A stretch of DNA of 64,000 nucleotides from an uncultured delta proteobacterium (GTDB taxonomy: Bacteria; Desulfobacterota; RBG-13-43-22): positions 64,001-128,000 of the forward strand of contig CAVQFQ010000015.1 of assembly GCA_963711835.1 (NCBI GenBank). The letters are read 5' to 3'. Below, piece after piece: positions 1 to 64,000 of this stretch. The notes under the pieces are model-generated. The model was not told where the DNA came from. It made no database searches and saw only the letters and a program-made list of their open reading frames with translations. The translations under genes and the position numbers were made by a program. Within the stretch, counting starts at the first letter, position 1. Every line of letters starts with the position of its first letter.

Positions 1-728
1 CCATCAACTAAAAGTCCTAACAGCATATACAAATTAGACCCCAAACCCATTGCATATTTGAAACCCTCTTCCTTATTAGGTATCCCATAAAACAATCCCG
101 TGTGATACATTTCTCCATAAAGCGTGCCGTGCAGTGACTCGGATGCATCTTCGTAAATATAGTTCCATGCTGCCAGATAAATCGCCCCATTAAAAATTTT
201 TATTTTATCTTCTATAACCTTAATTCGTTCATATAAAGATACTTCTGTCCAGTTTTTCTCCCCACCCCTTCTCCCAGTGAATTTCTTCACCTCTTCACAA
301 GTTTCGCTAAGAGAAAAAATATTAGGAAGAGGAATATCCTTTCCAATACATTTATAAGCTTTCTGCTTGGCATACAAAGATCTTAATATTCTCTGTTTTG
401 AATAATCAATGTAATTTTTATACTCAACCTCTTCGCATACAATAAGATAACAAAAATTTACACTTTTTTCTAAAAAGGAACGAGCGATCATATAACCTTC
501 CGTAATAAAGCCTCCGCTAACTAAATTAAGAATTGCCTTTCCAGCTGTTACTATGCCATAAATCACTGGATCTAAATCACTTAGACGAGATGTTTTATAT
601 TTTTCTTCCCTTTCTTTCAAAAAAACTTCGAGCATCATGATTTGAAGAAATAGATACTGCTTAAAACTTTTAAGACATTCAAAATCATCGGGGAATTGAC
701 GCAAAATTTTCTCGACTTCGTTTTCCAT
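1..728 (-). CDS. DUF5677-like hypothetical protein, runs off the left edge
   Basis: Not in the ORF track. Manual translation from ATG at 728 (MENEVEKILRQ...) is open to position 1. Contains ARSFLEKSVNFCYL and YEDASESLHG motifs typical of DUF5677. Visibly AT-rich. Confidence 0.6.
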   Translation of the reverse strand, partial: MENEVEKILRQFPDDFECLKSFKQYLFLQIMMLEVFLKEREEKYKTSRLSDLDPVIYGIVTAGKAILNLVSGGFITEGYMIARSFLEKSVNFCYLIVCEEVEYKNYIDYSKQRILRSLYAKQKAYKCIGKDIPLPNIFSLSETCEEVKKFTGRRGGEKNWTEVSLYERIKVIEDKIKIFNGAIYLAAWNYIYEDASESLHGTLYGEMYHTGLFYGIPNKEEGFKYAMGLGSNLYMLLGLLVD

Positions 729-823
729 TTTTTCGCCCTCTACAAAGTTATCTACATTGACCGACTCCATAGATTTGCTATAAAATTTATCGACCGTCAA
801 CCGAGCGTAGTTGCTGAGTAAAC

Positions 824-1186
824 TTATCTTTTTCTTTTAAACCCCTTCGGTTTTGGGATTGTACCGGCCATCTGGGCCTTGAAACCGGAGTCATTGCCCA
901 TATGAAAGTATAATCGGCCCTGGAGCTCCTTATCAACAATCACGGTCCAGCCTCGGCCGCAAACCGGATCGTTCTCATCCTGGCCTGCCCAGGTAAACTC
1001 CAAACGTTCCAGCCCATTGATTTTTTCCAGACGATGATCAATCTCTCCCTGAACGGCGCCGAATTGGAAAAGGCCAAGGCCGTCTTTCTGAAAGGTAATG
1101 TGCCCCGGAACCTCCATGTCAATGAAGTCCCTGTCCCATAATTCCATTTCAGTGATATGCCATTTACCGATGTAGTTGTTGACCAT
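824..1186 (-). CDS. Conserved hypothetical beta-rich protein
   Basis: 120 aa ORF (GKWHITEMELWD...FTWAGQDENDPVCGRGW), immediately downstream of the DUF6429 gene. Confidence 0.75.
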   Translation of the reverse strand: MVNNYIGKWHITEMELWDRDFIDMEVPGHITFQKDGLGLFQFGAVQGEIDHRLEKINGLERLEFTWAGQDENDPVCGRGWTVIVDKELQGRLYFHMGNDSGFKAQMAGTIPKPKGFKRKR

Positions 1187-1187
1187 T

Positions 1188-1436
1188 TTATTCTTCCGCC
1201 AGCCCGAAATGCTTTTTGAATAATTCTTCGGCCTTCTTGAAGCCTTTTTCGCTCATGGCCACCGACTTGGCTTTCCCCTTGGGATCGCTGATCCAGCCTT
1301 TCTGGTGCAGCCGGTCCATGGTTTCCCAAGCGAATCCCTTCCAGGCCCGTTCTCCGTCCTCGCCTTTCGATCTCCAGGTGACCAAATAAAGCAGGGCCAG
1401 AGTCATCTCATCCACTTTTTCTTCGTTGTATTTCAT
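1188..1436 (-). CDS. DUF6429 family small protein
   Basis: LALLYL...RAWKGF.WETMDRLHQKGWISDP.GKAKSV signature; AAGGA RBS upstream. Confidence 0.8.
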   Translation of the reverse strand: MKYNEEKVDEMTLALLYLVTWRSKGEDGERAWKGFAWETMDRLHQKGWISDPKGKAKSVAMSEKGFKKAEELFKKHFGLAEE

Positions 1437-1469
1437 TTGCCATTCCTTGGGTAAAATCCAAATCGTCCC

Positions 1470-1832
1470 TTAGGCCGCCAAAGATATTTCGGCCATAATA
1501 CGACCCCAGGGAACCGATAGGCTTTGTTCGGAAGTCCGGGAGATCAACCCAACCCGTTCAAGGGTCTGGACATCCTGATGGACGTTCTTATAGTCCCGAT
1601 TCAGCGTCTTGGCTAACGCCCTGATACTCATTGGCCCTCGATCATAGAGCCTTTTTAAGAGTTCCAATCGCCGAGGGGTAAGAACCCTTAGAAGAGTCTG
1701 GAGATCCTGGAAATAAAGCCTTTGAATAGGCTCTTTTGGAATCAAGCCTTTCTCAGCGTTTTTCCAGGCCTCGATAAATTCTTGGGCGGATTCCTCTTCG
1801 CCTTTAATTTGAATTTTTATATTGGCAGTCAA
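1470..1832 (-). CDS. wHTH DNA-binding protein (HVO_A0114-like), putative antitoxin
   Basis: LTPRRLELL...SIRALAKTLNRDYKNVHQDVQTL motif; overlaps the upstream DUF6516 gene. Confidence 0.8.
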   Translation of the reverse strand: MTANIKIQIKGEEESAQEFIEAWKNAEKGLIPKEPIQRLYFQDLQTLLRVLTPRRLELLKRLYDRGPMSIRALAKTLNRDYKNVHQDVQTLERVGLISRTSEQSLSVPWGRIMAEISLAA

Positions 1833-2059
1833 TTCATCCTCCTCTTATTTTTAATATCCTTCAAAAAATCCGCTATCAAGGTTTCAACATTTTTAAAATG
1901 ATAAAGTTCTTCCCTGTTTCCGATGTGGCGATGATCTCCTTTTCCCTTTTCATTATCATAACGAATGGCCGGGGTCCCATCTTTCAAACCATAAAACAGG
2001 CGGTACTTGAACCCATGACTGCTTGACTTGGTCGCGGCTGGCAACTTCCAAAGAATCAT
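1829..2059 (-). CDS. DUF6516 (TumE-like) putative toxin, probably 5'-truncated
   Basis: HGFKYRLFYG...RYDNEKGKGDHRH motif; the usual N-terminal segment appears absent. Confidence 0.7.
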   Translation of the reverse strand: MILWKLPAATKSSSHGFKYRLFYGLKDGTPAIRYDNEKGKGDHRHIGNREELYHFKNVETLIADFLKDIKNKRRMN

Positions 2060-2641
2060 TTCCCGAATAGCACCATACCCTCCAAGATCCGCTCTGCCAT
2101 TTCTGCCTCAGCGATCTGCCTGGCGGAGTCGGTTAGAAACCATCCTTCCAGTTTGGTTCGAAGCCTTTCCAGATACTGCTCAAAAGAATAGTCGTACCTC
2201 CGCCGGTTAATTTCAACGCCCTCTCTTGTATACCTCCAAAGTTTGTCGGCATCCTTGACCAGCTTGTCATTTAGAGAGATCCCCTCTTTCCTGGAATCGT
2301 GACCTTCGATGATGACCAGGATCTCTTCTATTTTCCGCAGTTCAACCCCGGCTTCTTCCAGGATCTGCCGGGCGATCCTGACGCCTTCCACCTCGTGGAC
2401 CCGGTTCCATTCCGGCAGGGTGGCCTTTGGACCAAAAGCCTTCAACTGAAGCTCCTCCGGCACCTGTGACCAGCCGACATCATGTACCAGGATAGCCGGA
2501 ATGACTATGTCTTCATCTCCGGCCTCTAGCCTCCAACAAGCGATAGGCGAATTGCGTTGAAATTTCCGTATGAATATCATTCTCTCGTGTCCGGAGATAG
2601 GGTTCAGCCAGTTTCTTAATCATCCGGTATTGTTCCGACAT
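2056..2641 (-). pseudogene. HD-domain phosphohydrolase, split by a 1-nt frameshift near 2525 (possibly a sequencing error)
   Basis: N-terminal part MSEQY...RENDIHT in one frame; AILVHDVGW, IEGHD and VKDADKL motifs in another. Confidence 0.75.
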
Positions 2642-2724
2642 CCTGGGAAATACCTCCATATTCAGGGTGGGGATCAGGTTTGATAAGGGCCCTTTTTCTC
2701 TCACCCGAGGCTTCTGCGGAGGGG

Positions 2725-3624
2725 TTAATACCCTTTTTTCCGGGCCAGGTGCCGCACCCGGGCCTCCAGGTTGATCAGATAGGCCGCCTCGGGCTGCTTC
2801 GGTTCCGGTTTGGGATCGTATTCCAGGGCCTTGATCCGGGAAACCACCCTCCCGATATCCCCTTTTTCTTCCTCGATCAGATTATCGACCATCGTCTTAT
2901 GAGCCCGGGTCGCTTCCAGAGAACGGGGGAAAAAATCTTTGGCCTCCGCTCCGGTAAAGACGAGCCGGTGCCCCTGGCAGAAGATATCCGCCTCCAGCCG
3001 GCCCAACCTTTGGATGGAGTTCACATAAGCCTCGAAGTCCACTAAAAATTCGGTGATGATTTCTCCCGAGTTATCCATACAGCCTCCCGCCTCGGAAGAA
3101 ATCAGGATCTTTTGCTCAGGCAGGTAATAGCTCAGGGAATCCCAGGTATGGCCCGGGGTAAAAATGACCTCCAGGCTATTCCCATCCCCCAGGTCGATCC
3201 GATCCCCGTCTGATACAACCCGGTCCACGGTAAAAGGCTTAAAGGGGGCCGCCTCAATCCCGGGATGCCAGCGCCGAAGTACTTCAGCGGCGTTCTGGTT
3301 AAGAAGCGCTATCAGGTTCAAGGCATTGGGCCGGGTCAAAATCTCTGCGGCCTTTGCTGAAGCCGCAATCTCCATCTTCGGAAAGGCTTCCTTCAAATAG
3401 GCCGCAGCCCCGCAATGGTCAAAGTGGACATGGGTAAGGAAAAGGATCTCCGGGGTCCGGCGGCCCAACAAGGCCTTTATCTCGCCGATTACCATCGGCC
3501 CCAGGGAACTGAGTCCGGCTTCAAAAAGAACCGGCCGTTTGCCGTTGAACAGATAGACAGGCATCTCAGGGACGCCCAGGACATAAAACCCGGGGACCAC
3601 CTGGCCTTTTTGGCTGAATTTCAA
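2725..3624 (-). CDS. MBL-fold metallo-hydrolase
   Basis: THVHFDH, TPGHT and GH motifs; TTG start at 3624 after AGGAGG. Confidence 0.9.
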   Translation of the reverse strand: MKFSQKGQVVPGFYVLGVPEMPVYLFNGKRPVLFEAGLSSLGPMVIGEIKALLGRRTPEILFLTHVHFDHCGAAAYLKEAFPKMEIAASAKAAEILTRPNALNLIALLNQNAAEVLRRWHPGIEAAPFKPFTVDRVVSDGDRIDLGDGNSLEVIFTPGHTWDSLSYYLPEQKILISSEAGGCMDNSGEIITEFLVDFEAYVNSIQRLGRLEADIFCQGHRLVFTGAEAKDFFPRSLEATRAHKTMVDNLIEEEKGDIGRVVSRIKALEYDPKPEPKQPEAAYLINLEARVRHLARKKGY

Positions 3625-3787
3625 GAAACCCTCCTTTGAATATATCGGAACATCACATTTTTTCCCAAGATATCTCATTGACTTATTTTTGCAAGCCAAT
3701 TCCCCTCTTTTTAGGCTTGACCCCTTCCCTTCCCCATTTTATAGTCCTTCCATCCGGCAGTTGTTCCCGGGGGAGGAGGAATAATCC

Positions 3788-5077
3788 ATGTTGGGATCTT
3801 TAGGGCGAGATGATTACACCCGGTTTTGGCACCTGATCGTGACCCTTACGTCGGTGCTGGCTGCCGTCTATATTCCCCTGGAATTGATTTTTCAGGGCAC
3901 TGGATCCGGAGATTTTAAACGCTTTGATACCCTGGTCACTTTCATCTTTTCCGTTGATGTGCTGGTTTATCAACTGACTTGGCGCCGGCAAGGCGAGGAA
4001 ACCCACCTCCTTCATAGGGAGATCCCGAAAAGAGAGCGGGTCATCTGGCTCACAATTGATCTGCTGGCTGCTCTGCCTTTTGGGATGCTCTTGGGTACTC
4101 CTTACTTATCGGCCTTGAGAATTTTAAAACTGCTCCGGGTCGGCCAGTATCTGCACCACTGGCGCCAGAAGGTCTTAAAATATAGCGACCCCCTAAAACT
4201 GGCTTTCTTCGCTTTCTGGTTTTTCATCCTCACCCACTGGCTCACCTGCGGCTGGCTGGCCCTGGCCTCGAATTTCTATAAAGCAGATCCGGCAACCAAC
4301 TATCTCTCTGCCTTTCACTGGGTTATTGAAACCTTGACCTCGGTCGGTTTCGGGGAGACCATCCCGGCCTCCAATGCCCAGAGGATCTATTCCATTATTT
4401 TGATGCTGGCCGGGGTGGGTGTCTATGGCTATGTCATCGGGAATGTAGCCGGTATCCTGGCGAAAAGGGATCCGGCTAAAAACCAGTATTTCAGCAACCT
4501 GGACCAGTTGAACGCCTTTGTCCAGTACCGGGATATCCCCTCCAGCCTCCAAAAGCGAATCCGGGACTACTATGCCTATATCTGGAAAAAGCGTTTGGGG
4601 TTCGATGAAACGACTTTCCTCTCCGGACTGCCCCGAGGGCTCCACACCGAAGTGGCCATGCACCTCAAGGTCGAAATCCTGGAAAAAATTCCTTTGTTTA
4701 AAGGGGTGAGAAAAAGTTTTATCGGCGAAGTGGCTTTAAATTTGAAACCCGATGTCTATACCCCGGGAGAGTTTATATTCAGGGCCGGCCAGAAAGCCAA
4801 ACGCATGTATTTTGTTATCAGGGGTCGGTTGGACGTTTTAACCAAAGAAGGGGTTGTCATTAATACCCTGCAGGACGGGGATTTTTTCGGCGAGATCGCC
4901 CTCTTCAGCGATCAACCCCGAAGCGCCTCAGTCCGGGCGGTTACCTACTGCGACCTCTACATCCTCGACAAAGAGGTCTTTGAATATTTATTGGAGCGTT
5001 TTCCGGACATCGGCGCCCACATCAAAGAAGTCGGCCTCGAAAGATTAGGCCGGGGTGATTCTTTGAAGGCCGATTAA
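3788..5077 (+). CDS. Cyclic-nucleotide-gated potassium channel (SthK-like)
   Basis: Six hydrophobic segments, S4-like LRILKLLRV, filter TSVGFGE, C-linker, and CNBD FFGEIAL...PRSASV. Confidence 0.9.
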   Translation: MLGSLGRDDYTRFWHLIVTLTSVLAAVYIPLELIFQGTGSGDFKRFDTLVTFIFSVDVLVYQLTWRRQGEETHLLHREIPKRERVIWLTIDLLAALPFGMLLGTPYLSALRILKLLRVGQYLHHWRQKVLKYSDPLKLAFFAFWFFILTHWLTCGWLALASNFYKADPATNYLSAFHWVIETLTSVGFGETIPASNAQRIYSIILMLAGVGVYGYVIGNVAGILAKRDPAKNQYFSNLDQLNAFVQYRDIPSSLQKRIRDYYAYIWKKRLGFDETTFLSGLPRGLHTEVAMHLKVEILEKIPLFKGVRKSFIGEVALNLKPDVYTPGEFIFRAGQKAKRMYFVIRGRLDVLTKEGVVINTLQDGDFFGEIALFSDQPRSASVRAVTYCDLYILDKEVFEYLLERFPDIGAHIKEVGLERLGRGDSLKAD

Positions 5078-5131
5078 CCCATCCACCCGTACCCAGGAGA
5101 TCCTGATCGTATTCCTTTGAAAATTTGATAG

Positions 5132-5453
5132 TGTCCCAAAGTTACGTGATTCTTACTCTGGGGGCATTTTTCTTGAGGCGCAAAATCCGTTTCTGAAGCG
5201 TCAGGGGGTCTTGATTTCGAGGATTGTCCACCCCCAAGTCCAGAGCTGGAAACCAGGCTGGAAGTGTCAAGGTTAGGTTTGAAGCAGGCCAAAACCAAAG
5301 CTATTTGCTGGACCGGGTGAATGCCCGGCACCAAATTCACTTATAGATAAGGGCCGGATTGGGGCTACGAATCACCCTTTGGACAACTTCGAAATCAAGA
5401 CCCCCTGACGCCTTTAAAAATCATAGAGGACTTCATCACGTAACTTTGGGACA
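5132..5453 (+). repeat. Nested inverted-repeat element, copy 1
   Basis: Perfect 19-bp outer IR (5132-5150 / 5435-5453); inner IR 5198-5230 / 5380-5411; 149-nt core homologous to the other copies. Confidence 0.9.
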
Positions 5454-6516
5454 ATTTCGAAAATTTTTTACCAGGACTCCGGCCGATCCCCAGGCAGAGG
5501 CTTTTCTGGATACCCTCTATCGGGTCGTGCTCAACCGCAATCCCGATCCCTCGGGGCGGGACTATTTTAAACAGCAGCTTGTGTCAGGCCGGATGACCGA
5601 ACAGCAGGTGACGGAGGCCCTCTTTCTTTCGGCTGAATTTCAAAAAACCTTTGCTTCCCGTTTTCAAAAGTACGATGCCAGCGAGGCCTTTTTCGATTTT
5701 ATTCAGGTAGCTTCGCCGGATCCCTTCCTGCCTTTTGTTTCTCCCTCTCCTTACCGGGAGAAGCAATTGATTGAGCTGGTCAACCCCGGAAAGTGGCTTG
5801 ACCCGGAATGGAGAAGGCTCCAGGCCGGGCTGAGAGTCGTCAGCCTGTCCTTCCAGGGCATGCACCGAAAAACCTTTGAGTGGGTTCAGACCCTTTTCGG
5901 CTGCTCCTTATTGGGCATTCTGGGCAAGGAAAGACGGTTCCTGGGAGTGGGCTGCGGGCATGAACCGATTGTCTATTGGTTGGCCAATCACTGCCGGGAG
6001 ATGGTGGCCACGGACCTTTATGAAGGCAACTGGGCCGAAAAAGAAGGGGACCCTGCCGTTTTGAAAAACGGCTCCTCCTATGCCCCTTTTGAATTCAATC
6101 CGGAGAAATTGACCTTCCTTAAAATGGACGGGCGGAAACTCCTCTTTGGAGACGCGTCTTTTGATCTGGTTTTTTCTCTGTCGTCCATCGAGCACTTCGG
6201 CGGCCACGAGGAAGCGGCCAAGGCCGTCCGGGAAATGGCCCGGGTTTTAAAGTCCGGAGGTCTGCTGGTCATTGCCACCGAGGTCATTCTGAATGGGAAA
6301 AAGCACGCCGAATTTTTCCGCTTCGAAGAGTTGATCCGATATATTATTGAACCTTCCGGGATGAAATTGATTCAAGTCCCGGTATTTGAACTGCCCCGCT
6401 TTGCCCTGGAGCACCCTTCCCTGCTTCCCGAAGAAAAGGACAAAACACCTCACCTGGTCTGTCAAAAAAGGGGGGTTGTTTTCACTTCGGTTATACTGTT
6501 TTTGAAAAAGGAGTAG
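5446..6516 (+). CDS. Class I SAM-dependent methyltransferase with N-terminal DUF4214-like domain
   Basis: FLDTLYRVVLNRNPDPSG...LFLSAEF; LGVGCG, FDLVFSLSSIEH and RVLKSGG motifs. Start codon uncertain (TTG 5446). Confidence 0.85.
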   Translation: MGQFRKFFTRTPADPQAEAFLDTLYRVVLNRNPDPSGRDYFKQQLVSGRMTEQQVTEALFLSAEFQKTFASRFQKYDASEAFFDFIQVASPDPFLPFVSPSPYREKQLIELVNPGKWLDPEWRRLQAGLRVVSLSFQGMHRKTFEWVQTLFGCSLLGILGKERRFLGVGCGHEPIVYWLANHCREMVATDLYEGNWAEKEGDPAVLKNGSSYAPFEFNPEKLTFLKMDGRKLLFGDASFDLVFSLSSIEHFGGHEEAAKAVREMARVLKSGGLLVIATEVILNGKKHAEFFRFEELIRYIIEPSGMKLIQVPVFELPRFALEHPSLLPEEKDKTPHLVCQKRGVVFTSVILFLKKE

Positions 6517-6590
6517 AGTCAAGAGTCGGTGCCCAATCCTCATATGTCCCGAACGACGATGAGAACTAAAGATCAGAAAAGGAGGGAACC

Positions 6591-7475
6591 ATGAAACTTC
6601 AGGGAATTATGCCACCCATCACCACCCCTTTCCATGGAGAAGCGGTGGCCTATGACAAGCTGAAAGAGAACTTCCAGTTATGGAACCGGACCAAACTCTC
6701 CGGCTACCTCGTCCTGGGATCGAACGGGGAGGCTGTCTATCTTACGGAAGATGAAAAGATGAAGGTAATCGAGGTTTCCCGCGCGGCCATCCCGAGGGGA
6801 AAGATCATGCTGGTAGGTACCGGTCTGGAGTCTACGTCTGAGACCATCCGTTTCACCAATGAAGCGGCCCGTCTCGGCGCCGACCTGGCCCTGGTGGTGA
6901 CGCCTGCCTATTTCAAGGGTTCCATGACGCCGCAGGTCCTCTATGCCCATTTCGCAGCGGTGGCCGAGGCTTCCCGTATCCCCGTTCTCCTTTACAACGT
7001 GCCCCAATTTACGGGGATCAACATGGAGCCGCCCCTGGTTGCCAGGCTGTCTCAGCACCCGAACATCATCGGCATCAAAGACAGCTCGGGCAATATCGAT
7101 CAGCTCAGCCAGATTATCCACCAGTCGACCAGAGACTTTAACGTTTTCGTAGGCTCCGCTCCGGTGCTTTTCCCAGCCCTGTGTGTGGGTGCCGTCGGTG
7201 GAATCCTGGCGGTCGCCAACCTTCTCCCCCAATTGTGCACCGGTATCATAGATCTTTATAATGAGGGGAAGAACACCGAGGCCAGGGAGCTTCAGAACCG
7301 CCTCACGCCCATGGCCAAGGCCGTGACTGCTGCCTACGGCATAAGCGGGCTGAAGGCGGCCATGGACATGGTCGGCTATTTCGGCGGCGAGCCGAGGGCG
7401 CCCCTGAAAAAAGCAGCTCCTGATATTGAGAACGCCTTGAAAGGTCTTCTGGAAGAGCTGAAGGACATTCTCTAA
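6591..7475 (+). CDS. DapA/4-hydroxy-2-oxoglutarate aldolase family protein
   Basis: GSNGE, LYNVP and GIKDSS (Schiff-base Lys) motifs. Confidence 0.9.
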   Translation: MKLQGIMPPITTPFHGEAVAYDKLKENFQLWNRTKLSGYLVLGSNGEAVYLTEDEKMKVIEVSRAAIPRGKIMLVGTGLESTSETIRFTNEAARLGADLALVVTPAYFKGSMTPQVLYAHFAAVAEASRIPVLLYNVPQFTGINMEPPLVARLSQHPNIIGIKDSSGNIDQLSQIIHQSTRDFNVFVGSAPVLFPALCVGAVGGILAVANLLPQLCTGIIDLYNEGKNTEARELQNRLTPMAKAVTAAYGISGLKAAMDMVGYFGGEPRAPLKKAAPDIENALKGLLEELKDIL

Positions 7476-7492
7476 CCGGTAATTATCAGATC

Positions 7493-7538
7493 GGGGTTAG
7501 GCAGGGAACCTATATCCTTGCCTGACCTCATTTTTTTC
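7493..7538 (+). terminator. Probable rho-independent terminator
   Basis: GGGGTTAGGCAGGGA...TCCTTGCCTGACCTC followed by a T run, downstream of the DapA-like gene. Confidence 0.65.
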
Positions 7539-7618
7539 ACCCGGTCTTATCCTTAAAAATCATTGATGACCCATGATGACCTGACCCCAACTTATACAAA
7601 TCCTTATTCCCGGGAGCC

Positions 7619-8650
7619 TTACCGGCCGGCCAGGAATTGGCCGGCCAATTCCCGGGCGATCAGGGGGGCGCTGCCGCCGGAGCGGTTGTTGATGATGACG
7701 TTCATCTGAATCCCTTCGGCAATGCCTTTCCACATCAATTTTACCGTATCGGCGATCATCCGAGGCTGAAGCAGGCCGGGCACCAGTTTGTCAAAGGGAT
7801 GGGCCTTGGCATAGGCCTCTTCATAGCGCAGGCCGATGGGCGTCATCAAACGGATGACCGCCTGGCCTCCGGCATTAAAAAACCTCCGCCCGGATTTATC
7901 AAACTGCTTATCGAGCGGCGGCAGCCAGGTCCAGTGGGACAACACCTGCCCCAGGCCGTGCCTTCTCATCAGGCTGAAAACCGGCAGGCTCAGGTAGGCT
8001 TCGGTACGCAGCTCCAGATGGTAACGGTCATCCGCGGGTATGGATTCAAAAAATTGGGCTAAAGAAGCGGCCAGTTCATCAATAGGAATCCTCTCCTGAC
8101 GGCGATGGTATTCCTGTTCAAAGATGAATCCCCTTATCTTCGGCCCTAATATCTCCCGGGCCGGTTGATAGAACCGGCGGGTAAAGAGTTCCGGATTTAA
8201 GTAGTTTTCATTAAGCCCATACTGAGCCCCCTGATGGACCTTTCGGGCTGTAATGAGTTGCGGGACCTTGAGGAACAGGGAGTCCTTTTCTTTTAAATGG
8301 CTGCCGTACTTCTTGAGGAGAAAATAGTTTTGAGTCGGTTTTTCATTCTCATCCAGCAGGAGTTGATAAAAAGTAAAATCAATCTCCAGAATGGAAAAAT
8401 GTTCGAAGTACTCCTCCAGGCTGTCGACCGGCAGGGTTTCTTCGACAAAGGCTTTATCTTTGAAGCTCTTGGAACGCTTGGATAGGCGGTTTTGATAGCG
8501 CTCCGGGGCATAGATCTGCCCGATCCAGCCCGCATAGCGGTCACTGGCCGTCCCCAGTAGGACCTGAGGATGCAACTCCCGGAACCTGAAAGCCGTAAGG
8601 TTCTCCAGGCCCCGGCGACTCCCGCCCTGCCTGTTTTGACGCCCATCCAT
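7619..8650 (-). CDS. DUF72 family protein
   Basis: GTASDRYAGW, EIDFTFY, LKVPQLIT and NNR motifs. Confidence 0.85.
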   Translation of the reverse strand: MDGRQNRQGGSRRGLENLTAFRFRELHPQVLLGTASDRYAGWIGQIYAPERYQNRLSKRSKSFKDKAFVEETLPVDSLEEYFEHFSILEIDFTFYQLLLDENEKPTQNYFLLKKYGSHLKEKDSLFLKVPQLITARKVHQGAQYGLNENYLNPELFTRRFYQPAREILGPKIRGFIFEQEYHRRQERIPIDELAASLAQFFESIPADDRYHLELRTEAYLSLPVFSLMRRHGLGQVLSHWTWLPPLDKQFDKSGRRFFNAGGQAVIRLMTPIGLRYEEAYAKAHPFDKLVPGLLQPRMIADTVKLMWKGIAEGIQMNVIINNRSGGSAPLIARELAGQFLAGR

Positions 8651-8677
8651 TCCGGATGCCTTTTATTTTTGGAGATA

Positions 8678-8961
8678 GTCCCAAAGTTACGTGATTCTCA
8701 AACCGAAGGGTTTCAGGGGTCTTGATTTCAAGGATTGTCCGCCAAAACGCCAGCAGCCTGACCCGGGCAGGAAGATTATCAGTAGACTTAGAAGCAGGCC
8801 AACACCAAAGCTATTTATCGTCTTGGGTGAATGCCCGGCTCCCAACCAACTTAGACATTCGGGCCGGGTTGGGGCTATGGATACCCTTTCGGACAACCTT
8901 GAAATCAAAACCCCTGAAACCCTCTAAAAATGGAGTGTTTAACATCACGTAACCTTGGGAC
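8678..8961 (+). repeat. Nested inverted-repeat element, copy 2
   Basis: Outer IR 8678-8695 / 8944-8961; inner IR 8708-8741 / 8890-8922; 148-nt core. Confidence 0.9.
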
Positions 8962-9036
8962 AAACTTTATTTTTGGTTCTTTTCCGACAAGTTGTAAGAA
9001 AACCCAAGGGGTCGGGTTCGCTTCGGATAAAGGTCT

Positions 9037-10968
9037 TCAACTGCCGGCGAGCTGAAGCGTTTGCTCCCCTTTATTCTTTTTCCTGAAGTTCAGATAATTG
9101 ATCCCATGCACGACAATTATTATGGCCACTCCGATCAGGCTGGAAATCAGTTCGGGAAAGGCCGTCAGGAGCCCGCCGAGGATGAACAAAGCCGACGAAA
9201 TCAGATTAATATCCCCAACGCCCCAGAGATACCGCTCCAGCGCCGACCCCAGGTAAAAGACGCCGATAACGGCAAAGGAAACCGCCAGAAAGACCTCGGA
9301 CCCGGTCCCATGAGTGAGCAGAGCCGGATTATAGGCGAAGAAAAAAGGGACGATATATTTGATGGCCCCCAGCCGCATGGCCGTCCAGCCGGTCTGCATA
9401 AAGTTGGAGCCGGCCAATCCGGCGGCCGCACTGACACAGAGCGCTACCGGCGGCGTAATCTCGGACAGGACCCCCCAATAAAAGACAAACAGATGGGCCG
9501 CCAGAGGGTCGATGCCCAGGGTGATCAGGGCCGGAGCCATGACAATGGCCAGGAAGACATAGCAGGCCGTGATGGTCATCCCCAGGCCCAAAACAAAACT
9601 GGAAAAGGCCCCGGTCAGGAGGATCAAAAAGGTATTGTCTCCGACCGCCCCTACCAGCTCCGAAGAAAAGGCCAGGGCCACCCCGGTCACCGAAAGCCCG
9701 CCGATAATCAAGCCGGCGCCGGCCAGGATGCCCACCAACTGGGCTGTTACCCGGCCGATATCGGCGATCAGTTCAAGAAATTTCTTCCAGTTCAGCCGGG
9801 TATCTTTTCTGATCATGGCCAACAGGACCAGGACGCCGCTGGCATAATAGGGGGCCTTTCCCTCCCAGTTCATGTAAAGCAGCAAATAGATCAATAAAAG
9901 GATATCCAGGATATAAAACCAGCCGTCTTTCAAGGTCTTCCAGAAGGAGGGCAGTTCACTTTTAGGCAGTCCCTTTAACTTGGCCTTGGCGGCATATCCG
10001 TCCACCTGGACAAAAAGGCCTAAGTAGTAAAGGCAGGCCGGGACAAGAGCCCCGATGGCCACATAGGAATAAGGCACATTGAGAAAATAGGCCATGATGA
10101 AGGCCCCGGCCCCCATAACCGGCGGCATGATCGGGCCGCCGGTGGAGGCGCAGGCCTCAATGGCTGCGGCATAATGGGCCGGAAAGCCCGTACTCTTCAT
10201 GGCCGGGATGGTCATCGCGCCAATGGTCAGGGTATTGGAGGTGGTGCTGCCGCTGATCATGCCGAAAAAGCCGCTGGCCAGGATGCTGATCTTGGCCGCC
10301 CCGCCGCGGGTATGGCCTAAGAGCGATTGGGCCAACTGAAAGAAAAAATTCCCCCCGCCTGTAGCCTGCAGGACTATGCCGAAGACCATGAACCCGATCA
10401 GCAGGGAGCAGACCACGTCGATCGGGATGCCGATGATACCGTTCCGGCCCATGGTGTAGAGCCGGGCCGTGGTCAGGAAATCATAGGATTGGCCCTGCAT
10501 AAAACCGGGCATATAGATGGCAAAAAGAGGATATAGGGAAAGGACCAGACAGGTGATGAGCATGTAAATATCCGTAGATCTCCGCACCGCTTCCATGACT
10601 AAGAACCACATCAACACGCTGAAAAGGGTCGGTAGGGTCGGGGCATCAAATTCCCAACCCAGTTGGATGATATCCATTCCATGAAGGCCGAAATAAATTC
10701 CTGTGACCACGGTCACAACAAAGAGCAGGGCATCATACCAGGGAACCCGGTCCCGGGGAGCCGTCTTCCCCGCCGGAAAAAGGATAAAGACGGACGACAA
10801 ATAAACCGCCAGGATCAAATAAAAATACGAGGTTTCCAGGAGAGTGATCCCGAACAGACTCAGATTGAATAATTGATTGATGGCCAGCAAGATGCCGGCC
10901 GCTGCGAAAAGGGTAAATATTACATTCCAGATCTTGCCCTGCTTTTGAAACCTTTGTATCGCTGCCAT
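9037..10968 (-). CDS. TRAP transporter fused 4TM/12TM permease
   Basis: Highly hydrophobic; RGGAAK, ASTGGPIMPPVMGA and ITPPVA motifs. Confidence 0.92.
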   Translation of the reverse strand: MAAIQRFQKQGKIWNVIFTLFAAAGILLAINQLFNLSLFGITLLETSYFYLILAVYLSSVFILFPAGKTAPRDRVPWYDALLFVVTVVTGIYFGLHGMDIIQLGWEFDAPTLPTLFSVLMWFLVMEAVRRSTDIYMLITCLVLSLYPLFAIYMPGFMQGQSYDFLTTARLYTMGRNGIIGIPIDVVCSLLIGFMVFGIVLQATGGGNFFFQLAQSLLGHTRGGAAKISILASGFFGMISGSTTSNTLTIGAMTIPAMKSTGFPAHYAAAIEACASTGGPIMPPVMGAGAFIMAYFLNVPYSYVAIGALVPACLYYLGLFVQVDGYAAKAKLKGLPKSELPSFWKTLKDGWFYILDILLLIYLLLYMNWEGKAPYYASGVLVLLAMIRKDTRLNWKKFLELIADIGRVTAQLVGILAGAGLIIGGLSVTGVALAFSSELVGAVGDNTFLILLTGAFSSFVLGLGMTITACYVFLAIVMAPALITLGIDPLAAHLFVFYWGVLSEITPPVALCVSAAAGLAGSNFMQTGWTAMRLGAIKYIVPFFFAYNPALLTHGTGSEVFLAVSFAVIGVFYLGSALERYLWGVGDINLISSALFILGGLLTAFPELISSLIGVAIIIVVHGINYLNFRKKNKGEQTLQLAGS

Positions 10969-11053
10969 GTTTTGGTTATCTCGCTTCCTAAAGTTAAATC
11001 ACCCGATCTCCGACAGAGCCGGGGGTTTGATGGTTCGCAAACAAAAAACAGCG

Positions 11054-11125
11054 ACCCCCCATCCCACCCTTCCCCCACGTAGGGGGGAAGGGGTAACTTC
11101 CCCCTTTGAAAGGGGGGGTTGAGAG
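11054..11125. repeat. GC-rich palindromic repeat (CCCCCATCCCACCCTTCCCCC...GGGGGAAGGGG type)
   Basis: Hairpins CCCTTCCCCC-acgt-aGGGGGAAGGG and CCCCCTTT-g-AAAGGGGG; related copies near 24890, 38980 and 56100. Confidence 0.7.
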
Positions 11126-11144
11126 GGATTTGTTGTCACGAAAT

Positions 11145-12299
11145 CTACTCCCCGACCAGCTCACTTTTCATTTTCAGCCAGAAGGCGGGGAATTCCTTCT
11201 CGGGGATCTTTTTCTCCGAAGCTTCCTCTATGGCCTTGCCCCAGGCCTGCTGGATTTTTTTCGACCGGGCGAGTATTTTTTTATTCCACTGCTCATCCTC
11301 CGCCTTCCAAATCCCTTTTTCTTTCAGGTAGCGGATGGCCCCTTCGTGGAAAGGCGCTCCGGCCGGGGTTTTTCCGGCCTTGGCCAGGGCCCAGTCCGAC
11401 ATAACGGGATCGGCGTCCTTATACAGTCCGAAGGTCTCATCCAGGGCCTTGACCAGGGCATAGACTTCGTCGGCGCTGGTCTTAGCGTAGGTTACGATCT
11501 GAGGGTAGTTATAAGCCGGCAATTCCCGGGGCTGTCCTTTCTTCAAACCGGCGCCGCGGTCATCTTTCCCTGGAAAGGTCCAGGGCGCGATTTTTCTGAT
11601 GCGGGCCCAACCCTCTTTATCGGAAGCCGGAAATTCGGGCCAGTAAATCCCCCGTTGGGAGGCTTCCAGTTCATACATGATCGAGGCCGTTGGGATGCCG
11701 ATGGCCGCATCCACCTTGTCTTCGATCAGCCCCTTCAAGGCGGCGGCATAGCTGGGCATTTCCACCTTCTGGACGTCTTTCCAGGTCAATCCGGCAAAGG
11801 CCAAAAAGGCCTCGGCCTTGACATACAGGGTCGGAGAGCCGATGACCCAGGCCACCCTCTTTCCCTTGAAATCGGCCGGGGTTTTGATTTCGGCCTTGGC
11901 AGCGGTCGCCAGGCTGATGACCGAAGGATGCTGGATGATCACCCGCAGGTCTTGTGGTCCCCAGATATAACTGGCAAACTCATAAGTCCCTTCCAGGGCG
12001 AAAAAGGTTTCGTCGGCCAGAAATCCATATTTGGCCGCCCCGGTCTTTAGCGGCGTCAGACGGCCCACAGACGTCCCCGAAGGGAGGATCCTGATTTTGA
12101 CATCGAATTGTTTTTTGAGGGCATTGGCCATCGCCCCGGCCTGAATAAACCCCCCCGAACCAACATCGTAGGAACTCCAGACGATCATCCCCGGCAGCTT
12201 GGCCGGTTTGGCCGGGGCAGCGCTGGCCGGCCCCGCGGTAAGACCTGTAAGCAGTAAACAAAGAAGCAATCCTCGAATACACGTGTTGAAAATTTTCAT
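11145..12299 (-). CDS. TAXI family TRAP solute-binding protein
   Basis: Signal peptide; YDVGSGG and PFHEGAIRYLKEKG motifs; adjacent to the TRAP permease. Confidence 0.9.
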   Translation of the reverse strand: MKIFNTCIRGLLLCLLLTGLTAGPASAAPAKPAKLPGMIVWSSYDVGSGGFIQAGAMANALKKQFDVKIRILPSGTSVGRLTPLKTGAAKYGFLADETFFALEGTYEFASYIWGPQDLRVIIQHPSVISLATAAKAEIKTPADFKGKRVAWVIGSPTLYVKAEAFLAFAGLTWKDVQKVEMPSYAAALKGLIEDKVDAAIGIPTASIMYELEASQRGIYWPEFPASDKEGWARIRKIAPWTFPGKDDRGAGLKKGQPRELPAYNYPQIVTYAKTSADEVYALVKALDETFGLYKDADPVMSDWALAKAGKTPAGAPFHEGAIRYLKEKGIWKAEDEQWNKKILARSKKIQQAWGKAIEEASEKKIPEKEFPAFWLKMKSELVGE

Positions 12300-12465
12300 G
12301 CCTTACACCTCCGACGCAAGATATTTAAAAGATTTATGTTTAGGTTTAATCTCCGGCTCTCAGGCCGCAAAAAGGGCTATCCCTGATTAGGATGTACTGA
12401 ACCTCACCACCTTTCTTTTCCGGATTACAGACGCCTCGGGATCAAACGGCTTCCTGACCGATAGG

Positions 12466-12567
12466 CGGCACAACCTTGAAATTTTGCCCCCTGAAGTCCT
12501 TTGGGGTGATTTAAGATTTTAAGAGGCTTCCCCTTCGGTTTGAGAATCACATAACTTTGAAACTATC
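12466..12567 (-). repeat. Nested inverted-repeat element, half copy 5 (left arms only)
   Basis: Reverse complement of 12531-12567 matches 8674-8710 at 34/37 nt; 12466-12499 resembles the inner arm. Core and right arms not recognisable. Confidence 0.8.
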
Positions 12568-12568
12568 C

Positions 12569-13720
12569 CTATTTTAAAAGCTCCCGGGCTATAATCAATT
12601 TTTGGATTTCGGAGGTACCGCCGCCTATCTCCAACATTTTGGCGTCCCTCAGATAGCGCTCCACCGGATATTCCCGCATATACCCATAACCGCCAAAAAT
12701 CTGAATAGCCTTCAGCCCGGCCTGAACGCTCATTTCCGAGGCACAATATTTTGCCATAGCGGCTTCCTTGGTCAATTTAACCCCTTGGTCCACCAGAGGA
12801 CATAAGGCATAGGTAAACTGGCGCACCAGATCCAAACGGGCGGCCATCTCGGCCAGCATGTCCTGGACTAATTGAAAAGAAGCAATCGCTTTCCCGAACT
12901 GGACCCGCTCCTTGGCATATTTAATGGAAGCCTCCAGGCAGGCCTGGGCGATCCCGATCCCCGTAGAAGCCCCCAGGATCCGCTCCTCATCCAGCACCTC
13001 AAAAAGAAGCTGGAAACCTTCTCCTTCCCGGCCTACAATCTGGGTCTTTGGAACCGAGGCATTATCCAAAAATACCTCGCCGGTGGGCGAACAGCGCATC
13101 CCCATCTTCTTGAACGGCTTTCCCGTAGAAAGGCCCTTCATCCCCTTTTCCAGGATGAACAGGGAGCCCCCTCGGGCGCCCCGGCTGCCCTGTTTGCGGG
13201 CCAGGAGAATAAAATAATCGGCGATCGGGGCATTGGTGATAAAGGTTTTGGAGCCGTTAAGCAGGCGATAGTCCCCTTCCTGGCGATAATTGGTTTTCAA
13301 AGAAAGGGCATCCGACCCGGCCTCCGGTTCGGTCAGGCAGAAGGCCGCCAGCGCATCGCCCCGGATAACCGGAGGGATGTAGCGCCTTTTCTGGTCCTCG
13401 GTCCCGTACTTGGAAATAAAATAACAAAAATTGGTGGTGCACATATTGACCGACATACCGAAACCGGCCGCCACTCGGCAAAACTCCTCCTTAATTAGGG
13501 CATTGGTCAGGAGATCGGCCCCGCCTCCCCCGTACTCGGCCGGAATGGTCGAACCGATCAGCCCCTGTTCTCCGGCCTTTTTAAAGACTTCGATCGGGAA
13601 CCTTTCCTCTTCGTCGATTTCATGGGCAATCGGCCCCAATTCGTTTTCAGCGAATTTCCGGGCCGTTTCCCGGACCATGCGGTGTTCGTCGGAAAGCAGC
13701 CTGTCCAGCAGTATTTTCAT
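12569..13720 (-). CDS. Acyl-CoA dehydrogenase
   Basis: CLTEPEAGSD, NGSKTFITN, QIFGGYGY and EIGGGTSEIQ motifs. Confidence 0.95.
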   Translation of the reverse strand: MKILLDRLLSDEHRMVRETARKFAENELGPIAHEIDEEERFPIEVFKKAGEQGLIGSTIPAEYGGGGADLLTNALIKEEFCRVAAGFGMSVNMCTTNFCYFISKYGTEDQKRRYIPPVIRGDALAAFCLTEPEAGSDALSLKTNYRQEGDYRLLNGSKTFITNAPIADYFILLARKQGSRGARGGSLFILEKGMKGLSTGKPFKKMGMRCSPTGEVFLDNASVPKTQIVGREGEGFQLLFEVLDEERILGASTGIGIAQACLEASIKYAKERVQFGKAIASFQLVQDMLAEMAARLDLVRQFTYALCPLVDQGVKLTKEAAMAKYCASEMSVQAGLKAIQIFGGYGYMREYPVERYLRDAKMLEIGGGTSEIQKLIIARELLK

Positions 13721-13830
13721 GTTGAATGGTTTCCTTTTTTATCTGTGTGAGTCTTCGTCAACTTATTATTTTATTCCCGGGCCGCCGTTCCCGTCAAAGA
13801 CTTTTTTGGTCTTTATTTTCCCCGAAGGGC

Positions 13831-15027
13831 TTAGCTGAAAATTCCTTCCCGGACCATGGTCAGGTAGTCTTCCTCGGAATAACCCAATCCAAGAATGATC
13901 TCCCGGGTGTGCGTTCCCGAAGGAACTCCGACCAAGGGGCGTTCCTGCCCGGTCTGCGAGAATTTAATGGGATTGGCCATCTGTTTGATCTTCCCACCCT
14001 CCGGAAGATCCAGGTCAATGACCATCCGGCGGGCCTGGGCCAGTTCGCTGTTCAAGGCTTCCCCAAGACCGAGCACCGGTTCCACACAGGCATCCGCCTC
14101 CTGGAAGAGTTCGGCCCACTCGTCTCTGGTCTTAGATTTAAAAAGGTCGCGGATTTCCGACTTGACCCGCTGGACATCCTTCGGCCCGATACCGCCGGAT
14201 ACCAGATCAGGCCGGTTGATCTTTTCACAAAAGGCTTTGAAAAACTGGGGTTCCAATCCTCCCAGACTCATATAGTGGCCGTCTTTCGTTTCATAAAAAT
14301 CATAGAGGGATCCCCCGTTCAGGCGTTCCCCTCCCCGAGCCGGCTCCTTCCCGTCCAGGAGAAAGGAGGTCCCGTGGAGGACGTTAAAGGCCATCACGCC
14401 GTCGGTCATGGAGATATCGATCTGCTGTCCGGCCCCGGTTTCCCTTCGGTTGATAACGGCCGCCAGTATCCCGATTACGGCATTGAGCGAACCGGCGGCC
14501 AGATCCGCGATCTGCATCCCCATCAAGGACGGTCCCGTGTCTTTCCGGCCCGAATAAGACAACAATCCGGAGAGGGAAAGATAGTTGATGTCATGGCCGG
14601 CTCTCCGGCTCAGGGGTCCGGATTGCCCATAGCCGGTCAGCGCGCAATAAATGACGGCCGGATTCACTTGTTTCAGGCTTTCATAATCCAACCCGAATTT
14701 GGCCATGACCCCCGGCCGGTACTGTTCAATGACAATATCGTAATCCGCAACCAGCCGGTGAATAATTTCCACGGCCCGGGGGGTCTTCAGATTTAAATGC
14801 AGGGTCTGTTTGCCGCGTCCGAGATAGGCCGAAAAAGCCGAAAGCTTTGTGCCGGGAACAATAGGGGGCCTTTCTTCCAGCGGGTCCGGTCTTGATCCTG
14901 AAGAGACGCGCAAAACCTGCGCTCCCATATCGGCGAGGTACAGGGTAGCATAGGGACCCGGCAGGAGCGAGGTAAAATCCAAAATCTTTAATCCCCTCAG
15001 CGGTCCCCGTTTCGATTCGTCAGGCAT
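13831..15027 (-). CDS. CaiB/BaiF family III CoA-transferase (AMACR-like)
   Basis: LLPGPYAT.YLADMGA, GHDINY and ADLAAG motifs. Confidence 0.92.
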   Translation of the reverse strand: MPDESKRGPLRGLKILDFTSLLPGPYATLYLADMGAQVLRVSSGSRPDPLEERPPIVPGTKLSAFSAYLGRGKQTLHLNLKTPRAVEIIHRLVADYDIVIEQYRPGVMAKFGLDYESLKQVNPAVIYCALTGYGQSGPLSRRAGHDINYLSLSGLLSYSGRKDTGPSLMGMQIADLAAGSLNAVIGILAAVINRRETGAGQQIDISMTDGVMAFNVLHGTSFLLDGKEPARGGERLNGGSLYDFYETKDGHYMSLGGLEPQFFKAFCEKINRPDLVSGGIGPKDVQRVKSEIRDLFKSKTRDEWAELFQEADACVEPVLGLGEALNSELAQARRMVIDLDLPEGGKIKQMANPIKFSQTGQERPLVGVPSGTHTREIILGLGYSEEDYLTMVREGIFS

Positions 15028-15028
15028 A

Positions 15029-15490
15029 CTATTTCCTTTCAGGCACCCCTTTTTTCCTGGCCATGAGCGTTGTGGTGCTGCCTGTCTGAACCTTCTCTCC
15101 CTTTTGATTGATCAGTTCTTTTTCAAAAATCAGGATCCCCCGATCCGGTTTGGAGGTCTCCCGCATCTCTTTGACCCGCTGAACCACATGGATGGTATCC
15201 CCGATACGGATGGGCAAATGGAAATTCCAGGTCATGTTCATAAAGGCGATGATGGTGCCTTCCATGATCCCCAGCATCTGGGAAAGTCCGGAGTGGATGA
15301 CAATCCCCAGCATCCCGTGGGCAATCCGCTCCCCAAAGGGGGTCTTCCTGGCGTATTCCAGATCGGTATGGAGCTGATTGGTATCCCAGGACAAGGCGGC
15401 AAAATTGACCACATCGGCTTCGGTAACCGTTCTGGCCTTGGTCACAAATTCCTGGCCTACCTGGAAGTCGTCAAAATACATAGCCGGCAT
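15029..15490 (-). CDS. MaoC-family (R)-specific enoyl-CoA hydratase/dehydratase
   Basis: RTVTEAD...FAALSWDTNQLH...ERIAHG motif. Confidence 0.9.
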   Translation of the reverse strand: MPAMYFDDFQVGQEFVTKARTVTEADVVNFAALSWDTNQLHTDLEYARKTPFGERIAHGMLGIVIHSGLSQMLGIMEGTIIAFMNMTWNFHLPIRIGDTIHVVQRVKEMRETSKPDRGILIFEKELINQKGEKVQTGSTTTLMARKKGVPERK

Positions 15491-15522
15491 AGTTTCATCC
15501 TATAGGTTAAATTAATCCCTCT

Positions 15523-17070
15523 CTATTTGTCCTTTTCGGCCTTCCCATATTTTTCCCGCAAGACCCGCTTCAACACCTTGCCGCCGAAGGTCCCTTTGGG
15601 CAGCTCCTCGACAAATAGGACTGAGGTCGGCTTCTTGTGGCTGGCCAGGTGACCGCGGCAATGGTCGATGACCTCTTCTTCGGTCAATTGAACTCCCTTT
15701 TTCGGCACAATAATGGCCCGAATGGATTCCCCCCATTTGGGATGAGGCACGCCGATAACGACCCCCTCGGCGATGCCGGGGTGGAGAGAAAGCGCCTCTT
15801 CGATATCCTTTGAATACACATTGAGTCCGCCGGTCTTGATCATGTCCTTCAGGCGGTCCACCATATAGAGGTATCCCAGGTCATCGTACTTGCCCAGGTC
15901 GCCGGTATGCAGCCAGCCGCCTCGAAGGGTCCAGGCCGTTTCTTCCGGATGTTTGTAATACCCCTTAAAAACAGTCGGCCCGCGAACGATGATCTCCCCC
16001 ACCTCCCCGACCGGCAGGTCCCGGTCGGCTTCATCGACGATGCGCACCTCGGTACAGATATAAGGCCGCCCGATACTGCCCCATTCCCGCGGGGTGTCCC
16101 AGGGTTTGAGAACCGTAACGGCCGGAGAGGCCTCGGTCAGGGCATAGGAACCGTACAGCTCCCCTTGAGGCCAGAGAACCCTTTCCACTTCTTCCTTAAG
16201 GTCCTGATGCAAAAATCCCTGGCTGCACAACCAGCGTTTCATGGAGGAGGTATCCCGGGGACGCTTCTTCTGGGCCTCCAGGAGCATCCTAAAGATGGTC
16301 GGGTTGGCGGTAATAAAGGTGGTTCTTTCCCGTTCCACCACGTCCAGATAGCGGTCCGGGTCGAAGCCCTTGCTGCCGATAAAGGTTCCCCCGGCCCACA
16401 TATAGGCTAAGAAACGACTCAGGGCCGCAGTATGGTACATCTGCATAGGATAATAGATCTTGTCTTCCGGCATGGGGCTCTGGTTTTCCATGGAAACGCA
16501 GATGTTGTTCCAGACCAGCCCCTTATGGGTCAGAATGGCCCCCTTGGGAGTCCCGGTAGTCCCGCCGGTAAATATGATAAAGGCCTCATCCTCCTCCGCC
16601 AGGTCAACCAGGGGCTCTTGTTCGGTGCTCTTCTGGAGAAGCGCTTCATAACTCTGGGCGAATTTGGGGACTTTTTCCCCCATACAGATAAATTGTCGGA
16701 TCTGAGGCAGCCTGGATCGGATCTCTTCGGCTTTACCCGAAAACTCCTCGTTAAAAATGAGTATCTCAGAATCCGTAAAATCCGCCTGGTAGCAGATTTC
16801 CTCCAAGGTTCCCCTTGAATTCAAGGGAGTGGTTACTACTCCCACTTTTAGGTGGGCCAGATAGACCTCCATTAAGGATAGGCAATTATTGGCCAAAGTG
16901 GCTACGTGCCGTCCCTTGGTACTTCTCATTCCAAGCAAGGCCTGGGCCCAGCGATTCACTCGCCGGTTGAGCTGGTCATAGGTCAGGCCCTTTTCATCAT
17001 CCATGCAGGCTATTTTGTTGGGAAACCTTCTGGCCGACCGGGCGAAGGCTTCGCCAAGAGTCATTTCCAT
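15523..17070 (-). CDS. Acyl-CoA synthetase (AMP-binding)
   Basis: FTGGTTGTPKG, YALTE, HTGD and DRLKDMIKTGG motifs. Confidence 0.93.
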   Translation of the reverse strand: MEMTLGEAFARSARRFPNKIACMDDEKGLTYDQLNRRVNRWAQALLGMRSTKGRHVATLANNCLSLMEVYLAHLKVGVVTTPLNSRGTLEEICYQADFTDSEILIFNEEFSGKAEEIRSRLPQIRQFICMGEKVPKFAQSYEALLQKSTEQEPLVDLAEEDEAFIIFTGGTTGTPKGAILTHKGLVWNNICVSMENQSPMPEDKIYYPMQMYHTAALSRFLAYMWAGGTFIGSKGFDPDRYLDVVERERTTFITANPTIFRMLLEAQKKRPRDTSSMKRWLCSQGFLHQDLKEEVERVLWPQGELYGSYALTEASPAVTVLKPWDTPREWGSIGRPYICTEVRIVDEADRDLPVGEVGEIIVRGPTVFKGYYKHPEETAWTLRGGWLHTGDLGKYDDLGYLYMVDRLKDMIKTGGLNVYSKDIEEALSLHPGIAEGVVIGVPHPKWGESIRAIIVPKKGVQLTEEEVIDHCRGHLASHKKPTSVLFVEELPKGTFGGKVLKRVLREKYGKAEKDK

Positions 17071-17112
17071 GACAACATCTCCTCTTACGCTATCAGCTAT
17101 CTGTTTAACGAT

Positions 17113-17952
17113 TTATTTATTTAATAATGGTAATAGATTCCTGGCCTCCTCCACGCTCGCCACCTCGTGACCCAGTTCCCTTATGATTCGGGTCGCTTTT
17201 TCCACCAGTTCGGCATTGCTCCTGGCCAAAACCCCTTTGGACAAATACAGGTTATCTTCGAAACCCACCCGCAGGCTGCCCCCCAGAAGAACGCCCATAA
17301 TCCCCATGGGGATCTGATGCCGTCCGATGCCGATGGCCTGCCAGGTGTAATCAGAGGGGAGACTTTCCTTCAGGGCTAAAAGATTTTTAAAAGTGGCCGG
17401 GATGCCGCCCATGACGCCCAGGACAAAACTCATCTGATAAGGCGGATCCAGAATCCCGGCCTGCCGGATCCAGAAATCCACATTCTGGATCATCGACAGA
17501 TCGTAGATTTCAAATTCCGGCATGACCTTCAGCTCTTTCATCCGCCGGGCGTACTGTTCCAGCATATCCGGGGTGTTGGGAAAAAGCTTGCGGCCGAAAT
17601 TCATGGAACCGGCATTCAGGGAGGCCGAATCGGGTCTCAGCTCTTCAACCGGTTTTAAGCGGTCTTCCGCCGAAAGGCCCAGGGTCGTGGCGCCGCCTCC
17701 GGTCGTGATCTGGGTGAGGATGGGACAGGCCGCCCGGATGGCCGAAAGGGTCTCGCGAAAAACGGCGGGGTCCGAAGTGGGTTCCCCGGTATCCGGGTTC
17801 CGGGCATGAAGGTGAACCACGGAAGCCCCGGCTTCATAAGCCCGCCGGGTTTCCTCAGCCACCTCATCGGCGGTGATAGGAAGATGGGGGTTATCCTTGC
17901 GGGTCGGGATACTCCCGGTCGGCGCCACCGTAATGATGACTTTGCGTCCCAT
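17113..17952 (-). CDS. Beta-keto acid cleavage enzyme (BKACE/Kce, DUF849)
   Basis: IITVAPTG, HLHAR and RVGFED motifs. Confidence 0.92.
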   Translation of the reverse strand: MGRKVIITVAPTGSIPTRKDNPHLPITADEVAEETRRAYEAGASVVHLHARNPDTGEPTSDPAVFRETLSAIRAACPILTQITTGGGATTLGLSAEDRLKPVEELRPDSASLNAGSMNFGRKLFPNTPDMLEQYARRMKELKVMPEFEIYDLSMIQNVDFWIRQAGILDPPYQMSFVLGVMGGIPATFKNLLALKESLPSDYTWQAIGIGRHQIPMGIMGVLLGGSLRVGFEDNLYLSKGVLARSNAELVEKATRIIRELGHEVASVEEARNLLPLLNK

Positions 17953-17974
17953 AGGGATCCTCCTTTAATTTACT

Positions 17975-18074
17975 GATACTGGATACTGGATACTGGATGA
18001 AAACAAAAAACGATACTGGATACAGGATAAAAAACAAGACCTGCCTTTTCCTTTTTCATCCAGTATCCAGTATC
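17975..18074. repeat. Heptamer (GATACTG)n array with an inverted partner
   Basis: GATACTG tandem units at left, CAGTATC units at right; related array at 54881-55028. Confidence 0.8.
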
Positions 18075-18086
18075 AATTAGTCCGAG

Positions 18087-18635
18087 CTAAGAATCAATCG
18101 GTTGAAAATAGAAATCCGTAATGGTTCCGTGTCGTTCTTCCCGGAAGACCGCCCGGACCCGGGTGCCGACCTTGATCTTGGCCACGTCCTCCACCTCCAT
18201 GTTGGTCATCATCAGAAAATGACTGCCGTCGAGTTGGACATAGGCGCAGACAAAAGGCACTTTTTTAATAAAGGAGCTGGTCGTGTAGTACTGGACCGTA
18301 AAGGCCTTGATGATGCCGGTTCCTTCCAGGGGGACCCACTCGGTGGGCTGGTAGCACAGGGAACAATGGCCCCGGGGCGGGCAATAGACCTTGCTGCATT
18401 CGGGGCATCGGGCCCCGTAGATTTTTTTATTTTCCCGGATTTCCCGAAAAAACCGGGACTGCTGCCCATAGGAATATTTGTAAAGGACTTCCATCTTGTC
18501 CGGGATCTGGAGCGGCTGGTCCATGGCTATGCGGCCCGATAATTCCTCTTCGAACTCCCGCTTCAGATACTCCACCGGAATCCCATATTTTTCATGATGG
18601 TAGCGATACCACTTCTCTCGTTCCTGCTCGTTCAT
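18087..18635 (-). CDS. Zn-ribbon/OB-fold DUF35 protein
   Basis: CPEC...PPRGHCSLC followed by an OB fold; ATGA overlap with the thiolase-fold gene. Confidence 0.9.
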   Translation of the reverse strand: MNEQEREKWYRYHHEKYGIPVEYLKREFEEELSGRIAMDQPLQIPDKMEVLYKYSYGQQSRFFREIRENKKIYGARCPECSKVYCPPRGHCSLCYQPTEWVPLEGTGIIKAFTVQYYTTSSFIKKVPFVCAYVQLDGSHFLMMTNMEVEDVAKIKVGTRVRAVFREERHGTITDFYFQPIDS

Positions 18636-19837
18636 GATTGGTTCCCCCTTTCCAATACCAGGCAAACCGTCCAGGTACACAGGGTTCCGCCGATGCTTTG
18701 CACCAGTCCCCGTCGGGCGCCTGGGACCTGCCGCTCACCGGCCCGGCCGCAAAGCTGCAGGTAAATTTCATAGGTCTGCATAATGCCGGTGGCCCCCACG
18801 GCGTGGCCGCAGCCGATCAAGCCTCCGCTCAGATTGACCGGCAGCTCCCCGTCGGGCATAACCACCCCCTCGTCGATCAGGCGCCCGCCCTGCCCTTCCT
18901 CGCAAAAGAAGCAGTCTTCATAGGCCATGATTTCCGTTCCGGTGAAGGCGTCATGGAGTTCAGCCAGGTCCAATTCTTTGAGCGGATCGCTTATTCCCGC
19001 CATTTTGAAGGCCTTTTGGGCCGCCAGCCTCGAAGATTCAAAAGTATAGATATTGTCCCGATTGCCGGGCATAACGTAATCCACCGAGCAGCCCAATCCG
19101 CTGATCCAGATTGGGTTATCGGTTAATTTTCGGGCCACTTCCTCCGAAGCCAGGATGACCGCCGACGACCCTTCGGTATACAGACAATTATCGTAAAAGC
19201 GAAAGGGTTCGACTATTTTTCGGGAATTAAGCACCTCTTCCAGCGTTAGAACCGCCGGCGACTGGGCAATGGGGTTCTTGGTGGCGTTGAAATGGTTTTT
19301 GATGGAAACCTTGGCCATCTGTTCATCGGTGGGATTGCCGTATTTTTCCCGGTGGGCCACCACCGCCAGGGCAAACCCCGAGGCGGCCGTCCGGCCGGCC
19401 GGGTTGTCATAGGTCATGTCGGCCGTATAAAGGATCGCCCGCAGCACCTCCGGGGTCGCGGCCTCGAGTTCATAGTTATAGGCGTCGGCACACTTTTCCA
19501 CCCCCAGGACCAGGCAGATATCATATAACCCGCTGGCCACCTCGGAATAGCCGATTCGCAGGGCCGCTCCCCCGGTGGCGCCGCCGGAATTGACCCTGAC
19601 CATGGGCTTCAATCCCAACCCCAGATAGTCATGGACAAAGGCATCGGGCTGATACTGGCGCTGAAAAAAATCATTGTAGATCCCATACACGGCGCAATCG
19701 ATGTCCTGGCGTTTTAAGCCCGCATCCTCCAGGGCCATCTTGGCCGCATCAAAGGCCAGCTCGTAATAGGTCTTGTCGATCCAGCGGGCCTTGAATTTGG
19801 TGCTTCCCGCTCCCACAATGGCGACTTTTCTCATCAT
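18632..19837 (-). CDS. SCP2-type thiolase-fold protein lacking the catalytic cysteines
   Basis: VNSGGATGG where NxCASG is expected; ELHDAF; GHAVGATG. Confidence 0.88.
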   Translation of the reverse strand: MMRKVAIVGAGSTKFKARWIDKTYYELAFDAAKMALEDAGLKRQDIDCAVYGIYNDFFQRQYQPDAFVHDYLGLGLKPMVRVNSGGATGGAALRIGYSEVASGLYDICLVLGVEKCADAYNYELEAATPEVLRAILYTADMTYDNPAGRTAASGFALAVVAHREKYGNPTDEQMAKVSIKNHFNATKNPIAQSPAVLTLEEVLNSRKIVEPFRFYDNCLYTEGSSAVILASEEVARKLTDNPIWISGLGCSVDYVMPGNRDNIYTFESSRLAAQKAFKMAGISDPLKELDLAELHDAFTGTEIMAYEDCFFCEEGQGGRLIDEGVVMPDGELPVNLSGGLIGCGHAVGATGIMQTYEIYLQLCGRAGERQVPGARRGLVQSIGGTLCTWTVCLVLERGNQS

Positions 19838-19924
19838 GCCTCCTTTTCTTTTTCCGAAATTTTCTTTGTCGTGATCACAAGAAAAGAGAATGTTTACGGA
19901 TTTCGAAAAAGCCCAACCTCCCAT

Positions 19925-20058
19925 GTTGATCAAAAATGCCCGGATTCAAGGCACCCGAAATTCCGAGGAATGAAACCTACGTTGAATTACGCAGGAATGA
20001 CGAGGATGAGGGCTATCCCGCGAAACGCGGGCTGTATGGGCGTTTTTCAATGCCCTGC
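19925..20058. repeat. Palindromic intergenic element
   Basis: Ends AAAAATGCCC / GGGCGTTTTT are complementary; internal hairpin CCCGCG-aaa-CGCGGG. Confidence 0.5.
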
Positions 20059-20061
20059 AAC

Positions 20062-20783
20062 TTAGCCGCCGAGATAGGCCTTCTTCACATGCTCGTTCTG
20101 AATCAAATCCGAGCCCTTTCCCTGAAGGGTGATGGAACCGGTTTCCAGTACGTAGCCTGATGGGCCAGGCGAAGGGCCATCTGTGCATTTTGCTCCACCA
20201 CAATAATGCCCACCTCCTTACGATTTATCTCGCCGATAATCCGGCCTACTTCCCTAACCATGAGAGGCGCCAGACCCATGGAAGGTTCATCCAGAGCAGA
20301 AGCTTCGGATTGGACATGAGAGCCCGGCCGATAGCCAACATTTGCTGTTGCCCACCACTCAGGCTGCCTGCCCGTTGATTTTGACGGTCCCTTAAAATAG
20401 GGAAGTGTTCATAAATGGTTGATAGATTCGCTTGGATCTCTTTTTTATCCTTCCTCCGGCATAGGCCCCCATCATCAGGTTTTCCTTGACGGTCATAAAG
20501 GGGAATAGTCTTCTTCCTTCCGGAACATGGGCAATTCCGGACTCGAACAACCTCCTGCGGCGGTAGGCCGTTGATGTTCTTTCCCTCAAATAAAATCTCT
20601 CCGCTTGCGATGCCGAATCAATCCGGAAATGGCCCGCAAGGTGGTGCTTTTCCCGGCCCCGTTGGCTCCGATCAGGGTCACGATGGTCCCAGCCTCCACC
20701 TGAGCAGAGATACCTTTTCAGGACGGAGACCGTTCCATAATAGACCCGCAGGTTTTGCACGGACAACCAGTCCGGTCACTCAT
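20062..20783 (-). pseudogene. LIV-type ABC ATP-binding protein (LivF-like), multiple frameshifts
   Basis: Fragments IGANGAGKST, HVPEGRRLFP, LSGGQQQMLA and KKAYLGG lie in shifting frames. Confidence 0.8.
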
Positions 20784-21549
20784 CCCAACCTCGCTTCCCA
20801 GGTAGGCTTCGATCACCAGAGGATTGCTGTTGGATTTCCTGGGGGGTTCCCTCGGCAATCTTCTGCCCGTAATTTAGGACCACCATGCGGTGACTGGCAC
20901 TCCATGATGGCCTTCATGTCATGTTCGACTACCATCAAGGCGATCCCTTTCCCCTTCAATCCCCGGATCAATCCGATAAACTGCGGGACTCTTCCGGATT
21001 CATACCGGTTAGCGGTTCATCCAAAAGCAACAGGCGGGGTTGGGCAGCCAGAGCGATGGCGACTCCCAAGGCCCGTTGGTACCCATGAGGCAGATTCTGG
21101 GCCGCTTCGTCTTTAACCGCCAGCAGATCGAGATAGGTCCGGATATCTCCAGACCGCTCCTGGCGACAGCCGCTTCGTCGGACTTGGCCTTGGCTTCGGT
21201 TCAGAAGCAATCCGAGAAATTGGCCTTGATCATCAGGTGATGGGCGATGATCAGATTGTCCCAGACCGATCGCTGCATAAAGAGAGCGTTTCCCTGGAAG
21301 GTGCGAACCAGCCCTTTCCGGGCTATCCGGTCCGGGCGAAAGACCGGTGATGTCTTCCCCGTTAAAAAAAATCTTGCCCGTTGAAGGCGGCAGAAAGCCG
21401 CTGATCACATTAAAGAGGGTGGTCTTGCCCGATCCGTTCGGACCGATCAGTCCCAGGATCTCTCCGGCCTTCACCTCCAAGCTCAATTCCTGGAGGGCCG
21501 ACAACCCGCCGAAGTTCTTGGTTATGGTTTCAATTGTAAGGAGCATCAA
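20780..21549 (-). pseudogene. LIV-type ABC ATP-binding protein (LivG-like), multiple frameshifts
   Basis: GLIGPNGSGKTT and LLLLDEP motifs; frame changes in the middle and C-terminal regions. Confidence 0.8.
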
Positions 21550-21571
21550 GGTCCGCTTTCCTTTTCCCCGG

Positions 21572-22511
21572 TTATCCCTTCTTGATTTTCCCCCGTATCC
21601 GGGCCGGCAGGGTGATAAGTCCTCCCGGCAAAAGAAACATGACCAGGATCAGGATCACGGCATACACTACGGGTTCATACTCCTTGGTCTGTCGCAACAT
21701 TTCAGGCACCAGGGTCATAAAAAAAGTCCCCAAGACCGGTCCCAGGACACTGCCGGTTCCCCCGACAATGACAAAAAGCAGGCAGTAGATCGACTGCCAG
21801 ATGGTGAAGAATTCCGGGCTGGTAAAATTGAAGATAATGGGCATAAACGCTTCCGCTGATACCGGCCAGGAAAGCAGCCCCAGACAAAAGGCGATCAGTT
21901 TGTATTTCATGAGGTTGATTCCGATGGATTCGGAAAGGATGTCGTTTTCATGAATCGCGGAAAATATCTTGCCCATCCGGCTTCGTTCAATGGCCACCAT
22001 GACCAGGTAGGTCAGCCCGGAAATCACCAGGATGAGATAGTAGAAGGGAATCCGGTTGCCGAAGGAAATCGAAAATACCGGGGTCGGCGACGGGATACCG
22101 GGAATCCCGCCCGATCCCCCCAGCAAACCCGGGCCAATTGACAATGACCAGGCGGATGATTTCGGCAAAGGCAAAGGTGATGATAGAGAAATAAACCCCC
22201 TTGATACGCAGGGTGGGATAGCCGATCAGAAGGGCCAGGAAGGCGGCAGCCAGTCCGGAAAGGGGGAAGGCCAGCCAGAAGGAAAGGCCGGCCTTCATGA
22301 CCAGCAGAGCGGAGGCATAGGCCCCGGCGGCCATGTAGGCGGCATGGCCGAGGGTCAACTGACCGGTGGACATAATCAACCGAACCCCCCAGACCGAAAC
22401 GGACCACATACCGGCTGTGATCAGGATACTCAGGATGTAGGGGTCCTGGGTAACGATCGGAAAAACCACCAGGAGATCAGGAGTAGAAGGGACTCTTTAA
22501 CTGTTAGCCAT
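21572..22511 (-). pseudogene. LIV-type ABC permease (LivM-like), frameshifted
   Basis: TGQLTLGHAA...LRIKGVYF in ORF 21987-22469; IVGGTGSVLGP in ORF 21572-22174. Confidence 0.8.
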
Positions 22512-23363
22512 GGCCAAGAAGCCCCTGCGGTCTAAAAAGTAAGACCAGCATGACGATGGCGAAACCCAGGATCTCGGTAATGCCCCCTAAGAAGGTATAG
22601 CCGATGCTTTCGACAAACCCGAGCAGCAGCCCGCCGAGAATGGCGCCGGGGATGCTGCCCAGCCCCCGATGACCACCACTACCAGGCCTTTCAACATGGC
22701 ATGCATCCCCAAAAATGGATTGACCACAAAAAGAGGGGCCAAAAGCGAGCCGGCGGCCCCGGCCAGGGCCGAACTGACGGCCATACAGGTCACGAAGGTC
22801 GAAGTTACGCCCGATCCCCTGAAGGGCGGCCGCTTCCCGGTCCTGGGCAACGGCCCTCATGGCCTGGCCCACCCGGGCAAATTTTATAAAAACCGTCAAG
22901 GCTACCATCAGAAAGGATGGCTGCTATGATGACAAAGAGCCTCTCCATCGACAGGGTGACTCCGGCCGCTCTAATCACCCCGGAAAAAACCGGGGTGACG
23001 GACTGGTCCTTCTCACCGAAGACCAGGAGAGAAAGACCGCCGATCAGCATGGCCACCCCGACCGCGATGACCAGACTGGGATCGTGCTTGTCCTCGAAGG
23101 GCCGGAAGAAAACGAGATAGACGATGCCCCCACCGGATGGCGATCAGGACCATGCTCAGGATCAGGGCCGAAAAATAATTCAATCCCAGCCGCTCGCAGA
23201 GCAGGTACGTCGCAAAGGCCCCCAACATGTAGAATTCGCCATGGGCGAAATTCAACAGGCGCATGATCCCGTATATCAGGCTGAAGCCCGAGGCGATTAA
23301 AGCGTAGGTCAGCCCCAGCATCAAGCCATTGACGGCAATTTGAATGAAAAAGGAAGAGGTCAT
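22504..23363 (-). pseudogene. LIV-type ABC permease (LivH-like), frameshifted
   Basis: NGLMLGLTYALIASG...LNFAHGEFYM, AMRAVAQD and RPQGLLG lie in different frames. Confidence 0.8.
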
Positions 23364-23374
23364 CCCCAAGCCGA

Positions 23375-24581
23375 TCATCAATGGAATCATGGGCAACATC
23401 ACGCCCCGGTTATTCAACTTGCCGCCCTGCAGTTCGGAAATATACACCGGCGTAACGATCTGACGGTTTATTCCGTAATAGTCCTTGCCGGCGAATCGGC
23501 TGATCCCGAAAAGCGTTTTCCATTCCGGGGTCTTATCCAGGACCTCTTTGACTTTGACGGTATCCAGGCTGCCGGCCTTTTCAATGGCCTGGACCATGAT
23601 GTCCAGATACAGATGGTACTTGGGGGTCACCGGATCAAACGGTTTTCCGTAAAAGGCGATGTAATCATCGTGGAATTTTTTTTGTGCCTCGCTGGCAAAG
23701 GCCCCCAGGAGGTCGTGGGTATTGCTAATATGCCCTTCGGCATTCTGGACGCCGGCTATCTTGCAGAACTCCGCCGGATCAAGGGTCGTCCCGGCAAAGG
23801 TCCTCCCTTTATAGCCAAGCTCCCGGGCCTGTTTGATGATCAGGGCCTGGTCTCCCGGCGGCACCCCGGTCACATCAATAAGGTCCGGGTTGGTCAGGAT
23901 CAGTTTGTTCAAAAGGGGATAAAAATCGGAAATGCCCCGTTCATAAAACTGGGAAAAAACCACTTTGAACTGATGTTGTTCCGCAATCCGCCGGCAGTCC
24001 TTCTCCACATTCAAGCCGGTGACGTCATTCGGTTCGATAAAGGCTACGGTATTAATTTTGGGATAGTTTTTAGCCACCCAGGCATACATGGACGGCAGGA
24101 TCTCATTGGAGGTCAGGACCAGGCGAAAGCTGTAGGGTTTATCCGGAGAAAGGATCTCTTTGGAATATGAATTCAGGAAAAAGAGGACTTTGTTGGGTTC
24201 GGTGATGGGTTGGGCTGCCAGGAGCACGGCCGAGGACTGGGAACCCAGAATAAATTTGACTTTGTCCCGGTTGACCAATTTTTCAGCGGCCATACGACCG
24301 GCGGCGGCATTGTACTTGTCGTCCTCCCAGATAATCTCGATCAGGACCTTTTCACCGCCCACATTAATGCCGCCCTGGGCGTTGACTTCCTTTTGTTTGA
24401 TGGTGATCGCTTTTTGGGCCGCCAGGCCCCACATGGCCGCCTTTCCCGAAAGCGGAAAAATCGCCCCGATCTTAAGCACTTTTTCCGCTGAAAACGATTG
24501 GGAAGGTAACAACAGGCCGCCAATAACCAGACCCAGAAGCAGGAGACCGTAAAATCCCCCCTTGATTTGTCGTGTTTTCAT
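23375..24581 (-). CDS. LIV-type ABC substrate-binding protein
   Basis: Signal peptide; KIGAIFPLSG and EVNAQGGI motifs. The stop appears lost, so the ORF reads into livH. Confidence 0.85.
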
Positions 24582-24747
24582 AGCCAGGTCCTCCTTTTTA
24601 GTTAAAACGGTTTTCTTCGCTCAGGAAGATTGGAATAATTTAACTGCCAAGTATATTGACCCAACAACTGTTTTTGGGGTTTATTTTTCGGGCCGGCCGC
24701 GCCCCGTATAAGGCGGTCGTTTTTTATTTAAGAAAGAGCTTAGAAAT

Positions 24748-24787
24748 TTAATTAGATTTTTTATTAGTTCTTGAGAGGGTTGTCAAG
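24748..24787 (-). promoter_or_regulatory. Putative sigma70 promoter with CTTGA-N8-TCAAG palindrome
   Basis: TTGACA on the - strand inside CTTGAGAGGGTTGTCAAG (24770-24787); TTAATTAGATTTT (24748-24760) also occurs inverted at 39906-39918. Confidence 0.5.
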
Positions 24788-24887
24788 AAAAACTTCCAAC
24801 TTTTCCTCCCTCTGAAACCTTTCATCTTGTCCGCCTTTAATTAAAATTCTTAAAACGTTTTTCCGATAACCCGATTCCAAATCTCTA

Positions 24888-24973
24888 AAAAGTCCCTCCC
24901 AACCCCCTTTAACAAAGGAAGGAGACTTGTGGAATAGAATCCCCCCCCTTGGAAAGGAGGGCCAGGGGGGATT
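24888..24973. repeat. GC-rich palindromic repeat pair
   Basis: AAGTCCCTCCCAACCCCCTTT...AAAGGAGGGCCAGGGGGGATT form inverted arms. Confidence 0.65.
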
Positions 24974-25006
24974 CAAAAGGCCGTTTTTTGCTGGCCTATC
25001 TCAAAG

Positions 25007-26095
25007 TTATGGCAAAGCCCTTTTAAAGGCCGATATAAAATCATCCGTCGTCGTCCCCGGGATCTCCACATCGGGACGCTCGAACAGCTTTTTTATTTCA
25101 AGGCCGACCGGTTCCGGATCGCAGGCTTTACCCTTTAGGGCCATTTCCATATCCTGGATCACCTGATAGGGGGAGGGATGGAAATCTCCGGTGATGATCA
25201 GGTCCTGAATCCGATTATCTTGGATGAGCAGGGTCACCCGGATCAGGCCCGCCGGGGCCTTGTGCCGCCCCTCACTGACCACCGCCCCGGCCGGTTTAGC
25301 GGCAAACCGCAGCCGTTCCGAGTTGGCGTAAAACCAGGCCTCGGCGGTAAATGCTTTCTGATATTCCGCGGCATAGGTTTTTTCCGAATCCGTCAATTCG
25401 CCGGGCTTCAGGTGCAGGGCCGGGCCGAAGGTCCTTTCCACCACCTCGACCAGGAGCCCGTCGAGGTCCGCTTCGCTGATTTTTCTTCCGGCCTCGGCTT
25501 CCAGGCAGGTAAACCGGGCTCCGATCTCTTTTATTTTCTTGTCCTGAATTTTCTCCGGGGCCACCCGAATGGCCCGGTCCAGGATGTCCCGGTCGGTAGG
25601 CACCAGATTAATCACATAGCGAAGGGTCAGGATGCTGTTTTCAAGCCGGGCGGAGGTGGCGACTAATTTTCTTCCCTTCACTTCGACATCATTTAAGGGC
25701 CGGTAGACAGCCGGTATGGAAAACCGGCGGCTGAGAGAAGCCGCCAATTCCGGCACCCCTTTCTGAAAGGCCTCTTTAACCGACTTGAGCGGCACCCACG
25801 GGTCGGCGGTGTTAAGATAGAAAACGATCAGGCCGCCTCCGGCCGGGCCCCAGACTGCACCGCCCGGGTTTTGTCTTCTCCGGACCATAATGCCTTCCCG
25901 GCGGCAATAGTCCAAGTCCACCGATTTCTCGGGGTCTTCCAAGACCCCAATGGTAAAACTGCCTTCCCGGAAAATATTCAGGACAACGGTGTTCGGCGAT
26001 TCCCCTTTTTCCAGGGCTTTCTCCAGTGCCGGTGAGACACTGGTGGAAAAATCGGCGTAGCTGAAGTCCGTCTGGATAAGGCGCAGGTCGGGCAT
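25007..26095 (-). CDS. Lipoate-protein ligase A family protein
   Basis: RRRQNPGGAVW, NDVEVKGRKL (catalytic Lys) and C-terminal IITGDF domain. Confidence 0.85.
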   Translation of the reverse strand: MPDLRLIQTDFSYADFSTSVSPALEKALEKGESPNTVVLNIFREGSFTIGVLEDPEKSVDLDYCRREGIMVRRRQNPGGAVWGPAGGGLIVFYLNTADPWVPLKSVKEAFQKGVPELAASLSRRFSIPAVYRPLNDVEVKGRKLVATSARLENSILTLRYVINLVPTDRDILDRAIRVAPEKIQDKKIKEIGARFTCLEAEAGRKISEADLDGLLVEVVERTFGPALHLKPGELTDSEKTYAAEYQKAFTAEAWFYANSERLRFAAKPAGAVVSEGRHKAPAGLIRVTLLIQDNRIQDLIITGDFHPSPYQVIQDMEMALKGKACDPEPVGLEIKKLFERPDVEIPGTTTDDFISAFKRALP

Positions 26096-26126
26096 AGGTT
26101 TCCTTATAAAAGCGGGAGGCCCTTCA

Positions 26127-27371
26127 TCAGAAGGTTCTCCCCCGGCGTTGGTCCTCGACAACCGGCCCCCCGGTGAGGCCGTCCGAGACAATGATTTCGT
26201 TGAAAGCCAGCAGGGTCTCCCGCTTCAGTTTTTTCGACAAGGCTTCCAAATCCAATTGGCCTTCCCGGCCTTCAACCAGCAGGGTCAGCCTGTCCACTCC
26301 CTGGGGATTGCTGACAACGACCCGGTAATTTTTCCCGGCCCCGGGAAGACTCTGAAGAATAGGAGCGATCTGGGAGGGCCAGAATTTGACCCCTTTGATC
26401 TTAAGCATTTCATCGGTCCGGCCCAGGATCCCCTTCGGCATGGTCAGCGGCCGGCCGCAGGCGCAGCTTTCTTCGCGGATAAAGGTCAGATCGCCGGTGC
26501 GATAACGGAGCAAGGGGGCCGCCTCCTTGTATAAGTGGGTCAGAACCAGCTCTCCTTTTTCACCGGGAGGGACCGGGAACCCGGTATCCGGCTCGATTAC
26601 TTCGGGATAAATAAAATCTTCCATCAGATGGAGCCCCTGGTCGAACCGGCAGCTCCGCGCAATGGGCATGCATAGGGCCATGCTGTAGGAATCAATAATC
26701 CCGAGGTCACGCCCAAAACCCGCTCGAACTTTATCCGCGTAACCCTCCACCGAGGAAAAGGGCTCTCCGCCCACGAACAGCAGCCGGACCGACGGGATCC
26801 CGATCTCGGCCAGCTTCAGGGCAAAGGTAGGATTGGAAATCAGAACCGTCACCTGATAACGGTTGATGACCTCCACGGCCCGCTCCGATTCCCCGGGGCC
26901 GAGAGGTATGACTTTGGCTCCGTAATACTCCAATTGATTCTGGTAAAACAGCCCAGCGATAAAGAGGTGGTAGCCAAAGGTGACAGCGCAGATGTCGTCC
27001 TTTGTTACACCTGCTGCCACCAAGGTTTGAGCGCAGACGCGATGCATCCGATCGAGGTCATTTTGAGTATTATAGACCGGATACAACTCCTTGCCCGAAG
27101 GGGAAAAATTGATTCGAGTTACCCCGGGCAGGAATAAGGAGCACTCGGAAGGTTTTTTCTGCAGTTCGCCCAGAATTTCCTTGCTGGTCGTAAAGGGAAC
27201 CCTTCTAAAATCATCCCAACTTTTTATATCGGAAGCCTTCAGACCGGCCTGCTCAAATTTCTTTCCATAGAAATTGAGCCGGGAACCTTCCTGGAGTTGG
27301 GTCTTCAACCGGCTCAGCCATTCATCCTTCATGCCCGCCGTCCTTTTGGACACACTATGCTCTTCCTTCAT
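26127..27371 (-). CDS. Phenylacetate-CoA ligase (PaaK)-like protein
   Basis: GELVLTHL.KEAAPLLRYRTGD and GRTDEMLKIKGV motifs; the P-loop is atypical. Confidence 0.85.
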   Translation of the reverse strand: MKEEHSVSKRTAGMKDEWLSRLKTQLQEGSRLNFYGKKFEQAGLKASDIKSWDDFRRVPFTTSKEILGELQKKPSECSLFLPGVTRINFSPSGKELYPVYNTQNDLDRMHRVCAQTLVAAGVTKDDICAVTFGYHLFIAGLFYQNQLEYYGAKVIPLGPGESERAVEVINRYQVTVLISNPTFALKLAEIGIPSVRLLFVGGEPFSSVEGYADKVRAGFGRDLGIIDSYSMALCMPIARSCRFDQGLHLMEDFIYPEVIEPDTGFPVPPGEKGELVLTHLYKEAAPLLRYRTGDLTFIREESCACGRPLTMPKGILGRTDEMLKIKGVKFWPSQIAPILQSLPGAGKNYRVVVSNPQGVDRLTLLVEGREGQLDLEALSKKLKRETLLAFNEIIVSDGLTGGPVVEDQRRGRTF

Positions 27372-28528
27372 GCTTTCAAAAATTCCTTATAGATCTCCCT
27401 TTGAATGACCAGATTCATGATTTCATTGGTGCCTACGGCCACCATGCCTCCCCGGGCATCCCGGAAATGGCGCTCGATGTCCATCTTGGTCGTGAATCCG
27501 ATCCCGCCCATGATCTGCAGGGCCTCGTTGGCTACCCAGAAGGAGTTTTCGGCGGCAAAGACCTTAGCCATGGCCGCCTCCTTGACCACCTCCTGGCCGG
27601 CATCCATCATCCGGGCCGCTTTGATGCGCAGGAGGCGGGCGGCTTCGATCCGGGTAGCCATCTCGGCCACCTTGAAGCTGATGGCTTCAAATTCCCGGAT
27701 CGGCCGGTGAAAGGCGTAGCGTTCCATGGAATAGCGCACGGCTATTTCATAACAGCTTCTGGCCGTGCCGACCAATCCGGCGGCGACGACGATCCGCTCG
27801 CTGTTCAACATATCCATCAGGATGGGAAAACCTTGATTCTCCCGGCCGATCAAATTTTCAGCCGGGACCTTGACGTTGTTGAAAATGAGTTCCGAAACGA
27901 TCCGCAATCCCCGCCAGCCCATGGTGTCGAACTCTTCCAGGGCGATGATATTCGGGTCCCCCTTTTCCACGGCAAAAACGCTCATCCCCTGGGTGGGATG
28001 AACATCGGGATTGGTGATGGCAAAGACGACAAACAGATTGGCTACGCCCCCGCTGGCCTGAAAGCGTTTTTCCCCGCTCAGGAGGTAATGATCCCCGTTT
28101 CGGACCGCCCGGGTCTTCATCCGGGCCGCATCGGAACCGCAGGTAGGCTCGGTGATGCATTCGGAGGTAATGGTTTGAGCGCTGAAGATCCCGGGCAGAT
28201 ATTTTTTCTTCTGTTCTTCCGTCCCGTAGTTGTTGATGATAAAGGCGCAATGATGGGGGACGCTCCGAGCGCAGGCCAGGGCATAGGATTGGGCGGCGGT
28301 TTCCTCATTGACGATGGCCTCATGGAGCATATCCTTGCCCCCGCCGCCGTATTCCGCAGGGAAGCGAACGCCGATATAATGCCGTTCGCCCATTTTTTTC
28401 AACAACTCAAAGGGATATTTATTCTCCCGGTCCATGGCCTTCACGTGGGGACCGGCCTCCTTTTCAAAAAAAGCCCTGGCCTCCTGCGCATAGGCTTGCT
28501 CTTCCGAGGTGTAAAAAATGGACTCCAT
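27368..28528 (-). CDS. Acyl-CoA dehydrogenase
   Basis: ITEPTCGSD, QIMGGIG and GTNEI motifs. Confidence 0.93.
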   Translation of the reverse strand: MESIFYTSEEQAYAQEARAFFEKEAGPHVKAMDRENKYPFELLKKMGERHYIGVRFPAEYGGGGKDMLHEAIVNEETAAQSYALACARSVPHHCAFIINNYGTEEQKKKYLPGIFSAQTITSECITEPTCGSDAARMKTRAVRNGDHYLLSGEKRFQASGGVANLFVVFAITNPDVHPTQGMSVFAVEKGDPNIIALEEFDTMGWRGLRIVSELIFNNVKVPAENLIGRENQGFPILMDMLNSERIVVAAGLVGTARSCYEIAVRYSMERYAFHRPIREFEAISFKVAEMATRIEAARLLRIKAARMMDAGQEVVKEAAMAKVFAAENSFWVANEALQIMGGIGFTTKMDIERHFRDARGGMVAVGTNEIMNLVIQREIYKEFLKA

Positions 28529-28567
28529 TGAAATCCTCCTCCAACTTGTTAACTTTTTAAAAAGTGG

Positions 28568-29710
28568 TTAAAGCCCCAACTCGTTGGCAATCACCAGGTG
28601 TTGAATCTCGGAAGTGCCCTCGGTGACCGTAAACAGCTTCCCATCCCTCCAGTAGCGCTGGATGGGATACTCCATCATATAGCCGTAGCCGCCGTGGATC
28701 TGCATGGCATCGGCCAAAATCTTTTGCAGGATCTCCGAGGTAAAGAGCTTGACCATGGAGGACTCCTTGCGGACCTTTTTCCCCTGATCATACATCCAGG
28801 CCACCCGATAGGTATAGGAGCGCATGATATCCACATACATGGCCATCTCGGCCAGGCGGAAACGGTTGATCTGGAATTTGCTGATGGGCTTCCCGAACTG
28901 GATCCGTTCCTTGGCATACTGGGCCGTTAACTCATAGGCAGCCTGGGCCGTGCCGATGGAGCGGGCTCCATAGGTGATGCGGCCCGAGACCAGGGTGTCG
29001 GCCAGTTGGGCAAACCCGCCCCCCTCCTTTTCCCCGATCATGTTCTTGACCGGGACCCGGCAATCCTCAAAGACCAGCTCCCCGGTTTCGGCCGACCAAT
29101 TCCCCACCTTATTCAGCTTCCTGGAGACCGTGAAGCCGGGGGTCCCTTTCTCGACGATAAAGAGGTTGATCCCTTCTCCCCTTCTGGTTGGATCGGTATA
29201 GGCGGCCACGATCACATAATCGCAAATGGGGCCGTTGGTAATAAACATCTTGGTCCCGTTGATGGCATAACTGTCGCCGTCCCGAACGGCTTTGGTTTTT
29301 ATGGCCGCGGCATCGGAACCCACATCGGGCTCGGTTAGACCAAAAGCCCCGATCTTTTCCCCCTTAATGGCCGGGATCAGAAATTTTTCTTTTTGTTCCT
29401 CCGAACCAAAGCGATAGATCGGGGCGGTGGCCAGCCCGCTTTGAACCATCAGGCCGCTGGCGATCCCGGGATTTATTCGGCAGAGCTCTTCGACCATGAT
29501 GCATTCCGTGATCTTGTCGCCGCCTCCTCCGCCCAATTCCAGTGGATACCGGGGACAGAGGAATCCCTGGTCGCCCATCTTTTTAAAAAGCTGTTTAGGA
29601 AAGGTGTGGCTGGCTTCGGCTTCCTCCACCAGGGGGGCGATTTCTCTTTGGGCAAATTCCCGGATCGCCTCCCGAAAAATACGGTTTTCTTCGCTTAACT
29701 CAAAATCCAT
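28568..29710 (-). CDS. Acyl-CoA dehydrogenase
   Basis: GLTEPDVGSD, QIHGGYGY and EGTSEIQ motifs. Confidence 0.95.
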   Translation of the reverse strand: MDFELSEENRIFREAIREFAQREIAPLVEEAEASHTFPKQLFKKMGDQGFLCPRYPLELGGGGGDKITECIMVEELCRINPGIASGLMVQSGLATAPIYRFGSEEQKEKFLIPAIKGEKIGAFGLTEPDVGSDAAAIKTKAVRDGDSYAINGTKMFITNGPICDYVIVAAYTDPTRRGEGINLFIVEKGTPGFTVSRKLNKVGNWSAETGELVFEDCRVPVKNMIGEKEGGGFAQLADTLVSGRITYGARSIGTAQAAYELTAQYAKERIQFGKPISKFQINRFRLAEMAMYVDIMRSYTYRVAWMYDQGKKVRKESSMVKLFTSEILQKILADAMQIHGGYGYMMEYPIQRYWRDGKLFTVTEGTSEIQHLVIANELGL

Positions 29711-29733
29711 AATAGGTTTATCCTCCTTGATTA

Positions 29734-29807
29734 CTCACCGCAAAGACGCAAAGCACGCAAAGTATTTATTACTTTTTTCTTTGCGCCCTTTGCGCCTTTG
29801 CGGTGAG
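29734..29807. repeat. Nonamer (CGCAAAGNN)x3 array with an inverted partner
   Basis: CTCACCGCAAAGACGCAAAGCACGCAAAG ... CTTTGCGCCCTTTGCGCCTTTGCGGTGAG. Confidence 0.85.
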
Positions 29808-29817
29808 CTACTTTCTT

Positions 29818-30603
29818 TTATTCTCCTCTAAATATCGGCTTGCGTTTTTCCAGAAAGGCCTTCATCCCCTCTTCCCGGTCTTTGCTGGAGAAGAGGAGAC
29901 AGGCGGCCAGGCCCTCGTAGGCCAACCCCATAGTCAGCCCCAATTCCTGGCTGGCATTGATGGTTTTTTTGGCCCATTTGATGGCTAACGGACTCTGCTC
30001 GGCGATCTGCCGGGCCATGGATAGAACCACCGCTTCCAGTTGATCAACCGGGGTGACCTGGTTGATCAGCCCGATCCTGAGGGCCTCGGGAGCATCAATC
30101 ATCTTCCCGGTGAAGATGAGTTCCTTGGCCTTACCCAGACCCACCAGTTTGGGAAGACGCTGGGTGCCGCCGCTGCCCGGCATGAACCCCAGAAATATCT
30201 CCGGCTGGCCGAAGCGGGAAGACTCGGAAGCGATCCGAATGTCGCAGGCCATAGCCAACTCCAGGCCGCCGCCCAGGCATAGACCGTCGATCATGGCGAT
30301 GACCGGTTTTTCCATTTGCTCGAAACGGTGATAAAATTGCTGGGCCAGTGTAGCCGAAAAATGCTCCATCTCCAGGGGATTCATCCGGGCCAGTTCATTC
30401 AAGTCCGAACCGGCCACAAAGCTTTTTCCCCCGGCCCCGGAAAGGATCAGGACCTTCAGCTCACGATCCCTGATGGTATCTTCCAGGGCCTCCAGCATTT
30501 CCAGCCGGGCGGCCCGGTTCAGGGCATTGCGCTTGTCCGGCCGATTGATGATCAACCGGGCAATCCCGTTTTCTTTTTTATAAAGGATATGTTCAAAGGT
30601 CAT
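29818..30603 (-). CDS. Enoyl-CoA hydratase/isomerase
   Basis: FVAGSD, GGGLELA and FGQPEI motifs. Confidence 0.93.
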   Translation of the reverse strand: MTFEHILYKKENGIARLIINRPDKRNALNRAARLEMLEALEDTIRDRELKVLILSGAGGKSFVAGSDLNELARMNPLEMEHFSATLAQQFYHRFEQMEKPVIAMIDGLCLGGGLELAMACDIRIASESSRFGQPEIFLGFMPGSGGTQRLPKLVGLGKAKELIFTGKMIDAPEALRIGLINQVTPVDQLEAVVLSMARQIAEQSPLAIKWAKKTINASQELGLTMGLAYEGLAACLLFSSKDREEGMKAFLEKRKPIFRGE

Positions 30604-30612
30604 GTTTTCTCC

Positions 30613-31416
30613 TTACAGGATGATCTCTTTTCCTTTCATTAAACGGGCCTCCCGGAGAAACATCCCCTGCGGGTCGATCCGGCTGCGCAAGGTCTTCAAT
30701 TCCAATTCCGTCGCCGGTTCCAGGGGTCCGATCGGATCGGCCACTTTCAAGTCCCATTGCACATTTTTCTTCACTTCGTTGATGCTGGAAAGCGGTTGAT
30801 AAGCGGCCAGCATCATCTCCCCTTCTTCATCGAAGTGAAACAGGCCGAGTGTGGTCACCACAGCAAAGGGACCGGTCCCCGGTTTCAGGCCTGCTTCGAG
30901 GCGACTTTTTTTGCCGGTTAGATAGCCCGGCGTCGTTATGAAATCAACCCGTTCCGGGAACCGCCTTTTATCATGCTCAAGGATAATGACCGTCTTCGTG
31001 GCTAGGCTGCCAAAATCGCTGGCCCCCCCGCTTCCCCCGAACCGGACCCTCGGGGAATGATACTCCCCGATGCAGGTCGTATTAATGTTCCCATAGCGAT
31101 CTACCGAGGCGGCTGATAGAAGTCCCATATCGGCTCGACCGGCGTGAAGAATCATGCCCAGGGTCTCCAGAGAATTCCCCATGAGAACGGAACAGGAATT
31201 GATCACCGGATCGGCGGTGTAAAGAGGCGTGCGCTCCGGGAGACTCTCCAGGACCACCCCTCCTTCAAAACAGATGGCGCAATCCGGGGCCCAGAGGCTC
31301 TTGGCCAGCAGGGCGGCCAGGATCGGCCACTGGGTTCCCACCATAAGGACGCTGCCGTTCCTGATTAATCGGGCCGCCGTAACAATCATCTGTTCAATGG
31401 GTGTAAAGGGTGCCAT
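30613..31416 (-). CDS. Family I CoA-transferase beta subunit (GctB-like)
   Basis: VDRYGNINTT, GSGGASD and VDFITTPG motifs. Confidence 0.88.
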   Translation of the reverse strand: MAPFTPIEQMIVTAARLIRNGSVLMVGTQWPILAALLAKSLWAPDCAICFEGGVVLESLPERTPLYTADPVINSCSVLMGNSLETLGMILHAGRADMGLLSAASVDRYGNINTTCIGEYHSPRVRFGGSGGASDFGSLATKTVIILEHDKRRFPERVDFITTPGYLTGKKSRLEAGLKPGTGPFAVVTTLGLFHFDEEGEMMLAAYQPLSSINEVKKNVQWDLKVADPIGPLEPATELELKTLRSRIDPQGMFLREARLMKGKEIIL

Positions 31417-31422
31417 GGCCTC

Positions 31423-32394
31423 TTATCTCAATTCAAAATAGGTACTGAACTTCCCATAGGACACCGGATCGGACCAGTACTCCTGAGGTCGAAGGCCCTG
31501 CAGCCGTTCCGTTCCCAGCAGCTTCAGATAGCCCCGGCGGTTGTCCACCCCGAGGACCCATTTTTGTAAAAACGCCTCGAATAGCTTTTCGGTCCGGGTC
31601 TGGCGCTCATAGTGGGCTGAAAAAAGCCAGTCCATATCATAACATCCGGCCATGGAGGCCGGGTGGCTTCCCCAGGGTTCTTCAACCACCGCCGCTACTC
31701 GGAAACCTGGGATCAGGGTTCGATTAGGGTCCCGTTGTATGACCTCGGTCTCGACAATCTTCTCGGCACAGACGATGATTTTTTCACAGCTTTGAATCCC
31801 GTAAAGCGTGTCTCCCAGCATCCCCCAGGCCTGGGCATTGCCGAAAGAGTCGGAGCGCTGAACCTGAAGGATCCCCAGATCGTGCTTGATGGGCGGGATG
31901 AGGCAAACCCGTTCCCCGGAAAAAGGAGACTTTTCAAACCGAAGCCGATTGGTCAGGCCGGGGGGCCGGTTTTTTTCATCAAAGCTTGTCCCCAGCATGG
32001 TTTTGGTCGCCACATAGGGCAGGTCCATGGAACCGGCCAAATAGGCCAGATTGAGTCCCAGGATGGAATATTCTTCCAGTTCCAGACCCGTTCGGGCCTC
32101 TTTGGTCAAGGCCCGGACGAAACAATGGGTGGGCGCCGGAAGAGGATTCCAGCAAAAGGCCGTAATCAGCTTTTTAACCACCCCGGCCCCGATCAGTTGA
32201 TCCGCCAAAAGCATTCCGGCGCACTTGGAAATCGTCAGGTCCTTTTTCCTCTGACGGATAATCTCATGGGCCGCTGCAAAGGGTTCCTGTTGAAGAAAAC
32301 CGCCGAAATAGATGGTCTGCCCATCCTGCACATAGTGCCCGATGGCTTCCGAAAGGGGCATGAGTTTGTTTTGCTTGGCCATGGAAGAAGGCAT
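31423..32394 (-). CDS. Family I CoA-transferase alpha subunit (GctA-like)
   Basis: HEIIRQ, DQLIGAG and EPWGSHP motifs. Confidence 0.88.
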   Translation of the reverse strand: MPSSMAKQNKLMPLSEAIGHYVQDGQTIYFGGFLQQEPFAAAHEIIRQRKKDLTISKCAGMLLADQLIGAGVVKKLITAFCWNPLPAPTHCFVRALTKEARTGLELEEYSILGLNLAYLAGSMDLPYVATKTMLGTSFDEKNRPPGLTNRLRFEKSPFSGERVCLIPPIKHDLGILQVQRSDSFGNAQAWGMLGDTLYGIQSCEKIIVCAEKIVETEVIQRDPNRTLIPGFRVAAVVEEPWGSHPASMAGCYDMDWLFSAHYERQTRTEKLFEAFLQKWVLGVDNRRGYLKLLGTERLQGLRPQEYWSDPVSYGKFSTYFELR

Positions 32395-32415
32395 CTCCGG
32401 AATAAAGGGTTGGCC

Positions 32416-33981
32416 TTACCGTTTTGGGGTCTGCCGGGTGTATGTCTCCCGGAGAACCCGCTTCAACAGCTTGCCTGAAGGGGAAAAGGGTAGCTCCTTC
32501 ACGAAATAGACCTCCCGGGGTTTCTTATAGGAAGCCAGTTTTTGCCCGACATAGGCCGTGATCTCCTCTTCGGTGATCCGGCCCTCCTCTTTGGGGACGA
32601 TATAAGCGACAATTTTTTCCCCCCATTCGGGGTCGGGAACGCCGATGATAGCCGCTTCGTTGACGGCCGGGTGGTTGTAAAGGACCTCCTCGATTTCAGC
32701 GGGATAGATGTTGACGCCGCCGGAAATGATCATATCCACGGCCCGGTCCACGATGTAATAATAACCCTCTTCATCCATCCGGGCCATATCGCCTACGGTA
32801 AAATAGCCTTCATGATAATTGGCTTCTGTGGCCTGGGGATTTTTATAGTAGCCGTCCAGAAGAAATGGGCTCTTGACATACATGATGCCTATCTGGCCCG
32901 GAGGCACATCCTGTTTATTGACATCGAGCAAACGGATCTCATTGCCGATAGCCGGTTTCCCGCAGCTCCAGGGTTTTCGAAGCTGGTCTTCCGGACGCAG
33001 ATAGGTGGCGCAACTGATCTCGGTGCCCCCGAAAAATTCAAAGATTTTTCCTTCTCCAAAGAATTCGACGGCCCATTTTTTGACCGGGAAGGGAAACGAT
33101 TCCCCGCCGACGGTTATCACTCGAAGTGAGCGGTGGTCGTATTTATTTTTAATTTCTTTGGGAAGATTCATCATCCGGTTAACCATGGTCGGGACCATCC
33201 AGGTCGTGGTCACCCGGTATTGTTGAACCAACGATAGAAAGTTCTCGGCGTCAAACCGGGGCATGATCACCACGGTGTTACCCAGGATCAGGGAAAAAGC
33301 GGCCCAGCCGTAAGGGGCGGCATGATACAACGGCCCGGCCACCAAGTGGACGTCTTCATAGGTCGATTCAAACTGATAGGCATAGCCCATGAGGCTGTTC
33401 AAACGGTTGCGGCTGTTTCGGATGACCCCTTTGGGCCGACCGGTCGTTCCCGAGGTATAGATCAGGGAAGGGGCCACCCCAAAGGCCCCGGCATCGATCT
33501 GCGGCGAGTCGTCCGGGCTTCGGCTTATCAGATCGTAGAAATCCGAAATTCCCGGCACCGGTCGGCTGCCGCAACGGACATAAATTAAGTTGGGATCGGC
33601 CAGCTTCGGTTTGGCCGCCTGCACCACAGGCTCAAATTCATCGCCGTGGATCAACAGCTTGGATTCGGAATCATTGATGATGTAGGCCAGTTCGTCTTCC
33701 TTGAAGCGATAATTCAAGGCAATGGGAATGGCGGCCATCTTCCCGGCCGCACTCCAGGCCATCAGGATCTCCGGGCTGTTGTGCATCAAAATGGCCAGGC
33801 GGTCGCCGGGCGACAGACCTAGATTGATAAGGGCATTGGCCAGGGCATTGGTTTTTTTATCCAGCTCCTCATAAGTCACCACCCTCTCACCCATGATCAG
33901 GGCCGGCTTCTCAGGTGTTCGTCTGGCCTGGTTGGCGATCCCCAACCGTTCCTTATCAAACCTGCTGACGAAATCGATCAT
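32416..33981 (-). CDS. Acyl-CoA synthetase (AMP-binding)
   Basis: YTSGTTGRPKG, GPLYHAAP and DMIISGGVNIYP motifs. Confidence 0.93.
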   Translation of the reverse strand: MIDFVSRFDKERLGIANQARRTPEKPALIMGERVVTYEELDKKTNALANALINLGLSPGDRLAILMHNSPEILMAWSAAGKMAAIPIALNYRFKEDELAYIINDSESKLLIHGDEFEPVVQAAKPKLADPNLIYVRCGSRPVPGISDFYDLISRSPDDSPQIDAGAFGVAPSLIYTSGTTGRPKGVIRNSRNRLNSLMGYAYQFESTYEDVHLVAGPLYHAAPYGWAAFSLILGNTVVIMPRFDAENFLSLVQQYRVTTTWMVPTMVNRMMNLPKEIKNKYDHRSLRVITVGGESFPFPVKKWAVEFFGEGKIFEFFGGTEISCATYLRPEDQLRKPWSCGKPAIGNEIRLLDVNKQDVPPGQIGIMYVKSPFLLDGYYKNPQATEANYHEGYFTVGDMARMDEEGYYYIVDRAVDMIISGGVNIYPAEIEEVLYNHPAVNEAAIIGVPDPEWGEKIVAYIVPKEEGRITEEEITAYVGQKLASYKKPREVYFVKELPFSPSGKLLKRVLRETYTRQTPKR

Positions 33982-34024
33982 ATTTAAAACCCCTGCTGGA
34001 ACCCCTCAGACCTTGGACGGCATT

Positions 34025-35212
34025 TTATCCTAATTCATTGCCCAAAATAGCCACAGCGCTGATCTGGGGGGGGCCTCCGAAGGTATGGGACAAACCGAGC
34101 CGGGGATTTTTGATCTGCCTTTCCGGCAAATCGGCCTTGCCCTGCAATTGTTTATACACCTCATAATTCATGCGCAGTCCGCTGGCCCCAATGGGGTGAC
34201 CGAAGCATTTCAAGCCGCCGTCCACATTCACCGGCAGCCCTCCTTCCCGGGTAAAAAAGCCGGCATCCACATCCTCTTTGGCCCGGCCGCGGGGGCTGAA
34301 TCCGAAATCCTCATAAATCAGCAGCTCCGTGATGGAAAAACAGTCATGCACCTCGGCCAGGCTCAATTCCTCCCGGGGATTTTTGATTCCGGCCATTTGA
34401 TAGGCCCGTTGGGAGGAGTTGACCAGGGCATCGAAACTGATCCAACTGAATCCCGGCCGGAAGTGCGGCATCAGGGCGTCGGTGGAGATACCGAACCCTT
34501 TAAGGTAAATCGGGTCCGGCCGAAAGCTCTTGGCCCTCTCTACCGTGGTAATAATGGCGCAGGCGGCGCCATCGCTGTTCCCGCAGCAGTCAAACAGGCC
34601 CAGGGGCCAGGCTACGATAGGGGCTTTGAGAACCGTTTCCACCGTGATTTGATTCCGGAAATGGGCCTTGGGACAGAGGCTGCCGTTGGCATGGTTTTTA
34701 ACCTCGATCTTGGCCAGGGTCGTCTTCCCTTCCTCAAGGCTCAGGCCGTAAGTTTCAAAATAGCGCTGGGCAATCAATCCAAAAGAGCCGGGGGAGGTCC
34801 TCCGGGCCTCGTAGACCGGATGCATACCCCGGCCGGTTCCCAAACCCGGGTATCCGGTATCCTTCAGCTTCTCCACCCCTAAGGCCATAACCAGATCATA
34901 GGCGCCGCTGGCTACGGCCATACAGGCCTCCAGGAGAGCGATGTGGCCGGATGCACACCAGTTTTCATTCCGGATAATTGGGATATTCCCTAATTTCAAG
35001 CCGTCGGCCGCGATCGTTCCTGAGGTCCCGCCCATCGGGGCCATGACCGTAGAGAACCAGCAGGCCTCCAGGTCTTTGGGACCGATCCCGGCGTCCTCAT
35101 AGGCCTCGTAGGTCGCTTCTATGGCCAAATCCGCAGCTCCTTTGTCCCATCGTTCTCCAAATTTGGAGCAGCCCATCCCGATGATGGCTACTTTATCTTT
35201 TATGCTACCCAT
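34025..35212 (-). CDS. SCP2-type acetyl-CoA acetyltransferase/thiolase
   Basis: ENWCASG (Cys retained), EVHDCF and GHPIGASG motifs. Confidence 0.92.
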   Translation of the reverse strand: MGSIKDKVAIIGMGCSKFGERWDKGAADLAIEATYEAYEDAGIGPKDLEACWFSTVMAPMGGTSGTIAADGLKLGNIPIIRNENWCASGHIALLEACMAVASGAYDLVMALGVEKLKDTGYPGLGTGRGMHPVYEARRTSPGSFGLIAQRYFETYGLSLEEGKTTLAKIEVKNHANGSLCPKAHFRNQITVETVLKAPIVAWPLGLFDCCGNSDGAACAIITTVERAKSFRPDPIYLKGFGISTDALMPHFRPGFSWISFDALVNSSQRAYQMAGIKNPREELSLAEVHDCFSITELLIYEDFGFSPRGRAKEDVDAGFFTREGGLPVNVDGGLKCFGHPIGASGLRMNYEVYKQLQGKADLPERQIKNPRLGLSHTFGGPPQISAVAILGNELG

Positions 35213-35251
35213 AAGAATTTGCCTCCCGTAATCCGAACGAATTTTTAATTA

Positions 35252-35397
35252 ATGAAATTCGAATATCGAAATCCGAAACTCGAAACAAATCGAAATGACC
35301 AAAAATCTAAATTCAAAACGTTTAGTTTGTATTATTCGGATTTTAGAAATTTGAGTTTGTTTCGGATTTCGTGCTTCGTGCTTCGAAATTTATTCAT
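35252..35397. repeat. Heptamer (CGAAATY-like) array with an inverted partner
   Basis: AATTCGAATATCGAAATCCGAAACTCGAAACAAA ... TTTGTTTCGGATTTCGTGCTTCGTGCTTCGAAATT. Confidence 0.75.
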
Positions 35398-35456
35398 CCA
35401 TTTCTAACTTGCTGTTTCATCACGGTAAAAAATAATCAACGGTTAAAAACTGGTAT

Positions 35457-36890
35457 TCAACTTTTAATGGCCGGTCTCAGTTTCCAGAAATAGTTATGGA
35501 TGCCCATCCCGTCGTAGATCCTTCTGAAGGTAAAACTCACCGGCATCCCCACTTTCACTTGGGCAGGAACGCAGTCGGTCATCATGCCGTAAAAACGGAC
35601 TTTTTCTTTACCCATATCGGCAATAGCCTGGACCACGACCGGATCATCACTTCTTCCGGCCAGGTTATCCAGCGTAAAGGTAAAGATTTCCCCTTCGCTT
35701 TCCGAGATCGGCACTTCGACAAACTGATCTTTTGATTGGCAGTGGACGCAAATGCGCTGGACCGGAAAAGTCGTAGTCCCGCATTCCCGGCATTTACTGG
35801 CGTGACACTTAAGGACGCTGTTCCGATCCCGCCAGGACACCGTGGCCGAAGGGAAGAGCCGGAAGGGCTCGCCGGGGGCGGCCTCAACCAGCCCTTTATA
35901 GCTCAAAAATCGGGCATAGGAGGTCAGCATCAGTTTCTGGTTTAAAAATTCCTTTATTTTCTTCTGCTGCTGGGCCTGGGTAATCCGGTCAGTGGCCCTG
36001 AAGATCAAGGCGTCGGCCCCGTCGGCATAATTGGCCAGCAACAACAGCTCACCCGGACGGGCCTCCTCCAGGGCGTTTACCAGCATGATCAGGGCCTGGG
36101 CAGCGCCGCAGTGGCCCACGGACTGGATCAGGGGATCCTGGACCTGCGTTTTGATGTCAAGGCCCAGTTTCTGCACCAACCCCTTGTGGGTGCGAAGATC
36201 CGGAGCGGGGAGAATGGCCTTGGAAATATCCTTGATTTCCAGCTTGGTTTTTTTCAAAATGCCCCGCACGGCTTCAACCATGTGACTGGTGTAGCCTTCC
36301 GTCAGGATAAACCGACTTTCCCAGGTCCGGACAAAACGATCTTCCGGATTCCTCCAGACATCATGCATCTCATTGCAGATGGAGTAGCTTCCTTCACAAA
36401 CAGCCCAGGGATCCTCCCGGCTGACCAGTAAGGCAGCGGCGCCGTCGCCGAAGATCTGCTCCTGGTCCGAGCGCGGATACCCCAGGCGGGAGTCGGCGGC
36501 CGCCACCAGCACTTTTCCGGCCGAATCGCCGGCCACCGCGTCCAGGGCTGCTTTCAGTGCCCCGGTCCCGGCCCGAAGGGAAAACCCAAAATCCGCCGTT
36601 GTGAATTCCCGTTTCAGGTCCAGGGCGGTGGCCATCATAGAAGCGTTCAACTTTTCCTGATAGGGGGCGCTGGTCGTGGCGAAATAGAGGCCATCCAGAT
36701 CTCCCCTTTCGGTTTTCCGGAGACAATTTCGAGAGGCCTCCACAGCCATGGTGATGGCATCCTCGTCATTATTGGCTACCGTTCGCTCCCCACCCAGGGA
36801 GCCCCGTTCCCAGTTTCTGGCAATGATATCGCGCTCCAGGCGAAACGTAGGCAGGTAACATCCCGCCAAAGCTATTCCAACTTTATTCAT
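35457..36890 (-). CDS. HMG-CoA-synthase-fold / DUF35 Zn-ribbon-OB fusion protein
   Basis: DEDAITMAVEA and GDGAAA motifs; SLRAG instead of the catalytic Cys motif; C-terminal CREC...CVHC plus OB fold. Confidence 0.88.
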   Translation of the reverse strand: MNKVGIALAGCYLPTFRLERDIIARNWERGSLGGERTVANNDEDAITMAVEASRNCLRKTERGDLDGLYFATTSAPYQEKLNASMMATALDLKREFTTADFGFSLRAGTGALKAALDAVAGDSAGKVLVAAADSRLGYPRSDQEQIFGDGAAALLVSREDPWAVCEGSYSICNEMHDVWRNPEDRFVRTWESRFILTEGYTSHMVEAVRGILKKTKLEIKDISKAILPAPDLRTHKGLVQKLGLDIKTQVQDPLIQSVGHCGAAQALIMLVNALEEARPGELLLLANYADGADALIFRATDRITQAQQQKKIKEFLNQKLMLTSYARFLSYKGLVEAAPGEPFRLFPSATVSWRDRNSVLKCHASKCRECGTTTFPVQRICVHCQSKDQFVEVPISESEGEIFTFTLDNLAGRSDDPVVVQAIADMGKEKVRFYGMMTDCVPAQVKVGMPVSFTFRRIYDGMGIHNYFWKLRPAIKS

Positions 36891-36964
36891 AGGGTTTCCT
36901 CCATGTTATAAAAAATGGTTCTCCCCCCAACACGTTGGGATAAAGGAGCCAGGACAAGCCACTA

Positions 36965-37262
36965 ATTAAGGATCTCATAATAGTCATGACCTTAAATTGA
37001 GAAGCTTGCATTAAATGGGACCGGGGGGTCTTTTTTTCTGGGTTGTCCACCTTCAAGCCCAAAGCTTCTTTCCCGGGCCAAATTCGGGATCACATTCAGA
37101 GACAGGCCTACACAAATGCCCGAAACGGATTTGAGTGTATGCCCTGCACCTAACCCAGTTAGCCGTCCGGGCCGGGATAGGGCGATGATTTACCCTTTGG
37201 ACAACCCCAGAAAAGAAGACCCCCCGGTCCCTGTTGGTCACTATTATTTTGAGACCTTTAAT
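36965..37262 (+). repeat. Nested inverted-repeat element, copy 4 (most divergent)
   Basis: Inner IR 37017-37049 / 37198-37231; imperfect outer IR 36965-36991 / 37236-37262; 148-nt core with AGGCC, ATGCCC, GGGCCGG and ACCCTT blocks in register. Confidence 0.85.
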
Positions 37263-37304
37263 ATGATTGATAGCCCGCATAGGTGATCCTGGCCATCCGG
37301 TTGG

Positions 37305-38966
37305 TCACTTCATCATCTCAATCGGCAGGTATTCTCCAAAGACGTCCCTTAAAACCCCGCAGATCTCCCCCAAGGTGGCATAGGCCCTGACGGCCTCAAG
37401 AAACAGGGGCATGAGATTCTCCTCCTCCCCGGCGGCCTTTCGCAGGGCCATCAGGGCGGATTGGACCCGATCCCCATCCCGGGTTTCCCTGAGCTGTCTG
37501 AGCTTTTCCTTCTGACGTCTGGCGTACTCGGGATCGGATTTAAACAGGGGGAGATCCAGTTTCTCTTCCACCTGGTATTTATTCAAGCCCACGACGACCT
37601 TTTTATTCTCCTCGATCTCCTTCTGGATGGTATAGGCCCGCTCTTCGATCTCCCTTTGGATAAACCCTTTTTCAACAGCGGCCACCGCCCCCCCCCAATC
37701 GTCCACCTGGGCGATCAGGTCCTTGATCTCCCGGACCATCTTTTGGGTCAGGTGTTCCACATAGTAGGAGCCCCCCAGGGGATCCACGGTATCGGTGGCA
37801 CCGGTTTCATGGGCGATGATCTGTTGGGTCCTCAAACTGAGCCGCACCGATTTTTCCGTCGGCAGGGCCAGGGCCTCGTCGAAGGAACAGGCCGCAATCG
37901 ATTGCGCCCCCCCCAGCACCGCAGCCAGGACCTGGTAGGCCACCCGAATAATATTATTCTCCGGCTGCTGGGCGGTCAGGCTTACCCCGGAGGTCTGGGT
38001 ATGGAAGCGCAGCATCCAGGACCGGGGATCCCGGGCCTTAAAGCGATCGCGCAGGAGATCGGCCCAGACCTTCCGGGCCGCCCGATATTTGGCCACTTCC
38101 TCAAAGAGCTTGTTGTGGGTATTGAAGATCCAACTGATCCGGGGGGCAAAGGCGTCAATGTCCAGGCCGGCTTTCAGACCGGCGTCCAGATAGGCAATGG
38201 CATTGGAGAAGCTGAAGGCGATTTCCTGAACGGCTGAACAGCCGGCCTCCCGCATGTGATAGCCGGCCACATTCACGGTATTCCAGAGGGGGACCTGTTG
38301 ACTGCAAAAGGCGAAGATATCCGTGATCAGGCGAATCGAGGGCTGAGGCGGGAAGATATACGTCCCCCGGACCGTGTATTCCTTCAGAATATCATTTTGA
38401 ATGGTACCACGCAATTTTTCGGCCGGGACCCCCTGTTTCTCGGCCACCACGATATACATGGCCAGAAGAACGGCCGCCGGGGCATTGATGGTCATGGAGG
38501 TGGATAGCCGGTCCAGGGGCAGTTCTTTGAAGATGATCTCCATATCCTGAAGGGAATCCACCGGAACGCCGACCTTGCCCACCTCGCCCTCGCTCATAGG
38601 GTGGTCGGAGTCGTAGCCGATCTGGGTCGGCAGGTCGAAGGCCACCGAAAGACCGGTTTGCCCGTATTGCAGCAGTTGTTTAAATCGTTGGTTGGTTTCT
38701 TCGGCGGTCCCGAACCCTGAATATTGCCGCATGGTCCAGGTTCGCCCCAAATACATATTGGGGTGCACCCCCCGGACAAAGGGATATTCACCCGGAAAGC
38801 CGCTGTCGCTCACATAATCCATCCCCGACAGGTCATCCGGGGTATAGAGCACCTCGATCGGCTCCCCCCAATCGGAGCTCTGCCGGTCGCCCCGGCACTT
38901 TTTCAGGAGGGTCTCGGTCCAGCGATTTTTTTCTTCCCTAATCCTGTCGTACGGATCCTTCTCCAT
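37305..38966 (-). CDS. B12-dependent acyl-CoA mutase large subunit (methylmalonyl-CoA mutase N-terminal domain)
   Basis: PGEYPFVRG, TMRQYSGFG, GLSVAFD, GTIQNDILKEY..RGT; no B12-binding domain. Confidence 0.93.
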   Translation of the reverse strand: MEKDPYDRIREEKNRWTETLLKKCRGDRQSSDWGEPIEVLYTPDDLSGMDYVSDSGFPGEYPFVRGVHPNMYLGRTWTMRQYSGFGTAEETNQRFKQLLQYGQTGLSVAFDLPTQIGYDSDHPMSEGEVGKVGVPVDSLQDMEIIFKELPLDRLSTSMTINAPAAVLLAMYIVVAEKQGVPAEKLRGTIQNDILKEYTVRGTYIFPPQPSIRLITDIFAFCSQQVPLWNTVNVAGYHMREAGCSAVQEIAFSFSNAIAYLDAGLKAGLDIDAFAPRISWIFNTHNKLFEEVAKYRAARKVWADLLRDRFKARDPRSWMLRFHTQTSGVSLTAQQPENNIIRVAYQVLAAVLGGAQSIAACSFDEALALPTEKSVRLSLRTQQIIAHETGATDTVDPLGGSYYVEHLTQKMVREIKDLIAQVDDWGGAVAAVEKGFIQREIEERAYTIQKEIEENKKVVVGLNKYQVEEKLDLPLFKSDPEYARRQKEKLRQLRETRDGDRVQSALMALRKAAGEEENLMPLFLEAVRAYATLGEICGVLRDVFGEYLPIEMMK

Positions 38967-38977
38967 GATGCTTCCTT

Positions 38978-39016
38978 ACCCTCACCCCATCCCTCTCCCG
39001 TCGAGGGAGAGGGGGA
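38978..39016. repeat. GC-rich palindromic repeat
   Basis: CCCTCACCCCATCCCTCTCCC-gtcga-GGGAGAGGGG. Confidence 0.7.
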
Positions 39017-39047
39017 ACAAAGGTCTTTTGTACGAGGTTATCCCCTC

Positions 39048-39824
39048 TTATTCTCCTTTGAAGACCGGTTTTCTTTTTTCCAGGAAAGCCGTTCGGCCTT
39101 CCTCGAAATCCCGGCTGCTGAAAGCCACGGCCTGCATGGTGGATTCCATTTCCAGAAACGAATCCAGGCCGGCCGGCCAATGGTTCAGGGCCGTCTTGAT
39201 CATGGCCAGCGATTGACCCGGCCCCTGGGAAAGACGGGTTGCCAGAGCCGAAGCCTCTTTCATAACCGCTTCAGCCGGAACCACTCGATTGACCAGACCG
39301 ATCCGTTCCGCCTCCCGGGCGCCGATCGGATCGCCGATGAACATGATTTCCTTGGCTTTAGGAAGACCAACCCGCAAGGGCAGGAGATAGAACAATCCCA
39401 GATCCGGGACTAATCCGATCTTGCTGAAGGTGACCGCGAAAGAGGCTTCTTCCGCTGCCACTAAACAGTCGCAGGCCAGGGCGATGCTGACCCCGGCACC
39501 GGCGGCCACCCCGTTGATCGCCCCGATAATCGGCTTTTCCAACTCCCGCATGGTCTTAATTAAGACATGGCCTTTCTTGAGGCGGAGCCGGGCCGCCACC
39601 GGGGTTAGCCCTTCCATGGTCCGGATATCGCCGCCGGAACAGAAGGCCTTGCCGGCGCCGGTAAGAATAACGGCCTTGACCGATTCATCGTCGCCGAGCT
39701 TTTTAAACAAGCCGGCCAGTTCCATCCGGATTTCCAGGCTCAAGGCATTTCGGATTTCCGGGAGATTCAGGGTGATTTTGGCCAGGCCGTGGTCCCGCTC
39801 CAGTAAGAGGGGGGTATTGCTCAT
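39048..39824 (-). CDS. Enoyl-CoA hydratase/isomerase (PaaG-like)
   Basis: FCSGGD, AAGAGVSIALACD and IGLVPD motifs. Confidence 0.9.
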   Translation of the reverse strand: MSNTPLLLERDHGLAKITLNLPEIRNALSLEIRMELAGLFKKLGDDESVKAVILTGAGKAFCSGGDIRTMEGLTPVAARLRLKKGHVLIKTMRELEKPIIGAINGVAAGAGVSIALACDCLVAAEEASFAVTFSKIGLVPDLGLFYLLPLRVGLPKAKEIMFIGDPIGAREAERIGLVNRVVPAEAVMKEASALATRLSQGPGQSLAMIKTALNHWPAGLDSFLEMESTMQAVAFSSRDFEEGRTAFLEKRKPVFKGE

Positions 39825-39873
39825 GAATCTCGCCCTTTCTTTTTGGGATTAAAGAGAAGCGCCTTTTTTAGCG

Positions 39874-39950
39874 TTGACAAGGACCCTTAATTAGGGGTAA
39901 ATTCTAAAATCTAATTAATAAATTAATTAAATCTTGAATAAATTGTCAAG
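39874..39950. promoter_or_regulatory. Divergent overlapping sigma70-like promoters with palindromic sites
   Basis: + strand TTGACA(39874)-N18-TAAATT; - strand TTGACA inside CTTGAATAAATTGTCAAG (39933-39950); lies between divergent operons. Confidence 0.6.
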
Positions 39951-39995
39951 TAAATATTTCATCGGATCGAAATTTAACCGATCCGGGAGGAAACC

Positions 39996-40769
39996 ATGGC
40001 CTTGGTCCATCTGGAAATCATTCAAAAAATTGGCCTGCTGACCCTTGACCATCCTCCGGCCAATGCCCTCAGCCCCGAGGTCCGGCAGGAATTTTTAACC
40101 AAACTTTCAATGCTGGCCGGAGAGGAGGCCGTCTGGACCGTGATTATCACCGGGGCCGGAGAGAAATTCTTTGCCGCCGGGGCCGATATCCCCGGCCTTT
40201 TAAAGCTGGACCGGGAAAGCGGTCTTAAACGGGTTCAAGGGGCACGTCTCTTTTACAGCGGGATTGCCTCCTTTAAAAAACCGGTCATTGCCGCCATCAA
40301 CGGCATTTGTCTGGGGGGCGGTCTGGAATTGGCCCTGGCCTGCGACCTCCGGATAGCAGCCGATCATGCCAAACTGGGGCTGCCGGAAGTCAACCTGGGT
40401 TTGATCCCCGGGGCCGGCGGTACCCAGCGCCTGCCCCGGGCCGTAGGTCCCGGCTGGGCCAATTTCCTGCTCCTGACCGGTCAAGCCATTCCGGCCCGCA
40501 AGGCCTTGGAAATTGGGTTGGTTCAGGAAGTTGTTCCCTATGAGGTTTTAAAGGAAACCGCCCTCGTTTTGGCCGAGCAGATCAACAGCAAAGGTCCCCT
40601 GGCGATCAGGGCCGCTAAAGAAGCGGCTTCCCAAACCTTCGATCATTCCCTGGAGACCGGCTTGGATCTGGAAAACCAGGCCTTTGCGGCCTTGTGCGCC
40701 ACCGAAGATAAACAGGAAGGTATTTCCGCCTTTCTGGAAAAACGAAAACCCCGATTCAGAGGAAAATGA
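39996..40769 (+). CDS. Enoyl-CoA hydratase
   Basis: FAAGAD, GGGLELA and LGLPEV motifs. Confidence 0.93.
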
Positions 40770-42040
40770 AGCCAGGCCCCCCTTCCCGGACTCGATCCTC
40801 CCGGATCTTCTTCGGCTGGGTTGTGATCGGCGGATTATTTATTACCGCCTGCTTCGGACCCATGGGGAGATATATCCTGACGGCCCTCTTCCCTTTTCTG
40901 ATGCAGGACCCGGGTTGGTCCCGGCAAACCATCGGCCTGGCTTTCACCCTCCATTTTTGGATCTATGCCTTCTTTGCCATTCTGGCCGGTAAGATGGTGG
41001 ACAGCCTCGGCGGCCGAGCCACCATTTTCCTGGGCGGTTTTTTAACCTTAGCCGGCCTGGTTCTGCTTTCCCTGGTAAAGGAAATCTGGCAATTCTACCT
41101 GGTCTTCGGGGTAATCCTGGCGGCGGCCGTTTCCATGACCCATTTCGTTCCCAACACCGCCCTGGTCAGAAAATGGTTTATCCATAAGGCCGGCCTGGCT
41201 ACCGGAGTGGTAACGGTGGGCACGGTGATCGGCTTCGCCTTCCTGCCTCCGATCATCAGCCAACTGAGCGCCCGAATGGGCTGGCGCAGCGCCTGTCTGA
41301 TCGCCGGGGGTGCCATGGGCAGCCTGATCATGGCCACGGCCTGGCTGTTAATCCGCAATAGTCCCGAATCCATGGGACTCCTGCCCGACGGAGAAAACCC
41401 CTCTCCCTCAGATGAATCCTCCGCAGACTTAGCGGGGGTTGAAGAACCCGGCCGGTTTACCACCCGTCAAACCCTGCGGGACCGGAATTTCTGGTATTAT
41501 TTTCTGGCCTATTCCATTACCGGTATCCCCATGCAGGGGATCTTAGGCCACGTAATCATCTGGGGGGTTGATCTGGGGTTTCCGGCAGCCAATTCCGGCC
41601 TTATCCTGGCCGCCCTCACCCTGCCCTCCATTCCGGTGCGCATCCTGGCCGGTTGGCTGGGAGACCGGTTAGGGAAAAAACGGGTCCTTATTCTATTCAC
41701 CCTTTACACGGTAGCGGTCTGGCTTCTGGGCTGGTTTATCATTACCGACCGCTGGTCTTTTATTGTTTTTATTCTCTTGCTGGGTTTCGGCTACAGCGCC
41801 CCTTTTTCTCTCTACACGCCTTTACTGGGTGATGTCTTCGGCCGACGGATCGTCGGGACGCTCATGGGCATCTTAACCTTGGGCCACGGTATCATCGGGG
41901 GTCTCGGCCCCACCTTATGGGGCTGGATTGCCGACCGGACCGGGTCCTATGTGCTCAATTGTCCGATCTCGGCCTTTTGCTATCTGCTGGTGGCTGTGTG
42001 TCTTTTTCTGTTTAAGGTGCCGGCGAAAAGGGAAGCCTGA
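40766..42040 (+). CDS. MFS transporter
   Basis: About 12 hydrophobic segments; GKMVDSLGGR and GWLGDRLGKK motif-A repeats. Confidence 0.9.
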   Translation: MKPGPPSRTRSSRIFFGWVVIGGLFITACFGPMGRYILTALFPFLMQDPGWSRQTIGLAFTLHFWIYAFFAILAGKMVDSLGGRATIFLGGFLTLAGLVLLSLVKEIWQFYLVFGVILAAAVSMTHFVPNTALVRKWFIHKAGLATGVVTVGTVIGFAFLPPIISQLSARMGWRSACLIAGGAMGSLIMATAWLLIRNSPESMGLLPDGENPSPSDESSADLAGVEEPGRFTTRQTLRDRNFWYYFLAYSITGIPMQGILGHVIIWGVDLGFPAANSGLILAALTLPSIPVRILAGWLGDRLGKKRVLILFTLYTVAVWLLGWFIITDRWSFIVFILLLGFGYSAPFSLYTPLLGDVFGRRIVGTLMGILTLGHGIIGGLGPTLWGWIADRTGSYVLNCPISAFCYLLVAVCLFLFKVPAKREA

Positions 42041-42192
42041 CCGATGACCGGAATAGAACGAATTCCCCTGTGGGGCAGGGGAGATTTTAGTCCGCCTGGG
42101 TCGGAGCGACTGGAAATGCTTCACCCCCGCATAATGTCACCCTATTTAAGTCGTTCGCAATAAATTAACACACGATCATTAAAGGAGGGCCT

Positions 42193-43161
42193 ATGTTTAA
42201 AACGCGATTTACCGAGCACCTGGGTGTGGAATTTCCGATTCAGTGCGGGACCATGATGAACATCAGCGATGGCCCGTTCGTGGCCGCCGGCGCCAATGCC
42301 GGCATCTTGTCCTGCCTGGCCTCGGCCATGTTTCCAACCGAAGAACTCCTGACAGCGGAGATCAAAAAGATCCGGGACCTGACCGACAAACCTTTCGGGG
42401 TCAATATCTCCCTCTTTCCCAGCCTCCTCCCCCTGCCGGTGGAGCGCACCCTGGATATCCTGGCCGACCAGGGGATTCGAATCTTGGAAACGGCCGGACG
42501 CAATCCCGGTCCCTACCGGGAGCACATCCAGGAAGGGAATTTTTATCATATCCACAAGTGCGCCCGAATCAGGGATGCTGTCAAGGCAGAAAAAGTCGGG
42601 GTGGATATGGTGGCTGTAGTCGGGACGGAATGCGGCGGCCATCCCAGCATGGAGGAAGTTACCAGCCTGATTTTGATCCCGGAGGTAGCGGATCGGATTC
42701 GCATCCCTCTCATCGCCGGAGGGGGCTTTTGTGACGGAAAGACGCTGGTAGCGGCCTTGGCCCTGGGGGCCGACGGGGTTTTGATGGGAACCCGCTTTTT
42801 ATTATCCCGGGATTGCCCGATTCATCCGGCCCTGATGGAAAAGCTGGTTCAGGCCCAGGAAACCGATACGGTCGTAATCCAGAAGTCTATCGGGAGCGCC
42901 GCAAGGGTCCTGAGAAACAAACGGGCGGAACAGGTTCTGGAGCTGGAAGGCAAAGGAACCCCCCTCGAAGAACTGATCCCTTATATCAGCGGCAAGATAA
43001 CCGCCACGGCCTGGAAAAGCGGCAGCGAGGAGGCTATTTTTGCCTGCGGTCAAGTGGTCGGAAGACTGCGGGAAACGCCGACCATTACCGATCTGGTCGG
43101 AAAAATCATGGAGGAAGCTCAAGAGGCGGCCCAAAAAATTTGGCAAATCAGAAATACCTGA
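42193..43161 (+). CDS. Nitronate monooxygenase/FabK-like flavin oxidoreductase
   Basis: KPFGVN, ECGGHP, IAGGG and GVLMGTRF motifs. Confidence 0.9.
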   Translation: MFKTRFTEHLGVEFPIQCGTMMNISDGPFVAAGANAGILSCLASAMFPTEELLTAEIKKIRDLTDKPFGVNISLFPSLLPLPVERTLDILADQGIRILETAGRNPGPYREHIQEGNFYHIHKCARIRDAVKAEKVGVDMVAVVGTECGGHPSMEEVTSLILIPEVADRIRIPLIAGGGFCDGKTLVAALALGADGVLMGTRFLLSRDCPIHPALMEKLVQAQETDTVVIQKSIGSAARVLRNKRAEQVLELEGKGTPLEELIPYISGKITATAWKSGSEEAIFACGQVVGRLRETPTITDLVGKIMEEAQEAAQKIWQIRNT

Positions 43162-43257
43162 GCCAAAAATAGGACAGAGGGGCTTCGAACTGCTTCTAGC
43201 CTAACTCTCAGGCCCTTTGAATAAATTTCTTTCTTAAATTCGAAAGGAGCATATCAA

Positions 43258-44130
43258 ATGGAAATTAACAAGGTTTTGGTCGTTGGCAGCGGGACCATGG
43301 GCATGGGTATCGCCCAGGTTTGCGCCCAAAAAGGAATTTCGGTGGTTATTTCCGATGTCTCGCAGGAAGTTCTGGATAAAGCGGTAAAAAATATCCGTTG
43401 GTCCGTCTCCAAGTTCATTGAGAAGGGTAAACTTAAGGAAGACCTGGAGACGGTTATGGCCCGAATCCAAACCTCTACCGGTTTTGAAGCGGCCTCCGAG
43501 GTCGACCTGGTCATCGAAGCCGTTTTTGAAAAAATCGAGGTCAAGCATGAGGTCTTTAAAAAAATAGATCCCCTGGTACGAGAGAAGACCCTGCTGGCTT
43601 CCAACACCTCGGCTATCCCGATCAGTGAAATTGCTGCGGCGGTCAGTCGGCCGGAAAATTTTGTCGGAATCCATTTTTTCAATCCGGTACCGATGATGGA
43701 GGCGGTGGAAATCATCAAGGGGATTTCCACCAGTGAGGCCGCCTTTCAAGCCGGCGGGGATTTTATCCGCCTCATCGGCAAGGAACCGATCATGGTCCAC
43801 CGGGATATCGCCGGTTTTATACTGAATAGGATCAATATGCTCTCCAATATGGAGGCCTATCGGCTGGTGGAGCAGGGAGTGGCCACTCCGGAAGACATCG
43901 ACAAAGGAATACGCCTGGCTTTTGGAAGAAAAATGGGACCCTTTGAAACCTCGGATCTGGTCGGTCTGGAAGTTCAGCTCATGGCCTACACCAATGTCTA
44001 TAATGAGGAGAAAGATACCCGATTCTATCCCCCTTCCATTCTAAGACAGAAGGTCCTGGCCGGCCACCTGGGCCGCAAGACGGGCAAGGGCTGGTACGAG
44101 TACAACCCGGACGGCACCCGGAAAAAATAA
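43258..44130 (+). CDS. 3-hydroxybutyryl-CoA dehydrogenase family protein
   Basis: GSGTMG.GIA, ASNTS, HFFNP and GRKTGKGWY motifs. Confidence 0.93.
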   Translation: MEINKVLVVGSGTMGMGIAQVCAQKGISVVISDVSQEVLDKAVKNIRWSVSKFIEKGKLKEDLETVMARIQTSTGFEAASEVDLVIEAVFEKIEVKHEVFKKIDPLVREKTLLASNTSAIPISEIAAAVSRPENFVGIHFFNPVPMMEAVEIIKGISTSEAAFQAGGDFIRLIGKEPIMVHRDIAGFILNRINMLSNMEAYRLVEQGVATPEDIDKGIRLAFGRKMGPFETSDLVGLEVQLMAYTNVYNEEKDTRFYPPSILRQKVLAGHLGRKTGKGWYEYNPDGTRKK

Positions 44131-44135
44131 AACCT

Positions 44136-44229
44136 CCAAGGGTTCGAGGGGTCGAGGATTCAAGGGTTCAAGTTAAAAGGGAAGAAAAACGTTTCCGAAC
44201 CCTCGGCCCCTTGAACCCTTGGACCCTCT
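44136..44229. repeat. Octamer (AGGGTTCR-like) array with an inverted partner
   Basis: CCAAGGGTTCGAGGGGTCGAGGATTCAAGGGTTCAAG ... GAACCCTCGGCCCCTTGAACCCTTGGACCCT. Confidence 0.8.
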
Positions 44230-44251
44230 TACTTTAAGAAAGGAATAATTT

Positions 44252-45025
44252 ATGGAACTAAAAAACAGCACCGCGATTATTACCGGAGGGGCATCAGGAT
44301 TGGGCGAAGCCACGGCCCGGGCCATCGTTCACGGAGGCGGGAGAGTGGCCCTGCTGGATATGGACCGGGAAAGGGGCGCACACCTGGCCGCCGAACTTGG
44401 GAAGACAGCCCTATTCTTCCAGGCCGATGTCAGCCAGGAAAAGGCCATGGATGAAGTGGTTGGGAAAATAAAGGAAGCCTTCGGCGCCTTTCAGGTTGTG
44501 GTCAACTGCGCCGGCATAGGCGGATCGGTTAAAGTTGTCGGCAAAGAAGGGGTCATGCCCCTGGAACGTTTTAACCGAACCGTCCAGATCAATCTGATCG
44601 GGACCTTCAACGTCATTCGGGCTACGGCCCCATCCCTGATGGAAAATACGCCGAATGGGGAAGGGGAAAGAGGGGTGGTTATCAATACCGCCTCTATCGC
44701 GGCTTTTGACGGGCAGGTCGGACAGGCCGCCTATTCTTCTTCGAAAGGCGGGGTAGTCTCCATGACCCTGCCCCTGGCCCGGGAATTTGCGGCCAACGGC
44801 ATCCGCATCATGACCATCCTCCCGGGAATCATGGAAACACCCATGTTGGCCAGAATGGAGGACAAAATCAAAGACCGTCTGGCCCAGCAGGTGCCTTTTC
44901 CAGCTCGTTTGGGCAGGCCCTCCGAATTCGCCTCTCTGGCCAGCCATATCATTCAGAACCCTTATCTGAATGGAGAGTTTATTCGATTGGACGGCGCCCT
45001 GCGCATGGGCTTCGGGAGAAAATAA
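44252..45025 (+). CDS. SDR-type 3-hydroxyacyl-CoA dehydrogenase (HSD10-like)
   Basis: TGGASGLG, NCAG, YSSSKGG and RLDGALRM motifs. Confidence 0.93.
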   Translation: MELKNSTAIITGGASGLGEATARAIVHGGGRVALLDMDRERGAHLAAELGKTALFFQADVSQEKAMDEVVGKIKEAFGAFQVVVNCAGIGGSVKVVGKEGVMPLERFNRTVQINLIGTFNVIRATAPSLMENTPNGEGERGVVINTASIAAFDGQVGQAAYSSSKGGVVSMTLPLAREFAANGIRIMTILPGIMETPMLARMEDKIKDRLAQQVPFPARLGRPSEFASLASHIIQNPYLNGEFIRLDGALRMGFGRK

Positions 45026-45124
45026 CAAGGGGGCTTCCCTTGGCCGAGATCCCCTGGTAGTTGAGGGTGGGGACTACGGAGGTGGCCCAGGCAATTAACC
45101 GGGAGGCGATGAAAATTATTCAGA

Positions 45125-45151
45125 CCCGAAGGACTTCGAGAGTCCTCCGGG
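45125..45151. terminator. Hairpin between convergent genes
   Basis: CCCGAAGGACT-tcgag-AGTCCTCCGGG. Confidence 0.45.
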
Positions 45152-45163
45152 CCCGCCATGGCT

Positions 45164-47686
45164 TTAGGAATTTTTTAGCAGTAACGGCAGGTAAAGATGA
45201 TAAAAATCTTTTAAAAGAATTATCCGGGACTCGCCGGGGATGCCGTTGACGAAGACGGTCAGTAAGGCGTGGCCAAACGGAAAACCGGTGACCGCCGTCG
45301 AGGTATAGGCGGTATCCGTGAAGGGATTGTTGGGATCCGGCGTAAGCCAGCGGACATGCTGGTTATCCAGGCGGTACAACTGAACCAGGGGATAGTTGGT
45401 GGCCGAATTGATTGAGTTTCCGCCGGAACCCTCGGCCAAATTGTATCCCCGGAACCCGGTCCCGGTCACCGAAAGCTGCCTTCCCGGGAATAAAGGCGAG
45501 GTGGCGCCGGTTACCGTGGGGCGCCAGGATTCAGAAAAACCAAGGCCGAGATCATAGAGTTCTGAGACCTTTGTTCCTTCCATTACAGCTACGTCACCTC
45601 CGACTACCAGCACTTTTCCGTTCGGAAGTAACGTGGAGGAGTGATGTTGCCGGCCGGTATTCAGATCGCCGGTGGCACTCCAGGTTCCTGAAGCCGGGCT
45701 ATAGATTTCGGAGTAACTCAAGTTCCCAAACCCCCCGGTCACCAGGACCGTTCCGTTTGGAAGCAGCGTGGCCCGGTGCAGGGCGCGAGGATTTAGCAGG
45801 CTGCCCGTGGCGCTCCAGGTCCCAATTCCTGTATCCGGATCGAAAATTTCAACACTCGAGGAGGGGTTGCTACCAATCCAACCTCCGGCTATCAAGACTT
45901 TGCCATTCGGCAGAAGCGAAGCCGTTTGACTGTAATGGCCCGTCGAAAGGTTCCCCGTCAAGGTGCAATTCCCGGAAGCCGGATTGAAAATCTCGGCCGT
46001 ATCCAGCGTGCTGCTGTTCCATCCCCCCGCTATCAGGACCCTGCCACTTGGCAATAACGTGGCTGTATGATAAGCCCTGGTACTATTAAGAGTGGTGGGT
46101 GCTGCCGTCCAGGTCCCCGAGGCTGGGTCATAGATTTCCAAGCTGTTCCAAAAATTACTCATGTTATTGGTTCCCCCCGCCACCAGTACTTTGCCGTTCG
46201 ACAGCAACGTGGCCGAATGACCGTAGCGAGGGGTTCCCATACTGGCAGTCGCACTCCAGGTCCCGGCTGTCGGGTCATACAGCTCGGCGCTTGACCGGAC
46301 GTCGTTAATGTAATGGAGATACCCCCCGGCTACCAAGACCTTGCCATTAGGCAGCAGGGTAGCCGTGTGTTCGGCCCGTGAGGAAATCAGGCTGCCGGTT
46401 TCACTCCAGGTGCCGTCACCCGGATCGTAAAGCTCGGCGCTGTCCATTGAAGTCCCGCCATTAGCCCCGCCCGAAACCAGGACTTTCCCATCAGGGAGTA
46501 GCGTCGCCTGGTGATAATACCTTCCATTCGACAGGCTTCCCGTGCTATTCCAGGCCCCTTCCGCATGATTTATAGATTTCGACGTCCGTCCAAACCCGAG
46601 ATCCCGTTATACCCCCCCGTGCTCAGGACCCGACCATCCGGCAGTAGGGTAGACGATGGTTGGCCGATGGGGACAGGCAGGCTGGCGGTAGAACTCCAGA
46701 GCCCGGTATCCGGGTCAAAGACCTCGGCACTGGCCAAAGGACTGAGGGGGCTGAGGCTGTTATATCCCCCCGTTACCAGGACTTTCCCGTTGGGCAGCAT
46801 GGAGGCCGAATGAAGGGCTCGGACAGCGTTCAGATTATTCGAGGTTGGCGTCCAGGTCTTGGCGACCGGGTCATACAATTCGGCGCTGTTTAAACAGCCA
46901 GTATTGGTAGTTCCCCCGGAAACCAGAACTTTGTTGTTCGGTAAAAGCGTGGCGGTATGATAGTTCCGAGCAGTAGATAGAAAGGTTGTTTCGGTCCAGG
47001 TACCGTTGGGTCCGATTGCCGGATCATAGATTTCGGCGCTGTTCAGAGAACCCCCACCGGTAAGCATGTTATAGCCACCTGTAACGAGGACCCTCCCGTC
47101 GGATAAAAGCGTGGCATTGTGTACGTAACGGGAGGTAGTCATACTGTTGCTTGTTGGGGTCCAGGTATCGGTTGCCGGATCGTAGATCTCAGCGCCGGAC
47201 AGATAGTCACTCCCGGTCCAGCCCCCAACGACCAAAACCCTGCCATTCAGCAAAAGGGTGGCGGTGTGCCCGTAACGTATATTACTCATGCTCCTTGCCG
47301 GACCCCAGGTCCCGGTGGCCGGGTCGTAGATTTCAGCTACTCTGAAGCGAGTTACTCCCATTGTACCCACCGGCTATCAGGACGTTGCCGTTAGGCATCA
47401 GCGTAGCCGTGTGAGAACCGCGTGAGCCCGACATGGCGCCTGTCGGACTCCAGGTCCCGGTGGCCGGATCATACAACTCGGCGCTGTTTAAAAAGCTGCC
47501 GTTACTCCCACCGGCGACCAGAACCTGCCCGTTAGGCAGCAGCGTAACCGTGTGTCCGCTGCGGGCCGTGGCCATAGGGTTAAGGCTCGTCCAGGAGGCC
47601 GCTTCTACTGGTGCGGCCAGTGGCGATAGGGCACTTAGCCCCAGCAGGACCAATAAAACAGTTAGAGAACGAAATGGAAATTTCAT
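45164..47686 (-). pseudogene. Secreted kelch-repeat protein (14 repeats), split by two frameshifts (~47340, ~46580)
   Basis: Signal peptide, repeated R..HTATLL.NG.VLV.GG...AE.YDP..G.W units across three ORFs, C-terminus YHLYLPLLLKNS. Confidence 0.85.
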
Positions 47687-47871
47687 AACCTTCCTCCGAT
47701 ATTAATTATTCCTAATTGAGGGCAGGTTATAAAATTGTTGTGAAGCAAGTCAAGAAGATAAATAGATCGAGGGGACATCCTATAATCTTCCTGTCAAGGC
47801 CTTTTTAAATCAGGAAAATATTGCAAAACCAGGCCGTATCCATTAACAATAAGAAAAGAAAGGAATGCCGG

Positions 47872-48711
47872 ATGGACAAATTAATCATTACCGCAGCCTT
47901 GACCGGCGCGTCTCCTACCAAGGAGCAAAATCCCCATGTCCCTTACAGCCCGGCTGAAATTGCGGCTGAGGCCCTGCGATGCTGCCGGGCCGGGGCGGCT
48001 ATCGTGCATATCCACGTCCGAGACCCGCAGAGCGGGAAACCCGCCTTTGAAAGAGCGCTTTTTGCCGAAGTGGTCGAACGCATCCGGGGGGAAACGGATC
48101 TGCTCATCAACCTGACGACCAGCGCCTTCAATCTGACCGGACCGGATGTGGGCCGCCGTCGTCTCATGCCCTTGGAGATGAAGCCCGATTTGTGTTCTCT
48201 CGATGTGGGCAGTCTTAATTTCCGGGAGGGGCGGGTCTTTGTCAATCCCCCGGACTGGGTGGAAACGGCCGCCGTCGAGATACGTAAAGCCGGAGTAAAG
48301 CCTGAACTGGAGGTCTTTGACCTGGGCCATATCCGCCAGGCCGTTGATCTGCTGAGGCAAGGCCTGCTGGATCCCCCAGCCTATTTTCAACTCTGTCTGG
48401 GTGTGCCCTGGGGTATCTATGGCGACATCGAAGGCCTCCTGGCCATGAAAAACCGGCTGCCCGAAGAAAGCCAATGGTCCGTTATGGGGGTGGGACCATT
48501 ACAACTTCCTTTGACGACCCACGCCTTGCTCCTGGGAGGACATATCCGGGTCGGTTTTGAAGACAACCTTTACCTGAGCCGCGGGCTGAAAGCCGATTCC
48601 AATGCCCGCTTTGTGGAACGGGCGGTAGCCCTGGCCGGACTTCTGGGGCGGGAAGTCGCTTCCTGCAGCGAAGCCCGGCGAATCCTCAATCTACCCGATA
48701 GGGAGAAATAA
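47872..48711 (+). CDS. BKACE/Kce (DUF849) family protein
   Basis: IITAALTG, HIHVR and RVGFEDN motifs. Confidence 0.92.
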   Translation: MDKLIITAALTGASPTKEQNPHVPYSPAEIAAEALRCCRAGAAIVHIHVRDPQSGKPAFERALFAEVVERIRGETDLLINLTTSAFNLTGPDVGRRRLMPLEMKPDLCSLDVGSLNFREGRVFVNPPDWVETAAVEIRKAGVKPELEVFDLGHIRQAVDLLRQGLLDPPAYFQLCLGVPWGIYGDIEGLLAMKNRLPEESQWSVMGVGPLQLPLTTHALLLGGHIRVGFEDNLYLSRGLKADSNARFVERAVALAGLLGREVASCSEARRILNLPDREK

Positions 48712-48739
48712 GCATACCCGGTGCCGGGATCATGAGGAG

Positions 48740-49537
48740 ATGGATATGGATTTAGGATTGAAAGACCGGGTGGCCCTGGTCTGCGGGGCCAGCAAAGGCT
48801 TGGGCCGGGCCGTGGCCGAAGGTCTGGCCCGGGAAGGGGCCGGACTGGCCATCTGCTCCCGGAGCGAGGAAAACATCCGGAAGGCCGCTTCGGAGATTTC
48901 AAACCAAAACAGCGTCGAGGTCTTAGGCTTGGCCGCGGACCTGTCGCGGGCTGAAGAGGCCGGCCAATTTTTTAAAAAAGCCCTGGACTATTTCGGTCGG
49001 ATCGATATCCTGATCACCAATGCCGGGGGCCCTCCCTCCCTGCCTTTCAGCGAGATCAGCGACGAGCAGTGGGAGAACGCTTTTCATTTGACTCTGATGA
49101 GCGCGGTTGTTTTGATCCGGGCGGTTTTGCCCGAAATGGAGCAACGGAAATTCGGCCGGATCGTCAACCTGACCTCCGTGGCCGTTAAACAACCCATCGA
49201 AGGCTTGATCCTTTCCAACACCCTGCGCTCCGGACTGGTCGGTCTGGCCAAGACCCTGTCCGCGACCTATGCTTCAGCCAACATTACCATCAATAATGTC
49301 TGTCCCGGATTCACCCTGACGGAACGAGTTAAAGAACTTTCCGAAGTGGTTGCTCAACGGAAAGGCATTGCCCCCGACCAGGTGATCCGGGAATGGGAGA
49401 CCCAGATCCCAATGGGACGGATGGGCCGGCCGGAGGAACTGGCCGATCTGGTGGTTTTTTTGGCTTCGGAAAAAGCCGGCTATATCACCGGGACCACTAT
49501 TCAGGTTGATGGGGGATACTATCGGGGATTGATGTAG
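48740..49537 (+). CDS. SDR family oxidoreductase
   Basis: GASKGLG and NAGGP motifs; LSNTLR instead of YxxxK. Confidence 0.9.
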   Translation: MDMDLGLKDRVALVCGASKGLGRAVAEGLAREGAGLAICSRSEENIRKAASEISNQNSVEVLGLAADLSRAEEAGQFFKKALDYFGRIDILITNAGGPPSLPFSEISDEQWENAFHLTLMSAVVLIRAVLPEMEQRKFGRIVNLTSVAVKQPIEGLILSNTLRSGLVGLAKTLSATYASANITINNVCPGFTLTERVKELSEVVAQRKGIAPDQVIREWETQIPMGRMGRPEELADLVVFLASEKAGYITGTTIQVDGGYYRGLM

Positions 49538-49569
49538 GGCCGGCGGACGAAATCACCGGATACAATTCG

Positions 49570-50133
49570 GCTCAGAGGAGGGTCATGACCGCCCCTGAGG
49601 TTAAGGGCATGGTCAGATTGTCGTCCGGTCCGAAAGGCAGGGCTTCTGCTGCGGCAGCCACGACAGCCCCGATCAAGACTTTCCAGAAAGGCACCAGGGA
49701 GAGAGCTAGACCAATAGCTCATACAGGCGCCCAGACAGGCCAGACTGCCCTCCAGGGATTTTCCAGGGAAAAGAGGGATGCGGCCCCAGCGGGAACCGAC
49801 CAGGGCAGCCGCCGTATCGCCCAGGATCATAAAGGTCAAGGCTAAGACGGCGATCGGTTTGGGATAGAAGGCCACTGACAAAAAGGACGAAAGCAACAAA
49901 TAACTGGAACCGGTCAGGGATTTTTTCTTTTCTTTTTGCCTGATTACCGGATTAAAAATGCGGCTCAACTTTTCATTCCAGGAAGGAATAATCAAGCGCA
50001 AGGCATCCCCGGTAATCCAAAGGGATGCGATGAGGCCCAGAACCCACAAAGCCGTTGAGGAGGAGACCAGCCAAACCCCTATGGGGATGGCCAAGGCGGA
50101 AAGGTGGATCGCTTTTCTTTTAACTTCGTTCAA
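49570..50133 (-). pseudogene. Diacylglycerol/polyprenol kinase (CTP-dependent) family membrane protein, 3' frameshift
   Basis: RKAIH, GDTAAALVG and KSLEGS motifs; the expected DDNLT motif is out of frame. Confidence 0.75.
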
Positions 50134-50156
50134 CTATTCCCCGTAAAGGAGGCCCA

Positions 50157-50663
50157 ATGGACCTGACCGTTTTTGAATCTATGGATAACACACAGATGAA
50201 AAGTTACCTGGAATTTTTACTTTGGCATTACCGGGTGGTGGATGCCTTCTGGTTTCTTTATGTGGCCGAGAAGTTCGACCAGCCCACAGCGGAACGGATC
50301 AACGAAAGGGTTTGGGCCCGGGTTCCGCGGATGGCGGCCAAAGATCTGATCAAACGATTTGACATCCAGGATAAGGGCCTCCAGGGATTTGTCAAGGCCC
50401 TGAGGCTATTCCCCTGGACCATCCTGGTCGGTTATGAAATCGAGGCGAAGCAGGATGAGGTCATCATCACCGTTCCCCACTGCGCCACCCAGGAGGCCCG
50501 GCTGAAACGGGGATTAAATGAGTTCGTCTGTAAAGACATGCACAAAGGAGAATTTGAAAGCTTTGCCCATGAAATCGATCCGGCCATTCGGGTTGAATGT
50601 CTCTTCGCCCCTCCGGATCCCCATCCCGAGGAACTGTTCTGCAAGTGGCGGTTTACCTTATGA
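50157..50663 (+). CDS. DUF6125-like protein
   Basis: [25 protein letters not shown]...CKWRF. Confidence 0.75.
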
Positions 50664-50728
50664 CGCCTTTAAGGACTTGGCTCCCCCCACTCCTTTAGGG
50701 CTGAAAAAGGCCGCACCTGAGAGACCAT

Positions 50729-51796
50729 TTATTTCAGACTGATGGCCTTCTCCGGACAAATTTCCTGACAGCAAAAACAGGTGATGCAGGTCTCGGCGTC
50801 CACGCGAGGGAGGTCGTCAGCCATGGACAAGGCCGATACCGGACACTGCTCGACGCAGGTGCCGCAACCGGTGCATAAGGCCGGATCGGCCTGGGGGCGC
50901 AAGAGTAATCGGCTTCGGAACATGGCTTGGATAGGCGTATCGGAAAGAATCGCTTCGCCACCCAGCGGAGGAAGCTTGAAATCGGGCACGGGTTTCAGCA
51001 CTCCCAGGATTTCGATGGTGCTGATATCGTAATCCCCCAGGCCCGCCTCCTTGGCCTTTTGCAGGAACCGCAGCCGCCCCGGTTCACAGCCCATCATGGC
51101 CGCCATAACCGCATCCAGGGCCACGGCGTTGTCGGAGGCCAGGATCAGTCCGATATTTCTGAGGTCAGGGGACGCCGGACCGTTGCCCTCCATGCCGACC
51201 ACGGCATCCACCAGAAAGAGATCGGGTACCCGGAGCCGGAAGACCTCAACCACCATGTCATTGAATCGTTCGGGGCTGCCGGCCGCTTTATGCAGCTTGG
51301 CTTTCTGGGCTCCGGGTAAAAAACCGTAACTGTTTTTTATGGCCCCGGTGACTACGGTCAGGCCGTGGGTTTTGAACTTCGGCAGGCTGATGATAATATC
51401 GGCTTCCAGGATGATACGGGAGAGGCTCACCCTGGGCATAAAAGCGGGATTGAAATCAACCTGCACCGAATCGGTTCCGATATTCCGATAATAGCCTTTG
51501 GCGGCATCCATCAGACCGGTTCTTTTAAAGCTGGCCTCATTGGCCCCATAGCTGAAAAGTCCCGGATTGTCGCCCACCACGATAGAGGCCGGTCCCATGG
51601 TTTCGACCTGGTCCACTACGGCCCGAAGGACCGCCGGATGGGTCACCAGCCCTTCTTCGGCCTCCGATTCCCGAAGGACATTGGGCTTTATCAGGACTTT
51701 TTTCCCCTGCAGGTCCAGGGGGAAGAGTTCAAAGGCGCGCTCTACTGCCGGCCGGACATTTTCATAGGCAGCCGGATGAATCATGACTTTAGACAA
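50729..51796 (-). CDS. DUF362 protein with C-terminal 2x[4Fe-4S] domain
   Basis: LIKPN, THP, PKFKTH motifs; CTGCGTC..QCP and CITCFCCQEICP; TTG start after GAGGAGG. Confidence 0.9.
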   Translation of the reverse strand: MSKVMIHPAAYENVRPAVERAFELFPLDLQGKKVLIKPNVLRESEAEEGLVTHPAVLRAVVDQVETMGPASIVVGDNPGLFSYGANEASFKRTGLMDAAKGYYRNIGTDSVQVDFNPAFMPRVSLSRIILEADIIISLPKFKTHGLTVVTGAIKNSYGFLPGAQKAKLHKAAGSPERFNDMVVEVFRLRVPDLFLVDAVVGMEGNGPASPDLRNIGLILASDNAVALDAVMAAMMGCEPGRLRFLQKAKEAGLGDYDISTIEILGVLKPVPDFKLPPLGGEAILSDTPIQAMFRSRLLLRPQADPALCTGCGTCVEQCPVSALSMADDLPRVDAETCITCFCCQEICPEKAISLK

Positions 51797-51854
51797 AGTG
51801 TATTCCTCCTCAGGGTTTTTCGGATGGAGCGAAAAACCGGCCAATAATTTTTTG

Positions 51855-52160
51855 GTATCGTTCAAAAGTTTCGGGATAAGCGCATTATGGCCTAACCAGG
51901 GGACCGGGGGTCTCGATTTCAAGGCTTGTCCAAAGGGTGATCCTTCCCGCCAATCCGGCCCAGATTTCTATGTTGGTTTAGAGCCGGGCATTCACCCAAC
52001 CGAACAAACAGCTTTGGTGTAGGCCTATTTAAGGCATTATCGTCAACCTTCCAGCCCGGTTTCAAAGTGAGGCGTTTATGGTGGACAACCTTGAAATCGA
52101 GACCCCCGGTCCCCTTCCATCGGGTATCAGAAATATAATGGTACCACTTTTGAACGATAC
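51855..52160 (-). repeat. Nested inverted-repeat element, copy 3 (core on - strand)
   Basis: Perfect 15-bp outer IR (51855-51869 / 52146-52160); inner IR 51899-51932 / 52082-52114; the reverse-complemented 149-nt core aligns ungapped to copy 1. Confidence 0.9.
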
Positions 52161-52341
52161 AAATTTTTTACGGATAAAAAGAATAAATTAGGGGAATAGC
52201 AGAGTCAAGGAAGAATTTGGAGGCTAATCAGGAACGGCCTGCGGACTTTGGGTTATTGGATGATCCGGGTGTTTTTTGTTTCCATCGGCAGCAAAAAGGT
52301 TTATAATTAATTTTTATTATGCGCTTATGGAGGATTTAAAG

Positions 52342-53400
52342 ATGAAAACAAAAAAAATAGGTTGTGCCCTAATCGGTTTTTCTCTTTTCCTGGCCTGGGG
52401 AATACAGCCGTTGGAGGCCGGTACGTCGATAAAAAAATTGGGAACAGCCCCCTTTTTTAAGGCCAAAGCGCTCAAAGCGGACCAGGTGCTTCCGATCCTT
52501 ACCCGGTTAAAAAAGGATGTTAAACTGGGTTTTTCCCAGGCCGGAGCGGAGGCGCTTTATGAGCCTTTTATGAAACAGCTCCAGGCCCAAAAGCCGGAAA
52601 CGGTCAGCATCCAGCCCGGTCAGACGCTGCAGTGGATGATTTACAAGAAAAAAGGAAAGGTCCGGATCACCAGGGATCGGATCTGGGCCGGCAAAGCCCC
52701 CTTTGAGGCCTATCGGGTCGTGGTTCGACATAACGATCATGATTACGATTTTATCCTGCCTAAAATCTGTCTCAACATCACCTTAAAGGTAACCGAGGTA
52801 ACCAAGGTCCCGGCGCCCACCATGGCGCCCAAACCCTCCGAGGCCCCCAAGACCGTGGCCCCGACTCCGCCGTCTGTTTCCCAGGCCCCCCCGGTAAAAG
52901 AACCGGAGACAAAAACTCCAGCAGCCGCTGCCCCTTCTGCGGTTACACCTGTGCCGGACCGGGAACCTGAAAAACCGAAGGCGGAAGCTAAAAAGTGCTT
53001 TTTCGTCGGGGATATCGGGTTGATGGCCCGGATAGACCCGTCCTGGTTCGGACTGGCCCGGGCGGGATACAGGTACAAGTTTACCGATCAGTTGGCTTTA
53101 ACCGGCTTAGTGGGGGGCGCCTTCTTGCTCGACGGAGAGGACGACCACCCGGCCTTGCTGGCGGATCTTCTATTCACTTATTACCCGGTCTCAAAATTTT
53201 TCCTGGGGGCCGGAGTGGGGTTATGGTCATCCAGTCAGGATTCCAAAGCCGATCTGATCCTGGAAATCGGGCTCCCCTTAACAAATTCCTCTAAAGGCCC
53301 TAATTTTGAATTGTTCCTGGAAGGCCGTTCGGCTTTTGACCAGATGGGCGATTATGACAAGTACGGGCGGGCCGCCTTAGGATTGCGGATTCTTTTTTAA
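52342..53400 (+). CDS. Exported hypothetical protein with Pro/Ala-rich linker and probable C-terminal beta-barrel
   Basis: Signal peptide, P/A/T/K-rich middle, amphipathic strands ending in LGLRILF. Confidence 0.7.
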   Translation: MKTKKIGCALIGFSLFLAWGIQPLEAGTSIKKLGTAPFFKAKALKADQVLPILTRLKKDVKLGFSQAGAEALYEPFMKQLQAQKPETVSIQPGQTLQWMIYKKKGKVRITRDRIWAGKAPFEAYRVVVRHNDHDYDFILPKICLNITLKVTEVTKVPAPTMAPKPSEAPKTVAPTPPSVSQAPPVKEPETKTPAAAAPSAVTPVPDREPEKPKAEAKKCFFVGDIGLMARIDPSWFGLARAGYRYKFTDQLALTGLVGGAFLLDGEDDHPALLADLLFTYYPVSKFFLGAGVGLWSSSQDSKADLILEIGLPLTNSSKGPNFELFLEGRSAFDQMGDYDKYGRAALGLRILF

Positions 53401-53425
53401 TCCGCCTTTTCCCATTCCATTAGTC

Positions 53426-53464
53426 GAAAGGGCAAGGGGAGATGTTCCCCTTGCCCTTTCATTT
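53426..53464. terminator. Rho-independent terminator between convergent genes
   Basis: Perfect stem GAAAGGGCAAGGGGA / TCCCCTTGCCCTTTC. Confidence 0.8.
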
Positions 53465-53500
53465 TAGGGATCTTATCGGTTTGGCTTAGATAAGGTTTTT

Positions 53501-53734
53501 TTATTCAAAAGGGTTATAACCCGGTTTTTTATAGAGACGGTCCTGATGGTTCATGATATCCGGCCGGTAAACTTTCTCGGGCCAATCGCTTTTTTCAATT
53601 TCCTCAAAGGCCACAGTCACTAACTTTTCCTCACAGATGAGAATTTCCATGACGTCCTTGGTTATCTCTTCCGTCAGGCGTTTTTTCTGCTCTTCCGTTC
53701 TTCCGGGATAGAGTTTCACGATTACATGCGGCAT
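53501..53734 (-). CDS. 4-oxalocrotonate tautomerase family protein (PptA-like)
   Basis: N-terminal Pro ([16 protein letters not shown]). Confidence 0.9.
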
Positions 53735-53988
53735 TTCCTGGCCCTCCTTTCAATAATCGGGTTGCAATCAGGGACTCGTCCAATTCTAAAAACTTTATCC
53801 GGGATCGGGTGCCTTGTCAAATGATTCCATTGCCCATTCCTTTCTCGGGAAAGAGGAAATTGCCCGGGTTTAAAAGGTATTTGCAACTATAATAAAGGTA
53901 TGCTATAGCTTCAGAATTCCAACGCCCGAATAAAAAACAACTTTTTTGTAAAAACTTCATTGCGCCTCGCACCTTACGGGTTTAATTG

Positions 53989-54873
53989 ATGGAAATGATC
54001 CTGCAAATCGTCGTCAGCGGCCTGGCTACCGGCGGGATTTACGGCCTGATCGCCCTGGGCTTTGTGCTGATCTATAAAGCCACCAGCGTCCTGAATCTGG
54101 CCATGGGTGATTTCATGACCTTAGGGGCCTTCCTCTGTCTGACCGTTCTGACCCAATTTCAGGCCCCCTTCTATGTGGCTTTCCTGGTTACCCTGATTTG
54201 CGCCTTTGTCTTGGGGGTGGCCGTGGAACGGATCATCCTGAGGCCGCTGATCGGCGAGCCGGTTATTTCGGTGATCATGGTCACCATCGGTTTGGGTGTG
54301 ATGCTGCGAGGGATCATGTACATGGTCTGGACCCCCGTCTTTCGCAACTTTCCGCAGATATTCCCCCCCCAACCGCTCAACCTGGGCTTTGCGATCGTTC
54401 CCTCCGGTCTGCTCTGGGGGTTTATCTTTGCCATTATCGGGACCTTTGTCTTTCTGTTCATCTTTAAATTTTCCCGGACCGGGGTGGCCATGCGGGCTAC
54501 GGCCAACGACCAGCAGGCTGCTCAATCCATGGGCATCAACGTCCGCTGGGTCTTCGCCCTGGCCTGGAGTTTCGGCGCCATCGCTTCGGTGATCGGAGGG
54601 ATCGTCATCGGCAATATAACCGGCATCAGCGTCTACATGGGGGATATCGGGCTCAAGGTCCTGGCCGTCCTCATCTTGGGCGGATTGGACAGCATCGGAG
54701 GCGCCATCCTGGGCGGGTTTATCATCGGGGTCCTGGAAAATCTGGCCGGTTTCTATATCGATCCCTTAGTGGGAGGGGGAATAAAAAATGTCGCTCCCTT
54801 CTTTATCCTGGTCCTGATTCTTATTTTCCGACCTTATGGACTGTTCGGTAAGAAGCTGATTGAACGGGTTTAA
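53989..54873 (+). CDS. LIV-type ABC permease (LivH-like)
   Basis: GLATGGIYGLIALG, AMRATA and RPYGLFG motifs. Confidence 0.92.
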   Translation: MEMILQIVVSGLATGGIYGLIALGFVLIYKATSVLNLAMGDFMTLGAFLCLTVLTQFQAPFYVAFLVTLICAFVLGVAVERIILRPLIGEPVISVIMVTIGLGVMLRGIMYMVWTPVFRNFPQIFPPQPLNLGFAIVPSGLLWGFIFAIIGTFVFLFIFKFSRTGVAMRATANDQQAAQSMGINVRWVFALAWSFGAIASVIGGIVIGNITGISVYMGDIGLKVLAVLILGGLDSIGGAILGGFIIGVLENLAGFYIDPLVGGGIKNVAPFFILVLILIFRPYGLFGKKLIERV

Positions 54874-54880
54874 AAAGGCG

Positions 54881-55028
54881 GATACTAGATGCTGGATACT
54901 GGATAAAAACAAAAACAATGCTTGATGAATACAAACAGCGGGGTCGGCAAATATTACTTTCCAACAGGGACGTGACTTATTGTAGTTATCCAGTATCCAG
55001 TATCGTTTTTCGCCTTTATCGAGTATCA
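54881..55028. repeat. Heptamer (GATACTG)n array with an inverted partner
   Basis: GATACTAGATGCTGGATACTGGATAA ... TTATCCAGTATCCAGTATC. Confidence 0.75.
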
Positions 55029-55039
55029 GGGTCTTAAAA

Positions 55040-56083
55040 ATGCGCTGCGGTGACTTTAAACAAACCTATATTGAGGACGATGCCATCTTCCAGTCCTTTT
55101 TCGTCAAGGTCTTCCTGGCCCTCTTATTCGTTTTCCTCCTGGTCTTTCCTTTTATCGCCAATGCCTACCTGTTGTACATGGCCAACATGATCGGTTTTGC
55201 CGTTATCGGGGCCGTGGGGTTAAATCTACTTACCGGCTTTACCGGACAGATCTCTCTGGGGCACTCGGCCTTTATCGGGGTCGGTGCCTATACCTCGGCC
55301 ATATTGATCACCAAACTGGGCTTTTCCTTCTGGCTGTCGCTTCCCTTAGCCGGGCTGGTCTCAGCCCTGGCGGGACTGATCATCGGGCTTCCCTCACTAA
55401 GGGTCAAAGGGCTCTACCTGTGCATCGCCACCCTGGCCTCGCAGTTTATCCTTGAATTTATCTTCGTCCACTGGGAATCCATGACCAAAGGCATTACCGG
55501 CATCCATATACCCCCACCCCAGATCGGGAGTTATATCTTTTCTACGGAAAAAAAATTTTACTGGATCACTCTCTTCTTTAGTGTCCTGGCCGTAGCCTAT
55601 GCCCGGAACCTGGTGCGCTCCCGCATGGGCCGGGCCTTTGTGGCCATCCGGGATCGGGATTTATCGGCGGAAATCATAGGGATTAACCTGCTGCGATACA
55701 AATTGAGCGCTTTTGCCATCAGCTCCTTTTACGCAGGTGTGGCCGGCGCTCTCTGGGTCAGCTTCCTTAAGGTCGTGACGCCGGAACATTTTCCCTTCAT
55801 CCTGAGCATTCAGTTTCTGGCCATGGTTATTATCGGGGGTCTGGGAAGTATTCTGGGATCAATTTTTGGAGCGGTTTTTATGACCATCGTTCCGGAATTC
55901 CTGAGTTTCATCGCCGGGGTGGTAAAAATGCAGGCCCCGGGTTATGAAATGATCTTCATTCCGATGAAGGATGTGGTCTTCGGCGGGTTGATCATCGTCT
56001 TTCTGATTTTTGAACCCCATGGCCTGGCGGAACTCTGGAACCGATTCAAAAGCTTTTTTCGACTTTGGCCGTTTTCTTATTAG
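55040..56083 (+). CDS. LIV-type ABC permease (LivM-like)
   Basis: GFTGQISLGH, LRVKGLYL and IIGGLGS motifs. Confidence 0.92.
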   Translation: MRCGDFKQTYIEDDAIFQSFFVKVFLALLFVFLLVFPFIANAYLLYMANMIGFAVIGAVGLNLLTGFTGQISLGHSAFIGVGAYTSAILITKLGFSFWLSLPLAGLVSALAGLIIGLPSLRVKGLYLCIATLASQFILEFIFVHWESMTKGITGIHIPPPQIGSYIFSTEKKFYWITLFFSVLAVAYARNLVRSRMGRAFVAIRDRDLSAEIIGINLLRYKLSAFAISSFYAGVAGALWVSFLKVVTPEHFPFILSIQFLAMVIIGGLGSILGSIFGAVFMTIVPEFLSFIAGVVKMQAPGYEMIFIPMKDVVFGGLIIVFLIFEPHGLAELWNRFKSFFRLWPFSY

Positions 56084-56097
56084 GGATGACCGCCATT

Positions 56098-56156
56098 TCC
56101 CAATTCCCCCCACAGAGGGGGGGCGGGGTGGGGGTACGAAAGGGGGGATTCAAGGG
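56098..56156. repeat. GC-rich palindromic repeat (degenerate)
   Basis: TCCCCCC-acaga-GGGGGGGCGGGGTGGGGG; inverted relative of the 11054 repeat. Confidence 0.55.
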
Positions 56157-56223
56157 ATCCTGGTTTATCTGTCATTCTGAAGAGAACAACTATTATTAAT
56201 TAAATTAGGAGGGGGTATTTGTT

Positions 56224-57394
56224 ATGAAGAAAGCCTTAATAGTCGTCATGATGATGGTGATGTTCCTGGGCGTTTATCAAATCAGCCAGGCCCAGCAAAC
56301 CTACACCCTGGGGGCGGTCCATCCTTTCACCGGTCGGTTTGCCTTTGCCGGCATTCACGGACAGGATGCTATGAAGGATGCCGTTGACATGGCCAACGAG
56401 GCCGGGGGCATCAACGGCAAGAAACTGCAGTATTTCTGGAAGGACGGCGAATACAAGGATGACGTGGGCATTGCGGCCTTTAAAAGCCTCTATACCCAGT
56501 ACAAGCCCCAGATCATGTGGGGCCAGAGTACCGGTATGACCAAGGCCCTGGGGCCGGAAATCAAGGATCGCTACAAGGTACTCTACTCGGCCTACACCTT
56601 CACCGACGTAGCGGCCAACCCCAAAGAAAATCCCTATATGTTTATTCCCGGTCCGACTTATGCCGAACAATTCGCCGTGCTGCTCAATTACATCGCCAAA
56701 CAAAAACCCGGAGCCAACGTGGCCTTTTTTTACGGCGACTACGAATTCGGCCGGGAGCCCATACCCTTCGCCCGGGAGTACGCCAAGAAATTAGGTTTGA
56801 AAGTAGTGGCTGAGGAGGTGAGTCAAGGCGGGCGGGGTGGACGTGACCACCAATATCCTGAACATGAAACAGAAAAACGTGGAATTCTGTATTTTCCAGG
56901 GTTATATCGCTGATCCCATCCAGAACGTCATTAAACAGTCCAAGGATTACGGGTTGAAATGCCAGTTCATGGGCACCTTCTGGTCCACGGAGAAACAACT
57001 GCTCGACCTGCTGGGTCCCCTGGCCGATGAGTACATCGGGGTGACCGCCTATTCTTTCTACTATCAGGATCAGTATCCGATGATCAAAAAAATCCGGGAA
57101 TGGAATCAAAAGCACAACCCTAAACACGCGGAATTCCGCACCCAGGCCTATATGCAGGTCTTCATGGGCACTACCCTGATGATCGAGGCCCTCAAGCGGG
57201 CCGACAAGGCCGGCCCGGTGACCGGCGACAGCCTGGTCAAAGCCCTGCAGTCGATCAAAAATTTTGATGTGGGCGGATTGATGCCGCCGGTGACCATCAA
57301 AGGCAACAGCATCCCGGTGGGCCGGGTGGTCCGGGGGAATTCCAAGACCGGGAAGTTCGACCCGATTACGGACTGGATTAGTCTGGATTTGTAA
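56224..57394 (+). pseudogene. LIV-type ABC substrate-binding protein, 1-nt frameshift near 56830
   Basis: Signal peptide and NEAGGINGK in ORF 56224-56913; the protein continues as DVTTNILNMK in ORF 56837-57394. Confidence 0.8.
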
Positions 57395-57398
57395 GAGT

Positions 57399-57478
57399 CG
57401 TAAGGCATAAGGCGTCAGGCGCAAGGCGTGGGGAAAGCTTTTCTTTGGTTTTCCTTGCGCCTTGCACCCTGCGCCTTC
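57399..57478. repeat. Heptamer (AAGGCGY-like) array with an inverted partner
   Basis: CGTAAGGCATAAGGCGTCAGGCGCAAGGCG ... CCTTGCGCCTTGCACCCTGCGCCTT. Confidence 0.8.
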
Positions 57479-57501
57479 TTGCCCCGAACACTCAGATTTT
57501 T

Positions 57502-59425
57502 ATGACAAGTACGGCCATCCATATTAACACGCTCCCCGGCTTGCTGAAACGCAATGCCCGGGAATTCGGGTCATTGAAAGTGGCCCTGCGTGAAAAAGAG
57601 TTCGGGATCTGGCAGTCCGTCTCCTGGCAGGAGTACTACGATCGCATTCGTTATCTGGCCTTGGGCTTATTGGAATTGGGCTATGAGACCGGAGACAAGC
57701 TTTCGGTCATAGGCGACAACCGCCCCGAATGGCTTTACTCAGAGCTGGCCATCCAGGCCCTCGGCGGGGCCGTGGTCGGCATCTATCCCGACAGCCACCT
57801 GGAGCAGGTCCAGTACATCATCGACCAATCCGACTCGGTCTTTGTCATGGTCGAAGACCAGGAACAGACGGACAAGATCCTGAACATGATTGACGACATC
57901 CCCAAGATCAAAAAAGTTATCGTCGATGACCTGAAGGGGATGCGCAGTTACCAACATCCCCTGCTCATTCCCTTCAAACAGGTTATGGAGATGGGCCGGG
58001 AGGCGGACCAAAAGGATCCCCGGCTTTTTGATCAACTTCTGGATAGGGTCGGCCCGGAAGACGTGGCCATGATCCTCTATACCTCGGGGACGACCGGCAT
58101 GCCCAAAGGGGTCATGCTGACCCATCTGAATATGATTAAAATGATCGAAAATTTCGACCAGGTGGATCCGGCCTATCCCACCGACAACCACGTATCCTTC
58201 CTGCCCTTGCCCTGGGTGGGAGAACAGGCTACTGCGGTGGCCTGGAATCTCTATAAGGGTGTGACCATCAATTTCCCGGAAAAGGTGGAAACGGTTTCGC
58301 AGGACATCCGGGATATTGGGCCCAATCTCCTGCTGGCCCCTCCCCGCCACTGGGAAAAGATGTGTTCCGACATCCAGGTTAAAATACAGGATGCGACCTG
58401 GATCAAACGCTTCCTCTATAAAATCTGTATGCCGGTTGGCTACCGGATGGCCGAATTCCGCCTGAAAGGGAAATCCTCTGGGCCCCTTTATTCTTTGCTG
58501 GACAAGCTCTGTTACTTGCTCCTGTTCCGCTCGCTGAAGAATTACCTGGGCCTGACCAACTTACGGAATGTCTATACCGGCGGTGCTCCCATCGGGCCGG
58601 AGGTCTTTAATTTCTTTATGGCCCTGGGCATCAACATCAAGCAGCTTTACGGGCAAACCGAAGTCACCGGACTGGCCGTAGGCCATCGCAATGAAAGCGT
58701 CAAATTGAATACCGTCGGTTCGCCCATGCCGGAAGTGGAACTCAAGATCTCGGATGCCGGGGAGATCCTGATCAAGGGGCCGACGGTTTTCAAGGGCTAC
58801 TATAAAAATGAAGAGGCCACCCGGAAGACTATCGACTCCGAAGGCTGGGTACACACCGGCGATGAGGGGATCTTGGATGAGGACGGTCAGATTGATCATG
58901 ATCGACCGGCAGAAGGACGTCATGCGCCTGGGCGACGGCAGCAAGTTTTCCCCCCAGCTTATTGAGAACAAGCTGAAATTCAGCCCTTATATCAACGAAG
59001 CCATGGTGGTGGGCAAAGACCGTCCCTATATCGCGGCCATGATCATCATGGATATGGGCAATATGGGCAAATGGGCCGAAAACAACAAACTGACCTATAC
59101 GACCTTTACCGATCTCTCCCAGAAACCCGAGGTCTACGAACTGATCGCCGGGGAGATCCAGCAGATCAACCGTTCTCTGCCGAAAATAGCCCGGGTCAAG
59201 CGTTTTGTCATGATGTATAAAGAACTCGATGCTGATGATGATGAAATGACCCGAACCCGTAAGTTGCGCCGGGGATTCGTGGCCGAACGGTATGCCGTCC
59301 TTCTGGAGGCCCTCTACGGCGACCAGGAAGAATTGCCGGTGGAATCCGATATCCGCTATCAGGACGGGACCGGGTTCCGCATGAAGACCCGGGTTCGGAT
59401 TAAAGAGGTAAAAGACCAGGGATGA
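57502..59425 (+). pseudogene. Long-chain fatty acid-CoA ligase, 1-nt frameshift near 58890
   Basis: YTSGTTGMPKG, YGQTE and HTGD motifs, then IDRQKD...IENKLKFSPYI in the next frame. Confidence 0.85.
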
Positions 59426-60246
59426 AGCCCACCGGAACCGTCTATAGCTCCGAGGAATATCAGTTGATCCTGGAAGATCTTTTCTTGACCTTTGGAGGGA
59501 TCAACGCCCTTTCCGGGGTCACCACCGGGGTGAAGCAGGGCGAGATCTTTGCCATTATCGGTCCCAATGGGGCCGGAAAGACCTGCCTGTTGAACTGTAT
59601 CAACCGTTTTTACCACCCGGAAGAAGGCCGGATCTTTTTTGAGGGCCGCGACATTACCCGGATCAAACCTCATAAAATAGCCGGGTTGGGCATCGCCCGG
59701 ACCTTTCAGAACGTGGAACTCTTCGGCCACATGACCGTTCTGGACAACATCAAATTGGGCCGCCATATCCATTTAAAATCAGGATTTCTCTCGGGAGGGA
59801 TTTATTACGGAAAAACCCGCCGGGAAGAATTGATCCTGCGCAAGGAAATCGAAGAGACGATCATTGATCTTTTGGAGATCGAGGCCATCCGGAAGCATAC
59901 CGTCCATACCCTGCCCTACGGACTTCAGAAACGGGTGGAACTGGCCCGGGCCCTGGCCATGAAGCCCAAACTCCTCTTACTGGACGAACCGGCCACCGGG
60001 ATGAACCTGGAGGAAACCGAGGATATGGCCCGCTTCATCCTGGATATCAATGAGGAATGGGGCGTGACCATCATCCTGATCGAACACGATATGGGCATGG
60101 TCATGGACATCAGCGACCGGATCTGCGTCCTGGATTTCGGCCGGAAAATCGCCGAAGGGAAGCCGGAGGAAGTCCGGCACAACCCGGAGGTCATCCAGGC
60201 CTATCTGGGAGAAGAGACCCTGGCCTATTCACGGCTGGGAGCATAA
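59422..60246 (+). CDS. LIV-type ABC ATP-binding protein (LivG-like)
   Basis: GPNGAGKT, ARTFQN and LLLLDEP motifs. Confidence 0.93.
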   Translation: MKPTGTVYSSEEYQLILEDLFLTFGGINALSGVTTGVKQGEIFAIIGPNGAGKTCLLNCINRFYHPEEGRIFFEGRDITRIKPHKIAGLGIARTFQNVELFGHMTVLDNIKLGRHIHLKSGFLSGGIYYGKTRREELILRKEIEETIIDLLEIEAIRKHTVHTLPYGLQKRVELARALAMKPKLLLLDEPATGMNLEETEDMARFILDINEEWGVTIILIEHDMGMVMDISDRICVLDFGRKIAEGKPEEVRHNPEVIQAYLGEETLAYSRLGA

Positions 60247-60248
60247 TT

Positions 60249-60315
60249 AGCTCATAGCTCACAGCTCATAGCAAAAAAGCCTTTCCTTTCAGCTATGAGC
60301 TATCAGCTAAGAGCT
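60249..60315. repeat. Heptamer (AGCTCAT)n array with an inverted partner
   Basis: AGCTCATAGCTCACAGCTCATAGC ... GCTATGAGCTATCAGCTAAGAGCT. Confidence 0.8.
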
Positions 60316-60324
60316 GGCGAAGCC

Positions 60325-61125
60325 ATGGAACCCTTATTAATCGTCAATAACATCGAAGTCATTTACCACAACGTCATCCTGGTGCTGAAGGGCATGTCCC
60401 TGCAGGTTGGGGAAGGGCAGATCGTCACCATCCTGGGCAGCAACGGGGCGGGGAAGACCACCACCCTCAAGGCCATTTCCGGCCTGCTCAAGTCGGAAGA
60501 CGGGGAAGTGACCGACGGCTCCATCACCTTCCGGGGCCAGCGAATTGACCGACTCTACCCGGAAAAGATCGTCCGATTGGGTATTTTCCAGGTCATGGAA
60601 GGCCGGCGGGTCTTCGTCGATCTGACGGTCGAGGAAAATCTGATTGCCGGAGGGCATACCAATAAAAATTCCAAGAAGATGAAGGAAGACCTGGAGATGG
60701 TCTATGCCTATTTCCCCCGTTTGAAACAACGGAAGGGCGTCCTGGCCGGTTATATCAGCGGTGGAGAGCAGCAGATGCTGGTCATCGGCCGCTGCCTGAT
60801 GGCCAGCCCCAAACTAATGCTCCTGGATGAACCTTCCATGGGTCTGGCCCCGCTCCTGGTGGCCGAGATCTTTGAAATCATCAGACGGATCAACCAGGAG
60901 CGGGGCGTGACCATCCTCCTGGTGGAGCAGAATGCCCGGTTGGCCCTCAATATCGCCCATCACGGCTATGTCATGGAAACCGGCCGGATCGTGCTGGATG
61001 ATACCGTGGACAAGCTCCGGGAAAATGCCGACATCAAGGAATTCTATCTAGGTCTGACCGATGTGGGCAAGAAAAGCTACCGGGACGTCAAACACTACAA
61101 ACGCCGTAAACGCTGGCTGGCTTAG
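60325..61125 (+). CDS. LIV-type ABC ATP-binding protein (LivF-like)
   Basis: GSNGAGKTT, ISGGEQQML and LDEPSMGLAP motifs. Confidence 0.93.
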   Translation: MEPLLIVNNIEVIYHNVILVLKGMSLQVGEGQIVTILGSNGAGKTTTLKAISGLLKSEDGEVTDGSITFRGQRIDRLYPEKIVRLGIFQVMEGRRVFVDLTVEENLIAGGHTNKNSKKMKEDLEMVYAYFPRLKQRKGVLAGYISGGEQQMLVIGRCLMASPKLMLLDEPSMGLAPLLVAEIFEIIRRINQERGVTILLVEQNARLALNIAHHGYVMETGRIVLDDTVDKLRENADIKEFYLGLTDVGKKSYRDVKHYKRRKRWLA

Positions 61126-61149
61126 CCCGATACCGGATACCGGAAAAAA

Positions 61150-62085
61150 TCACGTGTCAACGCTTTTGAATCTGTCGGCATTAAACAAAATTACCCTATT
61201 CCTCCCCCCTGTCTTGGCCTGATAGAGGGCCTGGTCTGCAGCGGCCACCAGAATATTGGCCTCTTTGATCCCGGGTGAAGGGTAGAAAGAAATCCCGAAG
61301 CTGGCCGTGACGTGAATTGAAGAATCGCCAATCAAAAAAGCGGTCGAGGCGATTTCATTTCTAAGACGATCACACACCAATAGGGCGGCTTCCACTTCGG
61401 TCTGCAACAAGACCAGGGCAAACTCCTCCCCTCCATACCTGGCCGCCAGGTCGCTTTCCCGAATCCTCTTCTTTAACATAAGGGCCATCTCTTTAAGAAT
61501 CATGTCCCCGGCCTGATGCCCATAGGTATCATTGACCTTTTTAAAAAAATCAAGATCCAGGATGATACAAGAAAGGATACCGCCGTACCGCCTTATCCGA
61601 TCCATTTCACGATTGAGGTATTCATGAAAGAAACGATGATTATAAAGATTGGTCAGTCCATCCCGATTGGCCAGGTCCTGAAGTTGAAGGTTTTTTTCCT
61701 GCAGGGCCTCATAGAGTTCTTTCATCCTCAGCTGGGTGTTGACCCGGGCCATCAGTTCTCCGGCATCAAAGGGCTTGGTGACATAATCGACCGCACCCAA
61801 TTCCAACCCCCTGACCTTATCAGCCGGCTCCGCTTTGGAGGTGAGCATAATCACCGGGATATCCCGGATGGAGTCCATATTTTTCAGACGCCGGCAGACT
61901 TCATAGCCGTCCAGACCGGGCAGGATGACATCCAGGAGGATTAAATCGGGATGATCCCGCAAGGCAATCTCCAGACCCAACTCTCCCGAATCAGCAGTCA
62001 TGACCTCATGCCCGTTGGTGAGCAGGATCCTTTTCCCGTATTCGGTGATTAAACGGCTGTCATCAATCAAAAGTATTTTGCTCAT
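61150..62085 (-). CDS. Response-regulator diguanylate cyclase (REC-GGDEF)
   Basis: REC domain (IDD, LLDVILP, KPF); RESD I-site followed by GGEEF. Confidence 0.93.
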   Translation of the reverse strand: MSKILLIDDSRLITEYGKRILLTNGHEVMTADSGELGLEIALRDHPDLILLDVILPGLDGYEVCRRLKNMDSIRDIPVIMLTSKAEPADKVRGLELGAVDYVTKPFDAGELMARVNTQLRMKELYEALQEKNLQLQDLANRDGLTNLYNHRFFHEYLNREMDRIRRYGGILSCIILDLDFFKKVNDTYGHQAGDMILKEMALMLKKRIRESDLAARYGGEEFALVLLQTEVEAALLVCDRLRNEIASTAFLIGDSSIHVTASFGISFYPSPGIKEANILVAAADQALYQAKTGGRNRVILFNADRFKSVDT

Positions 62086-62113
62086 GACCTCACAACCCTC
62101 TGCCATAGCCGGC

Positions 62114-63169
62114 TTAAGCTGACCCAAGTAACTTCATGAGTATGGACGGTATCTTGTCCAAGGGGACAATTTCCCGGGCCGCGCCTAATTTGATGGCGGC
62201 CTGCGGCATGCCAAAGACGGTAGAAGAAGATTGGTCCTGGACCAAGGTCTTGGCCCCCTGGTTCCGCATGGCCAGGAGGCCGCGGGCCCCATCTTCCCCC
62301 ATGCCGGTCAAAAGAAGGCCGACCCCTTTTTCGGCCGCAGCCTCGGCCAGTGAGTAAAAAAGGACATCCACCGACGGACGATGATGATTAACCGGCGGGT
62401 CCTGGCTTAGACGAAGGCAGTAGCCGGACCGATCTTTGGCGACCCGTCCATGACTGTCACCGGGCACCACCAGGGCCTCTCCCATTTTTAACCGATCTTG
62501 GTCCCTGGCTTCCCGAACCGATAATGGGGATATGTGGTCGAGATGTTCTGCAAAGGCGGCCGTGAAGGGAGAAGGCATGTGCTGGACGATAACGATAGGC
62601 GGCAACATGGCCGGGAAATGAGAAAAAAGACGGTGCAAGGCCTGGGTCCCGCCGGTGGAAGCCCCAATGCCGATAAGGTTGGGAAACGGCTGGCTCCCTA
62701 CTGAAAGCAAAGGGTGGAAAGAAGGCCTTCCTTGAAATGGGGGAAGGGGTTCGGTAAGGGGAAGGATTTTCGCCTGAGCCGTTTCCTTGACCTTTCTTAG
62801 ATACCGGTCGGGGAAGGTGTCCCTTTCTTCTTGGTCGCCCGGCTTTGGCTTGGGAATGAAATCCACGGCGCCTGAAGAAAGGGCCTGAATGGTTGTCTGG
62901 CAATTTTCTCGGGTATAGGCGCTGACCATAATCACCGGCATGGGGCGGGAGGCCATGACCTCTTTTAAAAAAGTGAGCCCGTCCATCCCGGGCATTTCCA
63001 CATCAAGGGTCATGACATCGGGCCGGACCTTTTGGAGGATGGCTCCGGCCTCGTAAGCGTCCTGGGCGGTTGAGATCTGAGCAATCTCCGGATCCGACGA
63101 AAGGATCCGGGCCAGCCACTGCCGCATCAGGGATGAATCGTCAACGATCAGGACATGTATTTTTTTCAC
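62114..63169 (-). CDS. cheB: Chemotaxis response regulator methylesterase
   Basis: REC domain plus GASTGG, VQHM and TGMGEDG motifs. Confidence 0.95.
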   Translation of the reverse strand: MKKIHVLIVDDSSLMRQWLARILSSDPEIAQISTAQDAYEAGAILQKVRPDVMTLDVEMPGMDGLTFLKEVMASRPMPVIMVSAYTRENCQTTIQALSSGAVDFIPKPKPGDQEERDTFPDRYLRKVKETAQAKILPLTEPLPPFQGRPSFHPLLSVGSQPFPNLIGIGASTGGTQALHRLFSHFPAMLPPIVIVQHMPSPFTAAFAEHLDHISPLSVREARDQDRLKMGEALVVPGDSHGRVAKDRSGYCLRLSQDPPVNHHRPSVDVLFYSLAEAAAEKGVGLLLTGMGEDGARGLLAMRNQGAKTLVQDQSSSTVFGMPQAAIKLGAAREIVPLDKIPSILMKLLGSA

Positions 63170-63190
63170 GCCATCTCCTCTATCAACCTC

Positions 63191-63772
63191 TTAAAATAAT
63201 GTAAGTGACGGAGGTTCGACCCTTCTCTGGAACAACCGGCTTTTATATTTTCCTTCCCCCTGGAGAAGCTCTTGGGGTAAGGAAGGAAGACGTTTTAAGA
63301 GGATACGTCCTTCCGGGATAAAGAGATAGATTTTTCTGGCCCAGGATCCGCCTACATCTTCTTTGATCAAAGGGATATTCTCCAACTCAAAAAACTTCCG
63401 GACAAAGCGGATGTTGGAATCGGGGATATTACCGTCCGAATGACGAAAGTTGAGCACCTGGCCGCCTCCGAAGCATTTCGCTTTGAGGGTCTTCCGATCC
63501 CCTCCTTTTTTAATGATTTCCCCGATCAGCAGTTCCATGGCAAAAAGACCATAGCGGCCGATTTCATTTAAGAGGATATCTTCCGGGGATATGATCCCGG
63601 GAAGCATAAAGTGGTTCAAACCCCCGATCCGGGTCTTTTCGTCGAAGAGACAGACGGCGATGCAGGATCCCACCAAGGTTCCGATGATCTCCGGCTGATT
63701 GGCGGCATAATATTCCCCCGGACCAAGGGTGCAAACCGGGAGATTGAATTTGGAACTAAATCCTTGGCGCAT
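63191..63772 (-). CDS. cheD: Chemoreceptor glutamine deamidase
   Basis: TLVGSCIAVCL...GGLNHFMLP and FGGG motifs. Confidence 0.93.
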   Translation of the reverse strand: MRQGFSSKFNLPVCTLGPGEYYAANQPEIIGTLVGSCIAVCLFDEKTRIGGLNHFMLPGIISPEDILLNEIGRYGLFAMELLIGEIIKKGGDRKTLKAKCFGGGQVLNFRHSDGNIPDSNIRFVRKFFELENIPLIKEDVGGSWARKIYLFIPEGRILLKRLPSLPQELLQGEGKYKSRLFQRRVEPPSLTLF

Positions 63773-63786
63773 GATCGGTAAAAGGG

Positions 63787-64000
63787 TCAGGGTATCCTTT
63801 GATAAACTGTTTTCCCAAGAGGTTTGAAGAGTTCTTTCAGCTCCAAAAGGTTTTCGCTGTGGCCAAGAAAAAGAAGCCCTGATGGCCGGAGGTTTTGATA
63901 AAAAAAATGCGCTACCTTTTCTCGAACCAGCGGCTGAAAATAGATCAGGACGTTTCGACAGAAGATGATCTCAAAAGGTCCCCGGCGGACAGCCGCCGGC
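63787..64000 (-). CDS. cheR: Chemotaxis methyltransferase, C-terminal part (starts beyond the window)
   Basis: Manual translation FEIIFCRNVLIYF...LRPSGLLFLGHSE...YQRIP*. Confidence 0.88.
   Translation of the reverse strand, partial: PAAVRRGPFEIIFCRNVLIYFQPLVREKVAHFFYQNLRPSGLLFLGHSENLLELKELFKPLGKTVYQRIP

Follow-up and report, generated by a model that had tools for sequence, protein, structure and literature searches.

Within a 64,000-nt stretch of a contig from an uncultured delta proteobacterium (the window), four copies of a repeat fold into hairpins whose arms differ from copy to copy, each arm pairing with its own partner and leaving one unpaired base beside a TTGTCC/GGACAA clamp. How can two arms change together? 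An earlier note on this DNA had suggested that pairing rather than sequence is selected, or that one arm serves as the template for its partner during propagation, with a protein reading the folded strand. Comparison of the window copies (Table 1) with their relatives leads us to favour, as the probable explanation, template switching or short-homology recombination that homogenises the arms and inverts the core in place, the unpaired base being an old one-base difference just inside the zone reached by copying.

Table 1. Positions of the hairpin-module copies and their parts in the window
Feature	Position	Strand	Remarks
Copy 1	5131..5453	+	type-A terminal repeats, atypical spacers; arms 5198-5229 and 5381-5411; unpaired A at 5223
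Copy 2, target-site duplication	8664-8671 and 8968-8975		
Copy 2	8672..8967	+	type-A shell, ISH6 ends; arms 8707-8740 and 8891-8923; unpaired A at 8734
One-armed relic of a type-A copy	12464..12567	-	
Copy 4	36966..37261	+	type-C shell with hairpin module; TTAA at each end
Copy 4, left terminal repeat	36970..36984	+	partner 37240-37257, imperfect
Copy 4, inner 5' arm	37017..37048	+	ends in TTGTCC clamp 37043-37048; mismatch at 37033
Copy 4, core	37049..37198	+	150 bp; conserved boxes 37073-37078, 37103-37108, 37141-37146, 37169-37175
Copy 4, inner 3' arm	37199..37231	+	one extra C within run 37205-37208, exact position ambiguous
Copy 3, target-site duplication	51846..51853	+	second occurrence 52162-52169
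Copy 3	51854..52161	-	type-B shell (ISH6-lineage ends) and module; core on minus strand
Copy 3, 3' arm in core orientation	51898..51931	+	unpaired C at 51925
Copy 3, second arm (5' arm in core orientation)	52083..52115	+	

The repeated unit is a hairpin module of ~215 bp, with arms of 30–34 bp around a core of ~150 bp that contains no gene. The genome to which the window belongs holds 121 full copies, dispersed and single, and the module was found in 18 of the 20 other genomes of the family (family counts omit two copies on contig C27, which duplicate regions of C17). Four boxes in the core, together with blocks in the arms, are conserved in sequence across genera; when folded back, the boxes leave one G.G and one C.C mismatch, and in the sister genus g2 the arms are conserved in blocks, with ~1.5 bits at positions 5–6 and ~0.2 bits or less at positions 8–12. 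Of 103 gene contexts, 65 are tandem, 23 divergent and 15 convergent, against a background of 64/21/15%, and the strand of the core is random (32 vs 33). L041 turned out to be a chance pattern match. A literature search covering few subscription papers, and no supplements, found no description of the module.

The module is carried inside at least eight kinds of shell. In three of these the outer repeats, which had been seen as changing wholesale between copies while still pairing, are the terminal repeats of transposons, namely two ISH6 lineages (A and B), flanked by 8-bp duplications, and one of TTAA type (C), and this is why they pair. They do differ among the window copies; the differences are mostly subfamily structure, each type being common to 17–43 copies and retaining its own left/right differences. 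Shell A has the terminal repeats of autonomous ISH6 elements at L104 and five other loci, and shell B those of the autonomous ISH6 element at L148; the proteins of two such elements (ORFs of ~460 aa) scored 428.7 and 463.9 bits against NF041731 (cut-off 240). The 8-bp duplication is present in 25/38 type-A and 19/28 type-B copies, and TTAA stands at each end of 7 of the 12 scorable type-C copies. IS5-type elements prefer targets that yield a TTAA-type 4-bp duplication, and the type-C shell is presumably IS5-like. No ISH6 gene was found in the window's genome, which is 89% complete, and no autonomous partner with type-C ends in viral contigs, fetched loci or that genome; the matches that viral sequences gave to the terminal repeats of B and C were due to chance. 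For copy 2 an empty allele is available, one contig of run X10 joining both flanks without the element. The transposon-repeat ends, the target duplications and this empty allele indicate that shell and module move as a unit; no module was seen outside a shell among the copies inspected, and the module itself is not bordered by a duplication. Judged by sequence, copies 1, 2 and 3 (shells A and B) fit an ISH6-type MITE, with ends in common with an autonomous element, a duplication that is constant in length and, for copy 2, an empty allele, and the TTAA of copy 4 (shell C) is what would be expected of an IS5-type MITE. Shell D is without terminal repeats and in other families holds different palindromic passengers. 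A type-B copy on contig C10 contains a 2.2-kb insert, which represents a passenger element in its own right, with a 451-aa frame that belongs to no NCBIfam family and matches DDE_Tnp_1 weakly.

The inner arms behave differently from these outer repeats. Their complementarity with matched changes, first noticed in the four window copies, extends to the subfamilies: mismatches between arms of the same copy average 1.02, 0.79, 1.18 and 2.00 in A, B, C and D, and between arms of different copies 1.55, 1.71, 1.96 and 4.07 (each p<=1e-4 in 10,000 permutations, a significance overstated by the relatedness of the copies). Rare variants, defined as those present in one or two copies, occur on both inner arms in 7/26 cases in A and 7/22 in B, where shuffling the arms among copies predicts 0.23 and 0.29; pooled, 14/48 are mirrored against 0.5 expected. 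In the outer repeats the corresponding figures are 0/38 in A and 3/34 in B, two of the three apparently out of register, that is 3/72 in total (Fisher p=2.4e-4 for inner arms versus outer repeats). Thus, the idea that the outer repeats, too, are kept paired by change within each copy does not hold, the outer repeat of copy 4 itself being imperfect. Type C (7/25 mirrored, shifts in G-run length included) was kept out of the pooled test, and type D, with 5/18 mirrored variants in 19 of its 22 copies, is likewise reported apart; short type-D hairpins without a core also have mirrored variants, at least nine in number. Mirroring has a polarity. Among 74 g2 copies, mirrored and one-sided changes number 133 and 34 at arm positions 0–16, 3 and 8 at positions 17–22, and 1 and 24 in the inner 7 bp, and a g2 T-to-C variant keeps to one particular arm in all 11 copies that carry it. 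Mirroring therefore fades at a distance of ~7–13 bp from the arm's inner end, the place of the unpaired base.

The core, for its part, is found in both orientations with respect to the shell (32:11 in A, 25:3 in B, 14:3 in C, 14:8 in D, and 53:21 in g2 with three copies without a call). It is flipped at 4/10 orthologous sites between genomes: one of four orthologous two-armed insertions is inverted between genomes G014 and G010, and three of six among g2 genomes. In the inverted G014/G010 pair (L269/L056) the flanks are 91.5% identical over 1532 bp and the arms show a mirrored A/G change, and in a pair of the same orientation (L214/L336) the cores are 98.7% identical and the copies differ by a mirrored substitution. 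Flipping at orthologous sites means that it occurs in situ and is not confined to propagation. The suggestion of templating between arms is supported for the inner arms, and propagation, which had been thought to accompany it, is not needed, given that orthologous insertions differ by inversion and by mirrored substitutions. Among the more distant of the orthologous g2 sites, core similarity does not exceed that of random copies (ranks 4/12 to 24/29), so that replacement from other copies may contribute. The public runs consist of contigs only (at most 0.18 of the words), and their listing, from which strand-change joints are absent, is uninformative either way.

Copying in place, which we regard as the probable explanation, could proceed as follows. 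Having copied a few bases at the inner end of arm 2, a nascent strand would fold back onto arm 1 and copy its outer part, homogenising the arms; alternatively, it would switch to the sister template and copy the core backwards, giving an inversion. Both routes would require pairing to be seeded at the arm's inner end, and inner differences, such as the unpaired base and the one-sided T-to-C change of g2, would therefore rarely be erased and would travel with the core. Over time the arms of a subfamily would drift with their complementarity kept, and a dedicated enzyme would be unnecessary for arm copying and flips. In the accessible part of a study of yeast genes, template switching gives both arm homogenisation and spacer inversion, at spacers of 70 bp or less, short spacers favouring the switch (PMC8604942). 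The spacer of ~150 bp in the present module speaks against such a mechanism, as does the scarcity of mirroring in the outer repeats of the same elements, although shorter arms and a larger distance could explain the latter. Neutral copying does not predict the blocky conservation of the arms, and template switching leaves unaccounted for both the entry of the module into different shells and the conservation of the boxes. Other long inverted repeats numbered only 25, no family having more than two members, and so provided no matched control.

The unpaired base bears on whether a protein reads the hairpin. It lies within 3 nt of the clamp in 90 of the 121 full copies, being absent from 30 and double in one, and only 13 other indels occur at arm positions 4–24. 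Its position is thus conserved when it is present, as had been expected, and its assignment to the 5' arm in copies 1 and 2 and to the 3' arm in copies 3 and 4 is correct when read in core orientation. Its presence in every copy, true of the four in the window, does not extend to those 30 copies, among them 17 of the 22 of type D, nor to any of the 77 copies in g2. Among the 90 copies it is on the 5' arm in 51 and the 3' arm in 39, and is A in 56, C in 17, G in 15 and T in 2. A base that varies in identity and side and is absent from subfamilies and from a whole genus, in a module that occurs at none of 41 Y1/RAYT loci, argues against a protein reading the bulge as in attC or REP hairpins; as a signal, the bulge is probably dispensable.

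A nuclease might read the boxes instead. It is doubtful, though it deserves weighing, whether the module counts as a non-autonomous single-strand element of its own, similar to REPINs or TIRtrons. Such an element would depend on a putative nuclease, of the HUH kind or another, that would recognise the folded strand, cut it close to the clamp, bring about both the copying between arms and the flips, and place the module between the ends of insertion sequences. The variety of shells around a module without its own flanking duplication would be consistent with this, as would the other palindromic passengers of shell D, the boxes kept across genera with their two fold-back mismatches, the sharp inner limit of mirroring and the small hairpins inserted beside the clamp on one arm (L444, L453, L460), which could mark a nick site. 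The accessible portions of two papers add that enterobacterial REPINs have a one-base arm difference (PMC8049555) and that the TIRYT motif is GGGGWSAS (PMC3733652), which GGGGWC in the arms resembles; the full motif, however, is absent from the arms. Y1 genes are present in 21/21 genomes of the family, two of them without the module, and the 41 Y1 loci examined, to which the family adds further ones, all lack it. No gene lies between module halves in the window's genome, at 31 unpaired-arm loci of G007 or at 20 half-hit loci in three other genomes, no inspected copy of the module stands outside a shell, and crossovers vary. Searches for a module-specific gene at Y1 loci, unpaired arms and half-modules yielded none, and viral contigs gave 0 matches; PF06782 had no match anywhere, controls included, and that search is hence uninformative. 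We think it rather unlikely that the module is a hitch-hiking hairpin element of a new kind, for which a putative host or mobile nuclease would read the boxes, nick beside the clamp, rewrite one arm from its partner, flip the core and plant the module between unrelated insertion-sequence ends that then amplify it.

That selection keeps the arms paired, the hairpin serving the host as RNA or cruciform (a terminator, a stabiliser or a structured RNA) and one-sided mutations being purged or compensated, appears very unlikely. The stems are long and stable and both sides change at 19/46 predicted pairs; these changes, however, are confined to the arms, except for one core pair in a single sequence, and none affects the box pairs. 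There is no Rfam match, the gene context equals the background and the core strand is random, it is implausible that 12 separate young copies each went through two-step compensation when 34 one-sided variants are tolerated, and the inversions are left unaccounted for. Selection on pairing rather than sequence, as the earlier note had it, does not follow from the data, since templating alone yields mirrored change, the innermost 7 bp in g2 tolerate one-sided mismatches, and arm blocks and boxes are conserved as sequence.

Even less probable is inversion of the core by a site-specific invertase that would use the arms in the manner of hix-like sites. The occurrence of both orientations in all shells and at a single locus, together with the conserved arm blocks, would suit such an enzyme, but the exchange points fall on either side of the bulge and conversion tracts reach 25 bp. 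In 11 flipped type-A copies the extra base is on the 5' arm in eight, on the 3' arm in two and on both in one, and both this base and a marker at position 8 segregate variably, which leaves no fixed crossover; moreover, the window copies have no adjacent recombinase gene and the core is geneless and without strand bias. Assembly artefacts, that is, inverted repeats collapsed in metagenome assemblies, are the least credible explanation even though all the sequences are assemblies, because collapse would favour the high-coverage consensus rather than rare variants, neither the bulge nor the one-sided differences have been erased, the arms (~33 bp) are far below read length and the pattern recurs across many independent assemblies.

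Several known systems share part of this behaviour. ISH6 insertion sequences and MITEs (NCBIfam NF041731) correspond to shells A and B in terminal repeats and 8-bp duplications, but the autonomous elements lack the module, which also occurs in non-ISH6 shells. As described in the accessible parts of two reports, the Correia elements (CREE) of Neisseria are, like the module, multi-copy inverted repeats around an invertible core, with 26-bp repeats and a core of ~105–155 bp (PMC9778887, PMC10969869), and inversion is reported for them (PMC10969869); by description they are set apart by repeats that are the ends of the element, whereas the inverting unit here is nested in the ends of other elements and has no duplication of its own. 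REPIN/RAYT and TIRtron/TIRYT systems, from what is accessible of their descriptions, also combine two inverted arms and a spacer in at least 100 intergenic copies, sometimes with a one-base arm asymmetry (PMC8049555, PMC3733652, PMC8266576). The module differs in having no common GTAG-type tag (GTAG occurs only in some type-D arms, and the consensus GGGGWC is not followed by A[CG]), no cognate Y1 gene with arms at the loci examined, a dispensable bulge and DDE-type target duplications on movement; the accessible text of 10.1101/119743 does not say that transposition makes REPIN arms symmetric. Non-autonomous IS200/IS605 elements have separate subterminal hairpins, ends that do not complement each other and no target duplication; this class was rejected for A, B and C, whose ends are inverted repeats with duplications. 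The attC sites of integrons are imperfect hairpins with unpaired bases as well, and their boxes follow the consensus RYYYAAC/GTTRRRY; the module has no such boxes and no cassette array, its copies being single and random in strand and its bulge variable in base, side and presence. The behaviour of the module also resembles quasipalindrome correction, in which arm homogenisation and spacer inversion are reversible and recurrent, as far as the accessible part of the yeast study goes, with arms of 7–16 bp (PMC8604942); the module extends to longer arms, a longer spacer, hundreds of bacterial repeats and a measurable inner limit.

All together, transposon ends of at least eight kinds share one conserved, family-restricted module. 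Were a dedicated enzyme at work, insertion sequences would be subject to a further, new level of parasitism. In long intergenic stems, 'compensatory' change, even when perfect, can be an effect of copying at the DNA level, a trap for the inference of RNA structures and recognition sites, and the hundreds of copies, with their internal markers and orthologous sites, constitute a natural experiment on arm conversion, its polarity and spacer inversion across a bacterial 150-bp loop.

The inner arms of the module, a hairpin of two arms around a core, are templated from each other, one of the two readings that the earlier note had offered. Of the rare variants, defined as those present in one or two copies, 7 of 26 in subfamily A and 7 of 22 in subfamily B are mirrored on both arms, against 0.23 and 0.29 expected under random dealing of arms, and far fewer of the rare outer-repeat variants are mirrored (3/72). 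In g2, a genus of the same family (77 copies from four genomes, parsed out of 89 g2 and g3 loci), arm positions 5-6 differ in ~60% of between-copy but 5-6% of within-copy comparisons. Mirrored stem variants are also seen in about ten core-less type-D copies of the source genome, G000, which have an 11-13-bp stem and a one-base T/A loop (e.g., contigs C26:3526-3661 and C5:104779-104916). Another ~130-bp MITE family of this genome, with its own terminal repeat (e.g., C8:71964, C10:18467, C19:47569), has an A/G variant on one side matched on the opposite side in several copies.

All four window copies share the anatomy first described, with an outer inverted repeat, a spacer, a 32-34-bp inner arm with terminal TTGTCC, a ~150-bp core and the mirror image, and each has one unpaired base adjoining the TTGTCC/GGACAA clamp, that of copy 4 lying within a C run where its exact position is ambiguous. 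Searched with a profile, the genome yielded 145 loci, of which 121 contain the full module (~215 bp); with two duplicate copies left out, these comprise 43 copies of subfamily A, 28 of B, 17 of C, 22 of D, 3 of E and 6 others. Of 20 further genomes in the family, 18 matched a model of the module; a phylum sample of 146 genomes from other families gave no match.

Module copies in the window
Copy	Position	Relation to the interval first described
1	5131-5453	outside
2	8672-8967	outside
3	51854-52161	inside
4	36966-37261	inside

Also in the window are a minus-strand gene (45164-47686) whose numerous ~48-codon repeats look kelch-like by eye, split over at least three frames (45164-46447, 46570-47370, 47333-47686) and apparently frameshifted, and several further kinds of intergenic repeat, palindromic or tandem-inverted (17975-18079, 35248-35397, 38980-39017, 44140-44225, 54881-55027), typical of this bacterial group.

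The outer repeats are transposon ends. They had been called unrelated across copies; there are indeed several kinds, but each represents the ends of a parent element and is common to many copies. In a metagenome scan, the type-A repeat led to six elements of ~1.45 kb that share these ends and contain a single long frame, and the one protein scanned among them proved to be an ISH6 transposase (428.7 bits against a cut-off of 240); type-B ends were found at one locus, encoding a second ISH6 transposase (463.9 bits). No module is present in the ends shown for these autonomous elements. Eight-bp duplications accompany 25 of 38 A copies and 19 of 28 B copies, TTAA is found at the flanks of 7 of 12 type-C copies, and in one contig of the public run X10 the flanks of copy 2 are joined without the element. 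The shells (the small transposons around the module) of types A and B are ISH6-type MITEs. Pairing of the outer repeats needs no templating, since none of 38 rare type-A outer-repeat variants is mirrored and left/right differences are kept.

Shell D has ends of ~45 bp and ~25 bp with TTAG-like edges and no terminal inverted repeats. In other families throughout the phylum it serves as a generic carrier, either nearly empty or holding one of four or more other palindromic passengers (loci L413-L415, L421, L429, L431, L432, L436, L438-L440, L442), and no autonomous partner was seen among these loci. Additional shell kinds are present in relatives. Elements are also nested: type-A elements are inserted in the T-rich arm part of type-D and type-C modules (G000 C17:14335-14697, C25:45105-45234), and a 2.2-kb element (L029, G000 C10:53700-55870) has entered a type-B module; it carries a short frame that is HTH-like and another of 451 aa with a weak DDE_Tnp_1 match and no NCBIfam family.

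Inversion and mirrored change occur in place. The core is flipped relative to the shell in 11/43 A, 3/28 B and 3/17 C copies and in 21 of 74 scorable g2 copies, and type-D orientations divide 14:8. One insertion shared by genomes G014 and G010 (L269 and L056), with the same neighboring genes, has its core inverted and one arm position changed on both arms together; orientation is unchanged in three further two-armed pairs of these two genomes. Inversion separates 3 of the 6 orthologous sites compared between g2 genomes, a mirrored substitution distinguishes one pair whose cores are 98.7% identical, and at one site three genomes have three different mirrored arm versions. Templating therefore need not be tied to propagation, since orthologous insertions themselves differ in these ways. 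At more distant orthologous sites, replacement from other copies is possible, as the cores there are no nearer each other than random copies.

The unpaired base, claimed for every copy, keeps its position when present, on either arm and as A, C, G or T (90/121 copies), but 30 of 121 copies and all 77 g2 copies are without it. Mirroring reaches its inner limit at this same position. Among 74 g2 copies, which are related, so that counts are not independent events, mirrored and one-sided differences number 133 and 34 over the 17 outermost positions, 3 and 8 over the following six, and 1 and 24 over the seven innermost. At the equivalent place, a g2 T-to-C change is on the same arm in 11 of 11 carriers. 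Among flipped A copies, 8/11 keep the extra base with the core, two have it on the other side and one has it on both arms; at a marker lying 19 bp farther outward, 8/11 are homogenized. One old indel, traveling with the core and seldom reached by conversion, would explain this pattern.

Polymerase template switching between inverted arms is described in PMC8604942 as a source of both homogenization and spacer inversion. A fold-back switch would require the inner bases to pair first, and such seed pairing would give the observed polarity. Recombination between arms sharing 30-34 bp of homology is equally plausible. Several points speak against an explanation by generic processes alone: the shorter spacers described in PMC8604942, the lack of a matched control family in this genome, blocky arm conservation, four core boxes conserved across genera (G.G and C.C mismatches when folded back, no covariation) and other small hairpins inserted beside the clamp. 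A dedicated enzyme acting on the module is possible for these reasons, but none was found: the module is missing from all 41 loci with Y1 transposase genes (RAYT/TIRYT) that were examined, and the loci inspected show no gene between its two halves. An RNA role finds no support, with no Rfam match, gene-context bias or strand bias.

The four boxes (e.g., window 37073-37175) turn the entire module into a degenerate inverted repeat of ~100 bp, with G.G and C.C mismatches arising on either strand when folded back. In g2, the ends next to the clamp have changed places with respect to the boxes, which suggests an old inner inversion. Small GC-rich hairpins replace or enter the module at the central loop and beside the clamp (L444, L448, L452, L453, L459, L460 and many G000 copies). 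Y1 matches number 12 in this genome (L001-L012), many being 290-340-aa frames with flanking short inverted repeats starting GGGG (TIRYT-like).

The module is comparable to an invertible Correia-type core (PMC9778887, PMC10969869) or a REPIN-like doublet (PMC8049555, PMC8266576; see also PMC3733652, 10.1101/279083, 10.1101/119743). It does not qualify, however, as an attC site, a REP/REPIN, a TIRtron or an IS200/IS605 element by the tests applied, and no description of it was found in the literature searched. The observation is real, and known processes account for most of it, the conserved passenger module being the exception.
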